IMG/VR virus record: IMGVR_UViG_3300026518_000025
Coordinates: 1 to 39,586 of that record
From: a virus
Taxonomy: Duplodnaviria; Caudoviricetes
Direction: 5' to 3' (one strand)
DNA: 39,586 nucleotides
Position numbers and translations under genes: made by a program. Positions 1 through 39,586 of this stretch are shown one piece after another. The notes below the pieces were generated by a model that worked only from the letters and a program-made list of their open reading frames with translations, ran no database searches and had not been told where the DNA came from. How positions within the stretch are numbered: position 1 is the first letter of the stretch; each line of letters opens with the position of its first letter.

Positions 1-127
1 TGTATGCATTGAAGGTCTTGTATAAATCATTTCAGCGCGTCTAGAAGATGGATTTTTACTTAACTCATTAACAACATTTTCATATTGATTTCCATTGTCA
101 GGTGAAAATATCATCCAACCATAATTT
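1..127. repeat. Terminal direct repeat, left copy (circular assembly overlap)
   Basis: Bases 1-127 are identical to 39460-39586 and a reading frame continues in frame across the join. Confidence 0.97.
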
Positions 128-393
128 GAATTAATAAAACCATCTTTGTCAGATATTTGTTTCCAAATAGTAGGTGTATCTTTAAGATCAAAAACGTTTA
201 ACGATTGAGAATTATACCAAGCAATCTCTCGTTTAATGTAATCATTATTTGGTGTTCCAAAGATAGCAGCTTCATCAGCAATAAAAGATGATCCAATAAG
301 TTCAATCATTTTTACACCACTTTTATCAATAATAAAATCTTCATTTTTTAACATATCAATTAATTGATTTCTAATATCTTTAACGTTGAACAC
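1..393 (-). CDS. dCMP hydroxymethylase (T4 gp42-like, thymidylate synthase fold), 5' part; the full 214-aa gene continues at 39459..39208
   Basis: GTG at 393 follows RBS AAAGGAG. Manual translation MFNVKDIRNQL...DKSGVKMIELIGSSFIADE...YIKREIAWY...INSNYGW closely parallels T4 gp42 as recalled (DKTGVKTIEIIGASFVADE...INSNYGW). Missed by the ORF track because it crosses the contig end. Confidence 0.9.
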   Translation of the reverse strand, partial: MFNVKDIRNQLIDMLKNEDFIIDKSGVKMIELIGSSFIADEAAIFGTPNNDYIKREIAWYNSQSLNVFDLKDTPTIWKQISDKDGFINSNYGWMIFSPDNGNQYENVVNELSKNPSSRRAEMIYTRPSMHT

Positions 394-850
394 GTTTCTC
401 TCCTTTACTTTCAAGATCATCAATAATAAATTGAGCAAATTCAATAACATTTTGCCACGGCTTAATTGATGATGGGTTAATTACAGCAGTAAATAGTTCA
501 GTTATAATAGATTCAATAATCGTTTTATAAATTAAAGGTATAATAGATGATTCAATAAAAAAAGGTATAACAGCAGGAATAACTTCTTTATTATTTTCTT
601 TCTCTTGATTAATAATTAATTGAGAATATCCAATAACATCATACCAACTATCTAACCATTTAAAATCACCTACACAAATTCGAGCAAGTTTATGTATAAC
701 CATATCTATTGACTCTTTTTTTGAGTAACTTAATTGAAGCCATCCTTCTGTTTGACGGATTGACTGTTTATAAACTTGTGTAAACTTAGCACCTTCTGAA
801 AACTCACCATGAGTTTCTTGTCTTTCTTCTAATATATCTTTAACTTCCAT
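380..850 (-). CDS. DUF6378-like all-alpha protein (putative nucleotide-metabolism/modification accessory) with a duplicated C-terminal helix pair
   Basis: ILEERQETHGEF...HKLARICVGD...DSWYDVIGYSQL pattern; ATG at 850 after RBS AAGGA and downstream of a promoter. Confidence 0.6.
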   Translation of the reverse strand: MEVKDILEERQETHGEFSEGAKFTQVYKQSIRQTEGWLQLSYSKKESIDMVIHKLARICVGDFKWLDSWYDVIGYSQLIINQEKENNKEVIPAVIPFFIESSIIPLIYKTIIESIITELFTAVINPSSIKPWQNVIEFAQFIIDDLESKGEKRVQR

Positions 851-878
851 TTGGATTCCTTTGTATTTAGATAAGATA

Positions 879-910
879 ATTATAATCAAACTTTGTTTAA
901 AGATTTATTA
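879..910 (-). promoter_or_regulatory. Class E (early-type) promoter for the nucleotide-modification operon
   Basis: TAATAAATCTTTAAACAAAGTTTGATTATAAT on the minus strand; 866-910 matches 3306-3350 at 43/45 nt. Confidence 0.8.
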
Positions 911-1930
911 AAAGTCCATATCTAATTTTTGTTTAGAGTAATTTTTAACAGTAGCTTCAAAGAAGTTAGCTTTAGTTTCATTAAGTTTACTAAAAGATTT
1001 AAAGATCTTAATTAATCCATCATTCTTATTAGCAACAGGATATTCTTGTTTAAAGCCTAATTCTCTAAATCTATCATTAGCTATCCATTGCATTAAATTC
1101 TCAATAGCTAAATCATTAAAACCCATAACACCTTCAGTTGAATATTTAAGATAGTCTATCTCTCTTTCAGTAGAAGCTATTAATATTTCTTGAGCTTTTA
1201 TATCTTCATTAACTCCAGTATCTTGTTTTATATGATTATAAATATTTACATATAAAGGTAAATGTGAACCAAGCTCGTCTTTACTAATTTCTGTGATCAT
1301 TGAAGCAGATCCAGCCATCTTTGAACCTAAAGACCATATAGTGGCAAAACCACCAGGAAAACTTATACCTTCTAAAGAGAGATTAGCAATAGCAGCTAAT
1401 GATAGTTCACTAAAGGTAGGTTCTTCATCTTTATCAAACATTGAATAGTCAGCATTAATGGATTTTGCTAAAGCCAATAGTTTAGGATCTGTTTTAAAGA
1501 GAGTATAAATCTCTTTACTATCTAAACCAGCTTTCTTAAGAACATCATCGCCTATATAAGCATAAGATGAACTATGCAAAGCTTCTTCAAAACCTTGTCT
1601 AGCTAAAACAGCATTAGCAATAGGATCTGTAATATAAGAGTTGAGGTTATCCATTATGCGATTAGTAATAACAGAATCGTTAAATATTAGTTTACCAAAA
1701 GCAAATTTATAAGCTCTTAATTCAGCAAGTGTTAACTGTTGAACAGCTTTCATGTCACTTGATAGATCTATTTGTGATGGAAACCATGTTCGATCTAACA
1801 TTCCATCCCATATAGTTTTGTATATAACTCTTGATGGATTTGAAAAGTCAGCAATACCATCAGGATTTCCACCTACTATAGGATGAAATTCTTCTATTGA
1901 TTCTGGATTAAATATTAACTTAGGCTTCAT
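908..1930 (-). CDS. nrdB: Ribonucleotide reductase class I beta subunit
   Basis: TWFP motif, FND ligand, EEALHSSSY (E, H ligands and radical Tyr), LEGISF, DELGSH, C-terminal NFFE..V.NY; likely start ATG 1930 (MKPKLIFNP) overlapping the upstream stop. Confidence 0.92.
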   Translation of the reverse strand: MKPKLIFNPESIEEFHPIVGGNPDGIADFSNPSRVIYKTIWDGMLDRTWFPSQIDLSSDMKAVQQLTLAELRAYKFAFGKLIFNDSVITNRIMDNLNSYITDPIANAVLARQGFEEALHSSSYAYIGDDVLKKAGLDSKEIYTLFKTDPKLLALAKSINADYSMFDKDEEPTFSELSLAAIANLSLEGISFPGGFATIWSLGSKMAGSASMITEISKDELGSHLPLYVNIYNHIKQDTGVNEDIKAQEILIASTEREIDYLKYSTEGVMGFNDLAIENLMQWIANDRFRELGFKQEYPVANKNDGLIKIFKSFSKLNETKANFFEATVKNYSKQKLDMDF

Positions 1931-2723
1931 TGTATAACTCCAATTTGATTTTACCTTTACGCGTAATCTTTTTAATTTGCCCCATGTGAACAAGGCGAAT
2001 CATTGTAATCGCATGATCTTTGTCAAAACCTTTATCTATATAAATTTGAACAACTTTCTCTAAAGTTTTATCATCACCTAACAGTTTTAACGCTCTAGGC
2101 GCTTTAATAACAAATTTATGATTAACAAAATCTAGCTTAATTCCTATACCTGGAAGACCTGGTATACCATCTCCACTATCTCCACCTAATGCTTGTAAAC
2201 ATGTAAATTCTAATGCTTCTTTTTTAGATGTTCGTACAAAACATTTATGATAAGTATCGTAATGATAACCAGGTGTACCTTTTAAAACATCTTTATCAGC
2301 ACTAGTTATTGGATGTCCTTTTCTTGCATAATAAGAAACAATATCATCAGCTTCAGCAATATCAGAAATTATACCGAACTTTTTAACAGCCCATTTTTTA
2401 AGTTTATAAAATTCATCAGGCTTATCATCTTTACGCTTATTTTTATATTCAGGGAAAATATCATAACGAAAATTAGTTGATCCTGTAAATACTAAGATAT
2501 GATCTTTAAATTTAGTCATTTCTCCTATAGTACTTTCAACCTCGCATGATGATACAACGTCCCATACTAATGCTTTAAACTGCGCCTTTAATGATTTCAT
2601 ATCTGGTTTAACTACACCAAAATCTTCACCTTCTTGCTCATCAAAATCAGTTCCATTGTTAGATCTTGAAAATATAGTTAGGTAAAGTAAACTGTCAGCG
2701 TCAATATATAATGTTTTACTCAT
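1920..2723 (-). CDS. 5'-3' exonuclease / RNase H (T7 gp6-like, FEN superfamily)
   Basis: YIDADS, NFR, YK..R, EADD, SADKD and GGDSGDGIPGLPGIG (H3TH) motifs. Confidence 0.88.
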   Translation of the reverse strand: MSKTLYIDADSLLYLTIFSRSNNGTDFDEQEGEDFGVVKPDMKSLKAQFKALVWDVVSSCEVESTIGEMTKFKDHILVFTGSTNFRYDIFPEYKNKRKDDKPDEFYKLKKWAVKKFGIISDIAEADDIVSYYARKGHPITSADKDVLKGTPGYHYDTYHKCFVRTSKKEALEFTCLQALGGDSGDGIPGLPGIGIKLDFVNHKFVIKAPRALKLLGDDKTLEKVVQIYIDKGFDKDHAITMIRLVHMGQIKKITRKGKIKLELYNEA

Positions 2724-2862
2724 AAATAGTCCTTTTTGTTCTTACTAATATAGCTTTTCTACCAGCCTGGATAACTTTACAGAATGTTTTAAATGCAACT
2801 TTGTGATCTAAGAATTGAATAGGCTTACAACCTTGTTCTTTAAGAACGTATGGAGTTTTCAT
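2716..2862 (-). CDS. Hypothetical protein, 48 aa
   Basis: Manual translation MKTPYVLKEQG...RTIYE; overlaps both neighbours. Confidence 0.6.
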   Translation of the reverse strand: MKTPYVLKEQGCKPIQFLDHKVAFKTFCKVIQAGRKAILVRTKRTIYE

Positions 2863-3017
2863 ATTCCTAATTCCTCTTGAAGTTTGAAAAATTCATTATC
2901 ATTAATTAAACCGTTATCTAACCAAGTATCTAGTTTATCAGACATATACTCAAGATCATTAATTTCTTTCATTCTCAACATTTCAGCTTTACATAATTTG
3001 CTTAAAAGTTCACTCAT
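2859..3017 (-). CDS. Hypothetical protein, 52 aa
   Basis: Manual translation MSELLSKLCK...EELGI; AAGGA RBS and ATGA overlap with the next gene. Confidence 0.6.
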   Translation of the reverse strand: MSELLSKLCKAEMLRMKEINDLEYMSDKLDTWLDNGLINDNEFFKLQEELGI

Positions 3018-3018
3018 T

Positions 3019-3288
3019 TTACATTCCTTCAAACAAAGGTTTATTTTCTTGAATAAGTAAATATTTAAGTTTTTTAGTAAATAATCTTTTCATTATTCTT
3101 TCTTTTTCATTAGCTGTGACGTCATATCCAATTTCATTAAAACCAATCATTAAGTCATTCCACGACCAATTTGCTCTTTTCATTGCTTCATCAATTGTGC
3201 TTTGTAATGTAGTTTCAGCAATATGACTTAAATCATAACCAACGGTTACAACCGTTCCAGGATTATTTTTAGTTAATATCTTACACAT
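3019..3288 (-). CDS. Hypothetical protein, 89 aa
   Basis: GGAGG RBS directly downstream of a class E promoter. Confidence 0.75.
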   Translation of the reverse strand: MCKILTKNNPGTVVTVGYDLSHIAETTLQSTIDEAMKRANWSWNDLMIGFNEIGYDVTANEKERIMKRLFTKKLKYLLIQENKPLFEGM

Positions 3289-3318
3289 AATTTGCCTCCA
3301 TGGCGTTTAGATAAGATA

Positions 3319-3350
3319 ATTATAATCAAAGTTTGTTTAAAGTTTTATTA
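3319..3350 (-). promoter_or_regulatory. Class E promoter
   Basis: TAATAAAACTTTAAACAAACTTTGATTATAAT on the minus strand. Confidence 0.8.
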
Positions 3351-5237
3351 ACCATATAAATATTTTTTCATTTTGTTTATAGAAGCTGTTGATAGTTTAG
3401 GCATAACTTTCTTATATCCTAATTCTTTAATATAAAGATCTTCAATTGATCCAGCCTTTTCTATAGCTTCAGCAAATACTTCTTCATCAGATAATGCATA
3501 ATTATTATTACAATCTCCAAGCATACGTTTAGCATATTGTATATACCAGTTATAATCTAAATCTTTAGGGATCTTCTTAGTAAGGTCCATCATAGGTTTT
3601 GCTGTATCTGTTAATGGAACTTTAGCATTTCTAGAAACATACCAAATATTTTCACCTTCAGTTGAATAATACCATCTTACAACTTTTCCTAAGTATTCAC
3701 CTTTCCATTTACCACCGCCTGTTACTTTTCTAGCAGACATAAATTGCTTAATATCTTTACATTTTTTAATTGTTTTTTCTAATGGTGTGCCTTTATTAAT
3801 GAACTCTCTAACAGCTTCAAAACATATAGGTGTTTGTGTATTCTTTTGAAGAGAATGCTCACCAAATACACCTTTAGATTTAACATAACCATCATATTTT
3901 GCAACATAGTTAGAAACATCTCTTGCATATAAACCTTGATATTCTCCATGCTCCATTGTATAACCTGTTGCTTTATCTAAATCAGCAATAATTTCTTCAG
4001 CCATATCTACATCTTTTCTACGACAATAATACTCAATTCCATCTGTATTAGCAGAGACAACAGAGATACCATTAGACTCAAACTTTTCAATAAGCATAAG
4101 AAGTGTAAGCTGCCCAGTCATTGTTGTCTGTAGCAATAGCTTAGGTGAATACAGTTTAGAATATTTTGATCCATATTTACCAAAACTACCATTAATTGTA
4201 ATCTTTAAAGAGTCTGCTGTAAGTTTGTCACCATTTTTTTTAGCAGCGATACGAGTCTCAACAATGTTTCTATAAATCTTTAAGAACTTCTTACCAAGAT
4301 GTTCTGGATATAACTTATTATTTAAAATGATATACGGATAATAAGAAGCATAATCTGCATTACGCATAACATATTCATCATCAGATTCAGCAACAAGATT
4401 TTTCTCTTGAGAGTGAAGACCACCAATACCAATTTCATAAGTAGTGTTACCAATCGTAATAGGTTTAAAAGTTTCAGGCTTTTGTGGAGATCCTTTACCA
4501 TCAAGAACAAAAGTAGTCTTCTTAATCATTTTAAATAAATCTTTAAGCTGCTTAGTTTCAAACTTAACATATTTAGGTGGATCATATTTGAATGGCTTCT
4601 GGCTAGGAGCATTATCAACTTTACCGCCAAGTTCTGATACAATTACAGCTTCAGCTATTTGAGCGTCTGATTTAGATCGAAGATCAAGGCCATATTGTTT
4701 AGACATTTTCTCACGTAACTGTATACGATCTTTAGTAGCTTCATATAAATCTCTAGTAACCATAAGGTCGTTTATACAATAACGCTTTAGATTTTCAACT
4801 TCTTTCTTCTTAATAGGTTTATCAAAATCAAGTTCATATTCCCATAATTTTTCTGATCCAAGTCTTGTTCCATACAGTTTAAGACCAACACGAACGCCAG
4901 GAGCTTGTTCCATTAAGTCTATATGATCATAATCCAAGTTACGTTTAATCTTCATCATACGATATAACATGTAAGGCTTAACATTATCTTTAATGATTGC
5001 TTGAGAGGCTTTATACATATTTTCAACAGTTGCACCAGATAATGCATATTCTATAATAGGCATATCATAATTAATTGAGTTAAACCCTACTACTAAGCCC
5101 GCTAAGATCTTTCTAATCTTTTTAACTTGTTTCGGTTTAAAACTATCGAATGTCTCAAATGTTTTAACTTTACCTTTCTCATTCATAAATGCAAATAAAG
5201 CATAATTTGGAAAGATTTCTATATCAAAGATATTCAT
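3348..5237 (-). CDS. Family B DNA polymerase with N-terminal 3'-5' exonuclease
   Basis: ExoI FDIE, ExoII GFNSINYD, ExoIII YCIND; polymerase motifs ADYASYYP, LKITINGSFGK, SANTDG. Confidence 0.93.
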   Translation of the reverse strand: MNIFDIEIFPNYALFAFMNEKGKVKTFETFDSFKPKQVKKIRKILAGLVVGFNSINYDMPIIEYALSGATVENMYKASQAIIKDNVKPYMLYRMMKIKRNLDYDHIDLMEQAPGVRVGLKLYGTRLGSEKLWEYELDFDKPIKKKEVENLKRYCINDLMVTRDLYEATKDRIQLREKMSKQYGLDLRSKSDAQIAEAVIVSELGGKVDNAPSQKPFKYDPPKYVKFETKQLKDLFKMIKKTTFVLDGKGSPQKPETFKPITIGNTTYEIGIGGLHSQEKNLVAESDDEYVMRNADYASYYPYIILNNKLYPEHLGKKFLKIYRNIVETRIAAKKNGDKLTADSLKITINGSFGKYGSKYSKLYSPKLLLQTTMTGQLTLLMLIEKFESNGISVVSANTDGIEYYCRRKDVDMAEEIIADLDKATGYTMEHGEYQGLYARDVSNYVAKYDGYVKSKGVFGEHSLQKNTQTPICFEAVREFINKGTPLEKTIKKCKDIKQFMSARKVTGGGKWKGEYLGKVVRWYYSTEGENIWYVSRNAKVPLTDTAKPMMDLTKKIPKDLDYNWYIQYAKRMLGDCNNNYALSDEEVFAEAIEKAGSIEDLYIKELGYKKVMPKLSTASINKMKKYLYG

Positions 5238-5755
5238 TTTAACAACTTTTTATATAGTTTACGAGTTGCTTTAATATCTGACATTGCTTCATGAGCATTA
5301 TGTTTAATTTTGAAATGTTCACATGCTTCAACCAATTTCATTCCACCATCATATAAACCTTGTTGTCTTGCTATTTTTAAAAATGCAAAAACATCACAAT
5401 CGTAATAATGAAAGAATCTTTTAAAGTCAATGAATTTAGAAAAGAATTTAATATCAAATTTGATGTTATATCCAGCAATTGTTAACTTTTCACCTTTAAT
5501 AGAATGTTTGTTAAGAAAAGCAAATAATTCTTTATGAACATCATCTTTACTTGGAAAAGAATCGATTTTCTTTTTAGTAAGTTTATTCACTTCTAAAGCA
5601 TATTGACTAAATTTAACTTTACCTGGATTCATCTTACTTTCAAACTTATCTATAATATCACCATCTTCTTCAACTAAAATTGCTATTTGAACAATTCCAT
5701 TATCATCTACATTTAAACCTGTAGTTTCTAAATCTAACCATATTGTCTTTTCCAT
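5234..5755 (-). CDS. DnaQ-like DEDDh 3'-5' exonuclease
   Basis: WLDLETTG, AGYNIKFD, AHEAMSDI motifs. Confidence 0.92.
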   Translation of the reverse strand: MEKTIWLDLETTGLNVDDNGIVQIAILVEEDGDIIDKFESKMNPGKVKFSQYALEVNKLTKKKIDSFPSKDDVHKELFAFLNKHSIKGEKLTIAGYNIKFDIKFFSKFIDFKRFFHYYDCDVFAFLKIARQQGLYDGGMKLVEACEHFKIKHNAHEAMSDIKATRKLYKKLLK

Positions 5756-5898
5756 TATTCGTCCTTTTTAAAGTGGTTCATTTAATAATACGCTTTTTAT
5801 CTAAATCACAATTGAATCAGAAAGTGGTCAATATTAAATAAAAAAATAGCTGATTGTTGAGGCTGACTTTAACTCACCTGGTTAATGCTACAATATCA

Positions 5899-5933
5899 TC
5901 ACTAAAGAACCCTCCAATGAGGATTCTAAGTGA
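5899..5933 (-). terminator. Hairpin after the SSB gene (terminator or processing site)
   Basis: Imperfect inverted repeat CACTTAGAATCCTC-ATTG-GAGGGTTCTTTAGTG; no strong U-tract. Confidence 0.45.
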
Positions 5934-5936
5934 AGA

Positions 5937-6551
5937 TTAAGATTTTTTCTTTTTCTTCTTTTTGTCTTTTTTAGGTTTTTCTTCAATACCTGGTTCAAGA
6001 TTGTTATCGAAGTTGTCAAAATCACCTTCTTCATCTTCGTCAAAACCAGAATCTTCAATGTATTCTTCAAACTTAAGGATCTGAATACCATTTAACCATA
6101 ACGTAGCACCATAATCTTTTTTACCAGTATAGATTGTAATCTTACCGGAGATACGACCAACAGATCCGTTACCGATTTTAGTACCTTCAGGAAGTGAAAC
6201 ACGCTCATTTTTATGATTAAATAAGTTAATCTTACGAGTATCACCAGATTCAAAAGTAGTTTGAGTTTTAAAATTAAAGCGAACCATATCTTTAGGAATT
6301 TTTTCACTATCTTTATGAGTACGATAAGGAAGTGAACGAATTTTGTGATTTTTAGAAGGTTTGTTATCTTCTAAGAACTCATCAATTTCAGCAATAAACT
6401 CTTTAGCTTCTTTTTTAGGAACATCAACTGTTGCAACATAATCATAACCATCACCATCATAATTCTCTTTACCTTGTCCCGTAATGTTTACATAAAGTAA
6501 TGAACCTTTAGGACTTGTAACGTAATCGTTCTTTTTAATATGAGTTCCCAT
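5937..6551 (-). CDS. Single-stranded DNA-binding protein (T7 gp2.5 / DUF2815-like)
   Basis: TSPKG..Y, IGNGS, GATLWLNGIQI pattern and acidic GFDEDEEGDF tail; replication context. Confidence 0.8.
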   Translation of the reverse strand: MGTHIKKNDYVTSPKGSLLYVNITGQGKENYDGDGYDYVATVDVPKKEAKEFIAEIDEFLEDNKPSKNHKIRSLPYRTHKDSEKIPKDMVRFNFKTQTTFESGDTRKINLFNHKNERVSLPEGTKIGNGSVGRISGKITIYTGKKDYGATLWLNGIQILKFEEYIEDSGFDEDEEGDFDNFDNNLEPGIEEKPKKDKKKKKKKS

Positions 6552-7090
6552 TATTGAGCCTTTTTAAGAATTTTTTTAGCTTTTTTATAAAGATCTGAAT
6601 CTTTATTTGCTTTAAGAACTTTTTTAGCTTTTTTAAGTTCATCATTTTCAATAAGAATTTCAATCTCTGTTACAAGATCCATCTCAGTTTCTTCTTTAGT
6701 TGAATCTGTATCAACATCTTCAACAGTTTCATCTTCAACAGTATCATCTTCAACAGTATCATCTTCAACAGTATCATCTTCAACAGTATCATCTTCTGTT
6801 TCTTCAGAAGCACCAAAGTAAGCTTCCATTGGAGCATAAAATGTATTTAAGAACTTATCTGTAATACGATTTGTTTCTGTAATAATAGTTTCATCTTCAT
6901 GAAAAACAACATCTTTACCATCACAACCACCAATAACAGCGTCACGGAAATTATATAGTATACCTTTTTCAACACGTTGAGGTAACATTAATGCTAATGC
7001 GTCTTTTTTATCCCATGTTTTCATGAGATCCATACGAGATTTAATAATAAAACCCATTGATTCTTTTGATCTAAATTCTGATTTTGCCAT
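6551..7090 (-). CDS. Hypothetical protein with acidic (E)DDTV repeats and basic C-terminus
   Basis: ORF track 6551..7108; ATG 7090 has an AAGGA RBS; first gene after the leftward class E promoter. Confidence 0.8.
   Translation of the reverse strand: MAKSEFRSKESMGFIIKSRMDLMKTWDKKDALALMLPQRVEKGILYNFRDAVIGGCDGKDVVFHEDETIITETNRITDKFLNTFYAPMEAYFGASEETEDDTVEDDTVEDDTVEDDTVEDETVEDVDTDSTKEETEMDLVTEIEILIENDELKKAKKVLKANKDSDLYKKAKKILKKAQ
6716..6796. repeat. 15-bp tandem repeat, about 5.4 copies (ATCTTCAACAGTATC)
   Basis: Units start at 6716, 6731, 6746, 6761 and 6776, then a partial unit; encodes DDTVE on the minus strand. Confidence 0.95.
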
Positions 7091-7153
7091 TTGGCTTTCC
7101 TTACCCATTCGGGATTTTTGTATTTACAGACGAATAATCGTTTGCATGAGAAA

Positions 7154-7185
7154 ATTATATACTCTTTTTGTTTAAAGTTTTATTA
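7154..7185 (-). promoter_or_regulatory. Class E promoter, leftward member of a divergent pair
   Basis: TAATAAAACTTTAAACAAAAAGAGTATATAAT on the minus strand. Confidence 0.75.
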
Positions 7186-7204
7186 AATTATAATTAAATT
7201 GCTT

Positions 7205-7236
7205 TAATAAATCTTTAAACAAACTTTGATTATAAT
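7205..7236 (+). promoter_or_regulatory. Class E promoter, rightward member of a divergent pair
   Basis: TAATAAATCTTTAAACAAACTTTGATTATAAT upstream of the Dda-like gene. Confidence 0.8.
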
Positions 7237-7265
7237 TCCGTATATACATTATATAAGGACTCCAA

Positions 7266-8480
7266 ATGGAAATTAAATTCGTAACAGGATTTGCTGGAAG
7301 CGGCAAATCAACAGAACTTGCTAATAGAGCAACAAAGACTACATTAGTAATGACACCTACTCATCGTGCTGTAGAAGTATTAATGAAGAAAGGTATTATT
7401 GCTTATACTATACATAGCATTTTAAAATTAGTGCCTACAATTAATCAGAACTTTCGTAAAGGTCAAAAAATACAAAGTCTTAAGATGGTGGGTGATACTG
7501 ATTTAGATTATATTACAGATATATTTATAGATGAGTTTAGTATGATCAATAAAGAGATACTTGACTTACTACTTGAGGTAATACCTAAAGACTGTAACGT
7601 GACTATCTTTGGTGATCCTTATCAACTCCCACCTGTAAGTGGAAAGAGAATAAAGCCTAAGAAATATAGTACAGATATTTTCGAGTTAACTACTCAACAC
7701 AGATCAGAAGCTCCTGAAGTTGTAGAAACATTTATGAAATTCGTTAAATATATTAAAGGTGGTTGTAAAGGTAATCCTCCTAAAGTAGATCTACCTAAAG
7801 GAACATTAGAAGGTTTTGATCCATTAACTGAAAGAGCTTTAGCATATACAAATGAGAAAGTTGCTGAGATTAATTATGATCTTTTCAAACAAGGTAAATT
7901 TACAGGAGAAATTATTATAAATAACTTAGATTGTAAATTAGAAGAAACTAAAGATGGTCCAGTTATATTTCCTAAGATGTTGTCGAAAGGTAGATTAATA
8001 TATGATAAAGATACTGTTGAAAGTATTCAAGACAATATAGAAAAGTATAATACTGATTTATCTATGTATAAAATAATATCAGTTAATATAGATGGTGAAG
8101 TTTATGGTATATATAGTGATAAGAATCATTATGAGAATAGCAAGAAGTTTAGAAAGAATGTAGAAAAATTTCAACATCTTGTTGTAACAGAGAACAATCT
8201 TGATAAGAAAGTTGATTTGACTAAATGGTGTAAATTTAACAGAGGTGCTAAATATGTTAAAGAACGTGGCCAAGCCTGGTCAAAATATATGGCTCATAAA
8301 GATTTAGTATTTGACGTGAGATTTAACTTTGCTTCAACGGTTCATAAGTCACAGGGTCAAGAATTCAAAACAATTTATATTGATATTAAAGATATTAAAA
8401 AATGTCCAGATAAAGAAATGTATGCAAGATTAGTATATGTTGGATTATCTAGAGCAATCAAAAAAGTGGTAGTACTATGA
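7266..8480 (+). CDS. Dda/RecD-like SF1B DNA helicase
   Basis: GFAGSGKST, PTHRA, TIHS, IDEFSM, GDPYQLPPV, TVHKSQGQEF, YVGLSRA. Confidence 0.92.
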   Translation: MEIKFVTGFAGSGKSTELANRATKTTLVMTPTHRAVEVLMKKGIIAYTIHSILKLVPTINQNFRKGQKIQSLKMVGDTDLDYITDIFIDEFSMINKEILDLLLEVIPKDCNVTIFGDPYQLPPVSGKRIKPKKYSTDIFELTTQHRSEAPEVVETFMKFVKYIKGGCKGNPPKVDLPKGTLEGFDPLTERALAYTNEKVAEINYDLFKQGKFTGEIIINNLDCKLEETKDGPVIFPKMLSKGRLIYDKDTVESIQDNIEKYNTDLSMYKIISVNIDGEVYGIYSDKNHYENSKKFRKNVEKFQHLVVTENNLDKKVDLTKWCKFNRGAKYVKERGQAWSKYMAHKDLVFDVRFNFASTVHKSQGQEFKTIYIDIKDIKKCPDKEMYARLVYVGLSRAIKKVVVL

Positions 8481-8638
8481 AAACCTCAAAATTTTTATAT
8501 AATGAAATGATAATAAAAGGAAGAAGCTTAGACTCTATTCAGAAAGAATATGCTTTATCTTTTTCTTATATTATCAGAAAAGTTCACGATTATATGGTAT
8601 TAAGGATTAGAAATGAAAAAAATATACAAAGATCTTAG
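8477..8638 (+). CDS. Hypothetical protein, 53 aa (possible HTH)
   Basis: Manual translation MKTSKFLYNE...GRSLDSIQKEYALSFSYIIRKV; ATGA overlap with the helicase stop. Confidence 0.55.
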   Translation: MKTSKFLYNEMIIKGRSLDSIQKEYALSFSYIIRKVHDYMVLRIRNEKNIQRS

Positions 8639-8864
8639 AAAAAATCTTAAGAATTCATTCACTAAATTATCAGGTAATGAATACCCAGTTGTTGAAAGTG
8701 TCGAGTGGTGGATTAAACAACATTGTGGTGAATGTTCAAAAGATCATCTAAGTATTGTGGTTAAAATTATGGGTAGTTATCTTTATCCATATCAAAAAGC
8801 AGATCGTAAAAAGATATTAAAATATCTCAAAAAGAATAAATATAAACAATTTATTATGTTATAA
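8613..8864 (+). CDS. Hypothetical basic protein, 83 aa
   Basis: ORF with TAAGGA RBS, co-directional with neighbours. Confidence 0.7.
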   Translation: MKKIYKDLRKNLKNSFTKLSGNEYPVVESVEWWIKQHCGECSKDHLSIVVKIMGSYLYPYQKADRKKILKYLKKNKYKQFIML

Positions 8865-8870
8865 TACTTT

Positions 8871-8932
8871 GTGTCCGCTACAACACAACTCATATTTTCC
8901 TCCTTATTTTCCAGACGACGGTCTGGAAGTTT
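8871..8932 (+). ncRNA. Candidate small RNA with anti-Shine-Dalgarno tract and terminal hairpin
   Basis: TGTTATAAT at 8857-8865, then CTCATATTTTCCTCCTTATTTT and hairpin TTCCAGAC-GACG-GTCTGGAA (8909-8928). Confidence 0.4.
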
Positions 8933-8963
8933 AATAATTTCTTAATCATACTTTAATTATAAT
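8932..8963 (+). promoter_or_regulatory. Degenerate class E promoter for the primase leader
   Basis: TAATAATTTCTTAATCATACTTTAATTATAAT, same 32-nt spacing as the other copies. Confidence 0.6.
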
Positions 8964-8969
8964 ACATTT

Positions 8970-9040
8970 AGACAACTTAACTTTGCCTACCATAGCAGCT
9001 TGGTCTAACATTCGTGTTAGGCAAAGTTAAGTTATCTTTT
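8970..9040 (+). ncRNA. Structured RNA (three-way junction, C4-antisense-like) in the primase leader
   Basis: P1 8974-8986/9021-9033 (13 bp perfect), P2 ACCA-TAGCAGCT-TGGT, P3 CTAACA-TTCG-TGTTAG, then TCTTTT; complementary site at 9055-9067. Confidence 0.55.
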
Positions 9041-9126
9041 AGAAGATTGGATATGTTATGGTAGGCATTCCCTCATTCTAAACATAATAACCGTATTTAA
9101 CTTAAATTCAAAAACCGGTCGTATAT

Positions 9127-11718
9127 ATGCAATTAACAATATTGTCAAACAGTAAAGGCAAAATGTGTAAAACCTATGAAAAAGATTTAACTAAAGATGG
9201 AGTTTCTCAACTGTATCAAGGTAAATACAAAGTTATATCTATATCATCTTTAGAGCAGATAGGTAGCATTAAGAAGAAACTAAAATCAAATCAAGCAATC
9301 ATTCTAGGTACACCAATAAACTCTCCAGAAGAAGGTGATATTTTTTCTAGAAACAATTATCGTGGATCTGGTATTACAAGAACTAAAGATATGTTCGAGA
9401 ATAAGTCAGGATTAATTTGTTTTGATTATGATGGTTTAGAACATATAGGTGACATTACGTTAGAACAGTTTAGAGATATGCTTATTAAGTGTGACTCGCA
9501 GCTTAAACATGTTGAAATGTTTCTAACGTACGCAAGTAGTTCTGGCATAACAAATGGCAAAGAACATAAAGGTTGGAGATCAATCCATGCTTATTGTAGA
9601 ATTGATAAAGAAATGTATATCAAGAGTTATGGTGAGTCATTACTGAATAATGGTTTAAATCATGGGTATGGTGAAATTAAGATTAACGAAACTGTATTCA
9701 AAGGATATATTAACGGTATCATAGATATATCACTTCTTAAAGGTGATCCTAGCCGTATCATATATGAAGCTGCTCCTATATTAAATCATAAAAAACTTAA
9801 GCGTGAAACAAAACCAGATTTATATTTTGCAGGTAAAGCAATACAAGGATCACAGATAGACAAAACAAAAATTAATGTTATCTTTCAAAATAAGGTTAAC
9901 ACTATTATTGAAAATCTTAAGAAAAAATATAAGTCTACTTCTAAAGATAGTAAAGACGTAAAACGTAGAAATATTGAACGAACTAATCAAATATACGGAT
10001 CAGACTATATATTTCTTAACAATGGTAAAAAAGTTAAAGCTCGTAAAGTTTTAATAGGCAAACATATTGAAGAAGATATGAGAGATCCTTTTGAACCAGA
10101 AAAAGGTCCAAATAAGGCAAAGATATTTGAAACAGAAGATTATACAAAGAGACCAACAATGCACAGTTTCTTACATGGTGGACAAATGTACTACTTCCAT
10201 GCTGATCTTGAAAGTTTACCATATCTTGTTGAACATTTAGAAGAGGAAGACATTTATACTATAGTAAAGCGTGACTTTAAAGGATATATGCAAGATAAAG
10301 CTGTTGCAGTTATCGCTGACGTTATGGATAAAACCGCAAGTAAGATCAGAAAATATATAAAAGAGTCCGATTATAGTAAACAAAAGGATTTACTTTGTTC
10401 CGAAGAAGGTCTTAGTAACGAAGAAGAAATTGCAACAGAACAACAAAAAGCATGGGAACAATTAAGTGAAAATACATTCTATATTCTAGAAGGTAAAAAT
10501 CCTTTATATATAGAAATAGATGATGATGGATCACTTCAATATAATACACCATTAAAATTGCGTGAAACTTATAAAGAATTCAATACTAAAGATAACGATT
10601 TTATTACTGAATGGATTGAAGGTGGTTTTCGTAAAAAGATTAAAGGTGTACGTTTCGATCCTAAACAAGAACCATCAAGTGTAATGAGTAATGGCTACTA
10701 CAACTTATGGAAAGGTTTCAGTTGTTCAGCAGCTGAAGGAGACGTTCAACCATTCTTAGATTTTACCAAAGACATTATTGTAGGTAACGATCCAGAATTG
10801 TTTGAATTCCTAATAGACTATCTTGCTCATATCGTACAATATCCTGATAAGAAAGAGGGCATGGCATGTGTTCTTAAAGGATCTAAAGGTGTAGGTAAAG
10901 ATACATGGATCGGAGCCTTCGCTTCATTATTTGATAGAAGTCATTATCTTGCTGTAAACAGTATGAAAACTATCACAGGTAATTTCAATATACATTTGCA
11001 ACATTCCATCATCTGTAACTTAGGTGAGGCTTTTTTTAGTGGTGATCATGCTGCTGAAGGTGCACTTAAAACTCTGATTACTGAAAAAGAAATGCAATAT
11101 GAGCCTAAACACATGGATAGCTTCAGTGGAAGCAATTACACAAGAGTATTTATGTCTACCAACCTTGACTGGGTTGTGCCTGCTAAAGGTAATGATGAAA
11201 GACGATATATAGTATTAGAAGTATCAGACCTAAGGCGAGGTGATCTCGATTATATGGACAAGTTTCGTATATGGCTAAATAATGGTGGCCGTGAAGCATT
11301 GCTACATTATCTTATGGAACGTGAAATAACTCACACTATGTATAAAGCACCTGAAACTAAAGCACTTGTTGAACAAAAAGAACATGGTCTTCATGGTATT
11401 GAAAAATGGATCTATGACTGTGCTATGAGAAATGATCTACTAGGTGCTAATAGTTTTTCAAGTAAAGAATTTTTTGATGTTGAGATAAAAGCTGGTGAAT
11501 TATTTGATAGCTATAAAGAATACAGTAAAGATAAATATATTGGAACAGCTGCAGCATTAAGCAGAAAGATAAACGAACTTTGTGATCCTATAAAACCTGG
11601 AGAGATTGAAGGAGATGGTCGTAGATCATTTAAAGAGTTTAAAAAGAAGCGTTTTATTAAAGCGTTTAAAAATAAAACAGGTATCGAAATAAGAAAAGAA
11701 GATTTAGGGAGTCTCTAA
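9127..11718 (+). CDS. Primase-helicase (N-terminal AEP-like domain, C-terminal SF3/D5-type DUF5906 NTPase)
   Basis: FDYD and SIHAY primase-like motifs; YNLWKGF, GSKGVGKD Walker A, LKTLITE, MSTN, ERRY. Confidence 0.85.
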   Translation: MQLTILSNSKGKMCKTYEKDLTKDGVSQLYQGKYKVISISSLEQIGSIKKKLKSNQAIILGTPINSPEEGDIFSRNNYRGSGITRTKDMFENKSGLICFDYDGLEHIGDITLEQFRDMLIKCDSQLKHVEMFLTYASSSGITNGKEHKGWRSIHAYCRIDKEMYIKSYGESLLNNGLNHGYGEIKINETVFKGYINGIIDISLLKGDPSRIIYEAAPILNHKKLKRETKPDLYFAGKAIQGSQIDKTKINVIFQNKVNTIIENLKKKYKSTSKDSKDVKRRNIERTNQIYGSDYIFLNNGKKVKARKVLIGKHIEEDMRDPFEPEKGPNKAKIFETEDYTKRPTMHSFLHGGQMYYFHADLESLPYLVEHLEEEDIYTIVKRDFKGYMQDKAVAVIADVMDKTASKIRKYIKESDYSKQKDLLCSEEGLSNEEEIATEQQKAWEQLSENTFYILEGKNPLYIEIDDDGSLQYNTPLKLRETYKEFNTKDNDFITEWIEGGFRKKIKGVRFDPKQEPSSVMSNGYYNLWKGFSCSAAEGDVQPFLDFTKDIIVGNDPELFEFLIDYLAHIVQYPDKKEGMACVLKGSKGVGKDTWIGAFASLFDRSHYLAVNSMKTITGNFNIHLQHSIICNLGEAFFSGDHAAEGALKTLITEKEMQYEPKHMDSFSGSNYTRVFMSTNLDWVVPAKGNDERRYIVLEVSDLRRGDLDYMDKFRIWLNNGGREALLHYLMEREITHTMYKAPETKALVEQKEHGLHGIEKWIYDCAMRNDLLGANSFSSKEFFDVEIKAGELFDSYKEYSKDKYIGTAAALSRKINELCDPIKPGEIEGDGRRSFKEFKKKRFIKAFKNKTGIEIRKEDLGSL

Positions 11719-11950
11719 ACGAGGCTTCTACATTATTTATTTTAAAGTCCTACATTTTTCTAACTTCCTCATTAAGGCTTCTATAATTGTAGAAGCTTCT
11801 ACATTCAATCTTTAAATGATCTTTGATTAAAAACATGTTTGCATGCATTGTTTGCATTGCCTTTCAACTTTATTATACGGGGTATTGTGTTTTTTAGAAG
11901 TGAGTACTTTAACCTTACACCATTTTAAAAATATATGCATACAAACATGC
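11719..11950. other. Non-coding repeat-rich region, candidate replication origin
   Basis: GCTTCTA(C/T)A repeats near 11724, 11777 and 11795; palindrome GCTTCTA-TAATTG-TAGAAGC; 15-bp inverted repeat 11834-11848/11935-11949. Confidence 0.45.
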
Positions 11951-11974
11951 TGACAAAATTTAAATAAGGATTCT

Positions 11975-12006
11975 TAATTTACATTTAAACAAACTTTGAA
12001 TATAAT
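11975..12006 (+). promoter_or_regulatory. Class E promoter
   Basis: TAATTTACATTTAAACAAACTTTGAATATAAT. Confidence 0.75.
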
Positions 12007-12033
12007 ATAGTTATAACAAATAAGGAGTCTTAA

Positions 12034-12210
12034 ATGATTTATACAGAAAACATAATTGAATTAAACCTTGGATATTACTTCCCTCACGTTACACAAGATA
12101 TTGTTAAAAAGATTTGTTCTAAAACAGAAGAAGAAATAATTGAAATATTTAGACTTTTAGGAAATGCTACTTTATTTTCAATTGAAGATTTAATCGAGTA
12201 TCTTAATTAA
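12034..12210 (+). CDS. Hypothetical acidic protein, 58 aa
   Basis: Manual translation MIYTENIIEL...LIEYLN; TAAGGAG RBS and own promoter. Confidence 0.7.
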   Translation: MIYTENIIELNLGYYFPHVTQDIVKKICSKTEEEIIEIFRLLGNATLFSIEDLIEYLN

Positions 12211-12239
12211 TAATTCTTTAAACAAACATTGATTATAAT
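12208..12239 (+). promoter_or_regulatory. Class E promoter
   Basis: TAATAATTCTTTAAACAAACATTGATTATAAT. Confidence 0.78.
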
Positions 12240-12272
12240 ACAAATATCAAAATATTCATAAGGAATTAAGTT

Positions 12273-12464
12273 ATGTCTAAAAAACATATTACATCTGCAG
12301 ATCTCGTAATAGATCACGGAGAAGAGATTATAGAATTACGTAAGAAAGGTGCAACAGTAACACGTCTTGTTGCAAAGTATGGTTGCTCTAGAAACACTAT
12401 GACAACAACACTTGGTAAGTTAGGTTTCGATTTACCTGAATGGGCTAAAAAAGATAATGCATAA
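12273..12464 (+). CDS. Small helix-turn-helix DNA-binding protein
   Basis: EIIELRKKGATVTRLVAKYGCSRNTMTTTL fits an HTH pattern. Confidence 0.65.
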   Translation: MSKKHITSADLVIDHGEEIIELRKKGATVTRLVAKYGCSRNTMTTTLGKLGFDLPEWAKKDNA

Positions 12465-12963
12465 TTTTAGCTCAGGAGCAAAACGAGACTTATTAGTCAT
12501 TTACTTTGCTAGATCGTTAATTCATATAGCTTTAGATATGCAAGATGAAGATCGTGAAGGTACTATAGAACGTCCTAGAGACAACAAAAACTATAAGACA
12601 AATAAACGTATTGATAGAAGATTACAAAAGCTTCTAGATACCATAGATGAGACTATAGCTGACATTCCAGCGCCGTTAATGATTACATTATCTGTTTGGT
12701 TAAAGAAACAATTAGCTTCTAAGATTAAGAAGGTTCTTAAAGGTCTTTCAGAAAAAGAAATTCAATTAGAGATGTTAGCTTTATGGATTTTATTTGTTAA
12801 CTTTGAAAATCGTAAAGTATTGATGAGTATTTATAAGAAATTTACAGATCATACTCTTTATTTTGATGATGTTGAATTACTTATGAAAGTTGGTGTGTCT
12901 GATGATTGTAACGGCAATATGTTCTTTCTTGCAGATGATATTGTTAGACAAATTAAAAATTAA
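12457..12963 (+). CDS. Hypothetical helical protein, 168 aa
   Basis: ORF overlapping the upstream gene; no motif recognised. Confidence 0.75.
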   Translation: MHNFSSGAKRDLLVIYFARSLIHIALDMQDEDREGTIERPRDNKNYKTNKRIDRRLQKLLDTIDETIADIPAPLMITLSVWLKKQLASKIKKVLKGLSEKEIQLEMLALWILFVNFENRKVLMSIYKKFTDHTLYFDDVELLMKVGVSDDCNGNMFFLADDIVRQIKN

Positions 12964-12972
12964 GGACGAACA

Positions 12973-13143
12973 ATGAAAGTACAAGTAGAAGACTTAAGAA
13001 GCTTATTTTTAGTTATTGAAAGAGCTGTTAGTGATCGTAATATTCCAGAGAAACAAAAACCAAGATGGATCAGAATATTACAAATAGTTGCTAAAACATC
13101 TTTTGATCTTGGTAGAAACGGTAAAGCAGAGATAGAAATATGA
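12973..13143 (+). CDS. Hypothetical protein, 56 aa
   Basis: Manual translation MKVQVEDLRS...AEIEI; TAAGGA RBS. Confidence 0.65.
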   Translation: MKVQVEDLRSLFLVIERAVSDRNIPEKQKPRWIRILQIVAKTSFDLGRNGKAEIEI

Positions 13144-13244
13144 TTGTTGTTTACTCAATACTGGTTATCGGTGCTATTGCTTCATTAGGTAATTTGATTT
13201 TACAATCTTATTGGTTTTATGTAACTGTTATAAAGGATAAATAA
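13140..13244 (+). CDS. Small membrane peptide, 34 aa
   Basis: MIVVYSILVIGAIASLGNLILQSYWFYVTVIKDK; ATGA and TAATG overlaps with both neighbours. Confidence 0.55.
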   Translation: MIVVYSILVIGAIASLGNLILQSYWFYVTVIKDK

Positions 13245-13816
13245 TGAATGTAACTCTGTTAAACAAACCTACATTAGATTTTACTGATTTAGCAATTGGT
13301 GAATGTTATTCAAAAGGTTGTTATGCTGATCCTGAAAAACGTAAGAAACGTATTCAGAAGGTAGCATTAAAACATAAACATTCTTCAGTATTAGAGTTTA
13401 CTAATTTTATATTTGAGATCGAAGCAAGTACAAAAGTATTGTTAGAAATGACGCGACATCGTTTAGCTTCTTATGCTTGTAAGTCTTCAAGATATACACT
13501 TAACAAAGGTGAGATTGTTTTTGAAAAGACTGGTGATGTTGAAATTGATGAACTTTTAGACAATTGGAAACAGTTAATTGAACATCAAGTTTGGATAGGT
13601 AAATCAAACGAAGTAACTTCGCTTATGTTACCACAAGTATATCAGTATCGTTGGACTGCACAATTCAATGCAAGATCTTTAATGAACTTCTTAGAACTTA
13701 GACGGGCTAAAGCTGCTCATTTTCATATACGTGACGTTGCTGAAGAAATGTTTAATCTTATTCCAGAGGAAATTAGATATGTATTTGAACAATATACAGA
13801 TCCAGATGAATCGTGA
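13244..13816 (+). CDS. thyX: Flavin-dependent thymidylate synthase
   Basis: HSSVLE, RHRLASYACKSSRY (RHR-x7-S signature), NARSLMNFLELR. Confidence 0.93.
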   Translation: MNVTLLNKPTLDFTDLAIGECYSKGCYADPEKRKKRIQKVALKHKHSSVLEFTNFIFEIEASTKVLLEMTRHRLASYACKSSRYTLNKGEIVFEKTGDVEIDELLDNWKQLIEHQVWIGKSNEVTSLMLPQVYQYRWTAQFNARSLMNFLELRRAKAAHFHIRDVAEEMFNLIPEEIRYVFEQYTDPDES

Positions 13817-13879
13817 TAAAATAGCTAAAGCAAATGCTATATTTATTTTGAAAGAACTTAAGAAGGATATTAAAAAGAT

Positions 13880-14335
13880 ATGTCTAAAAGTCTAACAAAA
13901 AAAGAGAAGAAATTCTGTAAACTATATGTTAAAAATAGAAACTTAACTGAAACAAAGTTGCAGCTTGGATATACTATTGACATAAACAAGAAGAAGTTTA
14001 GAGAGTTTATACAATCTTTTCCTGTTCCTGTTGACTTTGATATTCCTAAAGATCCAATACTTCGTACACTATATGCTATAGCAACGTTCGATCCATTGTC
14101 TATGTACGATGATAAAGGAGATGTTAAACCTCTTAAGTCATTAACAGATGAACAGAGAATGGCACTTAAATCTTATCGTGAAGTTAGAGATGGCGCAGTA
14201 TTTACTACACATAACAAACAACAAGCAATTGAAGCTATTATGAAGCATTTAGGATTATTTGAGAAAGATAATGCTCAAAAGAAAGATACTAATGCAGTAC
14301 AACTTAATTTTAATGCGATGTATGATGAAACTTAA
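13880..14335 (+). CDS. terS: Terminase small subunit
   Basis: LTKKEKKFCKLY N-terminus, KQQAIEAIMKHLGLF C-terminus; directly upstream of terL. Confidence 0.85.
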   Translation: MSKSLTKKEKKFCKLYVKNRNLTETKLQLGYTIDINKKKFREFIQSFPVPVDFDIPKDPILRTLYAIATFDPLSMYDDKGDVKPLKSLTDEQRMALKSYREVRDGAVFTTHNKQQAIEAIMKHLGLFEKDNAQKKDTNAVQLNFNAMYDET

Positions 14336-15686
14336 TCCTAATCTAAAGTGGGTCTGGTCTACTAAAGCAGATTTAAAGATCATTAAAGGTGGTCGTGCTT
14401 CTGGTAAAACACATGAAGTTGCAGGAATGGCTGTTTACTTGTCTACAAAATATCGTGTCAAATTCTTATGTGTTAGACAATTTCAAAATAAAATTCAAGA
14501 GTCTGTTTACGCTGTACTTAAATTAAAGATTGAAGAAGCAAAACTTACTGATCAATTTACATTTACTAAATCAACAATACGACATAACCTTACAGGTAGT
14601 GAGTTTTTCTTTTATGGTATCAATAGAAACATTACAGAGATTAAAGGTTTTGAAGGTGCTGATATATGTTGGATTGAAGAAGGTGAAGGTCTTACTCAAG
14701 AACAATGGTCAATTATAGAGCCTACTCTTCGTAAAGAAGGCGCAGAATGTTGGATCATCTATAATCCTAGAATGCAAGAAGATTTCATTGAGACATTTAA
14801 ACATGATCTTGATAATGGTGTTTTAGTTACTCAAATAAACTACGATCAAAATCCATTTCTTTCAGATACAATGGTGCGTAAAATTGAACGTATGAAAGAA
14901 GCAGATCAAGAAGAATACGAACATATTTATTTAGGTATTCCAAGACAAGATAATGAAGAATCAATTATAAAGCGTAGTTGGTTAGAAGCTTGTGTTGACG
15001 CTCATCTGAAGTTAAATATAACACCATCAGGACAAAAAGTAGTTGGATTTGATGTAGCAGATGATGGAGAAGATAAAAATGCTCTGGTGAAACGTCATGG
15101 ACAATTATTAGAACATATAGAAGAATGGAAAGCGGCTGAAGATGAACTTAATAGAAGTGCTAAAAGAGTATTTAACTTTGCTTTAAAAGATAGATCAAAA
15201 ATTGTTTATGATTCAATAGGTGTTGGTGCTTCTGCTGGAAGTAATTTTAGAGATTTTAATATAGCTACAGGTGGATCTGTTCATAACCTCATCTATAAGA
15301 AGTTTAATGCCGGTGCAGTTGTTGAGAATCCTGATAGAACATATAAAGATACTGGAATAAAAAATCGTGATTACTTTAGTAACCTTAAAGCACAAGCATG
15401 GTGGGACATAGCAGAGCGTTGTAAAAAGACTTATAATGCCGTAACCAAGGGCGATGATATTAAGGATTCTGACGTGATCTCTATAAGTTCTGATTTAAAA
15501 CATTTAACACAACTCATTACAGAATTAAGTACACCTAAACGTGATTTTGATAAGTCTGGAAAGATTAAAGTTGAGTCAAAAGATGATCTTAAGAAACGTA
15601 AAGTTAAATCTCCGAATATTGCAGACGCTGCGATAATGGCATTTTTTAATGTTAAATCCGGTGGAGTAGAAGCAATGATGTCTTAA
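14322..15686 (+). CDS. terL: Terminase large subunit (PBSX-like)
   Basis: GGRASGKT Walker A, CWIEEGE Walker B, YNP, GFDVADDGED nuclease Asp, SPNIADA; start uncertain (14322 or 14325). Confidence 0.95.
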   Translation: MMKLNPNLKWVWSTKADLKIIKGGRASGKTHEVAGMAVYLSTKYRVKFLCVRQFQNKIQESVYAVLKLKIEEAKLTDQFTFTKSTIRHNLTGSEFFFYGINRNITEIKGFEGADICWIEEGEGLTQEQWSIIEPTLRKEGAECWIIYNPRMQEDFIETFKHDLDNGVLVTQINYDQNPFLSDTMVRKIERMKEADQEEYEHIYLGIPRQDNEESIIKRSWLEACVDAHLKLNITPSGQKVVGFDVADDGEDKNALVKRHGQLLEHIEEWKAAEDELNRSAKRVFNFALKDRSKIVYDSIGVGASAGSNFRDFNIATGGSVHNLIYKKFNAGAVVENPDRTYKDTGIKNRDYFSNLKAQAWWDIAERCKKTYNAVTKGDDIKDSDVISISSDLKHLTQLITELSTPKRDFDKSGKIKVESKDDLKKRKVKSPNIADAAIMAFFNVKSGGVEAMMS

Positions 15687-15700
15687 AACATGATATAATT
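15685..15700 (+). promoter_or_regulatory. Class L (late-type) extended -10 promoter
   Basis: AAAACATGATATAATT, recurring at 21206, 25272 and 31776. Confidence 0.75.
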
Positions 15701-15721
15701 GCTCAAACAAAGGATTTTATT

Positions 15722-16477
15722 ATGTTTTCACCAATTCCTGACGATACAAATTTCTTATTAAAAATTAAGATGGGTTTAGTACCTGGCTTTTCCATAGTTC
15801 ATAAGTTTGGGTTTAATCCTGATATTGATGTTGCAGGTGTTTATGAAACAGTTTGGTCTAAAGGTGGGCAATATTCTTTTAGAGAAACACCAACAAACTT
15901 TTATTTAAGTTCATCTGACGCTTCTGATGTTGGTCAACAATTTGAAGTAATCTTACTTGATGTTAACTACAACGAATCAACGCATATTATACAACTTAAT
16001 GGTCAAACAGGAGTTCTTATTCCTGACGGTCAATACTTAAGATGTAACAGTCTTATGAATGTGTCACAACCTTCCAAAGTAACAATAGGCGATGTTAGTA
16101 TAGGCACAGAAACATCACCAGTTGGTGGAGTACCTACATTAATCAATACTGTTGCATTTGCAGCTTCACAAAATCAAATATCTAACCAGGCAGTTTATAC
16201 AGTACCAGCAGATCATACTGCTTTTATTGCTAATCTTTCAGCTTCAGTTGGTAAAAATAAAGACGCAACAGTTCTTGGATCATTTAGAGAATTTAACGGT
16301 ACATTTAAAAATACTGAACAATTAGGTCTTTATCAGAACACAGTTCAAAGAACAATACCTTTTTCTGTAATGCCTGAAAAGAGTGACTTACAAATGATAG
16401 GAACTGCTGAAACAAACAACCAAGATATAGCAGCAGGCTTTGATTTCATTCTTGTAGATAATGCATATCTTGGTTGA
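15722..16477 (+). CDS. Hypothetical beta-rich protein, possibly virion-associated
   Basis: 251 aa rich in G/S/T/V, VHKFGFNPDID...ETVW; own late promoter; function not recognised. Confidence 0.7.
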   Translation: MFSPIPDDTNFLLKIKMGLVPGFSIVHKFGFNPDIDVAGVYETVWSKGGQYSFRETPTNFYLSSSDASDVGQQFEVILLDVNYNESTHIIQLNGQTGVLIPDGQYLRCNSLMNVSQPSKVTIGDVSIGTETSPVGGVPTLINTVAFAASQNQISNQAVYTVPADHTAFIANLSASVGKNKDATVLGSFREFNGTFKNTEQLGLYQNTVQRTIPFSVMPEKSDLQMIGTAETNNQDIAAGFDFILVDNAYLG

Positions 16478-16539
16478 TATATTATTACTAAATATAAGTA
16501 ATGAGTTAAGATATAAAATAATAAAATTTAGGAGAAAAA

Positions 16540-16749
16540 ATGAAAGCAACAACTAAATCAAAAGCTAGACAAATAACATTTTGGATATCTTTTATTTATG
16601 TATTGTTATTTACAACTATTGCTTTTGGTTTTCATTTAGCTAGTTTTGAGGTCATATCTTTCTGGCCAATATTTTCAGGTACTATTGGTTATTTAAGTTC
16701 ACTTGGTATTGCCAATTATTTAAGTACACCAAAGAGTACAGATGAATAG
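16540..16749 (+). CDS. Putative holin
   Basis: 69 aa, two hydrophobic segments, charged termini, first in the lysis cassette. Confidence 0.6.
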   Translation: MKATTKSKARQITFWISFIYVLLFTTIAFGFHLASFEVISFWPIFSGTIGYLSSLGIANYLSTPKSTDE

Positions 16750-17113
16750 TTTATGGATCATAGGAGTGTTAATCATGTCTTTAGGTTTTGAATATTTATA
16801 CTTCGATCACCTCATCAAAAATAAACAATTAGAGATCACAACGTGTCAAACAACATCTATTGTGAAACAAGTAAATATTCAAGAGCTTAACACTTCATTA
16901 AACAATCAAAACAAAAAATATCAGATCTTAAATGATGATTACAATCAAATACTTATTAATCTTGAAGCATGGAAAGTTAAACCGGCTGAAATTAAATATA
17001 AGATAATTTATAGAGATATTATAAAGGAGGTTCCACTTGACTCGAATACATGTAAAGATGTTTCATCTGTGCTTGATAGCATTCGCACTATTGATCTTAA
17101 CGAGTTGTACTAA
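16742..17113 (+). CDS. Putative inner-membrane spanin (Rz-like)
   Basis: N-terminal TM segment, coiled-coil body with Cys; overlapped by a lipoprotein gene. Confidence 0.65.
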   Translation: MNSLWIIGVLIMSLGFEYLYFDHLIKNKQLEITTCQTTSIVKQVNIQELNTSLNNQNKKYQILNDDYNQILINLEAWKVKPAEIKYKIIYRDIIKEVPLDSNTCKDVSSVLDSIRTIDLNELY

Positions 17114-17291
17114 CAACTGTAAGCCTGAAATTATAATTAAGACTAAAGAAGTTTTAGTTCCTGTCAAAGGTAAAGTTCCTAAAGTTATATGTGAGAATGC
17201 TGATGTAAATTCATCACAGATTGAAGTAATAGTAAAAGTTTTAGAGTGTAATATAAAACTTAGAAAAACAATAATGGAGTACAACAAGTGA
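17037..17291 (+). CDS. Putative outer-membrane spanin lipoprotein (Rz1-like)
   Basis: Signal peptide with lipobox LILTS-C; AAGGAGG RBS before TTG; overlaps the i-spanin 3' end. Confidence 0.7.
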   Translation: MTRIHVKMFHLCLIAFALLILTSCTNNCKPEIIIKTKEVLVPVKGKVPKVICENADVNSSQIEVIVKVLECNIKLRKTIMEYNK

Positions 17292-17773
17292 TGGAAATAT
17301 GTGCAGGATGCGATAAGGTATTGGATGAGGTGCGAAAATTGAAAGATGAATTTGAACATGAGAGTCGTGACACGGCTGTACAGATAGCTAAATTTGAAGG
17401 TGAGAAGAAAGAACTTATCTCAATGACTAAATCCATGCACAAACGTTTAGATGATTCTAACAAGCGGTTTGAAGAACACATGAGAACTGAAGAAGATCAA
17501 CGTGAAGAACAAACTGAAGCTATTCATTCATTATCAACAAATATAAAAGTTTATGCTGCAACTAATAATGAAAGCCTTAAATGGATGAAGATTATTGCTT
17601 ATGTATTTGGTGTTGGTGTGTTAGGAATACTTGGTTATTTATTTTTAGAACTTACAGATACTCAAAGAACTTTAAACGATGAAATATCCAATGGTAAATA
17701 TTATGAATCAAATCGTGATACAATTGTTGAAATAATTGAAAGATATAAATTAGATAAAAAGGATCCTAAATGA
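17288..17773 (+). CDS. Coiled-coil membrane protein (lysis accessory / second holin-like)
   Basis: Charged coiled coil followed by one TM (IIAYVFGVGVLGILGYLFL). Confidence 0.6.
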   Translation: MMEICAGCDKVLDEVRKLKDEFEHESRDTAVQIAKFEGEKKELISMTKSMHKRLDDSNKRFEEHMRTEEDQREEQTEAIHSLSTNIKVYAATNNESLKWMKIIAYVFGVGVLGILGYLFLELTDTQRTLNDEISNGKYYESNRDTIVEIIERYKLDKKDPK

Positions 17774-17844
17774 TAGTTTGTTCTGATTGTAATATACCAA
17801 CAACAAGTGGTATTTGTGATGATTGTTTAGAAAGGAGAAGGTAA
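17770..17844 (+). CDS. 24-aa four-cysteine micro-peptide
   Basis: MIVCSDCNIPTTSGICDDCLERRR; AAGGA RBS, ATGA and TAATG overlaps on both sides. Confidence 0.5.
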   Translation: MIVCSDCNIPTTSGICDDCLERRR

Positions 17845-18185
17845 TGAGCATGTCAAACAAACAATGGGAATTCTTAAAAGACTTTGCTAGTTTAATTCTA
17901 TATGCTGAACGTTTAGGATATAAATTAACATCTGGTGAACTTTTAAGACCTGATCAAATACAAGAGATTTATTTAGCTGAAGGTAAAACACAAGTTAAAA
18001 GATCTCAACATCAAGACAAATTAGCTGGTGATATTAACCTATTTGTTGATGGTGAAATTCAATGGTCTAAAAATGAACATTGGGAAAAATTAGGTACTTA
18101 CTGGAAAAGTTTAAGTCCTAAAAATCGTTGGGGTGGGGATTTTAAAAGTTTAGAAGATCCATATCATTTTGAAAGGACTACATAA
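17844..18185 (+). CDS. Endolysin, M15-family zinc peptidase
   Basis: R...Q, SQHQDKLAGD (SxH-x6-D), RWGGDF, DPYHFE. Confidence 0.88.
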   Translation: MSMSNKQWEFLKDFASLILYAERLGYKLTSGELLRPDQIQEIYLAEGKTQVKRSQHQDKLAGDINLFVDGEIQWSKNEHWEKLGTYWKSLSPKNRWGGDFKSLEDPYHFERTT

Positions 18186-19525
18186 TGGCTAAGAAGAATA
18201 AGAAAAAATTCAATAAATCTAATGATGGTTTTGAGAATTTATTAACTGGTTTAGGTGGATCTAAAGACGCTCAAACATATATGAACTTTAAAAGAGGTAC
18301 ATTACTAAGTCAGAATCTTGAATTTGTATCATCATTATATTCTCAAAATTGGTTAGCTTCAGCTGTTGTTAATGTTCCTGTAAATGATATGACTCGTAAC
18401 TGGATTGATATTCTAGATGAATCTAAAGAGGAAGAAGTTCTTGAAAAAGAGATGGATCGTCTTAAAGTTCAGAGTAAATTTAACCAAGCTTTAAAATGGG
18501 CTTCAGCTTACGGTGGAGCTATTATTATAATGATGGTTGATGATGGTAGAGATATGTCTGAAGAACTTGTACCTGCTGCTATACGTAACAATGGTATAAA
18601 GAATCTTATCGTCTTAGATCGTTGGAGAATAACATCAGGACCAATAGATACTAACCTATTATCTCCGAATTTCGGTTTACCTGATCATTACCTTGTATCA
18701 AGAAACGGACAGCAAATACATCATTCTAGAGTACTTCGTTTTGATGGTGAGATTACTTCTATAGATGAGTTTGAAAGAAATGGTTATTGGGGTTATTCAA
18801 TTTATGAGAAGACTTGGCAACCTATAGCAAACAGTCAAGGTTTATCTTTAGAGATTGCTGGGATGACTAAAGAATCTAATATTGATGTTTATGGTATTGA
18901 GGGTCTTAATGAGATGGTTGCAATGGGTCCAGATGGCGAAGCTGCTGTTACTAAAAGACTTACAGTTGCTCATCAGCTTAAGAGTTATATCAACGGTATT
19001 GCATTAGATTCAAAAGATACTTATGAGAAAAAGTCTAACACATTTTCAGGACTTGCTGAACTTGATGATAAATTTTTATTGAAAGTTTCAGGAGCTTCTA
19101 GAATACCACCATCTAAATTATTAGGTAAACAAGAAGCAGGTTTAGGAGATACTGGACAAAGCTCATTAACAAATTATTATGATGATCTTTCCGGTCGTCA
19201 AGAGAATGAAGTTAGAGATCCATTACAAAGACTTCTTAATGTTATTTCAGCCGCTAAAACTGGTAAACCTGGAAATGTTGATTTTGAATTCGCACCACTT
19301 TGGCAAATGAGTCAAGAACAAGAAGCAAATATAAGTCGTACTAATGCTGATCGTGACGCTGTTTATCTTGATAGAGGTGTTATAACAGTTCAAACTGTTC
19401 AGAAGCAATTATCTTCAGATGATGTTTATTCTTCTATTGATGATGATATAAATGAAACAGATGATCTATTTGGTGGTACTATCGAAGAAGATGAGATCGA
19501 TACATTCCAGGATATGGAAGTTTAG
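18185..19525 (+). CDS. Portal protein (DUF1073 family)
   Basis: P..DMTRNW, YGGA, IHHSRVL, IPPSKLLG, NYYD, FAPLWQMS patterns; start of the head module. Confidence 0.88.
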   Translation: MAKKNKKKFNKSNDGFENLLTGLGGSKDAQTYMNFKRGTLLSQNLEFVSSLYSQNWLASAVVNVPVNDMTRNWIDILDESKEEEVLEKEMDRLKVQSKFNQALKWASAYGGAIIIMMVDDGRDMSEELVPAAIRNNGIKNLIVLDRWRITSGPIDTNLLSPNFGLPDHYLVSRNGQQIHHSRVLRFDGEITSIDEFERNGYWGYSIYEKTWQPIANSQGLSLEIAGMTKESNIDVYGIEGLNEMVAMGPDGEAAVTKRLTVAHQLKSYINGIALDSKDTYEKKSNTFSGLAELDDKFLLKVSGASRIPPSKLLGKQEAGLGDTGQSSLTNYYDDLSGRQENEVRDPLQRLLNVISAAKTGKPGNVDFEFAPLWQMSQEQEANISRTNADRDAVYLDRGVITVQTVQKQLSSDDVYSSIDDDINETDDLFGGTIEEDEIDTFQDMEV

Positions 19526-20356
19526 ATGAAAGTAGATATTGCTGAAATAGCTAAACAGAACGGTAAAAAAGGTGTTAAAGAAATATCTATAAAACCAATC
19601 CCAAAAATAGAAGCTGTACAGTACTTCAAAGAACTTAATAAACTATCTAAAGCTATGAGAAAAGATATTAAAGATGAGCTAATTCCGTTATTAAAATCTT
19701 TAGAAAAATCGTATGCTACTGATGGATATGCTGATCAAATATCTCAAGCGATTAGAAGATTAACTTTGAAGTATCAAAACTTAACTGATATATTTGGTAA
19801 AACTATTGCTGAAAAAATGGTTAAAAGCGTATCAACAAAGAATGAGAAAAACTTTAACAGTTTAATTAAAAAATCTGTTGGGGTAGATCTTACTTCTATT
19901 TTAGTTGATGAAGGTTTAAACGATTTTTTAGAAGCCCAAACTATAAAGAATGTTTCATTAATTAAAAGTATTCCCGATGAGTATTTTAAATCTATAGAAA
20001 CAACTGTTATGAATGGTACAGCTAATGGATTACGTTGGGAAAGTATAGCACGTGAGATTGGTGGTATTAAAGACATATCATCAGTTAATGGTAAACTTCA
20101 AAATCGTATAAAGCTTATTGCGCGTAATGAAACTTCTAACCTCAACGCTTCTATTAATAAGAAGAGACAAGAGAACTTAGGAATTACTCAATTTAGATGG
20201 GAAACTTCTGAAGATGAAAGAGTTCGATCATCTCATGCTAAATTAGATGGTAAAGTTTTTGATTGGGATGATCTACCTACTGTTGATGGTGTTAAAACAT
20301 CTCCAGGTAGACCAATTAATTGCCGTTGTGTAGCTGTTCCAATTATAAATGTTTAA
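19526..20356 (+). CDS. Minor head protein (SPP1 gp7 / Mu F-like)
   Basis: LIARNET, WETSEDERVRSSH, PGRPINCRC. Confidence 0.92.
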   Translation: MKVDIAEIAKQNGKKGVKEISIKPIPKIEAVQYFKELNKLSKAMRKDIKDELIPLLKSLEKSYATDGYADQISQAIRRLTLKYQNLTDIFGKTIAEKMVKSVSTKNEKNFNSLIKKSVGVDLTSILVDEGLNDFLEAQTIKNVSLIKSIPDEYFKSIETTVMNGTANGLRWESIAREIGGIKDISSVNGKLQNRIKLIARNETSNLNASINKKRQENLGITQFRWETSEDERVRSSHAKLDGKVFDWDDLPTVDGVKTSPGRPINCRCVAVPIINV

Positions 20357-20539
20357 GCTTTTTTCAATTGATGTGTTGCTTTTTCTATAGCAGCTTCTTC
20401 ACATTTTTTTTAAGTTATATCCTGAAAAACCTCCAGAACAAAAACGATTATAGTTAGAGTCATATCCAATATAACTAACTCTTTTATCAGTTATTATTAA
20501 TTCGATCGAACATCCATTATCTAAAGTTAATTTTTTCAT
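20353..20539 (-). pseudogene. Antisense moron: 46-aa ORF (20399..20539) that extends to 61 aa if an A8 tract were A7
   Basis: AAGGA RBS and class E promoter; the frame breaks at the T8 run 20404-20411. Confidence 0.5.
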
Positions 20540-20570
20540 TTTAAATCCTTTATGTCTCTTTATATAATAT

Positions 20571-20602
20571 ATTATACAATACTAATGTTTAAAGTTTTAT
20601 TA
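20571..20602 (-). promoter_or_regulatory. Class E promoter for the moron
   Basis: TAATAAAACTTTAAACATTAGTATTGTATAAT on the minus strand. Confidence 0.72.
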
Positions 20603-20618
20603 AAGATTGTTCAAATAT

Positions 20619-20633
20619 AAAATATGTTATAAT
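20619..20633 (+). promoter_or_regulatory. Class L-like extended -10 promoter
   Basis: AAAATATGTTATAAT about 22 nt upstream of the protease ATG. Confidence 0.65.
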
Positions 20634-20655
20634 ACTATAAATAAAAAGGATTAAC

Positions 20656-21792
20656 ATGCCAAAGAAACTTATTGCTAATGATAATGTAAACTTGCTATCT
20701 AATAAAATAGATCCTCACACAGGATTCTTACATGTAAACGTAACCCTATGTCGTTCAGGTATTCAAGAATATGTTGGACGTGAGTTAGGATTAACTGGAA
20801 CAGATAGTGGTAAATTCTTTAATGTATTACGCCCACCTGATGAAGTTGTTAAAAAAGATACTTATAAAAATTTAGTTGTTACCGACGAACATCCTGATGA
20901 AAGATGGGTTGATTTAGAGAACGTTAAATTTTTACAGCGTGGACAAGTATCTAATGTAGTTGAAGCTTCTAAAGATAATGAAGTAGTTCTAAATGGCGAT
21001 ATGGTTATAACAGATCAAGGACTTATTGAGAAAGTTCAAAATGGAAAAGTAGAAGTTTCATTAGGTTATGCTTTTAAATTAGTTGCGGAAGATGGTGAAT
21101 ATAAAGGTCAATCTTATCAGTTTAAATATATCGATATGATTGCAAATCATCTTAGTGTAGTTTCTAAAGGTCGTTGTGGTGAAACATGTAGTATCCAAAA
21201 TGATGAAAAACATGATATAATTGTCGATGTAAAAACAAAACAACAAGGAGCTACTGTGAAAATTAAGATTAACGGTAAAGAATTTGATGTTTCTGATGAG
21301 GTTGGAGCGGCTATAATGGCTGAACGAAAATCTTCAACTGATGAGATGGATCAAATTAAAAAAGATGGTGAAGAGTCTACAAAATCTAACGACGCTTTAC
21401 AAGCAAAAGTGGATACTTTAGAAGGTAAACTTACTAAAGCAAATGATTCTAAAATGAGTGAATCTAATTTGAACAAGATGGTAGCAGAAAGAGCTAACCT
21501 TGTTGCGTTTGCTACAAGTGTAATTGGTAACGATTCAATGCCACAATCAACTTGTCCAATGGCTATTAAAACTGCTGTTGTAGAAAAACATTTTAATATC
21601 TCAGTTGATGGTAAATCAGAAGCTTATATTGAAGCACGTTTTGACATGGTTCAAGAAGATCAAGTTGCTGCTGACGCTTCAGTTCAAAAATTAGCTGATG
21701 ATATGAAAAAAGCGAAGCTTGAGAAAGCTACTGACAACGATACGATTGCTACTGACGCACGTAACACTTATATGAAAAAGAAAGGACTATAA
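20656..21792 (+). CDS. Prohead protease-scaffold (DUF2213 family)
   Basis: RSGIQEY, VTDEHP, EVSLGY, NHLSVV..GRCG; coiled-coil C-terminal half. Confidence 0.9.
   Translation: MPKKLIANDNVNLLSNKIDPHTGFLHVNVTLCRSGIQEYVGRELGLTGTDSGKFFNVLRPPDEVVKKDTYKNLVVTDEHPDERWVDLENVKFLQRGQVSNVVEASKDNEVVLNGDMVITDQGLIEKVQNGKVEVSLGYAFKLVAEDGEYKGQSYQFKYIDMIANHLSVVSKGRCGETCSIQNDEKHDIIVDVKTKQQGATVKIKINGKEFDVSDEVGAAIMAERKSSTDEMDQIKKDGEESTKSNDALQAKVDTLEGKLTKANDSKMSESNLNKMVAERANLVAFATSVIGNDSMPQSTCPMAIKTAVVEKHFNISVDGKSEAYIEARFDMVQEDQVAADASVQKLADDMKKAKLEKATDNDTIATDARNTYMKKKGL
21206..21221 (+). promoter_or_regulatory. Internal class L promoter within the protease gene
   Basis: AAAAACATGATATAAT, same core as the intergenic late promoters. 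Confidence 0.7.
21256..21792 (+). CDS. Nested in-frame scaffolding protein, 178 aa
   Basis: AAGGAG (21245-21250) 5 nt before an in-frame GTG (codon 201), downstream of the internal promoter. Confidence 0.7.
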   Translation: MKIKINGKEFDVSDEVGAAIMAERKSSTDEMDQIKKDGEESTKSNDALQAKVDTLEGKLTKANDSKMSESNLNKMVAERANLVAFATSVIGNDSMPQSTCPMAIKTAVVEKHFNISVDGKSEAYIEARFDMVQEDQVAADASVQKLADDMKKAKLEKATDNDTIATDARNTYMKKKGL

Positions 21793-21794
21793 TT

Positions 21795-22265
21795 ATGGCT
21801 GTACAAACTGCTTATGATTTTAAACACAAAGAAGGTTTTGTTGGTCAATTTGCTGATCTTCAATTAACAAATGTTATTTCTAGAACTGTTGAAGGTACTG
21901 AAATTGATTTCGGTCTTGCTGTTGTTCGTGGAACTACTGATACTGAATGTATTTTAGCTACTGCTACAGGTGGAAGTTTCTTAGGTCTTACTGCTCGTAC
22001 AATTGCAGGAACTGCTGATACTGCAGGTGATCGTAAATATCAGATCGATGAATCTGCAAACATTATTGATGAGGGTGTTGTTTACGCTATTTGTGAAGAT
22101 GGTTGTACTCAAGGTGATCCTGTATCATTTCGTTATGTTGCTGGAGCTGGTCAATTAGGTGGATTACTTTCTACTCCTGTTGCTTCTGAAACTGATGTTG
22201 TTCCTAACGCTGTTTGGGATACTACTACTGCTGCTGGCCAAATCGGTCGAGTTAAACTTAAATAA
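21795..22265 (+). CDS. Head decoration / cement protein
   Basis: Between scaffold and major capsid genes; IDFGLAVVRG pattern, G/A/T-rich. Confidence 0.75.
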   Translation: MAVQTAYDFKHKEGFVGQFADLQLTNVISRTVEGTEIDFGLAVVRGTTDTECILATATGGSFLGLTARTIAGTADTAGDRKYQIDESANIIDEGVVYAICEDGCTQGDPVSFRYVAGAGQLGGLLSTPVASETDVVPNAVWDTTTAAGQIGRVKLK

Positions 22266-22275
22266 GGAGTCTTAA

Positions 22276-23229
22276 ATGGCTAAAATTTCTGCATTACCAG
22301 AAGGTATTAAAATTACAAATGACGCAGACGCTGGGTTAGGGTTCGTAGAATCAACTCTAACACATGTTGAAGCTAAAGTATATGAGACTGAATATCGTGA
22401 TATTGTTTATCAAGATATTGTTCCTGTATCAAACGAAGCAGGCGAAGGTGCTACATCAGTAACTTACTATTCAATTGATGGTGCTACAATGGGTAAATTC
22501 ATTGGATCAAATGCTATTGATGTTCCACTTTCAGATATTTCTACTAAGCAAACTATTGTTCCTGTTGAACTAGGTGCTGTTGGTTATAAATATTCTGATG
22601 AAGAACTTCGTCAAGCTGCAATGCTTAACCGTCCTTTACCACAAACTAAAGCAAATCTTACAATGCGTGGATTTGAAGAGCATGCTCAATCTGTATGTTT
22701 TACAGGTGATACTGTTAAAGGTCTTGAAGGTTTACTAAACAATTCAAATGTTCCTGCTTCAACTGTTGTTAACCCTGGTTCAGGTACTGATTGGGCAAAC
22801 AAAACACCTGCACAGATCTTAGCTGATGTTAACAGTTTATTTGGTCAAGTTTTTGAAACAACTAAGCAAGTTGAAAAACCTGATACATTATTATTACCAA
22901 CTGCACAGTATTCATATATTGCGAATACTCCACGTTCAGATAATAGTGATACAACAATCCTTATGTATCTTGTTCAAAACAGTATTTACATTAATTCAGT
23001 TGCGGATATTGTTCCACTTCCAGAATTAGTTGGAGCTGGTGCAGCTGCTACGGATCGTATGATGGTATATACTAAAAACATCGATAAAGTTGTTTTCCAT
23101 ATCCCTATGCCATTCCGTATTGAGCAACCTGTTCGTAAGACATTAGGTTGGGAAGTTCCTGCAGTTTATAAACTATCAGGTGTTGAATTCCGTTACCCAT
23201 TATCAGCTGCTTATGCAGATGGTATCTAA
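22276..23229 (+). CDS. Major capsid protein (DUF2184 family)
   Basis: 317 aa; GYKYS.EEL..A, GLLN, PDTLLLP, GVEFRYP; strong RBS. Confidence 0.92.
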   Translation: MAKISALPEGIKITNDADAGLGFVESTLTHVEAKVYETEYRDIVYQDIVPVSNEAGEGATSVTYYSIDGATMGKFIGSNAIDVPLSDISTKQTIVPVELGAVGYKYSDEELRQAAMLNRPLPQTKANLTMRGFEEHAQSVCFTGDTVKGLEGLLNNSNVPASTVVNPGSGTDWANKTPAQILADVNSLFGQVFETTKQVEKPDTLLLPTAQYSYIANTPRSDNSDTTILMYLVQNSIYINSVADIVPLPELVGAGAAATDRMMVYTKNIDKVVFHIPMPFRIEQPVRKTLGWEVPAVYKLSGVEFRYPLSAAYADGI

Positions 23230-23250
23230 TCAAAATTAAAAAGGACGAAA

Positions 23251-23553
23251 ATGAAAATTATTAACAAATCAGCTAGATTAATTTGTTTCCAAACAAAAGA
23301 AGGACGTGTAGACGTTCTTCCAGGTGTTGTTACTGACGACAAAAGACTTGATAAACTAAATGGTAAAGATAAGATCTTTGATCACTATCTTGAAGAAGGT
23401 ATTATCAAGGAAGTTAAATCTGGTAAAAAAGATACAGCTTCTAAGAAAGACTTACTTGTTGCTGAAGCAATTGAACTTGGTATCGAAGGTGCTCAAGATT
23501 TAAGTGTTAAGAAACTTGAAATTGCTATTTTTGAAGCAAAAGAAGGTAACTAG
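23251..23553 (+). CDS. Hypothetical protein following the capsid gene
   Basis: 100 aa, RBS AAGGA; short C-terminal helical module. Confidence 0.75.
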   Translation: MKIINKSARLICFQTKEGRVDVLPGVVTDDKRLDKLNGKDKIFDHYLEEGIIKEVKSGKKDTASKKDLLVAEAIELGIEGAQDLSVKKLEIAIFEAKEGN

Positions 23554-23567
23554 GGTTTTCCCTGGTT
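23549..23567 (+). terminator. Short hairpin after the capsid block
   Basis: ACTAGGG-TTTT-CCCTGGT with one G-U pair, weak U-tract. Confidence 0.35.
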
Positions 23568-23589
23568 ATCACTTAATAAGGATATTAAA

Positions 23590-23961
23590 ATGGCATTAAA
23601 TTGTGGACCAACAGAATTCAAAGCACGTTTTCCAGAATTCAGTACCATTGACGATACACGTATCCAAATCTTCATAGATGATTCAACATTAGTTCTAAAT
23701 GAAACTACCTGGGGATCAATTTACTCTTTAGCTGTATGTTATTTAACAGCTCATTATTTATCATTATCAGAACAATCTTCAAATGGTTCAGGCGGTGGAT
23801 CTGTTGGTAATGTTGCTTCTCAAGCTGTTGATGGAACTTCTATAAGTTTCAATAATCCTACAATGGATAGCGCTTCAATGGCATTTTATAATTCTACATC
23901 GTACGGACAAAGATTTTATTCCCTTATCAGATCATTAGGGGTTATGGCTTTTTCAGTATGA
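23590..23961 (+). CDS. Head-tail adaptor (DUF4054 family)
   Basis: FKARFPEF, YLTAHYL, STSYGQRF. Confidence 0.85.
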   Translation: MALNCGPTEFKARFPEFSTIDDTRIQIFIDDSTLVLNETTWGSIYSLAVCYLTAHYLSLSEQSSNGSGGGSVGNVASQAVDGTSISFNNPTMDSASMAFYNSTSYGQRFYSLIRSLGVMAFSV

Positions 23962-24410
23962 AAGTCACAGTAAATTCTACCAATGGTAATGGTATTAAAA
24001 AACTATTTAAACGATTATCTAATGAAGGTAGTGTTGACGTTGGTATTCTTACAGGAGAGGGTCAACATAAAGATAGTGATTTAACTGTTGCTGAAATAGG
24101 TTTTTACCATGAATTTGGTACAGTTAAAACACCTGAACGTAGTTTTATAAGATCAACTATTAACGGTGAATCTAAGGCTATTAAGAAGGTTGCTAGAGCT
24201 CAATATAAACTTGTGTTAGATGGTAAATCAACTAATACAAAAGGTTTAGGGATTTTAGGAGCTTTCACAGCTGGTTTAATTCAGCAAAAATTTACAAGTA
24301 ATGATTGGAAACCTAACAGCGAAAAAACTATTGAAGATAAAGGAAGTTCAAGACCCCTTATTGACACAGGTCAACTTCGTCAATCTATCTCATTTAAGGT
24401 AAACTCATGA
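23958..24410 (+). CDS. Neck / tail completion protein
   Basis: HEFGT, PERSFIR, PLIDTGQLRQSI. Confidence 0.8.
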   Translation: MKVTVNSTNGNGIKKLFKRLSNEGSVDVGILTGEGQHKDSDLTVAEIGFYHEFGTVKTPERSFIRSTINGESKAIKKVARAQYKLVLDGKSTNTKGLGILGAFTAGLIQQKFTSNDWKPNSEKTIEDKGSSRPLIDTGQLRQSISFKVNS

Positions 24411-24766
24411 TTAATGATGTAAGTGGCGCTTTACTAAGATGGCAAGAACCTTTAGACATTATAAGAAAAGCAGTTGGTGGATCTTATATCAATGGTGAAT
24501 GGGTTGATGGTGCTGATACAATAGTTCCTATATTTGCAGTTATCCAAAATGCTAATCCTGATGATTTAATTCTTTTACCTGAAGGTACTCGTACAACTGA
24601 AGCAGTAAAGATTCATACAATATCAACAATTAAAACAGTTTCTGAAGCTGGTGAAAGTAATGCAGATACATTTGATTATAACGGATCACGCTATCGTGTG
24701 TATGATGTGTTTACTCGTAAGATAGGTAATTATGTTAAAGCAATTGCAATAAGGATTACAACATGA
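24407..24766 (+). CDS. Head closure / neck protein
   Basis: G.YINGEWV, LPEG.R, AD.F.YNG.RY pattern and synteny. Confidence 0.7.
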   Translation: MINDVSGALLRWQEPLDIIRKAVGGSYINGEWVDGADTIVPIFAVIQNANPDDLILLPEGTRTTEAVKIHTISTIKTVSEAGESNADTFDYNGSRYRVYDVFTRKIGNYVKAIAIRITT

Positions 24767-25272
24767 CGTATGATGATCTAAGAAGCAATATAAGAGTATG
24801 GATTGAGAATACTTTAGGGTTAACTGTGATTTATAGTCATGGTAAAGGTCCCAGACCTAAAGATCAATATGTTGTTATGAACATTTTAGCAATTGAAAAA
24901 CTTTTAGAAGATGTTAGAATTGAAACACGTTTAGGTGGTGGAGAAATTCAAGCCGATTATAAAGGTGTTAGAAAAGTTACAATCTCTATTAATATTTATA
25001 GAGATAATACGAATGAACAAATGATAAAACTTAGAAGTTCTTTATCTAAGATATTGACGCAAGATTATTTCAATGGTTTAGATATTGGAATAATTGAGCC
25101 AAACCAAATTAATTATGTTCCAGAGCAAATTGGAAAGTCGTGGGAAGATCGATCACAATGTGATTTTTTATTCCATTATGTACCCGATATTGATAATGAT
25201 CCAGACATTAGTGAGATTAAGAAAATTGAAGTTACTAATGAAATTTCTGGTGATACAATCAATGTACAGTGA
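24763..25272 (+). CDS. Tail terminator / neck protein
   Basis: Position immediately before the sheath gene; PRP...Y and WEDR..D patterns. Confidence 0.65.
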   Translation: MTYDDLRSNIRVWIENTLGLTVIYSHGKGPRPKDQYVVMNILAIEKLLEDVRIETRLGGGEIQADYKGVRKVTISINIYRDNTNEQMIKLRSSLSKILTQDYFNGLDIGIIEPNQINYVPEQIGKSWEDRSQCDFLFHYVPDIDNDPDISEIKKIEVTNEISGDTINVQ

Positions 25273-25286
25273 AACATGATATAATT
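25272..25286 (+). promoter_or_regulatory. Class L promoter for sheath/tube
   Basis: AAACATGATATAATT. Confidence 0.75.
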
Positions 25287-25310
25287 ATCAAATCAAAATA
25301 GGAGTTTACA

Positions 25311-26810
25311 ATGGCAGAAAAAAGAGCTATCAAACGTTTTGTTGACGTTGAGATAAAAAAAGATACGCCAAGTGTTAGTGCAGCTTCGTTCGGAATACCG
25401 ATTTTAATCAGTAAAAACCCAGCGATTACAACAGCACAGCGAGTAAAAAGATTTACAACTTTAGCAGGTGTTGAAACATTATTTGATAAAACAACTGAAG
25501 AATGGAAAGCTGCTGACGCTTATTTTTCACAAGATCCATTTAATGAAAAACAACCTGAAGAATTACTCATCGGTCGTTATGTCATTTCTGATTCGTCTGC
25601 TGTTTTAGAAGCGGGTGAATTTGCTGAAACAGATATTGAAGTATGGAAACTTGTTACAGATGGTGAATTTGGTGTAACAATTGATGGTACATTAGTTGAT
25701 GTAACTGGTTTAGATTTTTCAGCAATTACAAGTCTTGATGATGTAGCAAGTGTTATTTCAGCAGGTACAGCAGGTGCAACTGTTAAATATGTTGTCAATC
25801 GTTTTGTGTTTACAAGTGATACAACAGGTGTGACTTCAACTATAACGTTACTTCAAACTGTTGCAACACCAAGTGGAACAGATATTTCTGGAACAGTTTT
25901 AACAGGTTCCAAGTACCTTAATGGTGAAACATTAACAACACCTTCTAATGTAGGTCAATCATTGTTATCACAAGGTCAAGCTGCTGAAACAGCTGCTGAT
26001 ATGTTGACGGCTATTAAAAATGCAAACAGCTCATGGTATGCTTTAGGATTAGTTAATTCATTACGTGATGATCAATTCACGGAAGATCTTGCTGACGCTT
26101 TAGAATCTAATCGCAATATTATGATTACAGTTACAAATGATCCAAATACTTTAGTTCTTGGTTCAAGTGCTTCATTGGCAGCTAAACTTAAAGCTAAAAA
26201 TTATAAACGAACTTCCCTTGTTTATCATGATAATGCTGATGTTTATCCTGATTGGTCTTGGATGGGTCAACAACTTCCTAAAGATGTTGGATCAACTAAT
26301 TGGTCTTATAAAACTTTAGCAGGTATTGCTCAAGGTGCTTCACAAGAGATTCAACCATCTAGTATTACTCAAACTCAAATTGACGCTGCTGAAGATGTTA
26401 ATGTTAATGTTTACACTACAACATTAGGTGCAAACTTTATTTACTTTGGTACTATGACAGGTGGTAAGAATATTGATAAAGAAGGTGAGTATTTAGACAT
26501 CATCATCAATATTGATTTCTTACAAGCACGTGTTGAAGAAGGTCTGATGAGTCTTTTACTTGAAAAAGATATTATTCCTTTTACTGATGGTGGAATTACT
26601 ATTGTTGACACTCGTTTGAAAACACTACTTCAAACATTTGGAGTCAATCAAGGTATTCTAGTAGATCAAACAGTTGTTACATTCTTCCCTAAACGTGCTG
26701 ATGTAAGTCAAGCTGATAGAGATGATCGTAAATTACCAGGTGGAACTTTTACTGCTGAACTTACAGGTGGTATTAATCAAATTATTGTACGTGGTACAGT
26801 ATCAATTTAA
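25311..26810 (+). CDS. Tail sheath protein (DUF3383 family)
   Basis: 499 aa; A..YFSQ, GSTNWSYKTLAG, IPFTDGG; precedes the tube gene. Confidence 0.88.
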   Translation: MAEKRAIKRFVDVEIKKDTPSVSAASFGIPILISKNPAITTAQRVKRFTTLAGVETLFDKTTEEWKAADAYFSQDPFNEKQPEELLIGRYVISDSSAVLEAGEFAETDIEVWKLVTDGEFGVTIDGTLVDVTGLDFSAITSLDDVASVISAGTAGATVKYVVNRFVFTSDTTGVTSTITLLQTVATPSGTDISGTVLTGSKYLNGETLTTPSNVGQSLLSQGQAAETAADMLTAIKNANSSWYALGLVNSLRDDQFTEDLADALESNRNIMITVTNDPNTLVLGSSASLAAKLKAKNYKRTSLVYHDNADVYPDWSWMGQQLPKDVGSTNWSYKTLAGIAQGASQEIQPSSITQTQIDAAEDVNVNVYTTTLGANFIYFGTMTGGKNIDKEGEYLDIIINIDFLQARVEEGLMSLLLEKDIIPFTDGGITIVDTRLKTLLQTFGVNQGILVDQTVVTFFPKRADVSQADRDDRKLPGGTFTAELTGGINQIIVRGTVSI

Positions 26811-26820
26811 GGAGCTATAA

Positions 26821-27240
26821 ATGGCATTCGGAAATTATTCTTTTACAAATGTAAATGTTATCTTCGGTATTCTTGAGATTCAAGGATTCGCTGAAGGTGA
26901 TGATGTTGTCAATATCACTTTTGATACTGATCAATTTGCAGATGTTGCAGGGGCTAAAGGTGATGTTACACGTGTTCAGACAAATGATAATCGTGCAACA
27001 TGTACTGTAAAGCTTTTACAAACATCACAGAGTTATAAAGAGCTTATGGCTTTATATAATTTAGATCGTGAAACAGGTGCTAATGTTTTACCATTAACAG
27101 TTATCAATAAAGAGACAGGTGAAACATTCGTTGGAAACAATGCTTGGATCAACAAATCTCCTGATGTTGTTCGTGGTCAAAATGCTAACGCTGTTGAATT
27201 CACATTTCGTACTGATTTTGGTACGATGGTTATTGTGTAG
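26821..27240 (+). CDS. Tail tube protein (DUF3277-like)
   Basis: YSF..V, IQGFAEGD, GAKGD, KLLQTS. Confidence 0.85.
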   Translation: MAFGNYSFTNVNVIFGILEIQGFAEGDDVVNITFDTDQFADVAGAKGDVTRVQTNDNRATCTVKLLQTSQSYKELMALYNLDRETGANVLPLTVINKETGETFVGNNAWINKSPDVVRGQNANAVEFTFRTDFGTMVIV

Positions 27241-27258
27241 GGCTTAATTGCTCTATAC

Positions 27259-27343
27259 AATAGATTAATGAAAGCATATATTACTTTTGAGTTCGTCCTT
27301 TTTAGTAATATGTGTTTTCATTAATCTATTCAAAAAGGACGAA
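27259..27343 (+). promoter_or_regulatory. 27-bp RNA hairpin whose loop is complementary to the chaperone RBS
   Basis: Arms 27259-27285/27304-27330 (25 Watson-Crick + 2 G-U pairs); loop TTCGTCCTTTTT (27292-27303) is the reverse complement of AAAAAGGACGAA (27332-27343). Confidence 0.7.
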
Positions 27344-27345
27344 AG

Positions 27346-27768
27346 ATGAAACAAGAAAGTAAAGTTATAAATGGTGTTACTTATAAAGTAACTACAATGG
27401 ACGCATTAACTGCATTAAGTGTACAAGCTAAATTAATTAAGATCTTAGGTAGTTCATTCGGTGAATTAAGTGGTGGTGCAACTCCTGAAACAATTAAAAT
27501 TGCAATATCTAAACTAACTGAAAATATGGATGATAAAAACGTTGTATCGTTAGTTTCAAAACTATTTGAAAAAAATGTGTTTTATGTTCAGGTTGCAGAA
27601 GGTCACCCTGTTGATAGACCTTTAGAATTCAACACGTATTTTTCAGGTAAAATTATGGATATGTGGCAGGTTGCTTTATTTATTCTTGAAGTTAACTTTG
27701 GTGACGTGCTAAAAAAGTTCGGGTTAAATTCTCTCTTCCAAGAGGCAAATCAGAGCCTAGAGAACTAA
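27346..27768 (+). CDS. Tail assembly chaperone (gpG-like)
   Basis: Between tube and tape measure genes; ends EVNFGD followed by a slippery site. Confidence 0.85.
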   Translation: MKQESKVINGVTYKVTTMDALTALSVQAKLIKILGSSFGELSGGATPETIKIAISKLTENMDDKNVVSLVSKLFEKNVFYVQVAEGHPVDRPLEFNTYFSGKIMDMWQVALFILEVNFGDVLKKFGLNSLFQEANQSLEN

Positions 27769-27932
27769 ACATAGATACATTTGTGTACCGACCAGTCTTG
27801 GAAGGATTATGTACATTAAATGAACTTAGAACGGTTTATAGCTTATCTGATCTTCACGATTTTCATGAAGCATTAAACTTAAAATTAGAAGCTGAACATT
27901 TATCAAATGAAGAAGCTAACCGTAAAAAGTGA
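27711..27932 (+). CDS. -1 frameshift extension of the tail chaperone (gpGT-like, 195 aa total)
   Basis: Slippery A AAA AAG at 27711-27717; -1 frame open to TGA 27930-27932 (…YRPVLEGLCTLNELRTVYSLSDLHDFHEAL…). Confidence 0.8.
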   Translation, partial: KKVRVKFSLPRGKSEPRELNIDTFVYRPVLEGLCTLNELRTVYSLSDLHDFHEALNLKLEAEHLSNEEANRKK

Positions 27933-27938
27933 TATAAT
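27924..27938 (+). promoter_or_regulatory. Class L-like promoter for the tape measure gene
   Basis: AAAAAGTGATATAAT. Confidence 0.6.
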
Positions 27939-27955
27939 ACTTTAAAGGATTTTCA

Positions 27956-29398
27956 ATGGCTGTTATTGATTCATTAGTTGCAAAACTTTCATTTGACTTT
28001 GATGGCAAAGGTCTTGAGAAATTCAATAAAGGTATGGAAGACGCTGGTAAAGCTATTGCAGTTGTTGCTACTGGAGCAGCAGCAGCCGGAGCAGCTATAT
28101 TTGCTTTTACTTCTAAAATTGCTGAACAAAATGATGAGTTAGGTAAAACAGCTCAACGTATCGGCATAACTTCACAAGCTTTAAATGAATTAGGTTTTGC
28201 TGCACAACTTAACGGGTCATCTACTAATGCGATGGCTTCATCATTAGAAAACTTAGCTAAGACATCATCTGAAGCTGCAAGAGGTTTAGGAGCAGGTGTT
28301 GAAGCATTTGGTTTACTTGGTGTAAGTGTTACTAATGTAAATGGTGATATTAAACAAGCTGATGATCTTCTTCTTGATGTTGCTGACGCAGTATCTCAAC
28401 TTAACTCACAATCTCAAAAGATAGAACTTCTAAATAAACTTGGTATAGATTCATCATTGTTATTAACTATTGAACAGGGTTCATCTGCTATACGTAAACA
28501 ACGCGAAGAGGTAGCAGCCTTAGGTTTTGTATTAGATAAAGACGCAACAGCTTCAGCAGCTAAATTCAATGACGAAATGTTAAGAGTTAAAACAGTTGTT
28601 TCAGGTGTTGCTTCATCTATTGGTACTAAGTTGATGAAACAAATAACACCATTGATAAATGCTTTTTTAGAATGGTTTAAAGTCAATAAAGAACTTATCA
28701 AACAAAATCTAAATGTATTTTTTGAAAAACTCACAAAAGCTATTACTGTATTATTTAATGTTGGTGTTAGAGTTGTGACAGTTGTTAATAAAATTATTGA
28801 AGCATTTGGTGGCTGGAAGGTTGCTTTGGGTGCTGTTGCTGTTGCAATGACTGCTTTAAATGCTAGAGTTTTATTATTACCTGTATTAATCCTTGCAGCT
28901 GGAGCAGCTATCTTTTTACTAATTGAAGATATTGTTTCTTTTGCAAATGGTGCCGATTCACAAATGGGTAAATTAGCTGAAAAATCTAAAACCTTTAAAA
29001 TCATTCTAGAAAGTCTTATTGAAGTATTTAAGATGGTTGGTGATGGGTGGAATTTAATTTTCACACAGGGTGAAGCAGCTTTAGAAGGATTGATGATTTT
29101 AATCAAAGATGTTGGTGCAACTATATTCAACTTCTTAATATCGCCATTAAATAAAGCTATTGATCTTTTAAATAATTTACCAGGTGTTGACATTACTCAA
29201 ATTCAACAAGCTCAAACTAATGGAGCTATTGGAACTTTAACTGGATCATCGTCTAGTATATCAAATAGTAATACAAACGATATAACTATCAATATAGATG
29301 GTGGTAATCCTGAACAAGTTAAACAAGCAGTATCTGAAGCATTAGGTGCTGAATTTAAAACAACCGAGTTGAATATGTCAACTCCTACAAGGTTCTAA
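27956..29398 (+). CDS. Tape measure protein
   Basis: Ala-rich helical 480 aa with hydrophobic segments; follows the chaperone. Confidence 0.88.
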   Translation: MAVIDSLVAKLSFDFDGKGLEKFNKGMEDAGKAIAVVATGAAAAGAAIFAFTSKIAEQNDELGKTAQRIGITSQALNELGFAAQLNGSSTNAMASSLENLAKTSSEAARGLGAGVEAFGLLGVSVTNVNGDIKQADDLLLDVADAVSQLNSQSQKIELLNKLGIDSSLLLTIEQGSSAIRKQREEVAALGFVLDKDATASAAKFNDEMLRVKTVVSGVASSIGTKLMKQITPLINAFLEWFKVNKELIKQNLNVFFEKLTKAITVLFNVGVRVVTVVNKIIEAFGGWKVALGAVAVAMTALNARVLLLPVLILAAGAAIFLLIEDIVSFANGADSQMGKLAEKSKTFKIILESLIEVFKMVGDGWNLIFTQGEAALEGLMILIKDVGATIFNFLISPLNKAIDLLNNLPGVDITQIQQAQTNGAIGTLTGSSSSISNSNTNDITINIDGGNPEQVKQAVSEALGAEFKTTELNMSTPTRF

Positions 29399-29399
29399 A

Positions 29400-29915
29400 A
29401 TGGGTATCGCACAATTAATATTTCGTAAAGGTAACTTCATAGGTGAGATTGAACTTGATGTTATTATAAATGAAACAACAAATACAAGCTCAACCATTAC
29501 ATCTAATCCTGTTGAGAATGGATCTGATGTAAACGATAACATTATAATCAACCCTATGACATTTAATATCTCTGGTGTTATATCTGATACAAAAGTAGCT
29601 CCCTTTGGCGGATTAAATACAATAAATAAATTCACAAAGGACTCAACACCATCAAAAGAAGGTTGGGAAGAGTTACTTGAATTACAAGCTGATAGAACAC
29701 CGTTTACATTAATTACAAATCTTAAGGCCTATGATAACGTTGTTATTGAAAATTTATCAGTAACACAAGACAAAGACTCTTCAAATTCTTTAAATTTTAC
29801 AGCTAATCTACGTGAGATTATTTTTGTAGGTAGTCAAGTATTAACTCCTGAACAATTTAATGAGGCAGATACAGCTGATCAAACTACCCCAAATGTTGAA
29901 GGTGGTTTAAAATGA
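29400..29915 (+). CDS. Baseplate / tube-initiator (Dit-like) protein
   Basis: ITSNPVENGS..ND motif, YDNVVI; synteny. Confidence 0.75.
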   Translation: MGIAQLIFRKGNFIGEIELDVIINETTNTSSTITSNPVENGSDVNDNIIINPMTFNISGVISDTKVAPFGGLNTINKFTKDSTPSKEGWEELLELQADRTPFTLITNLKAYDNVVIENLSVTQDKDSSNSLNFTANLREIIFVGSQVLTPEQFNEADTADQTTPNVEGGLK

Positions 29916-30199
29916 TTTTACCATTAAGTAATAATCCGTCGGAAAGTTTTAGTTTTAATATAAATGGTACTATTTTTAAATTTAGACAAATATGGAATAC
30001 TGAAGGTTTTTGGACTTTAGATATTTTAGATATAAATGATAATGCTTTTATATTTGGTGTTAAACTTGTAACTAAAACAAATTTATTGAATATGCACCCA
30101 GGTATTCCCTTTGATTTAAGAAGTGAAAGAGATAATGATCCATTGAGAAATGATTTAGATCAATTTGCTTTAAATATTTTGGATAAAGATAATGGCTGA
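29912..30199 (+). CDS. Small baseplate protein
   Basis: WN...FWTLDI, GVKLV..NLL pattern; synteny. Confidence 0.7.
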   Translation: MILPLSNNPSESFSFNINGTIFKFRQIWNTEGFWTLDILDINDNAFIFGVKLVTKTNLLNMHPGIPFDLRSERDNDPLRNDLDQFALNILDKDNG

Positions 30200-31064
30200 T
30201 TTTTTTAATAGAGAAGCTAGACTTATTGTTGGTGATCCAGGCATTGGTGGATTAGAAATAATAGATCTTAGAATATCTTTTAATGTTGAATTATCACTTG
30301 TTGGTTTTCCAAGTGTTGCATCAATCCAAGTTTATAACTTAAACAAATCTAATCGTAATAAGATTAAAGATGAGTTCACAAAGATTTTATTGTATGCAGG
30401 TTATGAAGGAAACACTTCTTTAATATTTACAGGTGATTTAATAAATGTTACTCATGAAAAATCAGGTCCTGATTGGATTACAAATTTGTTTTGTGGTGAC
30501 GCTATAAAAGCCATAAACAATTCAACTATTAATAAAACTTTACCAGCAGGTCAAACTACTGAAAGTATATTTGATGAACTTGTAAATGAGATGGAAGGTG
30601 TTACAAAGGGTGTAACTGAAGGTCTTAAAGATTGTATAACAAAGAAGAGATCATTGCTTCGTGGGTTGGTATTAGCTGGTAACGTTAAAGATTGGCTTGA
30701 TAAATTAGCTCAAAATTGTGGTTTTGATTATTCAATAAATAATGATGTTATAGAAACAACTGTTAAAAATAAACCATTAAATGATGATCCTATTTTAGAA
30801 GTTCGTCAAGATAATGGAATGATAGGATCACCTGAACTTACGGAGGTAGGTGTTAAAGTTAAATCATTAATGTTACCTCAATTAAAATTAGGAAGACGTA
30901 TTGAAGTCAAATCAATATCGGCTAAGATCAATATAGGTAACTTAGTGTTTAGAAAAGTTCCACCAACAATAGGTGAAGGTGTTTATCGTGCTGATAAGAT
31001 CCAACATGTGGGCGATACAAGAAGTAATGATTGGTTTACAAATATTGAGGCAAGGAAATTCTAA
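30192..31064 (+). CDS. Baseplate hub protein
   Basis: IQVYNL, LYAGY, GMIGSP, HVGDTR...W. Confidence 0.78.
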   Translation: MADFFNREARLIVGDPGIGGLEIIDLRISFNVELSLVGFPSVASIQVYNLNKSNRNKIKDEFTKILLYAGYEGNTSLIFTGDLINVTHEKSGPDWITNLFCGDAIKAINNSTINKTLPAGQTTESIFDELVNEMEGVTKGVTEGLKDCITKKRSLLRGLVLAGNVKDWLDKLAQNCGFDYSINNDVIETTVKNKPLNDDPILEVRQDNGMIGSPELTEVGVKVKSLMLPQLKLGRRIEVKSISAKINIGNLVFRKVPPTIGEGVYRADKIQHVGDTRSNDWFTNIEARKF

Positions 31065-31777
31065 TGGGTGGTACAGGTGATAGAAGAGCGAGCCTCGAGT
31101 CGGTACTCGTAACAGCAATAGAAACATACCTTAAAGACGTTCACACAATGCTACCTGGACAAATCATTAAGTTTGATCCTATAGCACAACTAGCTGACGT
31201 ACAGATACAACTTAAACGCAATATTGATGGTGAATTAGTAACTTTACCTGTATTGCCAGATATACCTGTTAGATTTTTAAAGAGTGGTGATTTTACAATA
31301 ACATTTCCATTAAAAGAAAAGGATGAGGTCGCTATTTACTTCATGGAAAGATCAATTGATAATTGGCTTGAAGATGGTGGTATACAATCACCTAATGATG
31401 TAAGACGTTTTGATCTATCTGACGCTTATGTTGTACCAATTTTATATTCACAGAAACAAAAGATTACAGATTTTGATCCTGACAATATGGTTATTAAAAG
31501 TACAAATGGTAATTCTAAAATAACTTTAAAAACTGATGGAACTATATTAATGGAGACAACGGCTAACACAGAAATAACAAGTGCTAAAACTATTATAAAT
31601 AATGATGTTGATATAAATGGTAACCTTAACGTTGATGGAACAATTGACGCAACGGGTACTATAACAGCACCTACGGTTTCAGGTTCATCATCACTTACCG
31701 TATCAGGTGTTGAGGTGGGTGGTCATATTCATGGTGGTGTAACAAGTGGTTCTGCAAGTACTGCACCATTAGCTTAA
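31064..31777 (+). CDS. Baseplate central spike
   Basis: N-terminal OB-fold pattern (PG.I..FD, RRFDLSDA), beta-helix repeats, C-terminal HIH metal motif. Confidence 0.85.
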   Translation: MGGTGDRRASLESVLVTAIETYLKDVHTMLPGQIIKFDPIAQLADVQIQLKRNIDGELVTLPVLPDIPVRFLKSGDFTITFPLKEKDEVAIYFMERSIDNWLEDGGIQSPNDVRRFDLSDAYVVPILYSQKQKITDFDPDNMVIKSTNGNSKITLKTDGTILMETTANTEITSAKTIINNDVDINGNLNVDGTIDATGTITAPTVSGSSSLTVSGVEVGGHIHGGVTSGSASTAPLA

Positions 31778-31793
31778 AAAACATGATATAATT
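31776..31793 (+). promoter_or_regulatory. Class L promoter for wedge and tailspike genes
   Basis: AAAAAACATGATATAATT. Confidence 0.75.
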
Positions 31794-31816
31794 AAACATT
31801 CGAAAAGGAGTAAGGT

Positions 31817-32176
31817 ATGGATTTGGCTTTAGATGGTACACACGATTTATTCGTAACTAACCAAGATCTTACTCTTACAACTGTTGAAACTGAAGTTATT
31901 CAAGATTTATCAATTAGGTTACAATTCATATTAAATGAATGGTTTTTAGATAATTCGATTGGTGTTCCATATCCTCAAATTATATTTGAAAAGAACACTA
32001 ATATTTCAACAGTTTATACAATTTTCAGAAATGAGATTAAAAATACTGACAATGTAAAAAGTTTAGAATCTTTAATTTTAACACCTGAAGCTAATAATAA
32101 AAAGCTTCTTATAACATTTAAAGTTATTCAAGATAATGGTTCATCAATTGAACAAACAATAAATTTAGGATTATAA
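31817..32176 (+). CDS. Baseplate wedge / sheath initiator (gp25-like)
   Basis: RL....NEWFLD...GVPY. Confidence 0.8.
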   Translation: MDLALDGTHDLFVTNQDLTLTTVETEVIQDLSIRLQFILNEWFLDNSIGVPYPQIIFEKNTNISTVYTIFRNEIKNTDNVKSLESLILTPEANNKKLLITFKVIQDNGSSIEQTINLGL

Positions 32177-32177
32177 T

Positions 32178-33332
32178 ATGGCATTTGGATTAACACTTGA
32201 TGGATTTAACCGTAAAAGATTAGCTGATATTAAAGCTGAAAAAGAAACGGCTTTTAAAGCTATATTTGGTGAAAATATAAATCTTAATCCTCAAAGTAAC
32301 TTTGGTCAGATCATAGGTATTGAGTCTGAAAGTGAAGCTTTAGTCTGGGAACTTGCAGAGCTTGTTTATAATGCTTTTTATCCTTCAACAGCTCAAGGTA
32401 TTCAACTATCAAATCTTGTAACACTTAATGGTATTGAGAGACGCGCCGCAACTAAATCTAAAGCTACTTTAACACTAACGGGTGTTGATGGAACGATCAT
32501 ACCTGCTGGGTCACTTGTAGCTATACCTAATAATACTGAACAGTTTTCTACTGATTTGGGTGTTGTTATATCTAGTGGTACAGCAACAGTTAATGCGACA
32601 GCCCTAAACGATGGACCTATAATCGCCTTATCAGGTTCAATCACTCAAATTGACACACCAATATTTGGATGGCAAACTGTTACTAATCCAAGCGACGCTA
32701 CTGAAGGAACTAATCAAGAAACTGATGCAGAGTTAAGGGATAGAAGATCTAAATCAACTCAGGCAGCTGGTCAAAACCTTGTCGACGCTTTATTTGGTCA
32801 ATTATCAAATTTAGATAATGTAACTTCGGCAAGAGTTATATCCAACGGAACAGGTTCAACAAGTGTTGAAGGAATACCTGCTCATCAATTTTTATCAATT
32901 ATTGAAGGTGGGACAAATTCAGATATTGCTGATACGATTTGGATTAATACACCACAAGGTATTTTATCTTATGGCGATATAACCGAACAAATAATAGATT
33001 CACAAGGCTTTCCACAAGATATTAAATTCTCAAGACCTATAAGTAAGGATATTTATTTTAAGGTTACTGTTACTACTGACGCAAATTATCCAGGTAGTGG
33101 TGATTTAGATATTACAGATAATATTGTTGAGTTTGGAAAAAGTGCTTATGAAATAGGTGAAGATGTTATATTAAGCCAATTCTATACACCTGTTAATGCA
33201 GTACCTGGTGTAATATCTATTGATATTAGAATAGGCTTTTCAGCAAGTCCAACAGGTACAACAAATCTTGTTCTAGCTTTTAATGAATTAGCTAATTTTG
33301 ATCAATTATTTGTACAGGTATTATCGTCATGA
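32178..33332 (+). CDS. Baseplate J-like wedge protein
   Basis: GTIIPAGS, ETDAELRDR, IEGG...IA..I. Confidence 0.9.
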   Translation: MAFGLTLDGFNRKRLADIKAEKETAFKAIFGENINLNPQSNFGQIIGIESESEALVWELAELVYNAFYPSTAQGIQLSNLVTLNGIERRAATKSKATLTLTGVDGTIIPAGSLVAIPNNTEQFSTDLGVVISSGTATVNATALNDGPIIALSGSITQIDTPIFGWQTVTNPSDATEGTNQETDAELRDRRSKSTQAAGQNLVDALFGQLSNLDNVTSARVISNGTGSTSVEGIPAHQFLSIIEGGTNSDIADTIWINTPQGILSYGDITEQIIDSQGFPQDIKFSRPISKDIYFKVTVTTDANYPGSGDLDITDNIVEFGKSAYEIGEDVILSQFYTPVNAVPGVISIDIRIGFSASPTGTTNLVLAFNELANFDQLFVQVLSS

Positions 33333-34009
33333 GAGATCTAGTACAACATGGTTTAAACCGTTTAGTATTTCAATTCAAACAAAGTGAAAAATTAAAAGGA
33401 TTTATAAATACACAGCTTGACAGTTATCAAGAGCTTGATAACACTTTAAATGATTTATTTGATGATAGATTATTGGATAATGCTGTTGGTAAACAACTTG
33501 ATGGTTTAGGTGAGATTTTAGGCTTACCAAGACCTTTATTGCCGATTGATGTTCTCAATGTATTCGGATTTTTAACAGATCCAACATCATTGTCATTTGG
33601 TGATATTAATAATCCTTCAGTTGGTGGTAACTTTGTTGATTTTGCAGCAACAAGACAAATAGCCGATGATGAAACATATAGAAAGTTATTAAGAGCGAAA
33701 GCTGTTATCAACAGAACATCTATGACTGTTGAAGAAACACTTGGCATGATTTCATTAATGTTTGATGGTGCTAGAGTTAGATACACTTTAACTGTTAATT
33801 TACAACCACAATACACAATTGAAAAAGTTTTAAACCCTTCAGAGATAGCTTTATTGGGATTACTACCAATATTAATAGGTCTTGGAAATATAAACTATAT
33901 AGCTATTGACGCTTTTGACGCTTTTGGTTTTTTAGGTGACTCTGACGCTAAAGGTTTCACTAGTATTAGTGATACATCACTTGGTGGCAATTTTGCTATC
34001 ATTATTTAA
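33329..34009 (+). CDS. Baseplate wedge protein (DUF2612-like)
   Basis: AVGKQLD.LG.I.G, FGF, DDETYRKLLRAK. Confidence 0.82.
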   Translation: MRDLVQHGLNRLVFQFKQSEKLKGFINTQLDSYQELDNTLNDLFDDRLLDNAVGKQLDGLGEILGLPRPLLPIDVLNVFGFLTDPTSLSFGDINNPSVGGNFVDFAATRQIADDETYRKLLRAKAVINRTSMTVEETLGMISLMFDGARVRYTLTVNLQPQYTIEKVLNPSEIALLGLLPILIGLGNINYIAIDAFDAFGFLGDSDAKGFTSISDTSLGGNFAIII

Positions 34010-34021
34010 AAGGAGATAAAA

Positions 34022-35866
34022 ATGGCTATTCCAACTAAAATACCAGAATGGGACACAACACAAGTAAACTCTGTTGAAGTTGATCAACAACATAAAGATG
34101 AGGGATGGTTAGCACCAGCAGGTGTTCCTGAAAAACCACCATTTCAATCTTTCAACTGGTGGCAAAATCTTGTCTACCAATGGGTTTTAAGATTTAAAAA
34201 TGTAACCGGTGGTCTTAATAATCTAACAGAGTTATTATCATTTGATGAAACTGTTGATGGAACAAGTGTTAATGTTAGAGGTTATTATACACCTAATGAT
34301 GAAGGTGGTGGAACTTTTAACTATGATTCTACTATTAATAAAAGTACAGCGAACGGTGGAACAATAATTGATCCATCAGTATCACTTGCATTACAGGGGA
34401 CAGGTGTAGGTAACGGTGTATGGGTTAGACAATATGAAGGTTCTGTTAATCCAAAATGGTATGGAGCAAGAGGTAACGCTTCGACAGATGACTCAGCAAT
34501 TATCCAAACAGTTTTTAATCTTCATCAAGTTGTTGATTTTACAAAGGCCACATACTTTATGAGTTCCACAGTAAGCCCTCAAGCAGGAAGTGTGATAAGA
34601 TTTAACGGTGCTCAATTGTTAGCAGATCCTGCTTTAACGACTCCACTATTTAAGGTTTTACCAGGAACTACAAACTGTAATATTTACGACATGAGATTAA
34701 ATGGTAATTTTAGTACAAACATTAATTATCTCTTAGATATTGTCAATTGTCAATTCAATAATTTTTATAATACATGGGTTGCTAATTGTGACATTGGTGT
34801 AAATTGTGGCGATCAATCTGATGATATAAATAGCGAAAACAACTTCTTTGGTTTAAATAACTTTGAGTGTGTTACAGTTCTTCAAACTCAAGGTCTAAAC
34901 ACACAAATATTTTTAAATGGTTGTATTGCAGTTGGAACAGATAACATAGCAACTTACGGTAAAACAACAAAAGCTATTATTAACAGAGGTGGAGCAATTA
35001 ATATAGAAAACGGTGCATGTCAAACCCCTAATTCAACAGGTGGATTTGTTTTTTATTTTGAACCAACTTCTTATTTATCTCAACCAAGTAATACTAATAT
35101 CTACGGAAAGATAACAGCTATTAATGTAGGTTTAGAGACAGCCGGTGCAATAGCAAAATCATTTGACAACGGGATAGCACCTGCAAATATAACAAAAGGC
35201 GCTTTAATAATTAATGCTTGTACAACTTTTACAACAAATAATACATTGCCATTAATTGAACTTGATGCAGGTTTTCAAGATATGCTAGATGTTAATTCTT
35301 GTAGATTTATATCACCGGCTCAAAGAACTGTTAGAAATATACTCATCAATAATAATACTTTGCCAGTTAATACTGATAAGATAACATGGTCAAATAACTT
35401 TTTAGGAGCAGTTGACGGTTGTACAGGTGGAATATTATTATATGAAACTGACCAAATTGTTTTAAATGCTACTGGCTTGACAAGTAATACATTAGTAAAT
35501 AATACATATCTAAGTTTGGTATGGGACACATTTTTATCTGGAGATAGACATCAATCTGACTTTGACGGCACAAGTTTTACAGTTCCAGCTGGAGGATTTA
35601 GTAATCTTAAAGTTGATGCTTATATCGAGCTTACTGAAAGTGCTGCGGCAATAACTGGTGTTGAATTAGAAATAGTTATTAATGGAACTAACATAGCAGT
35701 TAGAAACTTAACTCCAGGTTCAATCGGTGGAGTTGTTTATGCAAGTATTCAAGGTACATTAAAAAACTTAGTTGCTGGGGATGAAGTTAAAATAAGAGCT
35801 AAAACACATGGTGCTGGTGCAACTGGTACTGTTAATAGTACATTTAGAATATCAGCTACCGTTTAA
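34022..35866 (+). CDS. Tailspike / receptor-binding protein with pectate-lyase-like beta-helix
   Basis: Anchor EKPP...FNWWQN, RGYY...DEGGGTF, VNPKWYGARGN..TDD, Asn/Cys-rich beta-helix, C-terminal beta-sandwich. Confidence 0.82.
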   Translation: MAIPTKIPEWDTTQVNSVEVDQQHKDEGWLAPAGVPEKPPFQSFNWWQNLVYQWVLRFKNVTGGLNNLTELLSFDETVDGTSVNVRGYYTPNDEGGGTFNYDSTINKSTANGGTIIDPSVSLALQGTGVGNGVWVRQYEGSVNPKWYGARGNASTDDSAIIQTVFNLHQVVDFTKATYFMSSTVSPQAGSVIRFNGAQLLADPALTTPLFKVLPGTTNCNIYDMRLNGNFSTNINYLLDIVNCQFNNFYNTWVANCDIGVNCGDQSDDINSENNFFGLNNFECVTVLQTQGLNTQIFLNGCIAVGTDNIATYGKTTKAIINRGGAINIENGACQTPNSTGGFVFYFEPTSYLSQPSNTNIYGKITAINVGLETAGAIAKSFDNGIAPANITKGALIINACTTFTTNNTLPLIELDAGFQDMLDVNSCRFISPAQRTVRNILINNNTLPVNTDKITWSNNFLGAVDGCTGGILLYETDQIVLNATGLTSNTLVNNTYLSLVWDTFLSGDRHQSDFDGTSFTVPAGGFSNLKVDAYIELTESAAAITGVELEIVINGTNIAVRNLTPGSIGGVVYASIQGTLKNLVAGDEVKIRAKTHGAGATGTVNSTFRISATV

Positions 35867-36133
35867 TAAAGATTTAACCATTTTCCAAGACCAAACAACA
35901 TAAACTTTAGCACCTGCTTTAGCTAGTTGTTTGTGTCTAAACTTTTGGATCTTACTAGGTTCATGATCTTTACTTCTTTTAACTTCAAATAGATAAACAA
36001 CACCATTTTCAATATGTTCAATATCAGGATAACCTACTGGATCAGGACAATGTTTATATGTAAAAGAGTTCTTACGTTTCTTTAACTTTTTTATAATGTC
36101 TGATTGTATTGCTGATTCTAATTTATCTGCCAT
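35852..36133 (-). CDS. VRR-NUC family nuclease (PD-(D/E)XK)
   Basis: E..IQ, GYPDI, FEVK, S..Q, VVWS. Confidence 0.85.
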   Translation of the reverse strand: MADKLESAIQSDIIKKLKKRKNSFTYKHCPDPVGYPDIEHIENGVVYLFEVKRSKDHEPSKIQKFRHKQLAKAGAKVYVVWSWKMVKSLLNGS

Positions 36134-37295
36134 AATACCAACTTTTAGTGAAGTTCTTTTTCTTACTTACAGCATTATAAACATCTTGATCAATACCAGA
36201 TATTAGAAAATTTATAATAACTTCTGATTTACGTTTCATCATATTTAATTGTCTTGATCTAACTTGTTCGTAAGTTTTATAAGCATGTCCCATTGAATAA
36301 ATTATCATGTGTTCAAAATGACTATAATCAACACCTTCAGCATTTGATGTAACACTTCCTACATTAGGATAAAGTTTGCTCAATAAATCTTGTTCAGCTT
36401 TAAAATAAGCTAAGATGATACATTCATTAGGATCAAAGTTATCGTTGATGTAGGATAGCTTAGGATTGTTTTTAAAGTACATTAGTATATCATCTTCACA
36501 TTTTACTACGCCACCAGATATTTGTCTTTTCTTAGTCATTAATGCTGAAGGGGTATCTCCTAAAATTGTATATTTCTTTTTTTCATAAACAAGATCTTTA
36601 TCTAAAATATTTATAACTTTTTGTTGCTTCTTAGATAACTCAATAATATGAAGTTTATCAACAGCGTCAAATTTATGTCCAGCTTCTTTACGTGTAATAT
36701 GAACAGTTAAAGGATCAATACATTTTTTAACCTTATTGCCTTTAGTTCTATCATAACGTTTAATATCAATACCATTTATTCTAATGCTGTAAGGTTTACC
36801 ATATTTTTCAAACCATTGTGTAAATCGTTTATATTTATTCCAAGGTGATTTATAAGACAATGCAAACATATTGAATAAACCAGAATAACCTTCAGGTGAT
36901 GGTGTACCTGAACTATAAATAATAGGAATACATTTTTTAGTAAAGTGAAATACATTTTGCCATATCGCTGAACGTTTAGGATAGCCTGGTATATAGTTAT
37001 GGCACTCATCTAAGATAACACAATCATAATCATTTTGATGTAACTTTTGACATGAATGATAATTAATCACATCAAAATGATTTTTAGGACCATAAGATTC
37101 AACAGCACCGATAATATCATCCATAGCTTTTTTAGTTGTAATTATAAGAGTTCTTTTGAATAATTTATCAGATGCGTCTATAAATGATAAAGTTTTACCT
37201 GAACGAGGTTCACCGGCTAAAAGGCAAACATCATAAATCTTGATCTTCTTTTGGATAGACTTAGAAGCTATTTCTTGATGAGGTAGGAGAGTCAT
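36123..37295 (-). CDS. SNF2-like SF2 helicase
   Basis: LLPHQ, PRSGKT, ILDECH, SGTP, Q...R; ATG 37295 with TAAGGA RBS. Confidence 0.85.
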   Translation of the reverse strand: MTLLPHQEIASKSIQKKIKIYDVCLLAGEPRSGKTLSFIDASDKLFKRTLIITTKKAMDDIIGAVESYGPKNHFDVINYHSCQKLHQNDYDCVILDECHNYIPGYPKRSAIWQNVFHFTKKCIPIIYSSGTPSPEGYSGLFNMFALSYKSPWNKYKRFTQWFEKYGKPYSIRINGIDIKRYDRTKGNKVKKCIDPLTVHITRKEAGHKFDAVDKLHIIELSKKQQKVINILDKDLVYEKKKYTILGDTPSALMTKKRQISGGVVKCEDDILMYFKNNPKLSYINDNFDPNECIILAYFKAEQDLLSKLYPNVGSVTSNAEGVDYSHFEHMIIYSMGHAYKTYEQVRSRQLNMMKRKSEVIINFLISGIDQDVYNAVSKKKNFTKSWYYGR

Positions 37296-37386
37296 ATCGA
37301 TCCTTATAGTCTTGATCTTGAACATAAATTATAGCAATTAAGACTATAATACCTAGGATTACTCCTAGAATATTTTTTAAATACAT
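37261..37386 (-). CDS. Small membrane peptide, 41 aa
   Basis: MYLKNILGVILGIIVLIAIIYVQD...; TAATG overlap with the dCTPase stop. Confidence 0.55.
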   Translation of the reverse strand: MYLKNILGVILGIIVLIAIIYVQDQDYKDRYDSPTSSRNSF

Positions 37387-37856
37387 TAGTATTTCGTCTT
37401 ATAGCGACGAAGATTTTCTGTATTCTTAGCAGCATACATTCTACCAATTTCAGCAGCATCCATTCTAAGAGCAATAAAAATGTTATTAACAAAATGCATA
37501 ATATCGATTGCTTCATATTTAAGTTCAAGCATTTCATTTTCATTAAGATCTTGCCACTTTTCAGCGCCTAAACTTACATGATCTGACTTCCATTTTTTCC
37601 AAATAGCAGAGTTATTTCCACCGATAGCTTCAATGAGCTCTGTAAACTCATCAGAAATAGCATCTCTGTTATCTCTAAACCATTCTTTTAACTCACCTTT
37701 AGATTCTATCATTGTTGGATCGATGTTGCTTAGAGGTAATCTAGCAGCCAAATCTATTTGTAAATTGCGTTGAAGATCAAGCATATCCTGAAAAGAAAAG
37801 TTCTCTTCAGGTATTTCAAGATCTGCACATTGATTTTCTGGTTGATTAGATTTCAT
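37386..37856 (-). CDS. dCTP/dUTP pyrophosphatase (T4 gp56-like)
   Basis: NQCADL, MLDLQRNLQ, DEFTEL, SAIWKKWK, YEAIDIMHF, KN..N..R, collinear with T4 gp56 as recalled (MLDMQRFLQ, DEFREL, SAVWKKWK, FELVDIFHF). Confidence 0.87.
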   Translation of the reverse strand: MKSNQPENQCADLEIPEENFSFQDMLDLQRNLQIDLAARLPLSNIDPTMIESKGELKEWFRDNRDAISDEFTELIEAIGGNNSAIWKKWKSDHVSLGAEKWQDLNENEMLELKYEAIDIMHFVNNIFIALRMDAAEIGRMYAAKNTENLRRYKTKY

Positions 37857-38749
37857 TATTTACTCCCTTTTTTAAGTTTCCAAATAACATTTCTAGATTG
37901 TTTAGGAAACATTGGTGCCATCAAAATTGATGTAACATTACTATCATAATATTTGCTTAGTTCATTGAAGACATATTGCTGATGTTCATTCATTTCAGAT
38001 TTATAATCTTTCATTGAAGCAAAAGTACCATAAGTTTCTTCAATTTCAAAGCCTGATTTTTTAATAAGTTTTTCCATCTCTTCGTATGTGTACTCGTTTA
38101 CTTCACCATCAACAACATGGTTACCAGCTGCAGCAGTATTATGATCATAAACAGGAGTTGAGATAAGAACAGTAGTATTATCATTACAATGGTTTCTAAG
38201 ATTTTTAAGATACTTTTTACCATTAGAAACTCCAACATGTTCAATAACTTCAAAACTTGTAATAATATCCCAGTCAGTTCCATAATCAACATCATTTACA
38301 AGATCAGCTTGTTTAAAATCAATCCAAGGAACTTTTGCATATTTTTCATTTGCTTTATCAACAGTTCCTTGTTTATACTCAAGACCTAGATATTGTGATT
38401 GTTTGAATTGGTTACGATATAAAACCTCAACAAGATTACCACTACCTGAACCAAAATCTAAAACTTTACCACCAATTTTAGCAAGTTTAAGAACATGTGT
38501 CCATCTAAAATAATGAGCAAATTGATCACGATGAAAGATATGACGCTCAAATGCTTTATCAGGATCTAACTGTGTATTGTTATAAGGCTTAGCTTTAATA
38601 TCAATTTTCTTTTCAGTAAACACCTCATCTTTTGGATATGGTTTATCAGAACATTTAACCCATACTTGATCGCCGTCTATCTTTGTTACCTTAGTTTTCT
38701 TTTGTTGTCCTTTTTTATTAAGAACGTAAACTGTGTCTTTATTTTTCAT
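37856..38749 (-). CDS. Class I SAM-dependent methyltransferase (small-molecule / UbiG-like)
   Basis: VLDFGSGSG motif I, YLGLE motif II, ITSFEVIEHV, ISTP; no PC or (D/N/S)PP(Y/F) DNA-methyltransferase motif. Confidence 0.85.
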   Translation of the reverse strand: MKNKDTVYVLNKKGQQKKTKVTKIDGDQVWVKCSDKPYPKDEVFTEKKIDIKAKPYNNTQLDPDKAFERHIFHRDQFAHYFRWTHVLKLAKIGGKVLDFGSGSGNLVEVLYRNQFKQSQYLGLEYKQGTVDKANEKYAKVPWIDFKQADLVNDVDYGTDWDIITSFEVIEHVGVSNGKKYLKNLRNHCNDNTTVLISTPVYDHNTAAAGNHVVDGEVNEYTYEEMEKLIKKSGFEIEETYGTFASMKDYKSEMNEHQQYVFNELSKYYDSNVTSILMAPMFPKQSRNVIWKLKKGSK

Positions 38750-39206
38750 TATGTTTCTCCATTTTAATTTTACATTTTTCTAAGTATTCAATACCACCAT
38801 CATCTCTATAAACTTCGTTATAAACAACTCTCTTAATACCACAAGAAGCAATAAGTTTTGCACATGTTTTACATGGACTTAATGTCAAATATAATGTAGC
38901 ACCTTCAAGAGGTATTCCATTTCTTGCGCAATAAGATATTGCATTTTGTTCAGCATGCAAAACAAATTCAGAAGTTACGTAACCTTTATTTTGACAAGTA
39001 TTGCAACCAAGGCCTATACCATGACAATCTGGACATTCTTCTTCACATTCATTAGATAATCCAGGTAATGTTCCATTGTAACCATTAGCTATGATTCTGT
39101 TATCCTTAGCTATAACACAGCCAACTTTATTACGTTTAGCATGAGATAACTGTGCAAATGCTGCAGAAGTTATTATCATGGCTTTATCAAATTTTAATTG
39201 TTTCAT
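38739..39206 (-). CDS. dCMP deaminase
   Basis: VGCVI, GYNG, HAEQNAI, SPCKTCAK. Confidence 0.93.
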   Translation of the reverse strand: MKQLKFDKAMIITSAAFAQLSHAKRNKVGCVIAKDNRIIANGYNGTLPGLSNECEEECPDCHGIGLGCNTCQNKGYVTSEFVLHAEQNAISYCARNGIPLEGATLYLTLSPCKTCAKLIASCGIKRVVYNEVYRDDGGIEYLEKCKIKMEKHNEK

Positions 39207-39207
39207 C

Positions 39208-39586
39208 TTATTTTACCAACTTGAAATGTTTTTCATATACGTGAAGACTTGACGCTTGCCAAATAATATCACCAACAGGAATTCCTAAATCTGATGATAA
39301 ATAATTAAGTACATATTTTTGCCATGCATAATCATTTTTAAATCCAAAAACAACATCGTTAGATCTCATTTTAACAACAGCATTAAGTTTGTCATCTCTT
39401 ATGAAATAATCAACGCCCAACGTGCAACAGAAGTCACTCATACCATTTACATAATAATCTGTATGCATTGAAGGTCTTGTATAAATCATTTCAGCGCGTC
39501 TAGAAGATGGATTTTTACTTAACTCATTAACAACATTTTCATATTGATTTCCATTGTCAGGTGAAAATATCATCCAACCATAATTT
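39208..39586 (-). CDS. dCMP hydroxymethylase (T4 gp42-like), 3' part of the junction-spanning gene
   Basis: SRR..MIYTRPSM, MSDFCCT (catalytic Cys), MRSNDVVFGFKNDYAWQKYVL (Asp at the dCMP-specificity position), SLHVY. Confidence 0.9.
   Translation of the reverse strand, partial: NYGWMIFSPDNGNQYENVVNELSKNPSSRRAEMIYTRPSMHTDYYVNGMSDFCCTLGVDYFIRDDKLNAVVKMRSNDVVFGFKNDYAWQKYVLNYLSSDLGIPVGDIIWQASSLHVYEKHFKLVK
39460..39586. repeat. Terminal direct repeat, right copy
   Basis: Identical to 1-127. Confidence 0.97.

What the first reader, a model, noticed from the sequence alone, without database searches (positions are those of the whole stretch)
37386..39586. Candidate new cytosine-hypermodification system: gp42-type hydroxymethylase + gp56-type dCTPase + dCMP deaminase + small-molecule SAM methyltransferase, no glucosyltransferase
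Seen: after joining the ends, the promoter at 879-910 precedes five tightly coupled genes: DUF6378-like (380-850), a 214-aa TS-fold enzyme (393..1 + 39459..39208), dCMP deaminase, a class I methyltransferase and a dCTPase. Known: T4 replaces C with hmC using gp42 (Glu60, Cys148, Asp179) and gp56, then glucosylates it. All three gp42 residues have counterparts here (KREIAWY, DFCCT, FKNDYAW). Seen: no glycosyltransferase is recognisable, and the embedded methyltransferase has a UbiG-like FEVIEHV motif without DNA-methyltransferase catalytic motifs. Inference: this small myovirus makes hmdC and may cap it by methylation (for example 5-methoxymethyl-C) at the nucleotide or DNA level, as an anti-restriction strategy. 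I know of no description of that base in a phage, but could not search the literature.
Basis: partly seen in the sequence, partly recalled or inferred. Interest (0 to 1): 0.9.

Follow-up and report, generated by a model that had tools for sequence, protein, structure and literature searches.

The report
Phage methyl-capped hydroxymethylcytosine module
A complete 39-kb uncultured phage genome carries T4-like genes predicted to put 5-hydroxymethylcytosine into its DNA, plus a mostly viral methyltransferase that sits beside such genes in many unrelated phages and likely caps the base with a methyl group, which would be a natural DNA base I found no report of.

Summary
Observation confirmed. Joining the 127-bp overlapping ends gives a five-gene minus-strand cluster: DUF6378, a 214-aa enzyme 58% identical to T4 gp42 with every residue diagnostic of dCMP hydroxymethylase, dCMP deaminase, a class I SAM methyltransferase and a gp56-like dCTPase. 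ThyX lies elsewhere; no glycosyltransferase or dNMP kinase was found. The methyltransferase family (732 hits) lies near a hydroxymethylase in 90 of 96 loci, all 90 with the dCMP-hydroxymethylase signature, and pairs with very different hydroxymethylase lineages. Glycosyltransferase profiles hit 0 of 175 of its loci; 0 of 78 close hydroxymethylase loci found the other way round carry it. It has an invariant ExxEH…H motif like the metal-dependent O-methyltransferase Hen1. Best reading: hmC is made and methyl-capped, most likely to 5-methoxymethylcytosine (about 55%); substrate and product are untested. The cultured phage AXL3 carries the module and has DNA resistant to G/C-site restriction enzymes, so the claim can be tested directly by mass spectrometry. 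This scan reported the same module before in at least four other genomes.

The parts
879..884 (-). TATAAT hexamer 29 nt upstream of the first gene; possible -10 element, not called by the scan
   Evidence: sequence; scan negative
380..850 (-). DUF6378-domain protein, 156 aa, function unknown; recurs beside the module and is fused to the hydroxymethylase in L050
1..393 (-). 5' part of the dCMP hydroxymethylase gene (GTG start at 393)
39208..39459 (-). 3' part of the dCMP hydroxymethylase gene (39460-39586 repeats 1-127); whole protein 214 aa, 57.7% identical to T4 gp42, E60/D145/C148/D171/D179 equivalents present
38739..39206 (-). dCMP deaminase, 155 aa; predicted to feed dUMP to ThyX
37856..38749 (-). 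Class I SAM methyltransferase, 297 aa: about 50-aa lineage-specific basic beta-rich N-terminus plus conserved domain with invariant HRD..H..R, ExxEH (E167, E170, H171), NH (N210, H211), E219, RN..W
37386..37856 (-). gp56-like dCTP/dUTP pyrophosphatase, 156 aa
13244..13816 (+). ThyX flavin-dependent thymidylate synthase; supplies dTMP, so the TS-fold enzyme is not needed for it
   Evidence: PF02511, E 1.9e-30
3348..5755 (-). Phage's own DNA polymerase (629 aa) and separate proofreading exonuclease (173 aa); predicted to incorporate the modified dNTP

Best explanation
The phage is predicted to replace cytosine in its DNA with 5-hydroxymethylcytosine, and its methyltransferase likely caps the hydroxyl with a methyl group to give 5-methoxymethylcytosine, which would shield the DNA from host nucleases in place of T4's sugar coat. 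Steps: the gp56-like enzyme would break dCTP down to dCMP; the gp42-like enzyme would turn dCMP into hmdCMP (about 93% likely); deaminase plus ThyX would supply dTMP; a kinase, here presumably the host's or unrecognised, would make the triphosphate; the phage polymerase would incorporate it. The methyltransferase would use SAM and a divalent metal held by E167, E170, H171 and H211 to activate the CH2OH oxygen (inferred from Hen1). That it acts on an hmC-derived substrate is about 80% likely; that the product is the O-methyl ether about 55% overall. I lean to the free nucleotide as substrate (small-molecule fold, median pI 5.9, one kinase-methyltransferase fusion), but DNA is open. Shown: genes, residues, linkage. 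Inferred: every activity.
For: Hydroxymethylase: 57.7% identity to T4 gp42 against 26% to a Mosigvirus enzyme; E60, D145, C148, D171, D179 all matched, which by the rules in PMC13326640 (passages) means dCMP substrate, hydroxymethyl product, not a 5-hydroxy-dCMP synthase. Linkage: 90 of 96 methyltransferase loci (22 of 28 groups at 70% identity) hold a TS homologue, all 90 with D145/C148/D171/D179; in a partly overlapping metagenome set 65 of 79, and 33 of 33 with at least 2.5 kb on both sides. All 4 distinct GenBank phages with the gene have the partner within 1.6 kb, while 1551 of 50,697 records match the hydroxymethylase half at all. The pairing follows function, not ancestry: identities of the two genes barely correlate (Spearman 0.15, 22 groups) and paired enzymes interleave with unpaired ones in the tree. 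Alternative caps look mutually exclusive: alpha-glucosyltransferase-like and GT10-like profiles hit 16 and 8 of 78 hydroxymethylase-first loci and 0 of 175 methyltransferase loci; the methyltransferase is in 0 of those 78. The neighbours (TS, MazG-like, dCMP deaminase) are those of the proven hmC O-carbamoyltransferase (PMC8670742, passages). Best solved-sequence hits are O-methyltransferases Hen1 and UbiG through ExxEH; these residues are Hen1 metal ligands (PMC10781085, passages) and invariant in 95-96 of 96. AXL3 DNA resists all 35 G/C-site enzymes tested and is cut by the 2 A/T-site ones (PMC7504290, passages).
Against: No activity, product or modified DNA has been measured. The fold search gives only generic class I matches (Z 19.7-17.2 over 50 rows, O-, N- and C-methyltransferases mixed; Hen1 rank 47), so the methylated atom is not fixed. 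The fourth Hen1 ligand match (H211) is by eye; HMMER aligns that loop in a shifted register. No dNMP kinase is recognisable in this genome, and a kinase profile hits only 14 of 28 groups. In two loci with full flanks the partner is not adjacent: about 14 kb away in L038's genome and about 58 kb in L101's. AXL3's resistance is also what plain hmC gives (T4gt resists 81.9% of enzymes; PMC7653180). Three sites that hmC blocks in vitro (GCATC, CTCAG, CAGTG) are still strongly avoided in this genome. One L038 neighbour has a weak, below-cut-off Glyco_transf_4 hit (E 0.0055). Methyltransf_23 was not significantly enriched in the cytosine-modified contigs of PMC8670742 after correction (27 against 1436, corrected p 1), though that Pfam is very broad.
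Confidence: 0.55

Rival explanations
1. The methyltransferase acts on hmC nucleotide or DNA but makes another product: N4-methyl-hmC (same formula as the O-methyl ether) or a different SAM-derived group on the oxygen, as some class I folds transfer carboxymethyl or aminocarboxypropyl groups (recalled).
For: Same linkage data. Fold hits include N-methyltransferases and non-methylating class I enzymes at tied scores.
Against: Best sequence hits are O-methyltransferases with ExxEH; no N4/N6 DNA methyltransferase family is hit; known hmC caps in the papers read all use the hydroxyl.
Confidence: 0.2
2. The DNA holds plain hmC, and the methyltransferase supports the pathway from outside: it methylates a protein, an RNA end (Hen1-like 2'-O-methylation), a cofactor, or a host defence that attacks hmC DNA.
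For: Hen1 and UbiG both act on vicinal diols at a metal (Hen1; UbiG recalled), which a ribose end offers better than hmC. Two genomes keep the genes apart. AXL3 data fit plain hmC.
Against: Does not easily explain why the gene is absent from 78 of 78 related hydroxymethylase loci and never seen with a glycosyltransferase, nor its fusion to a dNMP kinase in L063. Far below the Hen1 family cut-off (26 against 340 bits).
Confidence: 0.17
3. The module modifies thymine positions or makes another C5 group: deaminase turns hmdCMP into hmdUMP for methylation, or the TS-fold enzyme makes 5-methyl- or 5-hydroxy-dCMP.
For: A dCMP deaminase is in the operon; TS homologues have proved unexpected hydroxylases (PMC13326640).
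Against: D145, D171 and D179 exclude the known methylase, hydroxylase and dUMP signatures in 90 of 90 partners; the deaminase cluster is in only 11 of 28 groups; ThyX is present; AXL3 DNA is cut by A/T-only enzymes.
Confidence: 0.06
4. The linkage is incidental: a moron riding in nucleotide-metabolism operons.
For: Phage nucleotide genes cluster generally; loci are not fully independent (29 belong to one gut-phage-like group).
Against: Holds across 22 groups at 26-63% identity, GC 22-63%, with partners only 17-50% alike, and never with an Asn-type thymidylate synthase in the fetched loci.
Confidence: 0.02

Closest known systems
T4 glucosyl-hmC pathway (gp56, gp42, cd, gp1, alpha/beta-glucosyltransferase)
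   Same: gp42-like hydroxymethylase (57.7%), gp56-like dCTPase (36%), dCMP deaminase, own polymerase.
   Different: No glycosyltransferase, no recognisable dNMP kinase, ThyX instead of ThyA, 39-kb genome, and a SAM methyltransferase in the operon.
5-hydroxymethylcytosine O-carbamoyltransferase module (PMC8670742)
   Same: Non-sugar cap on the hmC hydroxyl; same neighbour families (TS, MazG-like PRA-PH, dCMP deaminase); acts on both hmdCTP and single-stranded DNA (passages).
   Different: Capping enzyme there is a TobZ-like carbamoyltransferase with a proven product; here a class I methyltransferase with an untested one.
Arabinosyl/hexosyl 5-hydroxycytosine pathway of RB69, DLP3, RL38JI (PMC13326640)
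   Same: dCMP-specific TS homologue followed by O-capping.
   Different: Those enzymes carry D169N; this one has Asp and is 26% identical to the Mosigvirus enzyme.
Hen1 RNA 2'-O-methyltransferase (and UbiG)
   Same: Class I fold, ExxEH motif, probable fourth His; best solved-sequence hit.
   Different: 22% identity, not singled out by structure, far under the family cut-off, own conserved N- and C-terminal elements, no Pnkp partner seen.
Stenotrophomonas phage AXL3 gp27-gp31 (and Pseudoxanthomonas phage PW916)
   Same: Same methyltransferase family (26%), Asp-type TS homologue, pyrophosphatase, deaminase, ThyX, no annotated glycosyltransferase among 65 genes; restriction-resistant DNA.
   Different: Siphovirus with 63% GC, distant hydroxymethylase subfamily, a dNMP kinase; the paper read the cluster as dTMP synthesis and left the base unknown.

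Membership tests
T4 gp42-type dCMP hydroxymethylase | Asp at ThyA N177 / gp42 D179 (dCMP specificity) | tested here: met
   rule from PMC13326640
T4 gp42-type dCMP hydroxymethylase | Acidic residue at ThyA L143 / gp42 D145, plus catalytic Cys148 and Glu60 | tested here: met
T4 gp42-type dCMP hydroxymethylase | Closest solved relative is gp42 | tested here: met
   E 4.4e-45 to 1b49 against 1e-10 for the next family
T4 gp42-type dCMP hydroxymethylase | Makes hmdCMP from dCMP and methylene-THF | not testable with these tools
   needs assay
5-hydroxy-dCMP synthase (RB69/DLP3 type) | D169N substitution | tested here: not met
   Asp in the window and in 90 of 90 partners; Asn in the Mosigvirus control
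ThyA or dUMP hydroxymethylase | Asn at position 177 | tested here: not met
T4 glucosyl-hmC system | DNA glycosyltransferase encoded | tested here: not met
   a wholly novel small transferase among unassigned ORFs cannot be excluded
T4 glucosyl-hmC system | Phage dNMP kinase (gp1) | tested here: not met
   no hit or with a kinase profile from related loci
T4 gp56-type dCTPase | Sequence homology over the whole length | tested here: met
   36% over 148 aa, E 5e-33
DNA C5 or N4/N6 methyltransferases | Match to DNA_methylase or N6_N4_Mtase profiles and their catalytic motifs | tested here: not met
   no such family among Pfam, PHROGs or NCBIfam hits
Hen1 RNA 2'-O-methyltransferase | ExxEH metal ligands | tested here: met
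   aligned; invariant in 95 of 96, one locus truncated
Hen1 RNA 2'-O-methyltransferase | Fourth His ligand (H860) | tested here: inconclusive
   NH-x-x-E matches DH-x-x-E by eye in the short-loop members; HMMER register is shifted; model coordinates not inspected
Hen1 RNA 2'-O-methyltransferase | Family score over cut-off | tested here: not met
   26.2 bits against 340
hmC hypermodification systems (capping of the hmC hydroxyl) | Capped hmC present in virion DNA | not testable with these tools
   needs LC-MS

The most novel reading that the evidence does not exclude
A widespread phage family of Hen1-like, metal-dependent O-methyltransferases converts hydroxymethyl-dC nucleotides to 5-methoxymethyl-dC, a new natural DNA letter that fully replaces cytosine in hundreds of small phages from gut, freshwater and marine habitats and is the unknown modification of AXL3: a third way, after sugars and carbamoyl, to hide hmC.
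Probability: 0.5. Interest if true: 0.85.

Novelty: new variant of a known kind. Interest (0 to 1): 0.7.

Why it matters
It would add a new natural DNA base and a new enzyme activity (hmC O-methyltransferase), show how small phages protect hmC from modification-dependent nucleases without sugar metabolism, and explain the unexplained restriction resistance of AXL3. An enzyme that alkylates hmC selectively with SAM or SAM analogues would also be a candidate tool for mapping hmC in eukaryotic genomes. The claim is cheap to test because a cultured carrier and commercial hmC substrates exist.

Tried and rejected
Assembly artefact at the joint: rejected, exact 127-bp overlap and intact relatives. 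ThyA, hmdU or 5-hydroxy-C readings: rejected by residues. Fold searches gave no specific relative; a family not listed is not excluded. No match in plasmids. The PADLOC hit to mad2 is taken as generic class I similarity. Restriction-site avoidance as independent evidence for C modification: 3 of 5 scorable sites whose enzymes fully cut hmC DNA are avoided (GATATC 1 against 20 expected, CATATG 0 against 11, GGATG 20 against 49) against 3 of 44 blocked sites, Fisher p 0.01 (status from PMC7653180 Table S1); but the idea came after seeing the counts, sites with under 7 expected were dropped, and 43 kb of three relatives avoid only GATATC (0 against 16, p 0.10), so it is only suggestive. AXL3 against T4gt: PdmI has 21 sites in AXL3 and did not cut, while its isoschizomer XmnI partly cuts hmC DNA and not glucosyl-hmC DNA; a hint of a cap, but different enzymes and conditions. 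I first grouped phrog_14998 with glycosyltransferases; it is of unknown function and is not counted. Host: ThyX's best phage hits are Campylobacter phages at 31-37%, too weak to assign. The careful tree did not finish; the quick tree is quoted. The wide profile search never ran, so the nearest cellular relatives of the methyltransferase are known only from the Atlas listing. Iyer et al. 2013 on predicted DNA-modification systems was not held and may mention this family. No complex prediction was sent because no binding is claimed.
Full report
Observation. The window is a complete circular phage genome: its ends share 127 identical bases and the record is classed as complete with direct terminal repeats. 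It encodes a tail sheath, head and baseplate genes, its own polymerase, primase and helicases, so 'small myovirus' stands. Across the joint, five minus-strand genes abut or overlap: a DUF6378 protein, a 214-aa thymidylate-synthase-fold enzyme, dCMP deaminase, a 297-aa class I methyltransferase and a pyrophosphatase 36% identical to T4 gp56. A TATAAT lies at 884-879, but the promoter scan did not call it.

The hydroxymethylase. The joined protein is 57.7% identical to T4 gp42 and 26% to a Mosigvirus homologue, and matches gp42 at E60, D145, C148, D171 and D179. PMC13326640 (passages seen) gives the rules: Asp at ThyA 177 selects dCMP, an acid at 143 goes with hydroxymethyl rather than methyl, and D169N marks the 5-hydroxy-dCMP synthases. 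All three point to hmdCMP. A separate ThyX at 13244-13816 covers dTMP. This step is as firm as sequence allows.

The methyltransferase family. It has 732 relatives at E 0.001 or better among 1451 candidates; the six best Atlas clusters are 95-100% viral, the next four mostly bacterial; there is none in plasmids. The AlphaFold model (pLDDT 91.7) is a small-molecule-type class I fold whose 50 best matches are near-tied and of mixed chemistry. By sequence profile the best solved hits are Hen1, then UbiG, through an ExxEH motif. In Hen1 these residues and a later His bind the catalytic metal (PMC10781085, passages). E167, E170, H171 and H211 are invariant in 95-96 of 96 members, the one gap being a truncated locus. 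The protein is not a Hen1 (26 bits against a cut-off of 340) and hits no DNA methyltransferase family.

Linkage. I examined 96 loci: 4 GenBank phages, the best 80 of 421 viral hits, one further viral locus and 11 genome contigs (six duplicate loci dropped). A TS homologue lies in the fetched stretch in 90, mostly within 3.2 kb, and all 90 have D145, C148, D171 and D179. At 70% identity the loci form 28 groups, 22 with the partner. Of the six misses, four end within 1.6 kb downstream; the other two have an Asp-type homologue about 14 kb away in the same virus record and about 58 kb away, probably on the same contig. In 79 metagenome loci, partly the same contigs, 65 hold the partner, including 33 of 33 with 2.5 kb on both sides; 63 have the full signature and two are cut off. 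The partner changes freely: identities of the two genes correlate weakly (Spearman 0.15, p 0.027, 22 groups), and the window's closest methyltransferase groups (57-59%) include partners only 24-33% like its own. In a quick tree of 55 proteins, paired and unpaired hydroxymethylases interleave (5 changes, 2 forced by starred branches). Other neighbours vary in fold but not in job: trimeric dUTPase, MazG-like or all-alpha pyrophosphatases, dNMP kinases, deaminase, ThyX, DUF6378 and DUF1599 (105 of 325 neighbours scanned). L063 fuses a dNMP-kinase-like domain to the methyltransferase.

The reverse test. Searching with hydroxymethylases gave 80 loci from a scan that stopped at 13 of 64 parts; two were the window's own relatives and were set aside. 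None of the other 78 has the methyltransferase within 8 kb, nor do 5 of the longest contigs searched whole, all incomplete. Sixteen carry an alpha-glucosyltransferase-like gene, 8 a weakly GT10-like gene and one a beta-glucosyltransferase relative; these profiles hit 0 of 175 methyltransferase loci. PF00534 is absent from this genome and from 5 of 5 other carrier records. One neighbour in L038 has a weak Glyco_transf_4 hit under the cut-off. The methyltransferase therefore behaves as one of several alternative occupants of the hmC-capping slot, as the O-carbamoyltransferase of PMC8670742 does (passages and supplementary table rows).

A cultured carrier. Stenotrophomonas phage AXL3 has the module. 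Its DNA was cut by only 2 of 37 enzymes, both with A/T-only sites, and the base was left unknown (PMC7504290, passages). This shows that a carrier modifies G/C pairs, but plain hmC would do much the same (PMC7653180, passages and first part of the supplementary table).

Gaps and contrary points. No dNMP kinase is recognisable here, and a kinase profile hits 33 of 96 loci, 14 of 28 groups, so a host kinase or DUF6378-like proteins would have to serve. Three sites that hmC blocks in vitro are still avoided in this genome, which could mean partial substitution or tolerant host systems. The methylated atom and the level (nucleotide or DNA) are not fixed by any result.

What is known. Searches for the base or activity found nothing relevant: methoxymethyl + phage + cytosine (1 unrelated paper), 5-methoxymethyl + deoxycytidine (1 review of synthetic analogues, listing only), dCMP hydroxymethylase + methyltransferase + hypermodif (2), a five-term search (23 listed), O-methyltransferase + 5-hydroxymethylcytosine + phage (0). 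PMC8056088 and PMC8989533 (passages) do not mention it in the passages seen. Most subscription journals and Iyer et al. 2013 were out of reach. Earlier notes of this scan describe the same module in at least four other genomes; they agree but are not independent evidence. Added here: the cultured test case, the residue rules applied to all partners, the reverse test and the Hen1-type motif.

Verdict. A real, conserved and widespread phage module: hmC synthesis near-certain, a dedicated methyltransferase acting on it likely, 5-methoxymethylcytosine the best single guess at about 55%. New variant of hmC hypermodification; interest 0.7.

Noticed in passing
whole window: Strong avoidance of GATGC/GCATC (8 against 44 expected), CTCAG (6 against 38), CACTG/CAGTG (2 against 23), GGATG (20 against 49), GATATC (1 against 20) and CATATG (0 against 11); only GATATC avoidance clearly recurs in three relatives. 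Likely marks host restriction or BREX-type sites.
   Followed up: partly
window 908-1993 (-): Ribonucleotide reductase small subunit with no large subunit gene in the genome; best cultured-phage hits only about 30% identical.
   Followed up: partly
window 3348-5755 (-): DNA polymerase (related at 42-43% to B-family enzymes of 9g-like phages) with a separate upstream DEDD exonuclease gene.
   Followed up: partly
L063 6356-7807 (+): Natural fusion of a dNMP-kinase-like P-loop domain to the methyltransferase, next to a UDG-like gene; L017 7731-8642 fuses a kinase to a UDG-like domain.
   Followed up: partly
L107-L184, e.g. L184 1943-3229: A divergent C5 DNA-methyltransferase-like gene is in 35 of 78 hydroxymethylase loci that lack this methyltransferase; unassigned 340-410 aa families (L120 10136-11377 in 20 loci, L146 7039-8073 in 9, phrog_14998 in 8) and a PLP enzyme (15) may be further hmC-capping enzymes.
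   Followed up: no
L020 8937-10869 (+): Amidoligase_2 and glutamine amidotransferase genes directly follow the methyltransferase-hydroxymethylase-deaminase block; may add a further modification.
   Followed up: no
window 38600-38749 (-): The first 50 residues of the methyltransferase form a basic (pI 9.4) beta-rich segment found only in this phage lineage and weakly in P0003; possible nucleic-acid-binding add-on.
   Followed up: partly
L012-L014: In close relatives the SNF2 helicase and VRR-NUC genes lie upstream of the module rather than downstream, and DNA upstream differs, so the block order has been shuffled.
   Followed up: no
window 6551-7108 (-): 185-aa unassigned protein with a tandem acidic repeat (DDTVE x5).
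   Followed up: no
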